Source: a virus
Lineage: Duplodnaviria > Caudoviricetes
Strand: one strand, 5' to 3'
Length of the DNA: 41,811 nucleotides
Virus record (IMG/VR): IMGVR_UViG_3300037882_001702
Coordinates: 1-41,811 of that record
The position numbers and the translations under genes are program-made. The notes beneath the pieces were generated by a model that worked only from the letters and a program-made list of their open reading frames with translations, searched no databases and was not told the origin of the DNA. Positions 1-41,811 of this stretch are shown here, piece after piece; the stretch's first letter is position 1, and each line of letters begins with the position of its first letter.

Positions 1-306
1 CATGTTGGCACCGCTCAGGTCGGCACCGCTCAGGTTGGCATCGCTCAGGTTGGCACCGCACAGGTTGGCACGGCACTGGTTGGCACCGATCAGGTCGGCA
101 CGGCACAGGTCGGCACCGCACAGGTTGGCACCGTTCAGGTAGGCACCGATCAGGGCGGCATCGCTCAGGTCGGCACAGCTCAGGTTGGCACCGATCAGGT
201 CGGCACGGCACAGGTCGGCACCGCACAGGTCGGCACCGCACAGGTAGGCACCGCTCAGGTCGGCACTGCTCAGGTCGGCACCGCTCAGGTCGGCACCGCT
301 CAGGTC
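1..306. repeat. 15-bp tandem repeat, about 20 units, encoding the pentapeptide repeats
   Basis: Minus-strand consensus AGC GGT GCC GAC CTG, read directly. Confidence 0.97.
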
Positions 307-414
307 TGTTTTTAAATTAATTGCTTGCTCAAGTGTGGATTTTATTGAGTTGTCTTGGGCTTCATGGGTGAAAATAACATCACCTATATTTTTGTGCTTT
401 ATTTCTATTTTCAT
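1..414 (-). CDS. Pentapeptide-repeat protein, 3' end truncated by the window edge; absent from the ORF track
   Basis: ATG at 414 with GGAG SD at 421-424. Reads [38 protein letters not shown] then 20 x A(D/N/Y)L(S/C/I)(G/R/D); open to base 1. Confidence 0.92.
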
Positions 415-444
415 TTAAATCTCCGGCTTGTTAAGTGTGGCTAA

Positions 445-473
445 AGTGTAAGTTAAAATAAATGTGAAGTCAA
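445..473 (-). promoter_or_regulatory. Leftward sigma70-like promoter
   Basis: TTGACT (473-468), 17 bp, TACACT (450-445). A rightward TATAAT at 487-492 suggests divergent promoters. Confidence 0.6.
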
Positions 474-518
474 TAATAATTTATAGTATAATTAACTCAA
501 CTTAAATCGGAGCAGGAA

Positions 519-713
519 ATGAATAAAGAGATTAAAAATAAAATATTAGAAAAGTTTGGAAGCCAGGCCGAGCTTGCCCGCTGGATTGGAGTATCAAAAA
601 CATCGGTTAATTTATGGTTTAAAGGCAAGCAGCGGATAAGCGTGCCACATGCGCTTAAACTTGCTAAGAAGCTTAAAGTTGATTGGCTGGATATTCGTGA
701 GGATTTAAAATGA
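519..713 (+). CDS. Cro-like HTH regulator
   Basis: FGSQAELARWIGVSKTSVNLW HTH motif; 64 aa; first gene of the rightward arm. Confidence 0.85.
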   Translation: MNKEIKNKILEKFGSQAELARWIGVSKTSVNLWFKGKQRISVPHALKLAKKLKVDWLDIREDLK

Positions 714-934
714 GAACAGTAACTTGCGGAGAGTGCAAAAACTATATCCCGCCAGCGCCTACTTATGAACCAAACAGCTTTGGGGATTGTGGTTATTTTG
801 AAAAGTGGCTGGAAAAGTTCGATGGCAAAAAGCCGCCAATTCACGCGCAGCATGAGGCATTTATGAAGCTTGGCAATAAGGTATTTATGCCGAATATAGA
901 ACGGGGTTGTGTGAAATTTGAGAAGAAATTATGA
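710..934 (+). CDS. Hypothetical Cys-containing phage protein
   Basis: ATGA overlaps on both sides; CxxC...C...C pattern. Confidence 0.65.
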   Translation: MRTVTCGECKNYIPPAPTYEPNSFGDCGYFEKWLEKFDGKKPPIHAQHEAFMKLGNKVFMPNIERGCVKFEKKL

Positions 935-1761
935 ATAACTACATAGAACAATTTAAGACTGCAATGCGTGAACATGGGATAGAACCTCCGGTCAATGTCA
1001 TAGCTGATGGGGTATTGCATAGGTTCGACGCGCATAAAAAAGGGGCGGGCTGGTATACCCTGCACAGCGGTGAGTATTGGGCTGGAGCGTTTGGTGACTG
1101 GAGCTTGGATATTAAAGCCAAGTGGCGGCAAGATAGCCCTGTGCGCACCGTTATATCAGCACAGCAGCGCGATGAGTGGGATAAAAAGCGCAAGCAGGTT
1201 GAAAAGGCTAAGCTTGATTTGGCAGCGAAAGCGGCTAAACGGTGTCATTATATTTATAATTCTTCTGAGATTGCTAAGATTCATCCCTATTGTCAATCAA
1301 AGGGGATAAATTTAGGTGCATTGACTCATAATGCGCGAATTTCAGATGGGGTTTTATTGATACCAATCATTAACATAGATAATAAGATCGTAAATTTACA
1401 GACAATTACTAGCGATGGAACAAAAAAATTCACTTATGGCGCACAAATAACCGGCTGTTTTGGGGTTGTAGGAATTTTAGATCGTGATATTTTTTACATT
1501 GCTGAGGGTTGGGCTACGGCCTACGCAGTGGTATGTTACTTTAAAAAGGCGTGCTTTGTCGCTTTTAGCGCGGGCAACTTAAAGCCGGTGGCGATAAACT
1601 TAAGGTCGCTTTATCCGGATGCAACGATAATCATTGCTGCGGATAATGATTTGAGTGGGGTAGGCGAAAATGCGGCTATTGCAGCGGCTTCTGCGGTGGG
1701 CGGGAGTTATATCATTCCTGATGTGGTGGGCGCTGATTTTTGTGATTTGTTTAATGGGTAA
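931..1761 (+). CDS. Toprim-domain DNA primase
   Basis: IAEGWATA, VAFSAGNL, IIIAADND and DFCD motifs. Confidence 0.88.
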   Translation: MNNYIEQFKTAMREHGIEPPVNVIADGVLHRFDAHKKGAGWYTLHSGEYWAGAFGDWSLDIKAKWRQDSPVRTVISAQQRDEWDKKRKQVEKAKLDLAAKAAKRCHYIYNSSEIAKIHPYCQSKGINLGALTHNARISDGVLLIPIINIDNKIVNLQTITSDGTKKFTYGAQITGCFGVVGILDRDIFYIAEGWATAYAVVCYFKKACFVAFSAGNLKPVAINLRSLYPDATIIIAADNDLSGVGENAAIAAASAVGGSYIIPDVVGADFCDLFNG

Positions 1762-1764
1762 ATA

Positions 1765-2247
1765 ATGAGAAAAATAGCACGTAAATCGATTAGACAAACA
1801 GTGGCAGAAAACCAGGCGACTCTTGATTTTATGTCCAGGCTGGCCGGTGGTGATGGGCATGTCAATAAGGTTATTTTTAAGGAGCCGCGTAAACGTGTCA
1901 TTAAAGGCCCGGCTGTTTATCCGAGCGAGGCGGAGGTTCAGAAGTCTATTTTGCAGTATCTTCGCGGGCATCCAATGGTAGGGTGGGTAGGCCGATTTAA
2001 CAGCGGTGCTTTTATTGAGTCCTACGGCGGCCATGACCGCTATATCCAGGCCAATTCCGTAAAAGGTTGTTCCGATATCCTTGGGATGATGAAAGGCGGA
2101 ATATTTTTTGCTATCGAAGTTAAGTCGCATAATGGACGGGTTACCGTTGATCAAAATAATTTTATTTTAAAGGTTTTAGAAGGAGGTGGCTATGCCGGGA
2201 TAGCCCGGTCTATTGACGATGTAAACAAGATTTTAGGCTTAGCCTGA
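1765..2247 (+). CDS. VRR-NUC family nuclease
   Basis: SEAEVQKSI...GCSDILG...FAIEVK...Q..F motif. Confidence 0.85.
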   Translation: MRKIARKSIRQTVAENQATLDFMSRLAGGDGHVNKVIFKEPRKRVIKGPAVYPSEAEVQKSILQYLRGHPMVGWVGRFNSGAFIESYGGHDRYIQANSVKGCSDILGMMKGGIFFAIEVKSHNGRVTVDQNNFILKVLEGGGYAGIARSIDDVNKILGLA

Positions 2248-2267
2248 TTGTAGTATAATGACCCTAA

Positions 2268-2352
2268 CATTAAGCCTTGGCGGAGGCGGTAATGAGCAAC
2301 CCAGAACCCTGATTAGGCGTGCCCGCCAGCGCGTCTCTTCAGGGTTTTTTTT
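2268..2352 (+). ncRNA. Candidate structured leader: two hairpins with complementary loops, the second terminator-like
   Basis: TATAAT at 2254-2259; hairpin 2268-2294 with loop TGGCGG; hairpin 2305-2346 with loop CCGCCA followed by a T-run. Confidence 0.55.
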
Positions 2353-2362
2353 GGTGTGAAAT

Positions 2363-3637
2363 ATGAATTTTGATGATGTAGAAATCCCGCTCGCTGCTTA
2401 TAGCGAAGCGCTTGAAGAACTAGATCGGCATGATAACGTTGTTCATATCCGAAAGGAGCCTCCTAAGTTTAGGACTGTGACTAATGAGGAAATTAAAAAA
2501 AGCGATCCGCTGGGTATGTCTAACGGTCGGGCAAAAGCCAAGATTGACGCAGGAAAGCCGCCTGGTCTGCCAAAAGATATGCGGTCATTCGCGCTTACAA
2601 AAGATGATCTTGACCAAATGGAACAGGCTGCCTTGGATAATGTTTGGGTTATGTTTGGCATTGCATCGCTGGGTGATATAACGGCGATATATGCCAAGCC
2701 GAACGGTGGCAAAACCCTGTTAACGCTGTGGATGTTAGTTGACGCCGTAAAATACGGGGCTATATCCGGAAAGGATATTCTTTATATCAATGCCGATGAT
2801 AATGGGAAGGGTCTACGAGAAAAGGCCGCTATTGCGCTTGAGCATGGAATTTTGATGGCGTCCCCTGGGGTACATGGATTCGTATCTAAAAATTTGTGTT
2901 ACTACCTTGATGAGCAGGTTAAAGCAGACACAGCGAAAGGCATGGTAGTCGTGCTTGATACTATGAAAAAGTTCACGGACACAATGGATAAAAAGGTATC
3001 AAGCGCTTTTATGGTATCACTTCGTAAGTTCTCAGTAGCTGGTGGAACAGTGATAATGCTCGGTCATGCAAATAAACACAGGGATGCGGACGGGAAGTTA
3101 GTTCCGGGGGGAACCTCAGACATCCCGGACGACTGTGATGCTTATTATTTTCTTGATGATTCCGGGGATAACTCTATGGGGGTTAGAAATGTGCTGTTTG
3201 AACGTATTAAATCTCGCGGGGATAACTACCAAACGATGGCTTGCAGTCATGCCGCACATGGAAATTATAGCGGATATGATGAGTTATTTGACTCGGTTAA
3301 ACGGTTAAACAGGGATGACACTGAAAAAGCTAATGGCGAAGTGCTATTGCGTGAGCGGATGGAAAAGAATAGCGAGTGCATAGCAAGCATAATCGAAGCA
3401 ATAACTGAAGGGATTAATAGTCATGTTGAGATACAAAAATATGTTTATGAAAATGCTGGCTTATCCCGGCGCGAAGTTATAAAAGTTTTAAATAGCCATG
3501 CAGGTAAAGATTGGCATAGTGGGAAACGGTGGACTATTAATCGGCAGTCAAAAGGGTTGAAAATTTACAACTTGATCCCTTGCCCAAGGGAGTGCATGTC
3601 TGAAGAATATGCCGATTTTAAGGATGGTTTTTATTAA
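2363..3637 (+). CDS. RecA-fold/AAA replicative helicase-like ATPase
   Basis: Walker A AKPNGGKT, Walker B VVVLDT, LGHANK motif; lies near the primase. Confidence 0.75.
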   Translation: MNFDDVEIPLAAYSEALEELDRHDNVVHIRKEPPKFRTVTNEEIKKSDPLGMSNGRAKAKIDAGKPPGLPKDMRSFALTKDDLDQMEQAALDNVWVMFGIASLGDITAIYAKPNGGKTLLTLWMLVDAVKYGAISGKDILYINADDNGKGLREKAAIALEHGILMASPGVHGFVSKNLCYYLDEQVKADTAKGMVVVLDTMKKFTDTMDKKVSSAFMVSLRKFSVAGGTVIMLGHANKHRDADGKLVPGGTSDIPDDCDAYYFLDDSGDNSMGVRNVLFERIKSRGDNYQTMACSHAAHGNYSGYDELFDSVKRLNRDDTEKANGEVLLRERMEKNSECIASIIEAITEGINSHVEIQKYVYENAGLSRREVIKVLNSHAGKDWHSGKRWTINRQSKGLKIYNLIPCPRECMSEEYADFKDGFY

Positions 3638-3639
3638 TG

Positions 3640-3850
3640 CGGTTTTTAGATTTACCAGAAATAACCAGATTATCCAGAATTGCCAGAATTACCAATAAAT
3701 GTGCTTTTTACGCTATATTTGCTCTCTTATTAAACCCTGTTTTATGTGGTAAATCTGGTAAAACTAAAAAAAAATAAAGAATAAATAGGGGGGGGTAGTT
3801 TAGATTTACCAGTTTTGCCACTCCCTGGGTGTATGACTATTTTTTTATAA
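3640..3850. promoter_or_regulatory. Putative replication origin
   Basis: Non-coding AT-rich gap with tandem CCAGA units, two direct TTTAGATTTACCAG copies and inverted GGTAAATCTGGTAAA. Confidence 0.5.
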
Positions 3851-3869
3851 AACACAAAAAGGTGATGAA

Positions 3870-4025
3870 ATGACCGATAGAGAATGGCTAGAAAAAGTAT
3901 TAGGGCGCGTGGTGTCGAACGATGAAATTGAAGCGTTCAGCGAGCGTGTATCGATTATGATATTCGATGGCAGTCTTGATGAACAATCCGCGCGTGAATT
4001 AACGGTTAAAACTTGGATAAAATGA
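3870..4025 (+). CDS. Small phage protein, 51 aa; absent from the ORF track
   Basis: MTDREWLEKV...EAFSERVSIMIFDGSL...; ATGA overlap with the next gene. Confidence 0.7.
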   Translation: MTDREWLEKVLGRVVSNDEIEAFSERVSIMIFDGSLDEQSARELTVKTWIK

Positions 4026-4282
4026 AAAATGAAACCCTGCTGAAAGACCTTTTATCACCCTGGCCAGCAGATTATCACTTGCAGCCAGATACCGCCCAGG
4101 AGCGCTTTAACGTCATAGCAATACAATCTTTAAAAAAACAAGCCGCAGAAGAAATTAATCGCTTGGTTGCGTTGATAGATGACCATAACGCCGATTGTAT
4201 ATGTGACAAAGAACGTTGCGGCTATGCGGGATATAACCGCAATTGCCCTAATTGCCCTATTTACGACAGGATTGACTACTAA
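4022..4282 (+). CDS. Hypothetical protein with Cys-rich C-terminus
   Basis: ATG at 4022 coupled to the upstream stop; CICDKERC...CPNCP. Confidence 0.6.
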   Translation: MKNETLLKDLLSPWPADYHLQPDTAQERFNVIAIQSLKKQAAEEINRLVALIDDHNADCICDKERCGYAGYNRNCPNCPIYDRIDY

Positions 4283-4527
4283 TGCAAAAAAATAGAGATA
4301 AATGTATAACAATCGGTTGTAAAAATTCTGGCGGATCAAAAGGTAAAAATATCAGAAGCTTTAAGCCGCTATGCAGCTCATGTTCTATTATGTATTCAAG
4401 GGCAATAAAAGAAGGAGAAGACAAAAATTCAATAAAGCTATGGACACGACAAGAATTTGAAGACAAATATTGGAACAGGAGAGAAAAAGCACAACTGCAT
4501 AACGCCGCGTTAATTTTAAACACTTAA
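4282..4527 (+). CDS. Hypothetical zinc-finger-like protein
   Basis: CITIGC...CSSC; TAATG overlap. Confidence 0.55.
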   Translation: MQKNRDKCITIGCKNSGGSKGKNIRSFKPLCSSCSIMYSRAIKEGEDKNSIKLWTRQEFEDKYWNRREKAQLHNAALILNT

Positions 4528-4564
4528 TTTTAATAAATAAATTCGCTAACTTAGTTAAATTGTA

Positions 4565-4954
4565 ATGACAAACGAAATATCAACTCAACAAATTTGCTCC
4601 ATGCTAAGAATGCACGGGAGCCAACTATCGAAAATAATCAATAACGCTCACAATAATTTTCCGACTTGTGTAAGAGTTGGTGGCGTGACCGGAACTTCAA
4701 AAATATATGACAAAAAAGAAGTAGAGGACTGGGTTTTAGGGTATAAAGAAAAGAAAGCTAAAAAGAAACCAATAAAGACTTTGATAAATAGCTTTATCCG
4801 CGGAAATTATGCGCCTAGCGCAACGAAAGAAAAATATAGCGCTCTTGCTATTACCGCAAGGCAAAACCAGCCTAAAACGCAAAAAATACACATTGAAGCT
4901 TGCTATGATAAAATTCAGTGGAGTGAGCGCTATTTAGATTGGGGTGGTAACTGA
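4565..4954 (+). CDS. AlpA/excisionase-like HTH protein
   Basis: ISTQQICSML...NFP...YDKKEVEDW pattern. Confidence 0.6.
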   Translation: MTNEISTQQICSMLRMHGSQLSKIINNAHNNFPTCVRVGGVTGTSKIYDKKEVEDWVLGYKEKKAKKKPIKTLINSFIRGNYAPSATKEKYSALAITARQNQPKTQKIHIEACYDKIQWSERYLDWGGN

Positions 4955-5088
4955 TGAAAAACCTTATAATAGCAATGCTTGAAATAATACAAATAGCCGC
5001 CGCAATGGCAGTAATATCGGTTGTGCTGTTTGCTATTTTGCAAGCATCTTCACCGCCAGCTCCAACACAATCATTTATCGATGATTAA
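4954..5088 (+). CDS. Small membrane protein, 44 aa; absent from the ORF track
   Basis: TGATG overlap; hydrophobic IAAAMAVISVVLFAIL. Confidence 0.55.
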   Translation: MKNLIIAMLEIIQIAAAMAVISVVLFAILQASSPPAPTQSFIDD

Positions 5089-5091
5089 AAT

Positions 5092-5120
5092 TTGACAATT
5101 ATTTGAATCATAACTAATAT
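5092..5120 (+). promoter_or_regulatory. Sigma70-like promoter upstream of the Mor/C gene
   Basis: TTGACA, 17 bp, TAATAT. Confidence 0.55.
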
Positions 5121-5152
5121 TAAATCTGTGAAATTTAAAATTAAGATCATAA

Positions 5153-5545
5153 ATGACTGATTTTGCTATTTTTGAATTACCTGATCACTTAATACCCGAG
5201 ACTATTTTAGAAATAGCGAGCTATTGTGGAAAAAATACCGCCATTGTACTTCTCAAAAACTACCCAGGCTCTCACATAAGAGTGCCAAAGTACCCAACAA
5301 GCGACCATAAATTGGCCGCTTTACTTGGGATTATTGACTTCACACGTCTATGTGAAAAGTTTGGCAAAGAAACAATACAAATCCCCAGAGCCGCAGATGC
5401 GATCAGAGCGGTCCGTAATCAAAAAATATTACACGACTTTAAAATGGGCGTGATGCAATCAGATTTAGCGATAAAATATGAGCTAACAGAACGGCAAATA
5501 ATTCATATTTGTAACAAAAATAAGATTGATAGCTATGATGAATAA
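5153..5545 (+). CDS. Mor/C-family late transcription activator
   Basis: FGKETIQIPR...RNQKI..DF...LAIKYELTERQI, as in Mu Mor/C. Confidence 0.85.
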   Translation: MTDFAIFELPDHLIPETILEIASYCGKNTAIVLLKNYPGSHIRVPKYPTSDHKLAALLGIIDFTRLCEKFGKETIQIPRAADAIRAVRNQKILHDFKMGVMQSDLAIKYELTERQIIHICNKNKIDSYDE

Positions 5546-6077
5546 AAAAATCTCTCCGAAAGGCTTGGAGTTAATAAAATACCACGAGCAATTACGCCTT
5601 CGGGTTTATTTATGCCCGGCTAACAAACTCACTATCGGCTATGGTCATGTCCTACTTTTAACTGATTATGTCATGTTTAAAAACATGGATAGTATTACGC
5701 TTAACAGATTAATTACTGACTGTCAGCGGCTTAAAAAAGTTACAAAAGAGGCAGAAGAACTTTTGGTTATTAGCACAATACAAGCCGATGCACTACTCAA
5801 CGGCGATACCCGTCAAATCGTAAATCACCTTAACTCAACTATCAACGTCGATATAAACCAAAACCAATTTGATGCCTTATGCAGTCTCGTTTTTAACATC
5901 GGACGGGCTGGCTTTTCACTATCAACGCTACGCAAGAATTTAAACAACGGTGATTTTATCGCCGCCGCCGCAGAGTTTGATCGGTGGGTTTATGCCACTG
6001 TCAACAGCAAAAAACAGAAATTAAACGGTCTAGTAACCAGACGGGCGGCTGAGCGCAAATTATTTGAGGCATTATGA
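5535..6077 (+). CDS. Endolysin, GH24 lysozyme
   Basis: E-x8-C-x5-T (HEQLRLRVYLCPANKLTIGYGH), NQNQFDALCSLVFNIG, LNGLVTRRAAERKLF. Confidence 0.92.
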   Translation: MMNKKISPKGLELIKYHEQLRLRVYLCPANKLTIGYGHVLLLTDYVMFKNMDSITLNRLITDCQRLKKVTKEAEELLVISTIQADALLNGDTRQIVNHLNSTINVDINQNQFDALCSLVFNIGRAGFSLSTLRKNLNNGDFIAAAAEFDRWVYATVNSKKQKLNGLVTRRAAERKLFEAL

Positions 6078-6319
6078 ATAAAAATAAAGAACTTAAAAAG
6101 CGCATAAGTCAGTTAAACACTGCTGTTTATATACTCACTGAAGAACTTGCGATAAAACACTACATCAAAGGCATGACGAGCTTCATTGACGATGACATCG
6201 AGAAACTTGAGATGATTATCAACGATTTTAAAGAAAGAGCAAATGAATATATTTTTAATTTGATGTTGCATAGCTCTCATCGCTCTTTCATGAGATACTT
6301 AAAAGAAATGGATGACTAA
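6074..6319 (+). CDS. Hypothetical protein
   Basis: Translationally coupled on both sides. Confidence 0.55.
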   Translation: MNKNKELKKRISQLNTAVYILTEELAIKHYIKGMTSFIDDDIEKLEMIINDFKERANEYIFNLMLHSSHRSFMRYLKEMDD

Positions 6320-6627
6320 TGCCAGAAAGTCAACGGCTGCCCGAAATCATGATAAGATTGTCACGACTTGAAAATGATGTTGGTAAGTTCGACGATAAAT
6401 TTATCGATCTAGTTAGTTCGGTTAATTCAGTCTCATTAATCGTGCATGAACTTGAGACCCGGATTGACACCGGCATTAAGACAATCCTCATAGGCTTTGG
6501 TATTATCACTACTTTGTCGGGGGCGTTCTGGACGTATCAGAATAAAATGGAAGACAACCATTCAAAACTCATGCAAGAACCCATGCAACAAGTTTACAAA
6601 AACACAGAAAAACTAAGAGAAAATTAA
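6319..6627 (+). CDS. Coiled-coil plus single-TM protein, lysis-module accessory
   Basis: Heptad region followed by ILIGFGIITTLSGAFW. Confidence 0.6.
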   Translation: MPESQRLPEIMIRLSRLENDVGKFDDKFIDLVSSVNSVSLIVHELETRIDTGIKTILIGFGIITTLSGAFWTYQNKMEDNHSKLMQEPMQQVYKNTEKLREN

Positions 6628-6628
6628 A

Positions 6629-6982
6629 ATGAAAAAAATACTCGCAGCACTAGCGTTATCAATTTTTAGTATAGCGGCTAACGCATCACCATTTATCGTG
6701 TCCGACCCGTCCATCCAGGATGTGAGTCATTGCGGCGTTTATATGGATGGCAACCCGGTGGTAGAGGTTGCTGTTGATATTGTGGCAGCAGGAGCGCGGT
6801 GTAAGTTTGATGTAGGAAGCGTTACGCCGGGGGAGCACACAGTAACCGCAACTTTTATCAAAAATGATGCCGCTTGGGGGCGATTGGAGAGTGCATCCAG
6901 TGTCCCTTTTGTTTTCGTGCGACCCACGTCAGGCGGCGCCAGTTTAATCAACGCTCCTGCCGGGATCAAACTCGAGAGATAA
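6629..6982 (+). CDS. Secreted beta-rich (Ig/FN3-like) protein
   Basis: Sec signal MKKILAALALSIFSIAANA; two Cys; GEHTVTA...ES..S.PF pattern. Confidence 0.65.
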   Translation: MKKILAALALSIFSIAANASPFIVSDPSIQDVSHCGVYMDGNPVVEVAVDIVAAGARCKFDVGSVTPGEHTVTATFIKNDAAWGRLESASSVPFVFVRPTSGGASLINAPAGIKLER

Positions 6983-7028
6983 TTTGGGGAAGATGGATTT
7001 ATGAACGCAATTAAAATAGGAACAGATA

Positions 7029-7445
7029 ATGGCTTTTGACCCTTTTACCGCCGGGTTTGACCTGGTTAAAACCGCACTCGATAAAATATTCCCTGATGCC
7101 GATGCTGAATTGAAAGGCAAGCTTGATCAGGCCGCAGCAGTTATCGATCATGAGTTCCAATTGACGCTCGGTCAGCTCAAAATCAATGAAACTGAAGCTG
7201 GCAGCCAAAGCTTTTTTGTCGCTGGGGCAAGACCGGCTATCATGTGGATAGGGGCGGCGACGCTGGGCTATTCTGGCATAGGCATATCACTGTTCTCGTG
7301 GATAGGGGCGTTTTTTGGCGCGCCACCACTACCCATTGTTGACCCAACAGCTGTAAACAATATTTTAATGGGCTTATTAGGTCTTGGCGGCATGAGAACC
7401 GTTGAGAAGTTGAAAGGCGTAGCTACAACAAAAATAGGAAAATAA
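7029..7445 (+). CDS. Holin, GTA 3TM-type
   Basis: EAGSQSFFVAGARPAIMW...LLGLGGMRTVEKLKGV. Confidence 0.8.
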   Translation: MAFDPFTAGFDLVKTALDKIFPDADAELKGKLDQAAAVIDHEFQLTLGQLKINETEAGSQSFFVAGARPAIMWIGAATLGYSGIGISLFSWIGAFFGAPPLPIVDPTAVNNILMGLLGLGGMRTVEKLKGVATTKIGK

Positions 7446-7509
7446 AATGAAAGCAAAAACAAATATCAAAGCCGGTCGTAAACCTAACAAGATTTATCCG
7501 TAAATCCGT

Positions 7510-7992
7510 ATGCAGATTGTTCAGCGCAAAGTTTCAGAGCTTATACCCTACGTTAATAATGCGCGGACGCATAGCGAAACGCAAGTTACTCAAATAGCAG
7601 CATCAATAAAAGAATTTGGTTTTACTAATCCAATTCTAATCGATGGAGACAACGGGGTTATTGCCGGTCATGGGCGCTTAATGGCGGCTAAAAAGCTTGG
7701 CATGGAGCAAGTGCCTACGATTGAACTATCGAACCTTACGCCCACGCAAAAGAAAGCCTATATTCTGGCGGACAACAAACTTGCTTTGAATGCGGGATGG
7801 GACGAAGAACTGCTCAAGCTGGAACTGATCGAGCTTAAAGACGCTGATTTTGATTTGAGCTTGATTGGGTTTGATGATTTTGAATTAAATGATGATGCTG
7901 TTTTTCTACCAGGTAGTGAAGATGAACAGGGAAATCTTGATATTATTGCGCCTATAATTTGCCCGGCTTGCGGTCATGAGTTCCACAAATAA
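7510..7992 (+). CDS. ParB/Srx-like N-terminal domain protein with C-terminal CPxCG knuckle
   Basis: LIPYVNNARTH...SIKEFGFTNPILID...IAGHGRL...ADNKL; CPACGHEF. Confidence 0.88.
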   Translation: MQIVQRKVSELIPYVNNARTHSETQVTQIAASIKEFGFTNPILIDGDNGVIAGHGRLMAAKKLGMEQVPTIELSNLTPTQKKAYILADNKLALNAGWDEELLKLELIELKDADFDLSLIGFDDFELNDDAVFLPGSEDEQGNLDIIAPIICPACGHEFHK

Positions 7993-8734
7993 GCCAGTAT
8001 TAAAAATAGACTGGGCAACACACCAAGCGGCAAATTATGCGGTTAAAAATTGGCATTATTCTAATGTTTTACCTGTCCCCCCATTAGTTAAAATAGGCGT
8101 ATGGGAAAATGAAATATTTATTGGAGTTGTTATATTTAGCAGGGGAGCCACTCAAAACTTATTAAAGCCATTTGGATTATTGCAAACAGAAGGTTGTGAG
8201 TTAACCAGGGTTGCTCTTACAACGCATAAAACACCCGTTTCTAGGATTATTAAATTAGCGATAATGTTTCTAATAAAAAAAAGTCCCAGCTTAAGATTAA
8301 TAGTTTCATTTGCAGACCCGTCACAAAATCATTACGGCGGAATATATCAAGCGGGTAACTGGATATATTCAGGACAATCAAATAAATCAAATGTTTATTT
8401 GGCTCCAGATGGTAAAGAATGGCATAGTAGAATGATCTCCTCATCAGGAATGACAAAAGTACAAGGAATTTATAGAAAAGTATGGAAGCCAAACGAATGT
8501 ATTGCAATAGAAAAACCAGGAAAACATCGTTATCTTATGCCTTTAGATGATGACATGAAAAAACAGATTTTAAAATTATCAAAAGATTATCCAAAGCGTA
8601 CAAAAAATCAGGCGCTTGAGTACCCCTCAAGTCTGGGCGGTGAGATTCCGACCTGTGCGCTCCAACTTTCCAAAGAGTTTTTCGGACACATAAAAGGAAA
8701 TATCGCATGTCACGCGGCGGAAGACCAAGATTAG
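7976..8734 (+). CDS. mom: Mom-family (GNAT-like) DNA adenine modification protein
   Basis: WHYS...IGVVIF...CELTRVAL...LIVSFADPSQNHYGGIYQAGNWIYSG...KHRY...YPK motifs of Mu Mom homologues. Confidence 0.82.
   Translation: MSSTNKPVLKIDWATHQAANYAVKNWHYSNVLPVPPLVKIGVWENEIFIGVVIFSRGATQNLLKPFGLLQTEGCELTRVALTTHKTPVSRIIKLAIMFLIKKSPSLRLIVSFADPSQNHYGGIYQAGNWIYSGQSNKSNVYLAPDGKEWHSRMISSSGMTKVQGIYRKVWKPNECIAIEKPGKHRYLMPLDDDMKKQILKLSKDYPKRTKNQALEYPSSLGGEIPTCALQLSKEFFGHIKGNIACHAAEDQD
8596..8664 (+). ncRNA. D-armless tRNA-Gly-like element inside the mom 3' extension
   Basis: 7-bp acceptor stem GCGTACA/TGTGCGC plus T-CCA; anticodon arm with T-ACC; T-arm GGCGG-TGAGATT-CCG(A)CC. Confidence 0.72.
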
Positions 8735-9057
8735 AGCCAACCGATGATGAGCGGAAAATGGTCGAGTCAATGAGCGGCTATGGGGTTCCATTCTCGCATA
8801 TTGCAGCGCTTATTCGGGGCGGCATTGACGAGGAAACACTAAACAAGCACTTTAAAAAAGAGCTTGTGCAAGGCAAGGCGAAAGCTAATTCAAAAGTAGG
8901 TCAAACCCTATTTCAAAAAGCTACCGGCGGCGATACGTCAGCAATGATTTGGTGGTCTAAAACACAAATGGGGTGGAAGGAGACCAGCATTACCGAGCAT
9001 CACGGCAAAGATGGCGAGTCATTAAATCCGGTCAATATCATAGTCAATGGCGTTTGA
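8707..9057 (+). CDS. Terminase small subunit
   Basis: GGRP...HFKKEL..GKAKAN...LFQKA..GD..AMIWW.K...W; directly upstream of TerL. Confidence 0.8.
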   Translation: MSRGGRPRLEPTDDERKMVESMSGYGVPFSHIAALIRGGIDEETLNKHFKKELVQGKAKANSKVGQTLFQKATGGDTSAMIWWSKTQMGWKETSITEHHGKDGESLNPVNIIVNGV

Positions 9058-10291
9058 TGCCGCAACGATCGATATACCAAAAAAGCTTATTCCTGTATTT
9101 ACTCCGCAAAGGGGGCAAGTAAGGTACAGAGCCGCATACGGCGGGCGCGGATCAGGCAAAAGTTTTAATTTTGCGCTGATGGCTGCGGTCATGGGCTACA
9201 AAGAGCCGCTAAGAATATTATGCACACGCGACCTTCAAAGTTCAATCCGCGAGTCATTTCACGAAGAAGTAAAAAGCGCTATAATGTCAATTGCCTGGCT
9301 TAATGCTAATTATGATGTCGGAGAGTCTTACATCACCGGGAAAAATGGCACTGAATTTATCTTTAAAGGCTTACGGCACAATATCAGCGCAATAAAGTCG
9401 ATGGCACAAATAGACATATGTATTGTAGAAGAAGCCGAGGACGTGCCTGAGTTTAGCTGGCGTGACTTAATCCCAACAATCCGCGCACCAAAGTCAGAAA
9501 TCTGGGTGATGTGGAACCCCCGCACAGATAGAAGCCCGGTAGACACCCGCTTTAGAAAGCATATCGATAACGATATGGTCGTTACAGCATGCCAATTCAC
9601 AGATAACCCATTTTTCCCTGAAGTTTTAGAAAAAGAGCGCCAGCGCGATCAACGAAATTATGATCCGGCTGTTTATGCGCATATTTGGGAAGGCGAATAT
9701 CTTACAATTAGCGATGCACAAGTGCTTAATGGCAAGATAAAAATAGCAGAGTTTGAGCCAGAAATGTATTGGTCAGGGCCTTATTTTGGCGCTGATTGGG
9801 GCTTTAGTACAGACCCTACAACACTGGTAAAACTTTGGATACATGATAATATCTTGTACTTAGAATATGAGGCGTATGGAGTAGGCGTTGAGATCGATCA
9901 CACCCCCGATATGTTTATGCGCGTTCCTGGAGCAAAAGAGCATATAATAAGAGCCGATAATGCACGCCCTGAAACTATTAGCTATATGCGCAGGAAAGGG
10001 TTTAATATTCGTGGAGCTGTTAAAGGAAAAGGCAGCGTCGAAGATGGCGTCATGCACTTGCGTGGATATGACAAGATCGTTATCCATCCACGATGTAGCC
10101 ACGCAATAAGTGAAAGCCGGTTATGGTCATATAAGCAAGACCGGCTAAGCGGCGATGTCCTGCCTGTTCTAATTGACGCTAATAACCATATTTGGGACGC
10201 TGCCAGGTATGCTTTAGAGCCGATAATGCACAGCGGAAGTGCAAAACATAATATAATTACACCACAGCCAACAATTTCAAGCGCCTGGTAA
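9047..10291 (+). CDS. Terminase large subunit, PBSX family
   Basis: YGGRGSGKS, IVEEA, GADWGFSTDP, NNHIWDAARYA. Confidence 0.95.
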   Translation: MAFDAATIDIPKKLIPVFTPQRGQVRYRAAYGGRGSGKSFNFALMAAVMGYKEPLRILCTRDLQSSIRESFHEEVKSAIMSIAWLNANYDVGESYITGKNGTEFIFKGLRHNISAIKSMAQIDICIVEEAEDVPEFSWRDLIPTIRAPKSEIWVMWNPRTDRSPVDTRFRKHIDNDMVVTACQFTDNPFFPEVLEKERQRDQRNYDPAVYAHIWEGEYLTISDAQVLNGKIKIAEFEPEMYWSGPYFGADWGFSTDPTTLVKLWIHDNILYLEYEAYGVGVEIDHTPDMFMRVPGAKEHIIRADNARPETISYMRRKGFNIRGAVKGKGSVEDGVMHLRGYDKIVIHPRCSHAISESRLWSYKQDRLSGDVLPVLIDANNHIWDAARYALEPIMHSGSAKHNIITPQPTISSAW

Positions 10292-10295
10292 CGAC

Positions 10296-11783
10296 ATGAA
10301 CCCAAAATCACAAACGATCAACCCGATGTTACAGCGCGAATTAAGCGCGCATCATCCCAGCACAAGCATAAGCGCAATACTCAGCATTTTAGAACAGGCA
10401 GAGCAGGGCGATCTTGTCTCACAAGCCGAATTGTTTACCGATATGGAAGAAAGGGACGCGCATATCTATGCTGAAATCACAAAGCGCAAAATGGCTGTGG
10501 CACAACTTGATGTTGAACTAAAAGCGCCACGCGATGCCGGAGCGCGCGAGAAAAAGGATATTGCAGCGCTTAAAGATCGTATAGACGATAATATCGATAT
10601 TGAGACAATGGTGTTTAATATCGCTGACGCAATCGGGCACGGATTCTCAGCGCTTGAGATTGAATGGGCGCGTGATGACTCAGGGTTTTGGATGCCAAAA
10701 GCACTAAAAGCAAGGCCGCAACGTTGGTTTACGGTCGATATTGCAACGCGTCAGCAACTACGCTTGCGTGATAATAGCCTGGAAGGAGCGGAACTGTTAA
10801 AGCATGGATGGATAATCCACGAACACGCCAGCAAGACCGGCTATATCGCCACACAAGGGCTATACCGGGCATTAGCCTTGCCCTATCTTTTTAAAAATTT
10901 TGCAACTAAAAACTGGTTGCGGTTTTGCGAGTTGTACGCTGTGCCCATTCGGGTATTGTTTCATCACGAAACCGATGTAGCAAAAAAATATGAGCTTTTG
11001 GCCGCATTACAAGCGATGGGGCAGAGTGGTGTTGCTCTACTTGAAGGCGGGACACAGGACGATTTAAAAACAGAAAGCTTAACCAATGGCGAAGGCGCTG
11101 GCTTTCAAGCGCTGATAGAGTGGTGTGAGCGATCAGTATCAAAAGCGATCCTTGGCGGAACGCTTACCAGTTCTACCGGCAACAATGGAAACTACGCAAC
11201 AGCCAGCGTGCATGATGCCGTGCGCTATCAGATACGTGATCATGACGCTAAACAAATAGCCGAAACATTAACGAGACACCTTTTAGGCGCAATCGTAGCG
11301 GTCAACGGCTTAACGATTAGACCTATCTGGTGTTTCGACACACAAGAGCCTGAAGACATGGCGCTCTATGCCGACGCGATCCCAAAGCTTGTCGCAGTAG
11401 GGGCAAAGATACCCGTGGCCTATTTGCATGATAAGCTTAAGCTTCCGATGCCGGAGAAAGACGAAGAAATCTTGGCTGTGTCGCAACCACCACAACCAGA
11501 CACGCAACAAAAAGAAGCAATGGCGGCATTATTGGCCGCCCCCCAACGCTTTACAAAAGAGCAGCAGATAATCGAGGATTTAGGGGATAGCCTGCTTAAT
11601 GCTCTCAAAAGTCCTATATCGCAAGAGGCTATTGCATCGGCTATACGCGGCGCAAAAGACCCGCAAGACCTCGAAGAAAGACTGGCCACTGTGCTTAAGA
11701 CTGAAGACACTAGCGAGTTTAGTCGTGTGCTTGCTAACTGCCTATTTGCCGCTGATATATTAGGGTACGCTCATGCTGGATAA
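10296..11783 (+). CDS. Portal protein, Mu gp29/DUF935-like
   Basis: LFTDMEERDAHI, DAIGHGFSALEIEW, SKAILGGTLTS. Confidence 0.9.
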   Translation: MNPKSQTINPMLQRELSAHHPSTSISAILSILEQAEQGDLVSQAELFTDMEERDAHIYAEITKRKMAVAQLDVELKAPRDAGAREKKDIAALKDRIDDNIDIETMVFNIADAIGHGFSALEIEWARDDSGFWMPKALKARPQRWFTVDIATRQQLRLRDNSLEGAELLKHGWIIHEHASKTGYIATQGLYRALALPYLFKNFATKNWLRFCELYAVPIRVLFHHETDVAKKYELLAALQAMGQSGVALLEGGTQDDLKTESLTNGEGAGFQALIEWCERSVSKAILGGTLTSSTGNNGNYATASVHDAVRYQIRDHDAKQIAETLTRHLLGAIVAVNGLTIRPIWCFDTQEPEDMALYADAIPKLVAVGAKIPVAYLHDKLKLPMPEKDEEILAVSQPPQPDTQQKEAMAALLAAPQRFTKEQQIIEDLGDSLLNALKSPISQEAIASAIRGAKDPQDLEERLATVLKTEDTSEFSRVLANCLFAADILGYAHAG

Positions 11784-11997
11784 AATACTTGCGTGGCTAT
11801 GCGGAGATGATCCAACAGACAAGATATTAAATGACATAAACAAGCTTGTTGATGCGGCATACATTGAAGGTGCCAGACGTGAACGGGAAGAAATACTCGA
11901 TATTCTTGACCGGCTTATCCCTCAATATGTTGCAGTTAATAATTCTGTGGCACGGCAGGCGCGAGAAGAAATAGCGTCCAGGGGGAAGCATGTCTGA
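11773..11997 (+). CDS. Hypothetical protein
   Basis: Overlaps the portal stop; same strand. Confidence 0.55.
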   Translation: MLDKILAWLCGDDPTDKILNDINKLVDAAYIEGARREREEILDILDRLIPQYVAVNNSVARQAREEIASRGKHV

Positions 11998-12145
11998 AAA
12001 AACATTATTAGAACGGCTAAAAGAGACCGCCGAATGGCAAGAGGGAAACGAGCAAGGTGGCGGAGCGGCTATAATATTATTTGAAGCGATTGATGAAATA
12101 GAAAGGCTCTATACATTAATCAAAGAAAGCTCTGAAAATGGCTAA
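11990..12145 (+). CDS. Hypothetical protein, 51 aa; absent from the ORF track
   Basis: MSEKTLLERLKE...EAIDEIERL; overlaps both neighbours. Confidence 0.6.
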   Translation: MSEKTLLERLKETAEWQEGNEQGGGAAIILFEAIDEIERLYTLIKESSENG

Positions 12146-13016
12146 TCCCTTATCAATTGGCTTTAACGTACCATTTCATCAGGCCATAAAAGCTGCCACG
12201 GATAGGGGTGTCGAACTGCCAGACGCCTACTACTCGCACGAGCAAGGGATAAAAAGACAACTGGCATTCAGCATTGCCGGGATTGCAAGCGTCGATCAAT
12301 TGCAAATGGTTAGAGACTCACTCGCAATAAAGCTGGTTGACGGTTCTACTTTTGCAGAATGGAAAAAAGATATACTCGAAAATGGCAAGCTAAACTTGCC
12401 AGCTCACCGCCTTGAGAATATCTACCGAACAAACTTACAAGGTAATTACAACCGTGGGCGCTGGCAGCGCTTCCAGTCAGTAAAATCCGATATGCCATAC
12501 CTCATGTATGACGCGATAGATGATAGTCGTGTACGTCCAACCCATCTAGCGATGGACGGCATTATCAGGCCAATCGATGATAAATTTTGGGATACCCATT
12601 ACCCCCCAAACGGATACCAATGCAGATGCCGGTGTATAGCTCTGAATGATCGGCAAGCCGCCGCGCGTTCAAATGGCGATAATGGTTTAAATAAACCGGT
12701 TAATACCGATGATATGCAGCCAGATAAAGGCTGGGACTATAACCCTGGGGAAGATATAACAGAAGGCATTGAACAATCCATAGAAAGACGCAAAGATTCT
12801 GGTATGCCCGCGTTATTTGATATTATGCGATCAAAATTAAAACAGCAATCATTAGCTAATAATGCTATGACAAAAGCAGCTGAAATTATTGGGAATATAG
12901 AAACAGCCTCTATTTTAGAGCTTGAAGGTTATCTAATAACCCTTAAAAAAATGACACAAACGTGGTTTGTTTTGGAAGAAATTGCACGTATTGAGGAATT
13001 AATTGCCAATGATTGA
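12138..13016 (+). CDS. Head morphogenesis protein, Mu gpF-like
   Basis: RLENIYRTN...YDAIDDSRVRPTH...PPNGYQCRC...GWDYNPG. Confidence 0.92.
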   Translation: MANPLSIGFNVPFHQAIKAATDRGVELPDAYYSHEQGIKRQLAFSIAGIASVDQLQMVRDSLAIKLVDGSTFAEWKKDILENGKLNLPAHRLENIYRTNLQGNYNRGRWQRFQSVKSDMPYLMYDAIDDSRVRPTHLAMDGIIRPIDDKFWDTHYPPNGYQCRCRCIALNDRQAAARSNGDNGLNKPVNTDDMQPDKGWDYNPGEDITEGIEQSIERRKDSGMPALFDIMRSKLKQQSLANNAMTKAAEIIGNIETASILELEGYLITLKKMTQTWFVLEEIARIEELIAND

Positions 13017-13506
13017 AATAAATATAGACACAAGGCATTTAGATCAGACGTTATCCAGGCTTAGCCATGCCGTAGCAGATATGACACCAGCCATGACAGC
13101 CATTGGCGAGAAGGTAGCAAGTTTAATTGACAATACTTTTGTTAATCAAGCTACACCATACGGAAACTCGTGGGCAGAGTTAAGTGATGTTACAAAGGCA
13201 AAAAGAAGGAAAGGCCCCCGGCCAGGTAACGACAAAATACTGAATGACAGCGGGATTTTAAAAAACTCAATTGTGCCTAACCCAAGCCGCACGCAAGTCG
13301 AAATAGGCACCAATGAGAAATACGGCAAGACCCATCAGTTCGGTGCATCTCAAGGGCAATACGGAAGAACACGGCGTAACACGCCAATCCCGTGGGGCAA
13401 TGTCCCCGCGCGACCATTTATGCCAACTGAAGCAGGCGGCTTACCCAATAGCTGGGAACAGGACATTACTGATATTATAACGCGGCATATAAACAGTGCG
13501 TTTTGA
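13009..13506 (+). CDS. Virion morphogenesis protein, Mu gpG-like
   Basis: ILNDSGILKNSI...IGTN..Y...HQFG...VPARPFM. Confidence 0.88.
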   Translation: MIEINIDTRHLDQTLSRLSHAVADMTPAMTAIGEKVASLIDNTFVNQATPYGNSWAELSDVTKAKRRKGPRPGNDKILNDSGILKNSIVPNPSRTQVEIGTNEKYGKTHQFGASQGQYGRTRRNTPIPWGNVPARPFMPTEAGGLPNSWEQDITDIITRHINSAF

Positions 13507-13511
13507 TCCAG

Positions 13512-13557
13512 ATATGAACTCGTTCATCTTCCAATTCCATACGTTTAGATGTAGAAT
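13512..13557 (+). promoter_or_regulatory. Putative Mor/C-activated late promoter, copy 1
   Basis: ATATGAACTCGTTCATCTTCCA (dyad ATGAA-N4-TTCAT) with TAGAAT at 13552; near-identical copy at 16618. Confidence 0.7.
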
Positions 13558-13593
13558 TAAACCTGAAATTTTTTAACTACAACTCATCAGAAA

Positions 13594-13658
13594 ATTTTAT
13601 GAACACTACTAGCCAAATTTAAAACAATTTTATGAAACTACTAGCAAAATTTAAAACC
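13594..13658. repeat. Imperfect 33/32-bp tandem duplication spanning a start codon
   Basis: ATTTTATGAACACTACTAGCCAAATTTAAAACA followed by ATTTTATGAAACTACTAGCAAAATTTAAAACC. Confidence 0.85.
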
Positions 13659-14135
13659 ATTTTATTATTGCTTATCGTATCGCAATTAACTTTTGCCGCT
13701 GCATTGACCGATTTTGCTGAGAACAAGGTGCTTGATGCTACTGTCAGAGCACAGGCAATCGGGACTCCGGCAACATGGTATGTTGCACTGTACACGGCGT
13801 GCCCGACAGATTCGACCGCCGGGACAGAAGTAACGGGCGGCTCTTATGCGCGTGTTGCGGTCACTGCTGGCTTGACGCAATGGGCAGGAAGTCAGTCAGC
13901 AACGAGCACCACCGCAAGTTCAGGATCAGGCGGTACTACATCAAATAATGCCGCAATAACTTTCCCAGCACCCACAGCGAATTGGGGCGTAGTCACTTGC
14001 TGGGCGCTTACCGATGCTTCGACATCCGGTAATATTTGGATTTATTCAGCATTGACGGCTAATAAAACCATCAACAACGGAGACGCGGCGCCTAGTTTTG
14101 CTATTTCAGCGGCTACATTCCAGATCGACAATTAG
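13632..14135 (+). CDS. Small beta-rich virion/fibre subunit with a signal-peptide-like N-terminus
   Basis: LTDFAENKVLD...YVALYTA...GTEVTGGSYARV...ITFP...WG...GN pattern common in phage structural proteins. Confidence 0.7.
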   Translation: MKLLAKFKTILLLLIVSQLTFAAALTDFAENKVLDATVRAQAIGTPATWYVALYTACPTDSTAGTEVTGGSYARVAVTAGLTQWAGSQSATSTTASSGSGGTTSNNAAITFPAPTANWGVVTCWALTDASTSGNIWIYSALTANKTINNGDAAPSFAISAATFQIDN

Positions 14136-14137
14136 TC

Positions 14138-14521
14138 ATGGCCTGGACAGAACGATTAACTATCGCAGCGCAACAAAGAACAGCGGGAGCTTTTAATAGC
14201 CAGGCAAGGAATGTTCCCGCTATTGTTGATGAGCTGCGTTTTGACTTTGCTTTCCCAAACCAGCTTCCAAATATAGCTTCTGGAAATCTACGCGTACAAT
14301 TCAGTTTGGATAACGGACAAACGTGGTCAGTTGATAATCTATTTAACTGGGAGATAGACGACAAGATAGGGACTGTTGATAAGAATGGTAATACTGTTAC
14401 AGAAAATCCACTTGTTTCTTTTCAAATCCCAGTACCAGAAGTAGCAAAATCTGCCAGGATGCGCTTTAGAATAACTCTTTTAACAGATCAGTTTATCGGC
14501 TTAACTGTTTACTCGCAATAG
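14138..14521 (+). CDS. Hypothetical beta-rich protein
   Basis: Tightly packed in the cassette; VQFSLDNGQTW. Confidence 0.65.
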   Translation: MAWTERLTIAAQQRTAGAFNSQARNVPAIVDELRFDFAFPNQLPNIASGNLRVQFSLDNGQTWSVDNLFNWEIDDKIGTVDKNGNTVTENPLVSFQIPVPEVAKSARMRFRITLLTDQFIGLTVYSQ

Positions 14522-14529
14522 TAAGCAAA

Positions 14530-16329
14530 ATGGCGATCACGTATGCAACTAATTTTACAACTGTAAATAATAATACAAGTATCGCTAGTGGTTCACTATC
14601 TGTTGCAATTAATGATGTTGTTTTAGTTTTAGCCGCTTCAGAAGATAATGCTAATACGGGAACACTGACTGTATCAAAAAGCGCTGGGACATCTACAGTC
14701 AGCGCTTTTACTAATATAGCAACAACTAATACCAACAACGAGTGTAAAGTAGCTGGATGGTTTTGCACTGTCACCGCGGCAGGTACGCTAACGATTAGTG
14801 TCACCCAAGGCAGCGGCACTAGTATGAACAAAAAGCTTGCAACTATTGTACATACAGGAGCATATACAACTGACCCGTGTCCAGTAGGGAATAGATTTAG
14901 CGGCATTGATACTAATGGCGATACTACTCAAGCAATAACTCCAACAAATGCCAACGGCTCTGCGCTTTGGATGATAGCTGCAGACTGGAACGCAACCAAT
15001 ACATATGCGGCGGCGGCAAATTGTACGTTAGATAGCACAACACATGTCGCTGGGGCTTACTCATCTACAGTAATCCGCCCGACTACACAGCCAAGAACTA
15101 ATGGAAGCGCATTTACTATCGGTGAATCTGATACAGGCGCAAATAACGCTTGGATAGTTTGCGAAATTGCCGCAGCAGCCGGAAGTTCAGGCGCTGTCCT
15201 CGAAGGGGGCGCTTCCGATGTAGCCACCGCCACCGCAAGCTTAACAACTAGCATAAACCTGGCAGAAGCGGCGCAAGCTTTAGCCACTGCCACGGCGGCA
15301 TTGAGTACAGGGATAAGATTATCCGGCAATGCCGTAGCAACTGGAACGGCGACGGGTGATCTTTATACGCCGCCAGCGTCTATGACGGGCGCGGCATTAG
15401 CTGTGTCTAGCGCAAGTGGAACATTATCAACACAAATTCATTTAACCGGGGTAGCAGTTGCTTTCGCAACGTCTACAGCTGCACTAACAACCGGTGCAAA
15501 ATTATCAGGAAATGCGGCAGATGTAGCGAGTGCAACCGGCGGGATAACCACTGGCATTAAATTGGCCGGGACTGCCCAGTCACAAGCAACGGCAACGACC
15601 ACATTAACCGCAATGATTATGCTAAGCGGCGCGGCATTAGCACAAGCGGCAGCAGCGGCAGGATTAACTGCATTAATAAAGCTGGCAGGGGCGGCAGTTG
15701 ATAGCTCAACCGCTACAGGCGATTTAACAGCGCCAGGTGCTCCCTCTAACTTGGCAGCAAATGCACAGTCTCAAGCACAGGCAAGCGCGTCATTAACTAT
15801 ACAGATTAGGCTTTCAGGGAGCGCATTAGCCTCTGCTTTGGCGCAAGCCAGTTTAACTGCAGGAAGTTCTTTAGAAGGCAACGCGGCCGCCAATGCGGCG
15901 GCAACCGGAAACATTGCAACAACAATCAGACTTGCCAGTGCGGCAAGCGCAAGCGCTGCAGCAACCGGAAACATGACAACGGCAATACCATTGCTGGGTA
16001 ATGCGATTGGGCTTGCCGTAGCAGACGGCAATTTAACCAGCGCTATTCAATTGTCCGGCGCTTCAGTAGCGATAGCCAGCGCAACAGGGGACTTGATGCT
16101 AGGCGCTACGTTATCAGGTAGTGCATTGGCGCAAGCGGTGTCAACCGGAAGTTTATTAACTGTTATCCAGCTTGATGCCAATTCATTCGCACAAGCAACC
16201 GCAGCGGCGGCCTTTGTGCTCGAGTACATTATGCCGACAGCAGGGCTGTCATTACAAGACATGACGCCATTATTTACAACGCGGTCGATGACGGCAAAAA
16301 GCAACATTAGGAGCGCTTATGTACATTGA
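14530..16329 (+). CDS. Fibre-like protein: globular N-domain plus about 17 Ala/Thr/Gly-rich 20-aa repeats
   Basis: Repeat L.G.A.A.A.ATG.LT..I. counted from the translation. Confidence 0.75.
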   Translation: MAITYATNFTTVNNNTSIASGSLSVAINDVVLVLAASEDNANTGTLTVSKSAGTSTVSAFTNIATTNTNNECKVAGWFCTVTAAGTLTISVTQGSGTSMNKKLATIVHTGAYTTDPCPVGNRFSGIDTNGDTTQAITPTNANGSALWMIAADWNATNTYAAAANCTLDSTTHVAGAYSSTVIRPTTQPRTNGSAFTIGESDTGANNAWIVCEIAAAAGSSGAVLEGGASDVATATASLTTSINLAEAAQALATATAALSTGIRLSGNAVATGTATGDLYTPPASMTGAALAVSSASGTLSTQIHLTGVAVAFATSTAALTTGAKLSGNAADVASATGGITTGIKLAGTAQSQATATTTLTAMIMLSGAALAQAAAAAGLTALIKLAGAAVDSSTATGDLTAPGAPSNLAANAQSQAQASASLTIQIRLSGSALASALAQASLTAGSSLEGNAAANAAATGNIATTIRLASAASASAAATGNMTTAIPLLGNAIGLAVADGNLTSAIQLSGASVAIASATGDLMLGATLSGSALAQAVSTGSLLTVIQLDANSFAQATAAAAFVLEYIMPTAGLSLQDMTPLFTTRSMTAKSNIRSAYVH

Positions 16330-16618
16330 AGAAACAGTTTATTTAGGCCGTGACAACACAATCGCTCTAAAACTTAGTAGTGATGGTATTACTATCGATC
16401 ACAGCAGCATTACCCGTTGTCAGTTATTAGTTGGTGTAACGTTGATCGATAGTAATGTGGCTCCGTTATGGTTCGACTTAACTCAAGCGGACAGGCTTAT
16501 ATTAAAGCTTGGAGCATCTTCCCTTGTTGTCGGCCGCTATGTCGCAAAGCTGATAATCTTCGATGCCGGGCATAGTAACGGCTTAATGTGGGGCACATTT
16601 TCGCTAGTCGTAAAATAA
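16319..16618 (+). CDS. Small beta-sandwich adaptor-like protein
   Basis: 99 aa; YLGRDNTI.L.L...GRYVAKL; overlaps the upstream gene. Confidence 0.6.
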   Translation: MYIEETVYLGRDNTIALKLSSDGITIDHSSITRCQLLVGVTLIDSNVAPLWFDLTQADRLILKLGASSLVVGRYVAKLIIFDAGHSNGLMWGTFSLVVK

Positions 16619-16662
16619 TATGAAGCGCTTCATCTTCCATTATTCTGCTCTTGCGTTAGCAT
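16618..16662 (+). promoter_or_regulatory. Putative Mor/C-activated late promoter, copy 2, before the protease
   Basis: ATATGAAGCGCTTCATCTTCCA with TAGCAT at 16657; same position as the Mu PI late promoter. Confidence 0.72.
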
Positions 16663-16668
16663 TACGCC

Positions 16669-17727
16669 ATGAGCAAAACTACCACACAATCTATCGCGCT
16701 ATCTGCCCAGCTGATCGAGCTTGGCGGTGCTGTGCCAACAGAAATAAAGCTTCTCCCTGCTGGCAAATTTAAAGCTAAAGATGGGCGTCCGCAAGGGTTG
16801 TCAAACTGGGTGATGACAGATGCTAGTGCCACGGCAATTTTAGCCGCTGGCACACAGCAACAAGATAAATATCTGATAGATTACGATCACCAAACTCTGC
16901 ACAGCAAGTCGAATGGGCAACAAGCCCCAGCTGCTGGATGGTTCAGCGCTTTGCAATGGCGGGCTAAAGATGGCCTTTACGCAACCGATGTAAAATGGAC
17001 AGCTGCCGCCACAAAAGCAATAACAGAAAAAGAATATCGTTATATATCCCCCGTTTTAACTTTTAACCAAAAAACCGGTGAAGTCACCGGCTTACTAATG
17101 GCCGCATTGGTCAACTATCCAGCGCTTGACGGTTTGAATGACCTTGCCGCCGCGCACTTTAACCTTTATCAAAGCGAGAAACCGATGAATAAAGAACAAC
17201 TCGAAGCGTTATGCTTGCAAGAGGGCGCGGATGACGCGGCTATTTTGTCGGCCATCACTGCCTTAAGAGAATCAGCTTTACAAGTGACAGCGCTATCCGC
17301 GCAAGTGGCCGCATTGCAGACACCAGACCCATCAAAGTTTGTGCCGCTGTCAGATATGGCTGCTTTGCAATCAGAATTAGCCGCTTTATCAGCGATAGTG
17401 CAAGCAGACACAATCAACAAACTGATTGAACCTGCTTTAGCCGACGGGCGTTTATTGCCAACGCAAAAAACGTGGGCTGAATCATTGGGCAAGTCTGATA
17501 TGACGGCTTTATCGACTTACCTCGAAACCGCCCAACCGATTGCAGCATTGAAAAACACGCAAACAGGCGGGCAAGCACCTGACCAACGCAACAAGCATCA
17601 ATTTAAGGCGGCTCAAGGTTACACCGTCGATGAAGAACAGGCCACTTTGCACGCTCAAATTGAAGCGCACGCAAAAGAAAAAAACATCCCTTATCAAGCC
17701 GCAGCTTTAGCGATAGGAGCTAACTAA
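16669..17727 (+). CDS. Prohead protease/scaffold, Mu gpI-like
   Basis: IDYDHQT...APAAGW...EYRYISPV...AALVNYPAL. Confidence 0.92.
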   Translation: MSKTTTQSIALSAQLIELGGAVPTEIKLLPAGKFKAKDGRPQGLSNWVMTDASATAILAAGTQQQDKYLIDYDHQTLHSKSNGQQAPAAGWFSALQWRAKDGLYATDVKWTAAATKAITEKEYRYISPVLTFNQKTGEVTGLLMAALVNYPALDGLNDLAAAHFNLYQSEKPMNKEQLEALCLQEGADDAAILSAITALRESALQVTALSAQVAALQTPDPSKFVPLSDMAALQSELAALSAIVQADTINKLIEPALADGRLLPTQKTWAESLGKSDMTALSTYLETAQPIAALKNTQTGGQAPDQRNKHQFKAAQGYTVDEEQATLHAQIEAHAKEKNIPYQAAALAIGAN

Positions 17728-18074
17728 TGAGTAAGCAAGCATTCCCAATTTTAACGCTAACTATTGCCGCTTCGGCAACTTTAACAGCGGATCGTTTTGT
17801 CACTTTTGCCGGTGCTGTCCCATCCGCTGATGCTTTTGTGCTAGGCGTGGTCAGACAGGCCGCTGTATCGGGGGACAAAGTTCCAGTCGATGTTCAGGGC
17901 ACAACTATTGTTGAAGCTGGCGCGGCAATTACCGCAGGCGCAACGCTGAAAGTGACAAACACCGGCAAAGTCATTACCTGGGCAACTTCAGGCGCGCGCG
18001 TAGGTATAGCATTACAAGCAGCCGCCGCAGATGGCGATTTTATCGAAGTTCTTTTAACTCCTATCGCAGCATAA
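17727..18074 (+). CDS. Capsid decoration/cement protein
   Basis: VEAGAAITAG...GIALQAAAADGDFIEVLL; between protease and capsid gene. Confidence 0.75.
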   Translation: MSKQAFPILTLTIAASATLTADRFVTFAGAVPSADAFVLGVVRQAAVSGDKVPVDVQGTTIVEAGAAITAGATLKVTNTGKVITWATSGARVGIALQAAAADGDFIEVLLTPIAA

Positions 18075-18086
18075 GGATCAACAACA

Positions 18087-19031
18087 ATGGCACAATTATC
18101 AGCATCAGCCGCGCGAGTTATAGACCCGATTCTATCAACAGTCGCACAAGGCTACAAAAACAACGAGCTTGTTGGCAACGCAATTTTCCCGACAGTTTCA
18201 GTTGGGCAGCGCGCTGGCAAGATCATTCAGTTCGGCAAAGAAGCGTTCATGGCTTACGACACCGCGCGCGCTCCAGGGTCAGCGGTTAAACGCATAAACG
18301 TTGGTTACTCTAATCAGTCTTATGGGATCGTCGATCACGCATTGAGCGCTGTCGTACCTATTGAGTTACAAGAAGAGGCACAAGCCGTACCAGGCATTAA
18401 TCTGGCTTCAGCATCAGTCCGCACAGTGCAAGATGCTTTAAGACTTCGCCTCGAAGTTGAGCAGGCTGGAATTGCGACTACTGCCGCAAGTTACGCCGCA
18501 TCAAACAAAACCACTTTGTCAGGCACTAGCCAATGGTCAGATTTTACCAACGGCGTGAGCGATCCTATTGCAAACATCGAAACCGCTAAAGATGCCATTC
18601 GTTCCGATATCGGTCGGCGTCCGAACACAATCATCATGGGGCCTACTGTATATAAAAGTTTGAGACAGCACCCTAAAATTATTGACCGGATAAAATATAC
18701 GGGACGTGACGTCCCAACGGTTGAGTTATTGGCCTCGCTTTTTGGTGTTGATACTGTGCTTGTCGGTGATGCGGTTAGCTCTACCGATGCGGGCGTGTTT
18801 TCTGATGTTTGGGGCAAGTTTGTCGTTGTCGCTTACACCGAAAAGTCAGGCATGGCAGATATGGGCCGTCCGACTTATGGTTACACCTATCAATTGGCAG
18901 GTTATCCGTTTGTTGAAAGACCTCGCTACGATGCCGATACTCGCACTTGGCTGTATGACGTTTCAGATGCCGTTAGGCCAGTTATTGCAGCGGTTGACGC
19001 GGGCTATTTGATAAGCGCCGCTGTTGCTTAA
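18087..19031 (+). CDS. Major capsid protein
   Basis: IDPILSTVAQGY...WSD....DPI..IE......IGRRPNTIIMG; size and position. Confidence 0.88.
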   Translation: MAQLSASAARVIDPILSTVAQGYKNNELVGNAIFPTVSVGQRAGKIIQFGKEAFMAYDTARAPGSAVKRINVGYSNQSYGIVDHALSAVVPIELQEEAQAVPGINLASASVRTVQDALRLRLEVEQAGIATTAASYAASNKTTLSGTSQWSDFTNGVSDPIANIETAKDAIRSDIGRRPNTIIMGPTVYKSLRQHPKIIDRIKYTGRDVPTVELLASLFGVDTVLVGDAVSSTDAGVFSDVWGKFVVVAYTEKSGMADMGRPTYGYTYQLAGYPFVERPRYDADTRTWLYDVSDAVRPVIAAVDAGYLISAAVA

Positions 19032-19033
19032 TA

Positions 19034-19444
19034 ATGGCTTATTGCACTAAGCAAAATATGATCGACCGCTTTGGTGAGTTGGAGTTAATCCAACTCACTG
19101 ATAGGGCTAATCCAGGCGTTATAGACGACACGGTTATAACCCAGGCGATCAGCGATGCCGGTGCTGAAATCGATGGCTACTTGAATCGGTATTCTTTGCC
19201 ACTTGCTAATGTGCCATCAAATTTAGTGCGTATGGCGTGTGATATTTCCCGTTTTTATCTTTACGACGATGCAATGACCGATTCAGTGCAAACCAGGTAC
19301 GACAGCTGTATCAAATACTTGATCGCGGTAGCGAAAGGATTGATTACATTGCCGCCCGACATTAACGGCGTAGTAATCGAAGAAGCAACAGGATCGGCTG
19401 TATTTAGCAGTTATGCTCCAGTCATGGGGATCGATAATTACTAA
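19034..19444 (+). CDS. Head-tail adaptor, Mu gp36/DUF1320-like
   Basis: MAYCT..MIDRFGELELIQLTD...AEIDGYL..Y.LPL...CDISRF.L. Confidence 0.88.
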   Translation: MAYCTKQNMIDRFGELELIQLTDRANPGVIDDTVITQAISDAGAEIDGYLNRYSLPLANVPSNLVRMACDISRFYLYDDAMTDSVQTRYDSCIKYLIAVAKGLITLPPDINGVVIEEATGSAVFSSYAPVMGIDNY

Positions 19445-19866
19445 TGATTAATCTAAGGCCGCTAATCGAACAGCGGATAAAAGATGAAGTCATCGCTTTT
19501 AGCGAAGTAGCTGGCGCGGCTAATCTTGAGAATATTATTGCCGGGCGAATTTCAAGTCCAGGCTGCTACATTTTCAAAGAACGCTCGCAGCCGCAAGGCG
19601 GCGATCTTATCGGTGCAACTATGCAGCGCGTAGTGCTTCGATATGCGGTCATTATTATCGTTAAAAATGTTCGAGATGCCAGAGGAGCGGACGCGGCAGA
19701 CGAAAGCGATTCATTGCAAGAGTCAGTCAGAACGGCATTGCTGGGCTGGCAACCATGCCCGGAAGCCGACCCGATGGAGTATGCAGACGGCGCTTTAGTT
19801 TCATTTGCAAATGGCTTTTTTATTTGGCGCGACAGCTTCCAAACTTATCAATTTATCCGCTCATAG
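19444..19866 (+). CDS. Tail terminator/neck protein, Mu gp37-like
   Basis: VRTALLGWQP motif; position. Confidence 0.75.
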   Translation: MINLRPLIEQRIKDEVIAFSEVAGAANLENIIAGRISSPGCYIFKERSQPQGGDLIGATMQRVVLRYAVIIIVKNVRDARGADAADESDSLQESVRTALLGWQPCPEADPMEYADGALVSFANGFFIWRDSFQTYQFIRS

Positions 19867-19878
19867 GAGCAAATCACT

Positions 19879-20019
19879 ATGCAAGATCAATACACAGGGT
19901 TAGCGGGAACTTACATAGTTGACCCCGAAACCGGAACAAGAAAACCGAGTGAAGAATTAGAAGCACCGGCGCAAGAGGTCGATGTAACGTCATTTTCCCA
20001 AACAATAGACGAGGAATAA
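19879..20019 (+). CDS. Small acidic protein, 46 aa; absent from the ORF track
   Basis: AGGAG SD; MQDQYTGLAGTYIVDPETGTRKP... Confidence 0.65.
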   Translation: MQDQYTGLAGTYIVDPETGTRKPSEELEAPAQEVDVTSFSQTIDEE

Positions 20020-20023
20020 CAAA

Positions 20024-21205
20024 ATGGCTTTAGCACAACGCAAACGAGTTATTCTCGTAAAACTTGAATCAACTTATGGCACCGATTCAACACCGGTTGC
20101 AGCCGATGCTGTCTTATGCTCAAACCTCGATCTTACCCCCCTGGACGGATCGAGTGTTGAAAGAGACTTCATCCGCCCTTTTTTCGGTGGATCAGGGTCA
20201 ATCAGGGTTGAGAACTTTTGCTCTTTAACTTTTGAGACTGAAATCGCAGGTTCTGGAGCAGCCGCTACCGCGCCCGAGTGGGGCACCTTGCTTAAAGCGT
20301 GTAATTTCAGCGAGACCATCACCGCTGCCGCCATTACCGGCACAGGTCAGGCAACAGGCAACACAACAACAGCGATGAAACTCGCGGCTGCTGCATCAGC
20401 AGTCACCGATTTTTATGTTGGCATGACAGTAACGCTTACGGGCGGCACTGGATCAGGGCAATCAGGCGAGATTATCGCATATGACGGTACTACAAAAATT
20501 CTGACACTAGCCAAGCCTTGGGCAGTCCCCACCGATGGGACCAGCTTGTATAGCATCGGCGCAAATGTGATGTACACGCCAAACTCAAACTTTGGCACCG
20601 CTGTTGCAAACACTTCCGCATCCATATATTTTAATATAGATGGCGTGAGACATATTTTGCTTGGCGCTCGTGGCTCGGTAAGCTTTGACTTATCAGTTAA
20701 GCAAATTCCAAAAATGAAATGGAAATTCACCGGGCTGCTGGGAACAATCAGTGACCAAACTCTCCCGTCTGCTGACTTTACCGGCTGGCAAACTCCAGTC
20801 ACAGTGTCAACGCTGAATACAACTGATATTAACCTGCTTGGCTATAACGGAGGCGTGGTACAAACGCTTAACTTCGACATTGCCAACAACATTATTTACC
20901 GGCAGCTAATCGGTACAGAATCCGTATTGATTACAGATCGTAAACCAGCGGGCAGCATTAGTCTTGAAGCAGTTACCGTTGCATCAAAAGATTGGTGGAC
21001 TATCGCTAAAAACGCGACTACCGGGCCTTTCTGTGTTAAGCATGGGCAAACGGCAGGTAACATCGTCGGGTTTACATCACCAAAAGCGCAGCTTGCCGAC
21101 CCGAAATATTCAGATTCGGACGGCGTGGCGATGATGGATTTCAGCTTGATGTTCATCCCGTTGGGCGCAGCTGGTAACGACGAACTAAGAATTTGCAGCA
21201 AATAA
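20024..21205 (+). CDS. Major tail tube protein with an inserted domain
   Basis: RVILVKLESTYGTD...EIAGSG...GARGSV...HGQTAGNIV...GNDEL. Confidence 0.8.
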   Translation: MALAQRKRVILVKLESTYGTDSTPVAADAVLCSNLDLTPLDGSSVERDFIRPFFGGSGSIRVENFCSLTFETEIAGSGAAATAPEWGTLLKACNFSETITAAAITGTGQATGNTTTAMKLAAAASAVTDFYVGMTVTLTGGTGSGQSGEIIAYDGTTKILTLAKPWAVPTDGTSLYSIGANVMYTPNSNFGTAVANTSASIYFNIDGVRHILLGARGSVSFDLSVKQIPKMKWKFTGLLGTISDQTLPSADFTGWQTPVTVSTLNTTDINLLGYNGGVVQTLNFDIANNIIYRQLIGTESVLITDRKPAGSISLEAVTVASKDWWTIAKNATTGPFCVKHGQTAGNIVGFTSPKAQLADPKYSDSDGVAMMDFSLMFIPLGAAGNDELRICSK

Positions 21206-21214
21206 TTGATTGGT

Positions 21215-21241
21215 TGGGTAGGGTAACACCTACCCATTTTT
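21215..21241 (+). terminator. Intrinsic terminator after the tail tube gene
   Basis: TGGGTAGG-gtaaca-CCTACCCA-TTTTT. Confidence 0.7.
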
Positions 21242-21261
21242 ATAATTAAAAAGGTAAGAAA

Positions 21262-21609
21262 ATGGCGTTCATAATAAAAAAAGACAAAAGTTACAGCTGG
21301 CCGGTTACTATTTCAGAACCTATTGATGGTGGCGGCTTTAACGATCAAAAGGTCCGTGTCAAATTCAAAATGTTAAGCCAGGCAAGGATTGATGACATCG
21401 TAAAGAACGAGGCCGAAGAAGATGCCGACATTCTTTCAGATGTTTTGATCGGATGGGAAGAAGAAGCATTCAGGGATGAGGCTGGGGTTAATCTGTTGTT
21501 TAATGAAGATAATAAAGACCTTATCTTATCTATCCCATTTGTCAGAAGCGCATTAATTAAAGGCTTTTTTGAGTCCATCTCAGGCAAAGCAGTTAAAAGA
21601 AAAAACTAA
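21262..21609 (+). CDS. Tail assembly chaperone (G-like)
   Basis: YSWPVTI..P.DGG...VLIGW; ends at a slippery site. Confidence 0.8.
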   Translation: MAFIIKKDKSYSWPVTISEPIDGGGFNDQKVRVKFKMLSQARIDDIVKNEAEEDADILSDVLIGWEEEAFRDEAGVNLLFNEDNKDLILSIPFVRSALIKGFFESISGKAVKRKN

Positions 21610-21962
21610 TAGAAGCGGCTGAATATTACGTTAATCAGCCGGACGATGGTGACACAACACAGTTAGATGAAGATGCTAGTTTATTGGGCATATCACTACT
21701 CCAAAACGAAGAAAAAGAAGCCGCGCACTTTGAAATTTTAAAAGAAAACGCGCAGGTTCTCGAGGCTTTTTTCATCCTTGACGGCTGTGCCTGGCAATAC
21801 GCAGGGATGGGCGATCTTGTCGGATTGGATTACCCGGCGGCTAAGATAATTTGGGATTATGCCGGTATTCAGTTCGACAGTGAAACTTTCAAAGGGATTA
21901 TGCTTTTTTCTCGCACTGTAGTCGAAGAACTAAATAAAAAAAGGAGCAAAAAGAATGGCTGA
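21600..21962 (+). CDS. Tail assembly chaperone -1 frameshift extension (GT-like)
   Basis: A AAA AAC at 21600-21606; the -1 frame is open into the 21684-21962 ORF (WQYAGMG..VGLDY). Confidence 0.8.
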   Translation, partial: KKLIEAAEYYVNQPDDGDTTQLDEDASLLGISLLQNEEKEAAHFEILKENAQVLEAFFILDGCAWQYAGMGDLVGLDYPAAKIIWDYAGIQFDSETFKGIMLFSRTVVEELNKKRSKKNG

Positions 21963-24900
21963 TAATATCGTTGTAGGTGTCACCATTCGCGCGCAGGGAA
22001 GCGGGCAGGTCACATCAGAAATGAACCGTGTGCGTGATGGGGTTGCCGGTGCTGGCAATGCGGCACAAACAAGCAACCGGCAGTTTGCAGAGCTTAATTC
22101 GACGCTTAACGGCTTAAAAAACATGTTGGGCGGGATAGCTTTAGCGGCTGTCGTTAAAGATATTGTCGATACAAATAGAGAAATGGAGAGCCTAAGAGCT
22201 AGGTTAAAGGCGCTAGTAGGATCAGCAGCAGAAGCAAAATACACTTTTGACTTTATCACCAAATTTGCCAAAAACACCCCGTTTGAAATAGAGGGGCTAA
22301 CAAAATCATTTGTTACCTTGCAAAACTTCGGTATAAAGCCGACCGCACAAGTTATGGGAGCCATTACCAACCAGGCCGCAAAGCTTGGCAGCTCTACTGA
22401 AACGCTCACAGGCATAACATTGGCACTTGGGCAGGCTTATTCAAAAGGCAAGCTCCAAGCTGAGGAAATGAATCAGCTTACCGAGCGCGGTGTCCCAATA
22501 ATGCAATTGCTCACGGAAGTAACTGGAAAACAAGGGGACGCACTTGCGGAAATGGCCAAAGATGGCGATATAACCAGGGAAGTTATAGACAAGCTCATTA
22601 TAAAAATGGGCGAGCTTGCCAGCGGCTCCAATGCGGAAGCTATGGACACCCTTAACGGTAAAATAAGCAACTTATCGGACGCATGGCACACGTTTGAAGA
22701 CACACTCATGAACGACAAAAGCGAGGGTATCTTAAAAGACATTGTAGACTCAATGTCTGGCTTGCTTAACACGCTATCACGTAACATAAGCGAGTCTATT
22801 GACAATCAAATTTCCCATGCCGAAGCGAGAATAAAAACGTTTGATAGCATGGGTTTTATCAGTAAGGGCTTAGCTGATTTTGCCGGGTATGACATTAATG
22901 TCGAAAAAAACAGGCTTGATGCTCTGACAAGAAAAAAACAAAAAGCCGATGATGCTCATGCAGAAATAGAATTAAACAAAGATAGGGCAGCAGCTATAGC
23001 ACAAACTAACCAATGGCTGGATGATTTAGAATCAAAGCAAGTCGCAAAAAAAGAAGCAAGACACGCAGGGGGGACCCGTGCACATACAGCTCACACATCA
23101 ACCAGGATTAGCAACGCGCAACGTGAAGCAGAAGCAACGGCAAAAGCCACACAACAAACAATTGCTTCATTAAACGACCAACACGCAAAACTCGTTATGT
23201 CAGAGCGCGATTACTTTGCCCAGTCCGAGGCTATAGCTAAAATGGACGCTCCGCAAAAAGCTTACGCCATGTCTATCTGGGACTCAAACAAAGCAATCGA
23301 AGAAAAGACAAAAGCCGATCAAGCGCAAAAATCAGAAATGGCCGCTCTTATCGAAAAGTATAATCAGTTGACTTTATCAGCTCGAGAATATTACGCGCTA
23401 ACACTCAAAAACAAGGGCATTGCTCCAGATCAACAAGCGCCGTATTTAAAGCAGTTTGATAAAAATGCTGATGTCGAAGCACAAACGAAAAGTATAGATG
23501 CCGCCCGCGCAGCTGTAGCAGATTATAACAACGCAATTGACACAACAAGCGATAAAATGTCAGGCTTGGCAGCTACCACAAGCAGCGTTTTTGATGGTGC
23601 TTTGGGCGGTGTTAGCACATTAATCGGGGCGTTAAATTCAATGGTTGAAGTGACTCAAAAAAATGCCAAAGCATTTGAATCACTAGCTAAACAAAAAAAG
23701 ATTTTAGAAGAATCAAAGCCAGACCCAGCAAGCAAAACCTATTTAAATGATTTAAAAGAGTACGATCAAGCGCGTAAAAAGAGCGAGATAGAATATGCCG
23801 ATTTAAAAGCGCAAAGCCTCAATAATTCGCTTGACGGGGTGCGACAAATTGCCGGTGCTACAGCATCGATGTACGGAGAAAGCAAAGACGCGGCACTGGC
23901 TTATAATGTCATTGCATTAACAACTCTGGCAGTTCAGGCCGCTATTGCTATAGCGTCACAAGGGAAGGGCGACCCCTACACAGCGTTTGCGCGGATAGCT
24001 GCGATGGCCGCTATTATGGCGAGTATTGTCGCTTCGGTTGGGGGCAAAAGCGCCGCTGTGCCTCCGTCGGGTTCTGTTGATACAGGGACAGTGCTTGGCG
24101 ATAAAACCGCAAAATCAGAATCAATCGGCAATGTTTACCAGTTGCTAAAAGACATCCATGCTGAAGAATATGCCGAATTGCGCGGCATTAATGCGGGTGT
24201 GTCAGCTTTACAAGGCGGTGTTACTAATGTAATAACCCGTTTATATCAAGCTGGGGGCATTACAGATCAGGTTGGTTTGCTACAACCAACAAAACAGCTT
24301 GGCTTGCCTAAAGTTAATCCGAATGGCACAGCTTCTCGCACATTGAGTATGCTAACAGGCTTGCCAGGCTTGGGCGAATCGCTGGCTTTGATCGGCAATT
24401 TGTTGCAAAAATACGACCCGGTACAAAAGTTATTAACAAAACTATTTTTTGGCACAATCAAAGAAAAGGTAGTCGGAGGGGGGATTGCAACTGACCCACT
24501 TCGTGCCGGGGAAGACGTCACCGGGAGTCAATACACCACAATCGAACGCACAAGAAAAAGTTGGATTAGTAAAAAAGTAACGTTTCGTGAAGCTTTAACA
24601 GAACTTGATCAGGGCACTAAGGAAGCGTTAACAAGCGTATTCACATCGATGGGGGATACCATGACCGCGACCGCAGCAGTGCTTGGCAAGCAGATCGGCA
24701 TAGACATCGGAGGTCGGGTAACTGATTACATCATCCCCTCTTTGCGTGTCGAGTTACGTGGGCTTAGCGGTGAAGAAGCCGCCAAGAAAATGAACGGGGT
24801 TCTCTCGGCAACACTGGACACGATGGCCGCGTCTGTTTTTGGTGACATCGTAGGGCAATATCAACAGCTTGGCGAAGGCATGTTAGAGACTGCTATCCGT

Positions 24901-26781
24901 ATTGTTTCAGAGGTTGCAGTGGTAAAAGACGCCTTGGCGCAATCCGGCCTTGTTATGACCGAAAATGCACTTGCTCTTAGTGATGCTCTAGTACAAGCCG
25001 CTGGAGGCCTTGAAGAATTTCAAGCGCAATTCGAGGCATATTATGACAAGTTTTACTCTGATGCTGAAAAAAATACACGGCTGCAAGACCGATTAATCAG
25101 TCAATTTGGCGATCTTAATTTACTATTGCCAAAAACGCGAGAAGGCTATAGAAGCTTGCTTGAAGGGCTTAATTTAAACAACGCCGCCGATGCCGAACGG
25201 TACTCATTGTTATTAAAGCTGGCTGGAGCGGCTGATACCTATTACACAGCGATAACAGACGCGACTGAAGCCACTCAGGAAGCGGCTAAAGCACAACAAG
25301 AATACTACGACAGCATGGGCAAGAACGCCAATGACGCCGTTGTTAAAGCACGCGAAGATTTAAAGGCGGCATATAAAGCACAAACTGGAGAAATTTCCGG
25401 GGTTATCGCTAAAATGACAGACTTTATCGCCAAGATGAAAGCATTTAAAGAGTCATTGACTTTGAGTAATTTATCAACAGGCACCCCGCTTGATAAATAC
25501 AACGAGTCAAGAAAACAGCTTTATGCCTCATATGACACAATTAAAGGCGGCGCGGGCACGACTAAAGAAAGCCAGGCGGCTTATGAAGCGGCGTTAAGTA
25601 GCATTCAAGATAAGGCAAAAACCTTTCTGGACGCATCACGCACCTATAATGCCAGCGGATCGCAATATACCGATGACTTTAATATGGTATTGAGCGGGAT
25701 TGATAGCGTTTCCGGGTTGGTCGGAGAGCAACAAACAGACGCACAAAAGCAGTTGGACGCGATGAACGCTGCCAATGACATTTTGAACACAATTAACGGG
25801 TCTGTTTTATCAGTCAAAGACGCGACAGACAATCTTTATAATGCGATCAACGCCCAGGCTAAAATGAGCAAAGCCATCGGAGATTCAAAAGCGGCTGAAA
25901 ATGATTTAGCAAGCAAACAGGCAAACTATGATAATGCCGCAACCGCGCAAAAATCCGCGCAAGTCGCTTATGATAACGCGGTCGCAAAATACAACAACGA
26001 AACGGCGGCTATTGCAAAATGGAAGCTTGACGCTAACCGGGCAGTGGCTGAAAATAAAGCTTACTTCCAACGCGCCTCCGATGTCGGCGATCAAGCGACG
26101 ATGGATAGGTTGACCGAACAATTGCCGATTTTACTCGCTAACGCCCAAGCATCTGGCCGGGCATTTTCATCCAATGCGGCTGTTATTCAGGCAAAAGCGG
26201 AGCTTGATATGCTTAATGGCGAGAAAGCCAATGCCTCCGCTGCGCTTGCCACATCTAAAAATTATTATGACGCAACTATCAATCTGATAAATTATCTTGA
26301 ATCGGTAAGATCGTCCGGTGACTTGAAAAGCGAGATAACACAATACGGTATCGCTGCGTTAGGCAGGCAATTAACCGCATTTGAAATCGATTGGATTAAT
26401 CAGCAAGTAGCAAATAAAGCGAATATTTATGACACTTACGCAACAATCGACACTTACGCATTGACCAACGGCTCACATAAAAACGGCCTTGATTTTGTCC
26501 CATTCGACGGCTATCGTGCAGAGCTGCACAAAGGCGAGCGCGTATTGACCGCAAGTCAGGCCAGGAATGACGGGGCCATAAGTCAAGAAGTTGTTGCAGA
26601 ATTAAAAGCATTACGCGCAGAGGTCGCACAATTGAGAGCAGAACAACATGACCAAACCGGCGCTGTTATTCAAAGCAACTACGACGCCAATGACCGGGCG
26701 GCTGATAAAGTCGTTACAGGCACTAAGGACGCATCAAAAGATGTTGTCTGGGCAACAAAATCTAAAGCGGTAATTGTATGA
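21955..26781 (+). CDS. Tail tape measure protein
   Basis: FAKNTPFEI...GKLQAEEMNQLTERGVP; long helical Ala-rich body; C-terminal GSHKNGLDFVPFDGYRAELHKGE. Confidence 0.93.
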   Translation: MADNIVVGVTIRAQGSGQVTSEMNRVRDGVAGAGNAAQTSNRQFAELNSTLNGLKNMLGGIALAAVVKDIVDTNREMESLRARLKALVGSAAEAKYTFDFITKFAKNTPFEIEGLTKSFVTLQNFGIKPTAQVMGAITNQAAKLGSSTETLTGITLALGQAYSKGKLQAEEMNQLTERGVPIMQLLTEVTGKQGDALAEMAKDGDITREVIDKLIIKMGELASGSNAEAMDTLNGKISNLSDAWHTFEDTLMNDKSEGILKDIVDSMSGLLNTLSRNISESIDNQISHAEARIKTFDSMGFISKGLADFAGYDINVEKNRLDALTRKKQKADDAHAEIELNKDRAAAIAQTNQWLDDLESKQVAKKEARHAGGTRAHTAHTSTRISNAQREAEATAKATQQTIASLNDQHAKLVMSERDYFAQSEAIAKMDAPQKAYAMSIWDSNKAIEEKTKADQAQKSEMAALIEKYNQLTLSAREYYALTLKNKGIAPDQQAPYLKQFDKNADVEAQTKSIDAARAAVADYNNAIDTTSDKMSGLAATTSSVFDGALGGVSTLIGALNSMVEVTQKNAKAFESLAKQKKILEESKPDPASKTYLNDLKEYDQARKKSEIEYADLKAQSLNNSLDGVRQIAGATASMYGESKDAALAYNVIALTTLAVQAAIAIASQGKGDPYTAFARIAAMAAIMASIVASVGGKSAAVPPSGSVDTGTVLGDKTAKSESIGNVYQLLKDIHAEEYAELRGINAGVSALQGGVTNVITRLYQAGGITDQVGLLQPTKQLGLPKVNPNGTASRTLSMLTGLPGLGESLALIGNLLQKYDPVQKLLTKLFFGTIKEKVVGGGIATDPLRAGEDVTGSQYTTIERTRKSWISKKVTFREALTELDQGTKEALTSVFTSMGDTMTATAAVLGKQIGIDIGGRVTDYIIPSLRVELRGLSGEEAAKKMNGVLSATLDTMAASVFGDIVGQYQQLGEGMLETAIRIVSEVAVVKDALAQSGLVMTENALALSDALVQAAGGLEEFQAQFEAYYDKFYSDAEKNTRLQDRLISQFGDLNLLLPKTREGYRSLLEGLNLNNAADAERYSLLLKLAGAADTYYTAITDATEATQEAAKAQQEYYDSMGKNANDAVVKAREDLKAAYKAQTGEISGVIAKMTDFIAKMKAFKESLTLSNLSTGTPLDKYNESRKQLYASYDTIKGGAGTTKESQAAYEAALSSIQDKAKTFLDASRTYNASGSQYTDDFNMVLSGIDSVSGLVGEQQTDAQKQLDAMNAANDILNTINGSVLSVKDATDNLYNAINAQAKMSKAIGDSKAAENDLASKQANYDNAATAQKSAQVAYDNAVAKYNNETAAIAKWKLDANRAVAENKAYFQRASDVGDQATMDRLTEQLPILLANAQASGRAFSSNAAVIQAKAELDMLNGEKANASAALATSKNYYDATINLINYLESVRSSGDLKSEITQYGIAALGRQLTAFEIDWINQQVANKANIYDTYATIDTYALTNGSHKNGLDFVPFDGYRAELHKGERVLTASQARNDGAISQEVVAELKALRAEVAQLRAEQHDQTGAVIQSNYDANDRAADKVVTGTKDASKDVVWATKSKAVIV

Positions 26782-29700
26782 CTTATAATTTGGCATGGCT
26801 TAATAACCAGACCGCCTTGCGCTGCATATTGGCTGAAGTAACGGCAAATGTGAGCGGAACAGAAACAACTTTTTATTTGTCGTCAAAAGGCTATGTATCA
26901 AGGTCGGGAGACACCCCAGCCAACACCGTTTATTTCCCAGCGATTGCCGGAGGCGTTAATGTTGTCGAAGAAATCACACTCGATGGCACCGCCTCGATGG
27001 CCTACGGTGATCTTGAACTCTATAACGTAGCCGGTGAGCGTGACGGCTGGCTTGATTACGTGTGGTCTAATCGCTCAATCAAAGTTTACATAGGCGATTT
27101 AAGTTGGCCACGTGCTGACTTCCAGCTTATTTTTGACGGCGTTATAGCGGACATTGACAGTAAAAGCCGGGATCGAGTCAATTTAAAAATAAGAGACAAA
27201 CTGGAGCGACTTAATTCGCCGGTTAGTGATGTAAAGCTGGGCGGGACGACACCTAATGCCGACAACGTTTTGCCGTTAATATTTGGCGAAGTATTTAACG
27301 TTACGCCATTGCTGACTAACCCGGCGACGCTTGAATATCAAGTGCATAGCGGGCGCATTGCTGGCATTATCGAAGTGCGTGACAATGGCGTACCGATAAC
27401 ATCTTATACGCCATCACTTGAGACCGGAAAGTTTAACTTGACAGCAGCACCAGCGGGGGTAATTACTGTCAGCGCGCAGGGTTATGCAACAACTAATATT
27501 GGCGCTGAATATTTTAATACTGTTGCTGAACTCATACAAATAATCGCTTTGAATTACGGCAAAGCATCAACACGCTTTTTAAGTGCAGACCTTGATTTGT
27601 CAAATTTAGTGGCTTTTGAAGGTGCAAATAAACAGCCCGTTGGAGTTTATATTAATGCCCGTGAAAATGTCATTAATGTCATTCAGCAAATGGCCGCAAG
27701 TGTTGGCGCTGTTGCTGTTATGTCGCGTTTGGGGAAATTACAGTTATTAAAGATTACCTTCCCGCCTACGGGAACGCCCACGGCAATAACAAATGCCGAC
27801 ATAGTTCAGGACAGCTTAAGAATTATTTCTCGAGTTAATGTAACATCATCCGTTAAATTGGGCTATTGCAAAAACTGGACAACGCAAACCGGCTTGCAAA
27901 CTGGCATACCTGAAGCGCACAAAGATTTACTCAGTAACGAGTTTTTGACGATAACACGCACAAATAATCTCGTGTCAACGCTCTACAAATTAGACGCGGA
28001 GCCTATCCAGCGCGACACCCTATTGCTTGCCACAGCTGACGCCAGCGCTGAAGCAGATCGGCATATGGACATTTTTAAAACCCCGCGTACTGTCTTTGGT
28101 TTTGAGCTGTTTAGTCAAGGCTTGTTTTTAAACCTGGGCGATGCCGTCACTTTAACGCATCCACGGTTTAATTTATCAGCCGGTAAAACGGGAACGGTTA
28201 TAAAACTACAACCAGATTGGATGACCTCGCGGGTTTATGTTGAGGCTATTTTTGAAACATTGCCGCCTATTATTGACCTGATTGCGCCTACCGCCCCAGG
28301 GACATTAACAGCAACAGCGATCAGTTCAACACAGATTGATTTGGCATGGGGAGCGGCAACAGACGCGGCTGGCGTGACTGAGTACAACATTTACTTAGGC
28401 GGCGTGTTAATTAACGTTATCGGCAATGTCTTAACTTACTCGGCTATCGATTTAACCCCTGCAACATCTTACAGCTTTACAGTGAAAGCCGTGGATGCCG
28501 CCGGCAACATTGGCAGCGTGTCAAACACGGCAACGACATCAACTCTTGCCCTTGCCGATACGACAGCGCCCACCGCGCCATCGAGTTTAACGGCAACCAC
28601 CACATCATCATCTACAATCGCCTTGGCGTGGACGGCTGGGACTGATGCGGTAGGGGTTACAGGCAACCAAATAATCAGAAACGGATCGGTTATTGACACC
28701 ATCGGAGCGGTTACGGCTTATGACGCAACCGGGCTTGCAGCGGCTACTTTGTATAATTTCCAGGTAAAAGCTTTTGATGCCGCAGGGAATTTAAGCGCAG
28801 TGTCTAATACTTCAACCGCAACGACATCAAGCGGATCAACTACTCAAACCGTATCGAATACCGGCGCTATCACCATCGGGCCGAACGCGCAGGCCGGGGT
28901 TCCCTATCCTTCTGAGATTACGATAGCGGATATGGTTGGGACGATCACTAATATAACCGCGCAATTAATTAATTTTAGTCATACTTACACATCAGACGTT
29001 GAAATAGTTCTACAGTCTCCTGATGCAACAAAATTTGTGATGTTGATGGGTGATGTGGGGGCAGCAACAGCGACATCCGGGGTAACGCTTACTTTTTCTA
29101 TGGCGGCAGGGTCGTCATTACCCGGAACGGCATTATCAACTGGAACTTATTTGCCCACAAATATTGCTTATGGGTCGGCAGATACCAGCTTACCAGCGCC
29201 AGCGCCCGCGATGCCGTACTCGATTGATCTTGCCACATTCAATGGCATATCACCAAACGGCGTGTGGAAGCTGTTTGTTTATGACGATGGCGCAGCGGAT
29301 AGCGGCAGTATTGCCGGAGGTTGGAGCATAACAGTAACGTCAGCCGCGTCGGGCGGGGCAGACTCCACCGCGCCGACCGCACCATCAAGTCTTGTGGCAA
29401 CGGCTTTAGGCGCTGCGAGTATCGGGCTGACATGGACGGCATCAACAGATGCCGTGGGGGTTACAGGCTATAAAATTATTCGTGATGGCGTGCAGGTAAG
29501 TACATCACTAACTAACTCTTACACTGATTCCGGGTTATCACCCAGCACGAACTACGCATACACAGTACGCGGCTATGACGCGGCAAATAATACCAGCGGC
29601 GATAGCAACACGGCGTCAGCGACAACATCAACGGTATCTGGCATATACGTATCAACGGCAGGTAATGACACCACGGGGACAGGGACGCTTACTTTACCCT

Positions 29701-32315
29701 ATCGCACGATTCAGAAAGGCATTTCAGTGGCTTATGCTGGCGATACCGTTTATATTCGCGGCGGTGTTTACCCGATAACGACTCACATTGTCCCTATCCG
29801 GAGTGGAACTAGCAATAATAGAATTAATATCTTTGGTTATCCGGGCGAACGGCCAATTATCGATGGGATGGCGCAAACGACATCAGTAGACGGCATACGG
29901 GTATCCGGCTTTGACTGGCTGCACTTTAAGAACCTAAGCATACAAAATTGCTACAATGGCGGGCTGCGGGTTATTGGCTCGTCAAGTGATAATATTTTTG
30001 AGAATCTCGACATAGGATTTACAGGAAGAAGCGGCGCTGTTGGGGTTGAAGCGACAGGTGTGATCGTGTGGAACTCAGCAGCGCGCAACCAATTTATCAA
30101 TATTGATTCTCATCATAACCGTGGCACCGTTGCCGGTGATACTGACGGGTTTAGCTTTGGCTCTACAGGACTCGGAAATACAGTTACAGGATGCCGCAGT
30201 TACTACAACTCGGATGATGGGTATGATTCCTTTGACTCACAAGACAATTTATCTTCAGCGCCGGTGGTTTTTACTAATTGCTATGCTTGGCGTAATGGTT
30301 ACTCAGTAAATGACGCCGCCGTGCCAAGTGGTAATGGTAACGGCTTTAAGATGGGTGGGCGTAGAACGAATACGTCTGGTAATTCGGGCGGGAATACTTA
30401 TAAAAACTGTGTGGCTTTTCAGAATTTGGTGTCTGGTTATTCAGAGAATGAAGCGAACCTGCCCTGCTATATTTACAATTGCACTGGCCATAATAACACC
30501 GCGTATAATTTCGCATTTTGGGGCACTCCACCGGCCAATTTGTCTGGTACTGTGGCTCATGTTTTAAAAAACAATTTGGCTCATACGGGGGCTAATAATG
30601 CAACTAATGTTAGCGCCACTTTTAATAGCTGGAACTTAGCGGTTACTGTCTCTAATGCTGATTTTGTCAGTGTCGATTCAATAACAGCAAAGGGCGCGAG
30701 AGATGTTAATGGTAACTTGCCAAACTCGACCTATCTTAAACTTGTATCAGGTAGTGATCTTATAGATAAAGGTACGCCAATAACAGGCATTACCTACACC
30801 GGCGCATCTCCAGACCTAGGCGCGTATGAAGGCGTAAACGCAACCCCAACGCCAGTCACTTACACAGGTAAAGTTGTTATTGTCGGCGATTCAACGGCTG
30901 AATATGTAAGTACAACAGACAGGCAAGGTTGGGGTACACCTTTAATAACTAAACTGGCTGCGAGAGCAACAGTAACCAATGCCTCAGTGGGGGGAACGTC
31001 GGCTAAAGAATGGCTTGCTCACACAGGTGGGGTAAACTGGACAACAACTTTAGCGACCGTCAATTCTGGCGATTACGTATTCATTAGTTTAGGTCATAAC
31101 GATGAGGGTGATAGCACATCGGACGAGTATAAAGCGAACATAACTACAATGGTTATCGACGTTAAAGCTAAAAGCGCGACTCCAATTATTGTTACCTCTT
31201 TAACACGGCGTTATTTTAGCGGCGGCAAAATATACGACAATCATCCATTTGTGCCACGGTTGTATGAAATAGCCGGAGAGCAGAATGTAAAAATCATTCA
31301 GCTTTATGAATTGAGTAAGTCTTATTGCCAAACATTGGGCGATGCGGGATCAACTGCACTCTATTACACAGCTGATAATACCCACCCAAATAATTCAGGC
31401 GCTGGTATCTTTGCTGATTTAATCGTTGCAGAAATTAACCGCTTAGCTTTATATGGTCTTAGCACAGAATACGGTACTACGTCATCTGACGTAACCAACC
31501 CGACCGCTCCAACGCTAACCAGCGCCACCGCAACCTCGTCTAGCCAAGTCAATTTAGTGTGGACACAGGGCACTGATGCCGTAGGCGTTACGCAAAATCA
31601 AATCCTTGTTGATGGCGCGGTAACGAATACGATTACCGCGGCAACAAGCTATAGCAAAACCGGCTTAACCGCCGGGACTGCTTATAATTTTGCTGTTAAA
31701 GCACTGGACGCGGCTGCAAATGCTAGCCCCAGCAGCAACACGTTAAGCGCAACCACACAATCAGCGTCCGGCGTACTATCGATTACTAAAACCGATGGTA
31801 ATGCCTCCAACGGGAATTTAGCGACATTAGGGGTTGATGACTGGTACAAATATTCAATCGGTAACGGCAACACGGCGAACACAAGGAAATCAGGCGGGAC
31901 AATTATTGCAACTCATACCGTGTTAGATGGCACAACGGTACAATCTTGGGGCGCGGCGCAGTCGTTTCAATGGTCTTCTGGAACTCCAACGGCTAGCGGA
32001 TCAAATATTTTTGCGGCATTGTATTACCGCGTGCTTAATGCAGGTTGGCAGGTGAAATGCGTCTCGACTACAACTCAGAAAGTCGCATCCGTTTATGTGT
32101 CTCAACTTAACGGCGCTTGCCGTGTTGAGGCAAGCCTTGAAGATAGCAGCGCCAGTCCGGTATCGTTGGACTTTAGCGCGACAACAGAGACGGGTACACG
32201 GTTTGACATTACATTCAAGTCGGGGGTAACATCGAATCTCGTTATAAAGGTATATGCCCTTTCTCAATCGGGCGGCACGGTCGGAACCTCTTTACATGCA
32301 ATCTGTATAAACTAA
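26778..32315 (+). CDS. Tail tip/hub protein fused to FN3 repeats, a P-domain, a beta-helix lyase and an SGNH esterase
   Basis: About 490-aa tail domain; four D..APTAP..L FN3 units; HTYTSD...NGVWKL.V.D; YVSTAGND...GNGNGFKMGG...PDLGAYE; GDS...GHND...DNTHP. Confidence 0.85.
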   Translation: MTYNLAWLNNQTALRCILAEVTANVSGTETTFYLSSKGYVSRSGDTPANTVYFPAIAGGVNVVEEITLDGTASMAYGDLELYNVAGERDGWLDYVWSNRSIKVYIGDLSWPRADFQLIFDGVIADIDSKSRDRVNLKIRDKLERLNSPVSDVKLGGTTPNADNVLPLIFGEVFNVTPLLTNPATLEYQVHSGRIAGIIEVRDNGVPITSYTPSLETGKFNLTAAPAGVITVSAQGYATTNIGAEYFNTVAELIQIIALNYGKASTRFLSADLDLSNLVAFEGANKQPVGVYINARENVINVIQQMAASVGAVAVMSRLGKLQLLKITFPPTGTPTAITNADIVQDSLRIISRVNVTSSVKLGYCKNWTTQTGLQTGIPEAHKDLLSNEFLTITRTNNLVSTLYKLDAEPIQRDTLLLATADASAEADRHMDIFKTPRTVFGFELFSQGLFLNLGDAVTLTHPRFNLSAGKTGTVIKLQPDWMTSRVYVEAIFETLPPIIDLIAPTAPGTLTATAISSTQIDLAWGAATDAAGVTEYNIYLGGVLINVIGNVLTYSAIDLTPATSYSFTVKAVDAAGNIGSVSNTATTSTLALADTTAPTAPSSLTATTTSSSTIALAWTAGTDAVGVTGNQIIRNGSVIDTIGAVTAYDATGLAAATLYNFQVKAFDAAGNLSAVSNTSTATTSSGSTTQTVSNTGAITIGPNAQAGVPYPSEITIADMVGTITNITAQLINFSHTYTSDVEIVLQSPDATKFVMLMGDVGAATATSGVTLTFSMAAGSSLPGTALSTGTYLPTNIAYGSADTSLPAPAPAMPYSIDLATFNGISPNGVWKLFVYDDGAADSGSIAGGWSITVTSAASGGADSTAPTAPSSLVATALGAASIGLTWTASTDAVGVTGYKIIRDGVQVSTSLTNSYTDSGLSPSTNYAYTVRGYDAANNTSGDSNTASATTSTVSGIYVSTAGNDTTGTGTLTLPYRTIQKGISVAYAGDTVYIRGGVYPITTHIVPIRSGTSNNRINIFGYPGERPIIDGMAQTTSVDGIRVSGFDWLHFKNLSIQNCYNGGLRVIGSSSDNIFENLDIGFTGRSGAVGVEATGVIVWNSAARNQFINIDSHHNRGTVAGDTDGFSFGSTGLGNTVTGCRSYYNSDDGYDSFDSQDNLSSAPVVFTNCYAWRNGYSVNDAAVPSGNGNGFKMGGRRTNTSGNSGGNTYKNCVAFQNLVSGYSENEANLPCYIYNCTGHNNTAYNFAFWGTPPANLSGTVAHVLKNNLAHTGANNATNVSATFNSWNLAVTVSNADFVSVDSITAKGARDVNGNLPNSTYLKLVSGSDLIDKGTPITGITYTGASPDLGAYEGVNATPTPVTYTGKVVIVGDSTAEYVSTTDRQGWGTPLITKLAARATVTNASVGGTSAKEWLAHTGGVNWTTTLATVNSGDYVFISLGHNDEGDSTSDEYKANITTMVIDVKAKSATPIIVTSLTRRYFSGGKIYDNHPFVPRLYEIAGEQNVKIIQLYELSKSYCQTLGDAGSTALYYTADNTHPNNSGAGIFADLIVAEINRLALYGLSTEYGTTSSDVTNPTAPTLTSATATSSSQVNLVWTQGTDAVGVTQNQILVDGAVTNTITAATSYSKTGLTAGTAYNFAVKALDAAANASPSSNTLSATTQSASGVLSITKTDGNASNGNLATLGVDDWYKYSIGNGNTANTRKSGGTIIATHTVLDGTTVQSWGAAQSFQWSSGTPTASGSNIFAALYYRVLNAGWQVKCVSTTTQKVASVYVSQLNGACRVEASLEDSSASPVSLDFSATTETGTRFDITFKSGVTSNLVIKVYALSQSGGTVGTSLHAICIN

Positions 32316-32317
32316 TC

Positions 32318-33424
32318 ATGGCAGCCATCAAAAACGCGATTGATAATATTTTACAAGCGGCAAACCCTCGCATTGTTCAAAGCGTATTGCCGCCTAATAT
32401 CATCGTTGGCAGTGGAAATATAGGCGCAGGGACAGGAAAAAACCTGTTACCTAATGCCGGGTTTTATTTGGGGTTTGATAAGTGGAGTTATACACCTGGA
32501 TTTTCGCTTAATTTACCATCGTGGAGTCTATCCGCTATTCAATCAACGGCTTGGTTCGGTGGGAATTTTAGCGCTGGGACAGGTGATGCTTATCTTTATA
32601 TCGATGGCGCACAGCGTATTCCGGTAATAGCCGGGCAAACGATAGAAGTATCAGCTTATACTGGTGCGCATAGATGCTCCGTTGCCGTGGTTGCCGATTT
32701 TTATGACCAATCAGGCAATAATATAGGGCAAGGGCAGCAATTAGCAGGGGACAAAATAAATACAGGTGATTATGAAGGAGGGGCTGCACTAATTGGATAT
32801 AAGAGATGCTATAGCTTTCAGAAAGCGCCAGCTGGCGCTGTATCAGCCCGTTTTATATTTCAAAAATTAGCGACTAATTCCGGGCAGCCAAGTTCATACG
32901 CTTTTATAACACTGCCGTTTTTAGGTATTGCCGGAGCTAATCAAGCCGAATTATCGCCTTGGTCTGATGGCATTGGTGGACAAACCACGATTATTTCGCC
33001 ATCAAATTATTTAAGTTACATGGCGCAAGGTGCTGTATCAGGGATGGCGTATGCTAATACTTATGGCGGGACACAATCAACAATAAATACATATTTATCT
33101 TTTAATTCAGATGCACAAAATGTGTTGCTTCATCTAAGCATAACTTTAACGACTAAAGTTTCAGATTCAAATGGAGGCCGCTGCAATGTATACTACAACT
33201 TATATATAAATGGCTCATTATATCGCACCAGGAATATGGTACATTTGCCAAATATGACAACTGCTTTTGCTGCTATGGTTAATGCAACTGCAATAGTGTA
33301 TGTTCCTGCCCCCCCAGCTGGAACGGTAGAATATAGAGCTGAATTTGTCCCATTTTTTGATGGCAATGGCACGGGCGGTAAAATTGAGAATGGCTCGATA
33401 GAGATAATAGGGCTTAAAAGATGA
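32318..33424 (+). CDS. Tail fibre/host-specificity protein
   Basis: GKNLLPNAGF carbohydrate-binding-like module; position. Confidence 0.65.
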   Translation: MAAIKNAIDNILQAANPRIVQSVLPPNIIVGSGNIGAGTGKNLLPNAGFYLGFDKWSYTPGFSLNLPSWSLSAIQSTAWFGGNFSAGTGDAYLYIDGAQRIPVIAGQTIEVSAYTGAHRCSVAVVADFYDQSGNNIGQGQQLAGDKINTGDYEGGAALIGYKRCYSFQKAPAGAVSARFIFQKLATNSGQPSSYAFITLPFLGIAGANQAELSPWSDGIGGQTTIISPSNYLSYMAQGAVSGMAYANTYGGTQSTINTYLSFNSDAQNVLLHLSITLTTKVSDSNGGRCNVYYNLYINGSLYRTRNMVHLPNMTTAFAAMVNATAIVYVPAPPAGTVEYRAEFVPFFDGNGTGGKIENGSIEIIGLKR

Positions 33425-34044
33425 AAAATTTCACTGTTTACGACCCGTTGACCGGAGAGGTGATAAGAAGCGGATGTTGTTTAGAAAATGATTTTGAACA
33501 TCAAGCACACGAAGGTGAAGGGATAATAGAAGGGCAGCATAATATTAATGCTGTTTATATTGATTTTGTGGGGCCAAACAAGGATTTATTACCAGTCTCG
33601 AAAGGCGAGCAGCCTAGTAACAATTACGTTTGGGATCCACAAGCTCGCGCGTGGGTTGGTGATATTCAAGCCGCGAGAACGCGGATAAAACTGGAAATTG
33701 AAAAATTAAGAACGCAAAAAGACAATGCAATCATTATTTATGACAATAAAAATATTGATGCTGACCAAGCATCAAAAGACGCAGTTATGAAAAAACTTGC
33801 TGAGTTACAAGCAAGAGACGCCGCATCGCAGCCAGAATCGGCTTACGTGTGGCGAGATGCCGATAATGTCACGCACACTTTTTTAACATTGATCGGATAT
33901 AAGCTTTGGTTAAATCGGCTGTTGGTTGCTCTATCTGCACGGACAACCGCATTGCGTGTTGCAGCCTGGGCACATAAAGACGCGATCACAGCGCTTAATA
34001 CAGTGCCAGCGATAGAAAGTTACGATTACACGGCAGGTTGGTAA
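33421..34044 (+). CDS. Tail fibre assembly-like protein (DUF4376-like C-terminus)
   Basis: YDPLTGEV...DADQAS...WRDADN...W. Confidence 0.65.
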   Translation: MKNFTVYDPLTGEVIRSGCCLENDFEHQAHEGEGIIEGQHNINAVYIDFVGPNKDLLPVSKGEQPSNNYVWDPQARAWVGDIQAARTRIKLEIEKLRTQKDNAIIIYDNKNIDADQASKDAVMKKLAELQARDAASQPESAYVWRDADNVTHTFLTLIGYKLWLNRLLVALSARTTALRVAAWAHKDAITALNTVPAIESYDYTAGW

Positions 34045-34890
34045 ATGGCAAATTTAAGAATTATCCATCGCAACGAATTAGCTCAAAATCTGACGCTAAC
34101 GGCTAGCACGACAGCGGGGACATTGGCGGCTGCTAACTTGCTGACTGATATTAAAAGCCAAGTCTGGCGGTCAACAGCAACCAGCGCACAATTGACTGTA
34201 ACCTGGTCAAACTTGCGTACAATAAAAGCGGTTATTCTTGCTCATACCAACTTAACCAACGCGGCCACCATGCGCGTGCGTGGGTATACTCTCACTACAG
34301 ACACTCCAGGCGTGGCAACAGCCGTATTCGATACCACCGCTTTAACATGCTGCGCGGTGACATCAGCAACAGCAATGGGGTGGGACTTAAATGTGCCAGG
34401 CGTGGCTAATTTTAGCTATGGCGGCGGGGTTTACGCTGGGTTATTCTTTACCGGCGGCTCGGTGAGAAAGCTTTATATTGAGTTGGTAGATTCAGGCAAT
34501 GCGGCTGGATATGTGGAAGCGGCCAGGCTGATAACCGGAGACTACTGGGAACCAACATATAATGCAGATTTTGGCTTGAAACTTGGCTACAAGGATGACA
34601 GCGTACACACGCGCACCGATTCAGGTGACTTGATAACTGATATTAAGCCAAGAGCAAAAATGCTCACTTTTGACTATGGAGATTTAATACCGGCAGATCG
34701 GGAGGTTTTAATGCGCATTTTAAGATCAAATGGCCTTCCTTCCCCCATTTTTATCAGTGTATTCCCTGGAGATACCGATAAAAATAAGGAACAGGATTAC
34801 CAGATTTACGGAAAATTAGATCAACTTTCGGATATAACGCTTGCCCGGTTTTCTTCTTATACAGCAAGCGTTACAGTTAATGAAGTTTAA
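34045..34890 (+). CDS. Tail structural protein
   Basis: AANLLTDIKSQVWRS...YVEAARLITG.YWEP.YN. Confidence 0.7.
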   Translation: MANLRIIHRNELAQNLTLTASTTAGTLAAANLLTDIKSQVWRSTATSAQLTVTWSNLRTIKAVILAHTNLTNAATMRVRGYTLTTDTPGVATAVFDTTALTCCAVTSATAMGWDLNVPGVANFSYGGGVYAGLFFTGGSVRKLYIELVDSGNAAGYVEAARLITGDYWEPTYNADFGLKLGYKDDSVHTRTDSGDLITDIKPRAKMLTFDYGDLIPADREVLMRILRSNGLPSPIFISVFPGDTDKNKEQDYQIYGKLDQLSDITLARFSSYTASVTVNEV

Positions 34891-35228
34891 CGCCGCATCC
34901 CGTTTTCGATCCTAAGCCACATCAAATTATTGTTAGTCCTTCTGGTATTTTCATCAATAGCTTGAATTAGCGCATCATTAGCGTACTTTCCAGTACCGTT
35001 TGCCATGTCACTAATGTTTTGTCTAGCTTCCTTATATTCCGCTTCCATTGCATATTCTACTTGCTCTTTTTGCAGCGCATTGCACTCGCCACCAAAATAT
35101 TTAAGGCAATCATCGCTAACTTTTTGTTCGTGCGTGCGGTTATCGACAACGGGGTTAAATTCGTAAGGTTTTAGCGCCTGGCACCCAGTAATCAATAAAG
35201 ACAGCGCAATAATAATTATCGTTTTCAT
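34887..35228 (-). CDS. Lipoprotein
   Basis: MKTIIIIALSLLITGC lipobox; GAGGAG SD. Confidence 0.75.
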   Translation of the reverse strand: MKTIIIIALSLLITGCQALKPYEFNPVVDNRTHEQKVSDDCLKYFGGECNALQKEQVEYAMEAEYKEARQNISDMANGTGKYANDALIQAIDENTRRTNNNLMWLRIENGMRR

Positions 35229-35244
35229 AGCCGCTCCTCAGTAT

Positions 35245-35739
35245 TTAAAGTCTCTCGAGATCGGAAATAATTTCATCAAAAATTACTTTGATGTCATCAC
35301 TCATAAGCGCGCCAAGCCTAAGCAACGTGCTGATTTTTTGCTCTTTACGCTCAATAACAACAGTCTTTTTGTTTTTTGCCTCAGCAATTGCAGCCCGGAT
35401 TACGTCAAACGCAATTTCAATATTGTTATTTTCTTCTTTTTGTCGACCTGGCGCATTTGCCAACACTGCGGAATTATCAACAATAACCGTATTATTTTGT
35501 TCATTTCCCATAAGTTCTTCCACTCCTTTGCCAGTTATTTTGTGGACTTTAGTTTTACCCGCATCAGATGTTGTAAGCAGCCCTCTCCCGCGAGCTGTGT
35601 AAATAATCTTACTCAATGCCGACGGGTCAGGTATTTGAGACCCTGATGTTTCACACGCCGCTTTAAACAAAAAAGCGGTCGTAGACATCGGGAATTCTTT
35701 TAAGAGCGTTAAAAGCTCAATTTTTTGATCGTGTGTCAT
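35245..35739 (-). CDS. Winged-helix-like protein
   Basis: LSKIIYTARGRGLL...HKITGKG. Confidence 0.55.
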   Translation of the reverse strand: MTHDQKIELLTLLKEFPMSTTAFLFKAACETSGSQIPDPSALSKIIYTARGRGLLTTSDAGKTKVHKITGKGVEELMGNEQNNTVIVDNSAVLANAPGRQKEENNNIEIAFDVIRAAIAEAKNKKTVVIERKEQKISTLLRLGALMSDDIKVIFDEIISDLERL

Positions 35740-35740
35740 T

Positions 35741-35917
35741 TTATTTCCTGTTGTTCCATGATTCCTAGATTAGCACTTCAATTATTTCGCGCTGGGCAAA
35801 AATATTATAATTTGGAGTAGGGCCAAACGCGAAACAGCTGTTACATACAACATAACTTTCCCCTATCCCTATTCTTAAATCATTTTAGCCGCAAAATGGG
35901 CACGGTTTATTTTCCAT
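35741..35917 (-). pseudogene. Lar (restriction alleviation) family gene with two in-frame stops
   Basis: MENKPCPFCG*NDL...VVCNSCFAFGP...LI*ESWNNRK; TAA at 35885-35887, TAG at 35765-35767. Confidence 0.75.
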
Positions 35918-35918
35918 T

Positions 35919-36125
35919 TTAATCCCCAATAAAATATTTAATTTTTGCGTCTATTTTATCCCAAGTTCCATCATATTCAGCCTCACTTCCCCATCTATTA
36001 GCCATGTTTGAAGACAAGTCAGATGCCCGTCGATGATGATGTGAGGTGCTTTCAACTCGGGATCGCTCATTCTCTATCGCTATTTGATAGACGATTATTG
36101 CGATCCTCTTTTCTTTTTCGTTCAT
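35919..36125 (-). CDS. Hypothetical protein
   Basis: AGGAG SD; packed with neighbours. Confidence 0.6.
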   Translation of the reverse strand: MNEKEKRIAIIVYQIAIENERSRVESTSHHHRRASDLSSNMANRWGSEAEYDGTWDKIDAKIKYFIGD

Positions 36126-36321
36126 AGTGTTACTCCTGAATTGTTAGTTGTTTTGGTGCCAATTGATTTTTTGGTGTTATGTAAATCCCCCACCATTCGC
36201 ATATTATGCAGTCATGAAATCATCGGCCTGACTGCATATACACAAATCAACTCCCTCAAGGCTGGCACCTGTACCCTTATCACACATACCACGGAGTTCT
36301 AGGGGAATGGCCGGTTAGTTT

Positions 36322-36465
36322 TTACATGCAAAATCCGACAAACGAAATGCTTATGACAGCTGCTACAAAAACAAACGCGATAGCTAATAATGTCATTTTT
36401 ATGTGCTCTTTAAAAAAGCATTTTTCGTCATAATCGATTTTTACATCTTCAGTTTCGTAATACAT
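36322..36465 (-). CDS. Small membrane protein, 47 aa; absent from the ORF track
   Basis: GGGGA SD; MYYETEDV...LLAIAFVFVAAVISISFVGFCM. Confidence 0.55.
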   Translation of the reverse strand: MYYETEDVKIDYDEKCFFKEHIKMTLLAIAFVFVAAVISISFVGFCM

Positions 36466-36481
36466 TTTTATCCCCTTATTT

Positions 36482-36787
36482 TTATTTAAGAATTTTTATT
36501 GCGTTTTGTTTTGCTTGCCATTCAATCGCAGAATTAACAATCTGATTAAATGGAGTGTGCCTGTTTTCAAATTTGCAATTTAAGTACGCTTTAACCATAT
36601 CGTAAAGTAGATCGGATGCCTCGCCTTCTGAAAATTCATCACTTTTAAAATAATCTAAAAGTGCAACGAAGCAGTCGGCAGGCTCGTTTCTTAGTAATCC
36701 TTCTTGGAAGTCTGCTTCATAGTCCAACTTTTCGGCTTCTTGAGACTGGTATTCATCTTGATATGGCTCATCTATGTATGCGCTCAT
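36482..36787 (-). CDS. Hypothetical acidic protein
   Basis: 101-aa ORF in the early arm. Confidence 0.6.
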   Translation of the reverse strand: MSAYIDEPYQDEYQSQEAEKLDYEADFQEGLLRNEPADCFVALLDYFKSDEFSEGEASDLLYDMVKAYLNCKFENRHTPFNQIVNSAIEWQAKQNAIKILK

Positions 36788-36814
36788 TTTTTTATCTTTA
36801 TGTAGTTAAAAAAG

Positions 36815-37195
36815 TTAAACAGCTTCGATATATATTTCAATATCGAATCCATCACCATATTTTCCCAATTGCACCGCAGACGATGAGCACGGCACAGCTT
36901 GCCAACTGTCCCCGGGGAACAGGGCCGCAATCTCTTTGGCCTTGGCTACAGCTCTTTCATTAATAGCGGGGGCATTATAGCTGTCCCACCCTTTTTGCAA
37001 TTTTAAAAGATCGTCTAACCTGTCATTCAACTCATAACTGCGCCTTTCAATCACCGCTCCGGCAAGTAATAATCTAAAACGAAGCGGGCGTTTTTTGTGC
37101 CAGTTTATAATATTTTGTTCTGACTCTCCGCTAATTCGCACCAACTCGGCAAGACTTTTCAGCCCTGCCGCTTTGCATTGCTGACTTGGTGTCAT
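36815..37195 (-). CDS. HTH-like N-terminus fused to a second small domain
   Basis: GLKSLAELVRISGES...NW followed by L.KGWDSYNAPAI. Confidence 0.6.
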   Translation of the reverse strand: MTPSQQCKAAGLKSLAELVRISGESEQNIINWHKKRPLRFRLLLAGAVIERRSYELNDRLDDLLKLQKGWDSYNAPAINERAVAKAKEIAALFPGDSWQAVPCSSSAVQLGKYGDGFDIEIYIEAV

Positions 37196-37265
37196 ACGTC
37201 TAACCCACGATTCCTAAGCCTTAAAACTTCATTGTATAAAGATTGTTGCCATTATATTGATTATG

Positions 37266-37448
37266 CTACTCATTTTTATTTTCCTCTTTCATAGCAATCC
37301 ATTTTTTTTGCGTCGTCCATGCAATTTCGAGCGCATCTTTTTCAACTTCGCCTTTCCATTCGTCCAGCGGGTGTCTCATTGCATTCCTGGCTGCAATGAG
37401 CGCCGCAGAAAATTCCTCACACATTTTTATCAGTTATTTATTTTCCAT
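37266..37448 (-). pseudogene. Small gene with a stop at codon 5, or restarted at ATG 37424
   Basis: GGGGAG SD, then MENK*LIKMCEEF... all in one frame. Confidence 0.45.
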
Positions 37449-37489
37449 TTTTCTCCCCTATTTTATCGATACTTGGTGTCTAATTAGCG

Positions 37490-37711
37490 TTATACGCCTA
37501 ATTTCTCAACAGTAATTCTGTACTCTGGCGTTCCGTCTGCCTTGCTTATTTCCACCGGCTTCCCAAATCTAAGCGTGTGCTCTGCAACAGCAACCAGGGC
37601 ATCAATGGTCACATCCTGCTTACCTGCGCCCCATGTCCTGCCGTCCTTAAGCACAGTTCCGGCAAAAATGTCTCCAGTCAAAGGACTGGCTGCAACGTGT
37701 AGTTTACGCAT
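37490..37711 (-). CDS. Cassette 1 hypothetical phage protein
   Basis: SPLTGDIFAG...KQDVT; start codon lies in the attC R'' box, stop codon in GTTA. Confidence 0.75.
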   Translation of the reverse strand: MRKLHVAASPLTGDIFAGTVLKDGRTWGAGKQDVTIDALVAVAEHTLRFGKPVEISKADGTPEYRITVEKLGV

Positions 37712-37806
37712 AACTTATAGCTCCAGGCGACGCAGTGCCGCGTCACGGTTTTTGTTAAATTTAGATTCAGTCGCGCGGCACTGCGCTCCTGAGCATGGCG
37801 TTAGCC
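37708..37806 (+). other. attC site 1, 99 bp
   Basis: GCATAAC-ttata-GCTCCAGG ... CCTGAGC-atggc-GTTAGCC; one extra base in L''. Confidence 0.85.
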
Positions 37807-37837
37807 ACCACCAGCACGCGCTAGTGGTGTGCCGACA

Positions 37838-38134
37838 TTACGCCGCCAGTCGTTCGCGCAGCGCGTAGCCTTCCAGCGCCCAAATCTTCTGCTTGGCGTT
37901 GTCGCGTGCGATCTTGCGTCCCAACTCGGTGTCAAAGTTCTCAGGGCTTGCGCACGCGCTTTCCCCGGTAACGGTGAAGCCGTTTGCCAGCGTCAGGACA
38001 CAAACCGTCAGGGTCGTGCCGGGGAAAACGTGGTAGTCCTCGCCAACAATCACTTCGTCAACCCGTTGCGGCGTCACCCGTGCTGCGGTCAACCCCTTGT
38101 CCTTAATTTCCTGCTCAATTGCTTGGTCGTTCAT
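37838..38134 (-). CDS. Cassette 2: N4 gp49/Sf6 gp66-family protein
   Basis: LTVCVLTLANGFTVTGESACASPENFD.ELGRKIA...KIWALEGY. Confidence 0.85.
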   Translation of the reverse strand: MNDQAIEQEIKDKGLTAARVTPQRVDEVIVGEDYHVFPGTTLTVCVLTLANGFTVTGESACASPENFDTELGRKIARDNAKQKIWALEGYALRERLAA

Positions 38135-38173
38135 CTTGGTTCCTTTTGGTGTGCCGCGTTTTCAGCGTGTCGC

Positions 38174-38236
38174 GGCTAACACGTCATTCCAGCGGACGGG
38201 CGAAAAGCCGCCCGCCCCTGGATTCAGGCATTATGC
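38174..38236 (+). other. attC site 2, 63 bp, degenerate
   Basis: GGCTAAC-acgtc-ATTCCAGC ... CCTGGAT-tcaggc-ATTATGC; crossover GTT is ATT. Confidence 0.7.
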
Positions 38237-38460
38237 CCTAAAGCATCCCGCGCGGCCTTCAAAGCCTTCGGCCATCCGTAATCTTTAGCGTTCCCATTCC
38301 CTGATAGTTCTGTTTCCTTAAGCAGTAGCGTTAGTGCATCCTCCAGTTTTTTCGCGTAGGCAATTATTCCTGTTGCCGTCCATCCTCCATCAAGCACATC
38401 TTCCGACAATCCGGCACACGCTTTAATACATTTATCTTTATATTCGTCGCTTTGGTTCAT
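38224..38460 (-). CDS. Cassette 3 hypothetical protein
   Basis: GGAG SD; ends inside attC2. Confidence 0.7.
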   Translation of the reverse strand: MNQSDEYKDKCIKACAGLSEDVLDGGWTATGIIAYAKKLEDALTLLLKETELSGNGNAKDYGWPKALKAARDALGHNA

Positions 38461-38486
38461 TGTTTTTTCTCCAGCAAATAGTTGTG

Positions 38487-38583
38487 GTATAACTCTTAGT
38501 TAAAGCGGACAAGCCGCCGTTTAGCGCATTTGCGCGGTTAAAGCACAGCGTGTGGCGGCTTTCCGCTTAACACGGCGTTATAC
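38487..38583 (+). other. attC site 3, 97 bp
   Basis: GTATAAC-tctta-GTTAAAGC ... GCTTAAC-acggc-GTTATAC. Confidence 0.85.
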
Positions 38584-38820
38584 GCCAAGTTTACCGAGTT
38601 CATAGCATTTTTTTAATGCATCTACTATCCAGTTTAATTCACGTCCAAAACTGGCATCTTCTGGTTCCATTGCATCGGATTCAAGCGAAATAACTGCTCC
38701 GTTGTGGATAACTTTTATGTAATTTGCACAATCTTTACCGTCGCCATTGTTAGGAACTGATTCTTTTTCATCATCCGATAAATCATCAAAACCAATTAAA
38801 TCAACTTTAAAATCATTCAT
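38578..38820 (-). CDS. Cassette 4 hypothetical acidic protein
   Basis: GGAG SD; SDAMEPEDASFGR; stop is the TTA of R'. Confidence 0.75.
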   Translation of the reverse strand: MNDFKVDLIGFDDLSDDEKESVPNNGDGKDCANYIKVIHNGAVISLESDAMEPEDASFGRELNWIVDALKKCYELGKLGV

Positions 38821-38833
38821 ATTTTAATCTCCA

Positions 38834-38929
38834 GTATAACTATGTGTTCAAGCGGACAAGCCGCCGTTAGCGCATTTGCGCGGTTAAAGTTCAGTGGTTG
38901 GCGGCTTTCCGCTTAACACGGCGTTATCC
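38834..38929 (+). other. attC site 4, 96 bp, paralogous to attC3
   Basis: GTATAAC-tatgt-GTTCAAGC ... GCTTAAC-acggc-GTTATCC. Confidence 0.88.
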
Positions 38930-39112
38930 CGCATTGTTTAGCGTCTTAACTATCCACTCAGTGAGTTTTAAGTTTTGTGCTTGTGCGGTCGCTATCCATG
39001 TTGCTTTATTCGCGGCAGTACATCTAGCATGTATAAAACTTGTAGCGGCTTCCATGTCGCGCTGGGCATTGGTGTTGCCAAGCTTTGCTCCTGGCTTTAT
39101 TTTTTCAGACAT
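38924..39112 (-). CDS. Cassette 5: small ribbon-helix-helix-like protein
   Basis: IHARCT...KATW...AQ....KLTEWIVKTLN. Confidence 0.6.
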   Translation of the reverse strand: MSEKIKPGAKLGNTNAQRDMEAATSFIHARCTAANKATWIATAQAQNLKLTEWIVKTLNNAG

Positions 39113-39299
39113 GTGATTTTAATTTCTGCAATTGTAAATCAGACAATTCTATTTCCCCGCTTTCGTTTCGAAATGGAATATCTCCCACCGACGAATCAAA
39201 ACCTGAAATTATTTGATATTCGCCGGTCGATCTGTTGTAAACAAGTTTTTCCCCGGCCTCTTTAGCGATTTTTCGAATATATTTGATAGTTAGTTTCAT
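39105..39299 (-). CDS. Cassette 5 hypothetical protein
   Basis: Packed operon. Confidence 0.6.
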   Translation of the reverse strand: MKLTIKYIRKIAKEAGEKLVYNRSTGEYQIISGFDSSVGDIPFRNESGEIELSDLQLQKLKSHV

Positions 39300-39301
39300 A
39301 A

Positions 39302-39574
39302 TTAAATTCTCGCTGCTTTAAATCCGATTTCATTAATTGTATTCTTCATTGCGCCGTCTTCAACAAAAAACAGTTCTTTTTTTACGTCAAAATACATTTT
39401 TGATTTACTGCCGATTCCACGAGTTTCCCCGGAATATTTTGGAGAATTTACAACCTTTGCGCCAATGGCTTCCAGTTGAGTATTGCTGTTCATGTAGATG
39501 CGCTCATGTTCATCTTTTATCCAAACTTTTGCGCTAGCATCGATAAGTGCTTTCTTGATTTCTTGTGTGGTCAT
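39302..39574 (-). CDS. Cassette 5 hypothetical protein
   Basis: GGAG SD; KVW.K..HERIY.N...KMYFDV. Confidence 0.7.
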   Translation of the reverse strand: MTTQEIKKALIDASAKVWIKDEHERIYMNSNTQLEAIGAKVVNSPKYSGETRGIGSKSKMYFDVKKELFFVEDGAMKNTINEIGFKAARI

Positions 39575-39636
39575 GATGTCTCTCCAGATTAGGTTCCCGG
39601 TTCCTCCGGGTAGGTCACTTTCTTAAAAGTTGGCTT

Positions 39637-39665
39637 ATTATTCCATGGTTTTAATTGTTTGTCAA
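39637..39665 (-). promoter_or_regulatory. Sigma70-like promoter inside cassette 5
   Basis: TTGACA, 17 bp, AATAAT. Confidence 0.65.
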
Positions 39666-39679
39666 CACAAATGATTTAA

Positions 39680-39739
39680 GTATAACTACACGCTCAAGCC
39701 GACTTCGCTATCGCTACGCGGCTTAGCTCTGCGTTATAC
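39680..39739 (+). other. attC site 5, 60 bp, classic short type
   Basis: GTATAAC-tacac-GCTCAAGC-CGAC...GCG-GCTTAGC-tctgc-GTTATAC. Confidence 0.9.
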
Positions 39740-39777
39740 ATCTTTTTGCAATGTATCAGCGACTAACTTTGGTGACT

Positions 39778-40200
39778 CTAAAATGGGATGTCATCATCAA
39801 AATCATCATGCCCAGTCTCAGCCTTAGCAGGGGGTTTATACCGTTCTTTTTGTTGTTCTTCAGCCTGAGACTTATTCGACTCGCAAAACTGAAAGTCATT
39901 AACGATCACTTCAGTGATGTATTGCTTTACACCTTCTTTATCCCATGACCGCGTTTTAAGCTTCCCTGAGAGATAAATTTTACTGCCCTTTTTGAAGTAT
40001 TTTCCTATGTTTTCTGCGGTATTGCCGAACGCGACACAGCGAACCCACTCGGTATTTTCTTTAACTTCGCCTGTCGTTTTATCTTTCCATTTTTCGCCAA
40101 GAGCTACCGAAAATTTCCCGACCGCCCGACCATCCGGCAAAGTTTTTATTTCTACGTCTGATCCCAGGTTCCCTAAGATTTGTACTAGATTTAATGACAT
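39778..40200 (-). CDS. ssb: Single-stranded DNA-binding protein
   Basis: LNLVQILGNLGSD...TEWVRC...KGSKIYLSGKLKTRSW...DFDDDIPF. Confidence 0.96.
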   Translation of the reverse strand: MSLNLVQILGNLGSDVEIKTLPDGRAVGKFSVALGEKWKDKTTGEVKENTEWVRCVAFGNTAENIGKYFKKGSKIYLSGKLKTRSWDKEGVKQYITEVIVNDFQFCESNKSQAEEQQKERYKPPAKAETGHDDFDDDIPF

Positions 40201-40202
40201 TT

Positions 40203-40994
40203 TTACTCCTCCGTTTGTGTTATTTCGCCGGTTGTTTGATCAACTTCTGGCACTACTTTAGCTTGTGCGGATGCTTTTAACGTGTCAATTTTACGTTTGT
40301 ATGCGGTTATCGCAATTTTGCGATCACTTTCAAGTGTCAATTCAGTTATCAGAGCCTTACAGTTATTTTGCGCCTCTTTGCTATCAATTGCTTCGATAGC
40401 ATCAAGGACATCATCAATCGACTGGGAGTCTTCGTGGATTTGACACACCGTTTTTTCTAGCGGCGTGTCTTGCAGTTCATCGACGCTATAAACCCCCAAG
40501 ATCGCCCCAGGCGCATAGAGCCGCGCCCAGTATTTTACGGCTAGATATGAGAGCTGTTGTGCCGGTGCTGTTTTCCAAAGTGGTGAGTTTTTTGTGGTGA
40601 TGCTGGCAGCGTGTAACCATTCTCCCCAAGTTATCTCGCTTTGCCCGTTTAGCACCGCACCGACCCGGCATGACACGGTTTGCCCTTCGCCCTTGTGTTC
40701 GTAGTGGAAGCTTCCGCGAATTGCATTTGACGATTGAATCACTGCATTAACGAGTTGTGCTTCATAGCCCAATATGCCGTTGACCAAATGCGTTTTTTGC
40801 GCGGCGGCGAAAGGGTTTATGCCCCATTGTGCGGCTTGCATGATAATAGCCAGGCAGTCTGACGGTTTGCCACGCAAGTGAGCGGGCACAGTCACTGTGC
40901 CTTGCGCCATAACGTCGGCTAACATCATCATTTTATCGATTTTGTTGCCCTCGAACAGCATTGACGCTGTTGATGTTGTTTGTAATTCGTTCAT
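40203..40994 (-). CDS. recT: RecT-family single-strand annealing recombinase
   Basis: VPAHLRGKPSDCLAI.MQAAQWG.NPF.AAQKTH...YLAVKYWARLY.P..ILGVY..DEL. Confidence 0.85.
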   Translation of the reverse strand: MNELQTTSTASMLFEGNKIDKMMMLADVMAQGTVTVPAHLRGKPSDCLAIIMQAAQWGINPFAAAQKTHLVNGILGYEAQLVNAVIQSSNAIRGSFHYEHKGEGQTVSCRVGAVLNGQSEITWGEWLHAASITTKNSPLWKTAPAQQLSYLAVKYWARLYAPGAILGVYSVDELQDTPLEKTVCQIHEDSQSIDDVLDAIEAIDSKEAQNNCKALITELTLESDRKIAITAYKRKIDTLKASAQAKVVPEVDQTTGEITQTEE

Positions 40995-41009
40995 TTTAGT
41001 AATCCTCTG

Positions 41010-41811
41010 TTAATAGTTTATTATTAATGCGCCAAGTTGTTTTTTTGCTGCTTCAATGATTATTTTTTTAGCCGTGTCTTTGCTAACCCCAATCGCCTCG
41101 AGTTTATCTATAATGTCTAAGTTTATTGCTCGTTGATGTTCTTTATTTTCTGCTTGTTTATCTGCTTCTGCCTTTATTCTTGCGAATTCTTCTGCTTCCG
41201 ATTTTGCCTGAGCTTCTTGTCGTCTGCGTTCATTTTCGATGGCTGCTTGTTCGCGGGCTTTGGCTTGGCGTTCAGCTTCTTGCCTTTGTTGCTCTGCGAG
41301 TTGTTCTGCGGCTAATTTATCGTGTTCTGCTTGTTTTATGGCCTCCTGTTTTTCAATTTCTGCGCGCTCTGCCCTGGCAATGGCTTCTTGCTTTTGCTGT
41401 TCGGCAAATTTGGCGGCTTTCAGCTGTTCGGCTTCCCTTTTGCGCTGTTCTTCTGCAACTCTTTGCCGCTCCTGCTCGATAGCTTGCTCCTGTAATTCCC
41501 TCTCATATTCTGCTTTTTCTTTAGCTTCGCGCTCGGCTTTTTCTTTAGCTTCGCGCTCGGCTTTTTCTTTGAGCAAGTCAAACAGTGTATTTTCCGTTAT
41601 GGCAGTATTCCAATCATCATCAAATTGTTTTTCTAATCGCAACTTCTCGGCTTCTGCGGCTTTTTTACACGCCAATTCTTCTGCTATACGAGATTGTTCT
41701 GCTTCCCATTCGGTCAATGGTTCGCGCGTATTGTCAGCAATTTCTCTGACTCCGCTTTCAAATATTTTTCGGAAATTAAGGTCGGCTTCCTGCACTTTTT
41801 TGGCTTCTGCG
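41010..41811 (-). CDS. Coiled-coil phage early protein, 5' end probably beyond the window
   Basis: E/K/A/R-rich; REPLTEWEAEQ and EHQRAIN...INY motifs; frame open to the edge; internal 24-bp repeat EKAEREAK. Confidence 0.75.
   Translation of the reverse strand, partial: AEAKKVQEADLNFRKIFESGVREIADNTREPLTEWEAEQSRIAEELACKKAAEAEKLRLEKQFDDDWNTAITENTLFDLLKEKAEREAKEKAEREAKEKAEYERELQEQAIEQERQRVAEEQRKREAEQLKAAKFAEQQKQEAIARAERAEIEKQEAIKQAEHDKLAAEQLAEQQRQEAERQAKAREQAAIENERRRQEAQAKSEAEEFARIKAEADKQAENKEHQRAINLDIIDKLEAIGVSKDTAKKIIIEAAKKQLGALIINY

Follow-up and report, generated by a model that had tools for sequence, protein, structure and literature searches.

A tRNA-Gly-like RNA without a D arm in the 3' end of a phage mom gene, a probable glycyl donor for DNA modification

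The Mom enzyme of phage Mu is reported to move glycine from Gly-tRNA-Gly to the N6 of adenine, yielding 6-NcmdA, and to accept all three E. coli tRNA-Gly (PMC13219725); an earlier note on the DNA described here had put forward that Mom uses Gly-tRNA, which is correct for Mu Mom. The link between a tRNA-Gly and mom is already known in outline from McMurdie et al. (2011), who described a 76-bp tRNA-Gly-like 'pseudo-tRNA' within the mom homologue of 16 Dehalococcoides ssrA islands and, in the text available, proposed no function for this mom-embedded locus (PMC3146451). In staphylococci, chromosomally encoded non-proteogenic tRNA-Gly, which are cloverleaves with a UCC anticodon and weak EF-Tu determinants, are described as serving Fem transferases in peptidoglycan synthesis; their partner is a GNAT-type aminoacyl transferase, as is Mom (PMC13443448). 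EF-Tu is reported to compete with one Fem transferase, FmhB, for ordinary Gly-tRNA (PMC7826273). Other odd tRNAs of phages are described with different folds (PMC5389517).

The DNA analysed here, called the window, is the whole stretch of 41,811 nucleotides of a linear virus record (IMGVR_UViG_3300037882_001702) with a completeness estimate of 75%. Around the element described here its genes run in the order late activator, endolysin, holin, ParB-like gene, mom, terS, terL and Mu-type portal, and the 3' end of mom holds the RNA element that is the subject of this report. The features of the locus are the following.

7510..7992, + strand: ParB-like gene, overlapping the start of mom; a usual neighbour of mom, the pairing recurring in many related loci
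7976..8734, + strand: mom, 252 aa, with a GNAT-fold core up to Lys207 followed by a disordered tail that is read-through of the RNA
8596..8664, + strand: 69-nt D-arm-less tRNA-Gly-like RNA with an ACC anticodon and an encoded UCCA end, in the 3' end of mom
8596..8602, + strand: 5' strand of the acceptor stem (G1, C2, G3), pairing with 8654-8660
8603..8613, + strand: linker in place of the D arm; 8608 pairs with T-loop base 8643 (19:56-like elbow) and 8609-8611 with 8633-8635
8614..8632, + strand: anticodon arm, with a 7-bp stem including 32:38, a 5-nt loop and ACC at 8622-8624
8636..8653, + strand: T arm, with stem 8636-8640/8648-8653, a bulged A (8651) between pairs 50-64 and 51-63, and a non-TTC loop at 8641-8647
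8654..8664, + strand: 3' strand of the acceptor stem (8654-8660), discriminator U73 (8661) and CCA (8662-8664)
8707..9057, + strand: terminase small subunit gene (terS), overlapping the mom tail; terL and the Mu-type portal gene come next, a late-gene context

The Dehalococcoides locus and the element of the window have in common their position inside mom, an NCC anticodon ('DCC' in the published description), a 5-nt anticodon loop and a ParB-like neighbour. The former, on integrative islands, forms a complete 76-nt cloverleaf and falls within the first 150 bp of mom, whereas the window copy, 69 nt long and D-arm-less, occupies the 3' end of mom in a phage late region (PMC3146451). Members of 76 nt in a 5' position do occur within the wider element family and, compared by description, the two are likely one family. 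The staphylococcal tRNA-Gly share with the element GlyRS identity, the loss of G18G19 and U55, and an extra pair making the anticodon loop shorter (PMC13443448). The window element differs from them in being phage-borne, in having no D arm, an ACC anticodon, a T-stem bulge and a free wobble base, and in that its predicted acceptor is DNA; it is likened to them, by analogy, in its mode of action and is not a member of their group. The tRNA-like domain of tmRNA also has no D stem and yet is charged by a synthetase; it has alanine identity and serves on the ribosome. A chargeable tRNA body without a D stem is likewise described for mitochondrial tRNA-Ser(GCU), which has a ribosomal role and serine identity, whereas the element has a linker/variable helix and has lost decoding features (PMC9976931). 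Phage Mu has no such RNA, and the main text of Silva et al. 2026 leaves a phage-encoded donor unmentioned (PMC13219725). Against the literature found, what appears to be new is the D-arm-less architecture with its elbow, the breadth of occurrence, the antisense and tandem arrangements and the proposed role as a donor. Non-canonical tRNA-Gly of phages and CPR bacteria are said to have been sorted into groups in one study, some of the groups lacking the D stem; that study, if real, would pre-empt the structural novelty. A literature search returned no D-arm-less phage tRNA-Gly and no Mom donor RNA, a weak negative since McMurdie et al. (2011) also escaped it.

The product of mom matches the Pfam family Mom (PF25680) over residues 9-207 (E 3e-40, 138 bits for a cut-off of 27), is assigned to PHROG 1384 and aligns to Mu Mom with 96.5% probability in hhalign. 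The top Foldseek match of its predicted structure is the crystal structure of Mu Mom (8bv8, E 4e-11). The two proteins belong to one family and one fold, and both cores end in YPK; they are about 23% identical, and the window Mom is without the N-terminal extension. Equivalents of Mu H58, Y59, R111, S124, D149, Y159 and W181 are present, whereas R151, essential in Mu, and W48 have none. When the Mu-essential residues R111, S124, D149 and R151 are aligned, R78, S89 and D114 of the window match and R151 falls on S116. Examined by eye across Mom proteins, R151 and the N-terminal extension follow no pattern with respect to the presence of the RNA. The structure model has pLDDT below 50 across residues 211-252, and mean column conservation is 0.45 in the tail and 0.83 in the core. 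The ParB-like/mom order is common to phages Y8A, phiEf11, Wyborn and Phonegingi. A scan of GTDB for Mom gave one locus; in the class of that genome, 2 of 400 genomes scored over the cut-off, one of them being the centre genome itself. Elsewhere in the window, a 599-aa ORF within the head module (14530-16329) and a 368-aa ORF in the tail region (32318-33424) have no PHROG match, and the sole PHROG match of a 424-aa ORF (2363-3637) is of unknown function.

The acceptor stem, the T arm, ACC, U73, CCA and the junction with YPK all lie where the earlier note had placed them, G1 of the element being the third base of the Lys207 codon in the YPK motif. The anticodon arm that it described, with its ACC, is present too; G32 and C38, however, pair and covary, which extends the stem to 7 pairs and leaves a loop of 5 nt. 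The D arm is indeed missing; the A-rich linker in its place is not just filler, with 8609-8611 pairing to 8633-8635 and 8608 covarying with 8643, and 8606:8646 is a weaker candidate contact between linker and T loop. It had also been expected that tRNA scanners would miss the element, and neither ARAGORN on the window nor Rfam on 7400-9600 detected it; for eight relatives, Rfam called a tRNA only in the three most canonical. Model R1 scores the element at 78 bits as its only match in the window, which belongs to the R1 training set. The fold of the single sequence is modestly unusual (z −2.1; 5 of 200 shuffles fold equally well), and a descriptor of the acceptor plus UCCA finds matches in 25 of 300 simulated windows. 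What carries the case is conservation, together with covariation and linkage. In longer-context folding, the pair probability of the acceptor and T stem is 0.1 in 8560-8720, where they are out-competed, and 0.88 in 8500-8800. An internal promoter was considered and rejected: such sigma-70-like sites as the one at 8550-8579 number 5 for 4.3 expected by chance, and the upstream conservation looks codon-driven.

The element is present, at or just after YPK, in all 92 fetched loci of the window's Mom clade (11, the best 80 of 579, and 1 from the GTDB scan). A GCG...CGC acceptor lies at most 18 nt from the YPK end in each of the 92, in an anchor search that itself rewarded the GCG...CGC letters and in which Mu, phiEf11, SerPounce and PM87 score 13-16 against 20-24 for the clade. 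Among 64 distinct copies the first base of the T arm is a first codon position in 34, a second in 16 and a third in 14, so that all three frames are used; the tails of 120 homologous proteins divide 79/33/6 across the three frames, with 2 unsorted. In the 39 gap-free 69-nt copies, 96.8% of cells are paired, compared with 30-40% in slid controls, and two-sided changes occur at 17 of the 24 pairs; 22 of these 39 come from a pattern fixing the T stem and the 3' end, so that invariance there is partly circular, and the T stem still varies pairwise among 68 protein-selected copies. An unbiased covariation scan, for which the null was a home-made tree-aware shuffle and not R-scape, placed nine pairs of the acceptor and anticodon stems at E < 0.001. 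Within the acceptor, pairs 4-7 covary and pairs 1-3 are nearly invariant. The 76-nt cloverleaf form covaries as well. The use of three reading frames and the covariation of the stems reveal selection at the RNA level: the element is conserved as RNA rather than as protein. An explanation at the protein level was ruled out by the three reading frames, by the weak conservation of the tail and by its pLDDT below 50. A conserved, covarying structure beside Mom homologues, which had been chosen beforehand as the test of the earlier note, was thus found, with 92 of 92 loci, covarying stems and linkage to mom in the reverse test described below.

The G19-C56 pair makes the elbow of tRNA. At this position, linker base 13 (8608) covaries with T-loop base 56 (8643) at E ~0.03, the pair being G-C in 28 copies, U-A in 7 and A-U in 2. 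It is formed in 80 of 89 D-arm-less copies, and in 15 of the 16 of those that have no C56. The pair 8608:8643 is equivalent to the 19:56 elbow, and the L shape is likely retained. A helix between linker bases 14-16 and the variable region reads CAG/CUG or GCU/AGC and, swapped, CUG/CAG in copy 1 of phage Y8A; tested against the tree null, this linker/variable helix does not reach significance (E 0.5-0.8).

The identity set of bacterial GlyRS is reported to consist of G1-C72, C2-G71, U73, C35 and C36, while the third acceptor pair matters for GlyRS in yeast and an archaeon (PMC9976931). The window copy has the full bacterial set; of the six bacterial elements that the earlier note had listed, these five stand and the third pair is to be assigned to the enzymes of yeast and an archaeon. 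Among 68 protein-selected distinct copies, G1-C72 and C2-G71 are each found in 68, U73 in 67 and CC at 35-36 in 67, the latter counted by an anticodon placement blind to CC. The UCCA end is present in 62 of the 68, the bulged A of the T stem in 63 and a TTC T loop in 8. Position 32:38 is paired in 63 of 67 copies, and U33 occurs in 37, A34 in 32, G34 in 3 and C37 in 32 of them. A canonical tRNA has G18G19 in a D arm, a TTC T loop, a T stem of 5 bp with no break and an anticodon loop of 7 nt with a purine at 37; the window copy differs in having no D arm, a T loop starting UGA, a bulged A, a 5-nt loop and C37; the consensus triple G10-Y25:G45 (PMC9976931) has no direct counterpart in an element without a D stem. 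A tRNA-Gly(ACC) is described as otherwise universally missing (PMC8007984). The T-stem pairs 49-65 to 51-63 are reported to set EF-Tu affinity, the data in the available text being on pairs and none on bulges (PMC3239215). Judged by these sequence features, the element is built for charging, not for decoding.

Linkage to mom was analysed in a reverse test: loci were drawn with an RNA-only pattern, the element was masked and a Mom-like gene was then searched for nearby, using a Mom profile partly built from these proteins (Pfam called Mom in 18 of the 18 candidates checked). In the viral collection, an estimated 1,600 stretches match one narrow RNA pattern. The RNA-only pattern gave 120 viral loci, 80 of them with wide flanks; L153, L173, L203 and L205 were left out of the structure counts. 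Of these 80 matches, 72 adjoin a Mom-like gene, 61 lying downstream of mom and 11 upstream. All 39 D-arm-less viral matches adjoin mom, and all are 3' of it. In metagenomes, 38 of 45 matches confirmed by model R2, drawn from 80 loci, adjoin mom, against 0 of 35 chance matches, with which L484 (25.5 bits, 148 nt) was classed. Five of the 8 viral misses have at most 70 nt upstream, one is a mom-deletion relic, and L115 and L132 are unexplained. No mom was detected in the flank of the element in L132, L446 and L115. The intact elements of L132 (1455-1529) and L446 (1155-1229) come after a long ORF, glycosyltransferase-like by eye, with no adjoining mom, and a convergent GNAT gene (Acetyltransf_1) takes the place of mom in L115; these neighbours may be other glycyl-transferring partners of the element.

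Another Mom clade, whose identity to Mu Mom is 38%, yielded a match in 45 of 46 loci, 37 of them antisense. Since model R2 also scores ordinary tRNAs, 12 of these loci were read individually: the GCG acceptor, the bulged A and NCC are present in all 12, and 11 have a hairpin and a T run after the element. In Psychrobacter phage Y8A (OQ059336), which has the gene order of the window, two tandem D-arm-less copies (L548:1929-1996 and 2001-2069) lie directly after mom; both are entirely outside the CDS and unannotated. L010 and phages of Arthrobacter and Microbacterium carry a near-canonical tRNA-Gly next to mom. In locus L006 the element that adjoins an open mom is degenerate, with A73 and without CCA. 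Two mom-deletion relics carry broken elements and, being two cases, are anecdotal: in L173 (1501-1630, − strand) the N-terminus of mom is joined to the element's 3' half, in which the anticodon is TTC and C35 is lost, and in L453 (1201-1260, − strand) a 3' remnant of mom accompanies an element without anticodon arm. A Mom tree built with FastTree (midpoint root, no clade test) shows the D-arm-less form mixed with the cloverleaf form in each of the two clades, which suggests that the element has been exchanged as a module between mom genes.

The RNA is not found with every mom. With these models, 44 Mu-like loci, many of which have no 3' flank, and 80 PM87-type loci gave no element, nor did Mu, phiEf11, SerPounce and PM87 when searched as whole genomes; phiEf11 and L549, which are in or near the window's Mom clade, thus show none. 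A third query gave 28 loci: the element family is present in 4 of them, another kind of tRNA-Gly in 5 and neither in the remainder. Since any of the three host isoacceptors serves Mu Mom, there is no need for a private donor, and the RNA is to be seen as an accessory and not as a universal need.

Since the RNA has retained just the features required by GlyRS, accompanies mom in whatever orientation and has been duplicated, we consider that it is probably a dedicated trans-acting glycyl donor for Mom. This donor interpretation, put forward in the earlier note, is supported by the comparative sequence data, and charging, escape from EF-Tu and use by Mom are its predicted steps. The element would likely be excised from the late transcript, with a 5' maturation of RNase P type and 3' trimming to the encoded CCA, and host GlyRS would likely charge it with glycine. 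It would likely be kept from EF-Tu, by its T-stem bulge within the 49-51/63-65 pairs, and from the ribosome, and the 19:56-like pair together with the linker/variable helix would hold the L shape. Mom would then take glycine from the charged element to modify adenine in phage DNA. More speculatively, cleavage at G1 in this locus would produce a mom message that has no stop codon and ends at YPK, which is the end of Mu Mom itself, so that a transcript may yield either enzyme or donor. A broader proposal has, in our view, an even chance of being right: phages of several distant Mom clades would encode a widespread group of aminoacyl-carrier RNAs dedicated to DNA modification, including a D-arm-less, elbow-preserving form swapped between mom genes of about 25% identity; GlyRS would charge these RNAs, EF-Tu ignore them and Mom prefer them, and excision would silence the overlapping mom message.

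An RNA so placed might act on Mom instead of supplying it. Charged or uncharged, it could bind the toxic enzyme and hold it inactive until late, or sense glycine charging. Its linkage to mom would then be equally tight, and the acceptor end, which the authors of the Mu study suggest is mainly what Mom reads (PMC13219725), is kept in the mimic. However, an RNA that only inhibits would have no use for the synthetase signature seen in the near-invariant C35 and C36, one that is charged would serve as a substrate, and tandem duplication fits supply; we regard such a regulator as unlikely. The position of the element between mom and terS, the mom stop lying beyond it in 60 of 64 distinct clade copies, and an alternative fold that competes in one context would suit a cis element of the late mRNA, either a tRNA-like processing site or a GlyRS-bound sensor tuning mom against terminase. 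Yet the family also occurs upstream of mom (11 of the 80 viral matches) and in tandem outside the CDS, antisense copies with an apparent terminator of their own are seen at 37 loci, and processing alone would give no selection for CC in the anticodon loop. These antisense, upstream and tandem intergenic copies weaken the cis-regulatory sensor that had been offered earlier as an alternative, and a cis role is in our opinion quite improbable.

The drain of Mom on the host pool might be offset by a supplementary translational tRNA-Gly, or by a decoy for toxins or nucleases that target tRNA-Gly. The near-canonical members that adjoin mom in L010 and in the Arthrobacter and Microbacterium phages would agree with this, and the TacT toxin is reported to read U73 and G71 (PMC9976931). 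The window copy, however, has neither D arm nor TTC, and combines a 5-nt loop, ACC, C37 and a T-stem bulge, while a decoy has no need to adjoin mom, yet 39 of 39 D-arm-less cases do so; we find both functions hard to credit. The modest signal of the single sequence and the degenerate copies of L006, L173 and L453 could also be those of a decaying tRNA or integration-site remnant carried with mom, or of a by-product of protein conservation. Compensation between paired bases, seen in all stems and at the elbow, largely refutes this; the three reading frames and the lower column conservation of the tail (0.45; core 0.83) also speak against it, as does the fact that the two clearest decayed copies lie where mom is deleted, which makes it extremely unlikely.

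If the element is indeed a dedicated glycyl donor, a phage enzyme obtains Gly-tRNA against EF-Tu late in infection, with translation not drained, and dedicated non-translational tRNAs extend from cell-wall synthesis to DNA modification. The RNA would moreover mark which uncharacterised Mom-like enzymes probably use glycine, and the element offers a natural minimal, translation-silent predicted substrate of GlyRS that tRNA finders have overlooked. As Y8A is a cultured phage with copies outside the gene, direct testing is feasible.

Further arrangements were noted among the loci collected. Just upstream of a third Mom clade, in L318, L322, L324, L329 and L332 (~1030-1120, + strand), lies a different tRNA-Gly with a GCC- acceptor, no bulge and an odd anticodon loop, which is possibly an independent recruitment. 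Two tandem copies of differing subtypes are present in L489 (1161-1298). In the Arthrobacter phages L095 (2110-2183) and L097 (2098-2171), an unannotated near-canonical tRNA-Gly overlaps the end of mom, while in the Microbacterium phages L093 and L094 (2151-2225, − strand) a near-canonical tRNA-Gly is antisense and has a 7:66 mismatch. Finally, L055, L086, L129 and L145 each contain two Mom-family genes from different clades.

Follow-up and report, generated by a model that had tools for sequence, protein, structure and literature searches.

A phage array of five attC-bounded cassettes with inverted genes, headed by an attI-like site

The window analyzed here is a 41,811-nt stretch of a Caudoviricetes genome (IMG/VR record IMGVR_UViG_3300037882_001702, ~75% complete). 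Between an attI-like site and the early-operon genes for SSB and RecT it carries five cassettes with seven open reading frames (ORFs) and five attC sites (Table 1).

Table 1. Features of the cassette array and its right flank (window positions; the slash marks the crossover point)
Feature	Position	Strand	Remarks
attI-like docking site, GGTGTCTAATTAGC G/TTATAC	37475..37495	+	Crossover after 37489; no intI adjoining
Cassette 1 gene, 73 aa, DUF7446	37490..37711	−	PF24233 above cut-off; same cassette in locus L114
attC1	37708..37806	+	Crossover G at 37800; CM 26.7 bits; near-identical in L114 up to G/TTA
Cassette 2 gene, 98 aa, PF13876 (Acb4 anti-CBASS sponge family)	37838..38134	−	Pfam, PDB 9e4w
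attC2, decayed	38174..38236	+	PWM 32.4; CM 8.3 bits; overlapped by end of cassette 3 ORF
Cassette 3 gene, 78 aa, no assigned function	38224..38460	−	phrog_11884 E 1.5e-6; 3 homologues, 77-79%
attC3	38487..38583	+	Crossover G at 38577; CM 27.7 bits
Cassette 4 gene, 80 aa, ESDAMEPED motif	38578..38820	−	Conserved uncharacterized family, 27 homologues
attC4, attC3 family	38834..38929	+	Crossover G at 38923; CM 37.3 bits
Cassette 5 genes (three)	38924..39574	−	90 aa 39302-39574; 64 aa 39105-39299; 62 aa 38924-39112
Sigma-70-type promoter match in cassette 5	39637..39665	−	TTGACA-17-AATAAT, 11/12; consensus match only
attC5, right end of array	39680..39739	+	Crossover G at 39733; CM 25.3 bits
SSB	39778-40200	−	PF00436; early operon gene upstream of array
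RecT	40203-40994	−	PF03837; early operon gene upstream of array

An earlier, sequence-only reading had placed five attC sites here, and our scans found each at the same coordinates. Sites 1, 3, 4, and 5 have an R″ box ending in AAC, a 5-nt spacer, and a terminal GTT; their cores conform to RYYYAAC (R″) and GTTRRRY (R′), with AAC and GTT complementary, and the 8-nt L″ pairs with the 7-nt L′ at 7 of 7 positions once the fourth base is dropped. Site 2, whose ATT core does not conform to the GTT rule, is degenerate: its spacer is 6 nt and not the 5 nt first described, and its L boxes pair, by inspection, at 5 of 7 positions. As bottom-strand DNA, the sites fold at −12 to −25 kcal/mol, with one extrahelical base, an unpaired spacer, and a variable terminal stem. 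Complementarity between cassette ends is 6/7, 7/7, 5/7, 7/7, and 6/7 for cassettes 1 to 5; the ends thus match as first described for cassettes 2 and 4 (perfectly) and for 1 and 5 (about one base off), but those of cassette 3 differ by two. attC3 and attC4 are 92% alike over 61 nt.

A strict scan found four sites in the region, four in the whole window, and none in any of 300 dinucleotide-shuffled regions. We also scored the DNA with a covariance model (CM R1) and a PWM, trained on 14 and 23 bacterial-type attC sites, respectively, that our own scanner had chosen from known integron arrays. Sites 1, 3, 4, and 5 were the top 4 of 21 CM matches, all on the plus strand at 25 to 37 bits, with the next at 18.2; site 2 had an E value of 8.8, 6-nt spacers being absent from the training set. 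PWM scores on the plus and minus strands were 23.6/3.9, 32.4/4.1, 37.4/9.5, 45.2/1.1, and 35.8/6.3 for sites 1 to 5; the best score per shuffled window (n = 20) ranged from 15.6 to 25.8, and site 1 alone was beaten, by 3 of the 20. PWM matches at 36532 and 23523 were dropped, as both lie inside ORFs and are weak in the CM. The CM also marks an attC-like remnant at 4497-4529. A search of Rfam gave nothing at the gathering score.

All seven ORFs of the array lie on the minus strand, the bottom strand of the attC sites, as had been claimed; the co-orientation with the attC top strand that is typical of cassette genes is absent. These reading frames are backed by the family matches of cassettes 1 and 2 and by homologues or matches of cassettes 3 and 4 and of the 62-aa and 90-aa ORFs of cassette 5. 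As a control, we ran the scanner on Shewanella, Vibrio, and class 1 arrays, where its attC calls share a strand with the genes. We concluded that this is a genuine attC array with systematic gene inversion. With at least two attC sites within a few kilobases and no integron integrase nearby, it is also a CALIN (attC cluster without integrase). Canonical integrons, whether class 1 or sedentary chromosomal, consist of intI, attI, a Pc promoter, and attC cassettes, according to the text of PMC8946536. The array has in common with them the attC anatomy, the G/TT crossover, the complementarity of cassette ends, and, on the top strand, the 5′ location of its putative attI. Unlike theirs, its genes are on the bottom strand, reading toward that site with Pc presumably unneeded, and each cassette's own attC precedes its gene; in inverted arrays the stop codon is often in R′ rather than R″, and in this record no intI adjoins.

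In cassette 1, the stop codon TAA lies inside the attI-like core, the ATG in R″ of attC1, and a GGAG in the attC1 L″; the stop codons of cassette 4 and of the 62-aa ORF of cassette 5 fall in the R′ cores of attC3 and attC4, respectively. The cassette 2 protein matches PF13876 at 117 bits (cut-off, 27) and PDB 9e4w with an E value of 8e-5. All eight tested homologues of the Acb4 sponge bound 3′3′-cGAMP, according to the text of a preprint (bioRxiv 10.1101/2024.12.30.630793). We predict that the cassette 2 product is an anti-defense protein of this anti-CBASS family, differing by low identity to SPO1 Acb4 and by its carriage on a cassette. The predicted model of the cassette 4 protein (pLDDT 79) had no PDB or BFVD match at an E value of ≤0.001. 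Within cassette 5, the 62-aa ORF has 13 homologues, labeled DUF1778, and the 90-aa ORF has 11 matches, with no usable one in the ESM Atlas; the 64-aa ORF had no family match. PADLOC recognized 0 of the 7 cargo proteins.

The claim that the cargo is of phage type held up. Relatives of the PF24233 and PF13876 genes are mostly found outside an attC context: the majority of DUF7446 homologues belong to plain phage operons, and of 80 viral loci with gp49 homologues, 75 had no attC called beside the gene, L062 being additional. The same gene families thus occur as plain operon genes and as cassettes. A search of a cultured phage collection gave gp49-gene matches only, among the best 40 of 164 matches listed. 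Such cargo argues against a captured block of a host chromosomal integron whose cassettes were reversed by chance. Vibrio and Shewanella phages do capture host integron segments, according to the text of Qi et al. 2023 (PMC9892861), and the attI core seen here also occurs in bacterial-type arrays. However, the captured bacterial arrays are canonical, and the attC3-family pattern was found on only one GTDB contig, together with phage-like genes and inverted cassettes. We regard a captured host block as extremely improbable.

On a short motif match, the left end of the array matches an attI-like site. With an attI PWM learned from 28 intI-adjacent sites, this motif ranked 2nd of 1,509 GTT positions, behind a position within the tape-measure gene. 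Its core also stands at the head of attC arrays, with no attC upstream, in 17 of 106 metagenome loci and 10 of 47 viral loci. It adjoins the start of intI in L245, L277, and L288, the arrays of L288 and L277 being canonical. The copy described here is without the upstream TTATACACC repeat that is present in intI-linked copies, and the ORFs to the left of 37489 are small and unrelated to intI.

The sequence-only reading had also suggested comparing related phages for cassette changes exactly at G/TT. In other phages, cassettes 1 and 2 recur between unrelated neighbors, each bounded at the expected crossover. Cassette 1 is 91.5% identical to its counterpart in L114 over 317 nt (37487-37803), ending at G/TT on both sides and including the hairpin upstream of its start codon. 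On its left it adjoins the attI-like site in this phage but an unrelated attC in L114, which leaves no flanking homology. Cassette 2 has homologues in L034, L037, L044, and L161; the local alignment with L161 begins at the crossover G at 37800 and runs at 75% over 410 columns. These alignments show that the apparent mobile unit comprises the hairpin upstream of the start codon, the gene, and the core at the stop codon. In two sibling phages, L389 and L396, the flanks are 91 to 97% alike around the same solo attI (an attI with no intI beside it), and the cassettes diverge from G/TTATGCG onward. Relatives of attC3 (89 to 94%) occur in the phage arrays L012, L014, L015, and L241, and cassettes 3 to 5 were in none of the other loci compared. 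In an all-against-all comparison, a crude flag placed the core near both ends in only 8 of 31 shared segments. The site homologous to attC2 keeps its GTT in L034, L037, and L161. attC2 itself is probably inactive, in which case cassettes 2 and 3 would now travel as one.

No tyrosine or serine recombinase, and no match to PF00589, was found in the ~75% of the genome that the record covers. A search for close relatives of the phage with RecT (43 to 60% identity), the left-flank regulator, and the DNA of five records found none. Sparse assembled contigs from three sequencing runs (shares, 0.09 to 0.19) included short identical pieces and short diverged pieces of attC; none spanned the array or contained a joint or an excision circle, and they bear neither for nor against cassette circles. 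Plasmid searches with attC5 and attC2 gave chance-level matches only.

The lack of a recombinase in the record is what would be expected of a relic, an array built by IntI in an ancestor that lost intI and now subject only to decay and, between similar hairpins, to homologous exchange of the RecT type. The GTT lost at attC2, the missing TTATACACC repeat, the adjoining RecT and SSB genes, the likeness of attC3 to attC4, and the remnant at 4497-4529 all fit such a history. It is nevertheless unlikely, since four of the five sites are intact, the junctions of cassette 1 show high identity inside and no homology outside, and the siblings L389 and L396 differ exactly at their solo attI. In addition, solo arrays are common, because TIGR02249 was absent from all 5 solo-attI records tested, one of them 92% complete. 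The relic and the reading that we prefer have the same origin and differ only in present activity.

True IntI, which canonical integrons also have, is encoded in phage arrays related to this one. All 10 viral IntI proteins tested scored above the TIGR02249 cut-off, and in other phage contigs a gene for a true IntI accompanies inverted cassettes that are read in its direction. One of these contigs, G013, is a complete genome with terminal repeats; it encodes terminase, portal, capsid, and tape-measure proteins as well as the IntI. Checks with phrog_2 and the terminase family PF03237 missed most records, and direct PHROG scans, used afterwards, confirmed G013 and G008 as phages. In L161, the cassette 2 homologue occupies the first position at attI, and the adjoining IntI scores 472.6 bits on TIGR02249 (cut-off, 265). 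Orientation was called from PHROG matches, longest-ORF calling having been dropped as unreliable in GC-rich loci. The count covered 149 of 167 collected ORFs in 30 loci, with 77 on the intI strand and 72 on the attC top strand; 27 matches were inverted, in 14 loci, versus 1 canonical, canonical arrays being under-counted because PHROG evidence favors phage genes. Of 113 phage sites, 42 have the stop codon of a bottom-strand ORF inside the R′ core; among 55 bacterial-type sites, 4 do. In a quick IntI tree, 12 of 13 inverted-labeled rows fell in one 36-row clade (SH-aLRT, 99), which is insufficient for a phage-specific clade because only four reference IntI proteins were included. Not all phage arrays are inverted: that of TJE1 is canonical, and that of Rctr41k seems so on visual inspection.

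These arrays also bear on whether an Xer-like recombinase might read the sites in the other polarity, so that for the enzyme the genes would not be inverted. In the attI-like site the L-R spacing falls one base short of that of the Shewanella attI given in the text of PMC9892861, which favors this reading. However, the traveling unit ends at the top-strand G/TT, as IntI chemistry predicts; enzymes that pass TIGR02249 lie next to a homologue of cassette 2 and to a related attI motif; and the canonical arrays of L288 and L277 have this attI core at their head, next to the intI start. An Xer-like enzyme therefore seems very unlikely.

We conclude, with a probability of roughly 80%, that the locus is an attI-headed array of five attC-bounded phage cassettes, with genes on the bottom strand, built and exchanged at G/TT through ordinary recombination by an IntI supplied in trans. 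The array is an integrase-less member of an inverted phage integron system; recombination in this phage itself we infer from the comparisons above. A host IntI drawing on a phage cassette pool had been proposed. Cassettes common to phages at G/TT agree with the pool, but the host is one of several possible sources of the enzyme, which need not be the host's because the same pool is found in phages encoding true IntI. It may come from the host, from a co-infecting or resident IntI phage, or from the unsequenced quarter of the genome. The chemistry would be unchanged, with a bottom-strand attC recombining with attI and only the gene turned round inside the cassette. The genes are probably reversed because the array is transcribed from the RecT-SSB early operon at its other end, toward attI and, where present, on into intI; no Pc would then be needed, and new cassettes would dock promoter-distally. 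In a host integron, inverted cassettes would lie antisense to Pc, as would host cassettes to transcription in the phage array, and this mutual antisense placement would keep the two pools apart.

Attention has been drawn before to CALINs in virulent phages: TJE1, PH101, P12002L, and MW202573, in the text of Qi et al. 2023 (PMC9892861), which also describes recombination of PH101 attC bottom strands with attI1 and attCaadA7 by IntI1. They resemble the present array in having attC clusters between small phage genes and no intI. By our own scan, PH101 (4 sites on the plus strand, annotated genes on the minus) and MW202573 (3 sites on the minus strand, genes on the plus) are inverted like it, and TJE1, being canonical, is unlike it. 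The sequence-only reading knew of no inverted array with phage cargo; two such clusters had in fact been published, which makes the present one slightly less novel than that reading implied. The paper's text passes over the inversion, which may show in its figures, Dryad annotation file, or supplement part 2. Nor does that text contain solo attI sites, cassette sharing between phages, or phage IntI with inverted arrays. Our literature searches, in which subscription journals were mostly outside coverage, found no paper on inverted phage cassette arrays.

A broader proposal is conceivable, if a little short of even odds: a phage-borne clade of true IntI and many solo attI platforms circulate phage-only reversed cassettes that are silent in host integrons by polarity, carry anti-CBASS, anti-restriction methylase, and Lar-like cargo, and arose as ordinary phage genes were repeatedly made into cassettes. 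Integrons are viewed as bacterial devices and, lately, as stores of anti-phage systems. A mirror-image phage integron with a predicted counter-defense gene would mean that both parties to the arms race draw on one recombination system, and it would offer a site-specific route to phage mosaicism.

Inverted arrays also bear on the origin of cassettes. How cassettes are made is, to our knowledge, still open, and phages might be a place where their creation can be watched. The mRNA of an inverted array has the attC bottom strand, so any cDNA made from it would be the top strand, which recombines poorly; this would constrain RNA-templated models of cassette formation. Group IIC-attC introns, for which the text of PMC7923331 gives a proposed role in cassette formation, likewise have coding elements reversed at attC; our scan of the ORFs turned up neither an intron nor a reverse transcriptase, and the present array differs in consisting of predicted excisable gene cassettes. 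A candidate route that we also considered is that cassettes arise when a bare attC inserts at a TAAC stop codon. Each cassette start matches its own R″ at 5 to 7 of 7 positions, which argues that the core arrived with the attC.

The cassette array in the minus-strand arm is real and, as judged by sequence comparison, appears to belong to an inverted type of phage integron, with an attI-like site at its head and no integrase found in the record; its site anatomy, polarity, cassette boundaries and shared cassette pool are established. Four sites with strict attC architecture emerged from a rule-based scan, which yielded no such site in any of 300 shuffles of the region. A covariance model (CM) of 14 attC sites from bacterial-type arrays (Shewanella, Vibrio, class 1), a check of the kind proposed with the sequence-only reading, ranked these four as its best matches (25 to 37 bits, all on +). 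A PWM trained on 23 attC sites of bacterial-type arrays scored all five proposed sites at 24 to 45 on + versus 1 to 10 on −; the score of site 1 by itself does not exceed the shuffle maximum. Site 2 is overlapped by the next ORF, and its homologues in other phages have a GTT core. Four of the five attC sites claimed at the outset stand, and site 2 is decayed. When applied to bacterial arrays, this scanner assigned attC to the same strand as the genes, indicating that the inversion claimed for all genes of the array is real. Six of the seven minus-strand ORFs have family matches or homologues; a family search gave no match for the 64-amino-acid ORF of cassette 5. Cassette starts agree with their own R″ at 6, 7, 5, 7 and 6 of 7 bases (cassettes 1 to 5), so that the perfect ends reported for cassettes 2 and 4 were confirmed, and the one-base difference reported elsewhere fails for cassette 3.

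Features of the window, with strand (top strand for attC sites) and basis
Feature	Position	Strand	Basis or remark
Repeats at contig start	1-310		15-nt tandem repeats
attC-like remnant	4497-4529	−	R′ + L′ half; CM 13.7 bits
Possible eroded gene	37266-37448		RBS-led ATG at 37448, in-frame stop at codon 5, then 52-aa ORF
attI-like left end	37489		attI motif
attC1, strict	37708-37806	+	rule-based scan
attC2, decayed	38174-38236	+	ATT core, imperfect L box; CM 8.3 bits
attC3, strict	38487-38583	+	rule-based scan
Cassette 4 family	38578-38820		signature in aligned members
attC4, strict	38834-38929	+	rule-based scan
Cassette 5	38924-39665		three-gene module
attC5, strict	39680-39739	+	rule-based scan
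Terminase, portal, capsid, tail, lysozyme, Mor and Mom genes		+	family matches
Early arm with RecT and SSB		−	family matches

The window, an entire virus record, is linear, 41.8 kb long and ~75% complete (CheckV), and the array lies immediately downstream of SSB within the minus arm. Neither a tyrosine recombinase nor a resolvase was found in this ~75% complete record. The repeats at the contig start, which look as though they encode a pentapeptide-repeat protein on the minus strand, are probably an assembly break. The attC-like remnant, which follows a plus-strand reading frame, may represent a second locus with an inverted site that has eroded.

Exchange of cassettes at the G/TT crossover point, as proposed earlier, is supported by alignment boundaries for cassettes 1 and 2. 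Cassette 1 recurs in the comparison locus L114 with 91.5% identity over 317 nt. This similarity is bounded by G/TT at both ends and takes in attC1, whose hairpin precedes the start codon; the neighbouring sequences on either side differ. Where L114 has an attC on the left, only a bare core is present in the window, leaving no substrate there for homologous recombination. Homologues of cassette 2 begin at G/TTAGCC in L034, L037/L038 and L044 (ATTAGCC in L037), and the local alignment with L161 starts at 37800, the crossover G. Cassettes 3 to 5 did not recur among the comparison loci.

We trained an attI motif (consensus TGTCGTCGAATTTAAG/TT) solely on viral contigs, using 28 distinct sites located 5′ of intI. 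Position 37489 ranked second of 1509 GTT positions, the first lying within the tape-measure gene; by this motif, the left end of the array is attI-like. The possible eroded gene to its left lies at the position at which complete phage integrons have intI. The search pattern GGTGYCTAATTNNNGTTA, derived from the window and L012, was followed by same-strand attC in 17 of 106 evaluable metagenome loci (117 in all) and 10 of 47 viral loci (49 in all; one pair is a duplicate, and the contigs of L012 and L014 are among them); attC preceded it in none of these evaluable loci. In L245, L277 and L288, intI starts left of GGTGYCTAATTNNNGTTA, and the genes beyond look canonical, i.e., on the attC top strand. 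For the viral GGTGYCTAATTNNNGTTA loci, inspection within 1.5 kb revealed no intI motif, the integron-integrase family TIGR02249 was absent from all five records tested, and PHROG matches (3 among 30 ORFs) were all inverted. The sibling phages L389 and L396 have the solo attI site and both flanks in common and carry different cassettes. The same attI core with canonical cassettes, and no intI within 2.5 kb, was seen in four bacterial-looking contigs (L285, L316, L248 and L314); solo attI platforms thus exist in bacteria too.

Using an IntI alignment to search viral contigs, we retained 80 of 545 loci, and all 10 viral IntI proteins tested passed the TIGR02249 cut-off. The arrays lie 5′ of intI with attC directed away from it, as in bacteria. 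Among 149 ORFs tested, PHROG-supported genes numbered 27 on the intI strand (14 loci) versus 1 canonical, with a library that favours phage genes. Cargo includes methylases and PAPS-reductase-like, Lar-like and Mom-like genes. The complete phage genome G013 encodes IntI and an inverted-type integron, and L161 carries, at its attI, a homologue of cassette 2. A quick IntI tree with few bacterial references placed 12 of 13 inverted-labelled rows in one clade. The suggestion that the phage draws on a phage cassette pool via host IntI is supported for the shared pool; the source of IntI need not be the host, since phages sharing this pool also encode it. L152 (KX853513, Virus Rctr41k; 4680-9800) encodes a true IntI (383 bits on TIGR02249); phage genes and attC-like sites come after it on the same strand and look canonical by eye. 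This phage is missing from the phage tables in the available text of PMC9892861. In L013 (3802-4525), a set of inverted attC cassettes has an integrase-like ORF on one side and a tRNA-like sequence on the other, near a probable prophage attachment end. L015, on contig C31 of the Bacteroidota-labelled bin G003, combines phage-like genes with a pair of inverted arrays whose attC sites belong to the window's family, and the contig may be a mis-binned phage.

Qi et al. (2023) described 17 phage CALINs (attC clusters without integrase) and IntI1 recombination of five sites (PMC9892861, available text). By our scan, TJE1 from that set is canonical, unlike the window's array, and PH101 and MW202573 are inverted, like the window's array. 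The available text terms the PH101 structure typical, and inversion goes unmentioned there; our literature searches found no description of inverted phage arrays. For IntI, the folded bottom strand of attC is a roughly thousandfold better substrate than its top strand, a preference that sets cassette orientation at attI (PMC8946536, available text). Recombination chemistry in the window would be standard, with the gene merely reversed inside the cassette. The likely reason for the reversal is that transcription from the phage early operon would enter the array at its distal end and run toward attI, continuing toward intI in arrays that have it. IntI would have to be supplied to the window's array in trans. 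Cassettes reversed in this way would not be expressed in host integrons, nor would host cassettes in the phage array.

For three of the five cassettes, the core TTA, read on the opposite strand, forms the stop codon. Among 113 phage sites, 42 have a bottom-strand ORF that stops at the core TTA and 21 a top-strand ORF that stops in R″; among 55 bacterial-type sites, these counts are 4 and 19. attC1 provides GGAG and ATG to the cassette 1 gene, and cassette 5 has its own strong promoter match. The last gene of cassette 5 encodes a DUF1778-like small regulator, similar to those in L031 and L190 cassettes; the cassette could be an autoregulated or toxin-antitoxin-like unit. In L012, L015, L025, L026, L030, L141 and L377, many cassette ORFs begin within the attC loop, giving N-terminal peptides such as RAPVERxV and GSxLNVEL, and those reading through the next site give PNAELTG. 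Such attC-derived peptides are a protein-level footprint that could expose eroded arrays.

The cassette 2 protein matches PF13876 and the Acb4 structure, and all eight Acb4 homologues tested are reported to bind 3′3′-cGAMP (bioRxiv 10.1101/2024.12.30.630793, available text); a predicted anti-CBASS function is therefore likely. Only 5 of 80 viral loci had an attC call near gp49 homologues, and DUF7446 homologues occur in ordinary operons and cassettes alike, indicating that cargo was recruited from ordinary phage genes and supporting the phage-type cargo first suspected. PADLOC matched none of the seven cargo proteins, and structure comparison of cassette 4 against PDB and BFVD gave no match at E≤0.001. 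Its family has an invariant NxG..DAMEPED..R.L.W signature in 25 aligned members and is a candidate new anti-defence or ligand-binding family.
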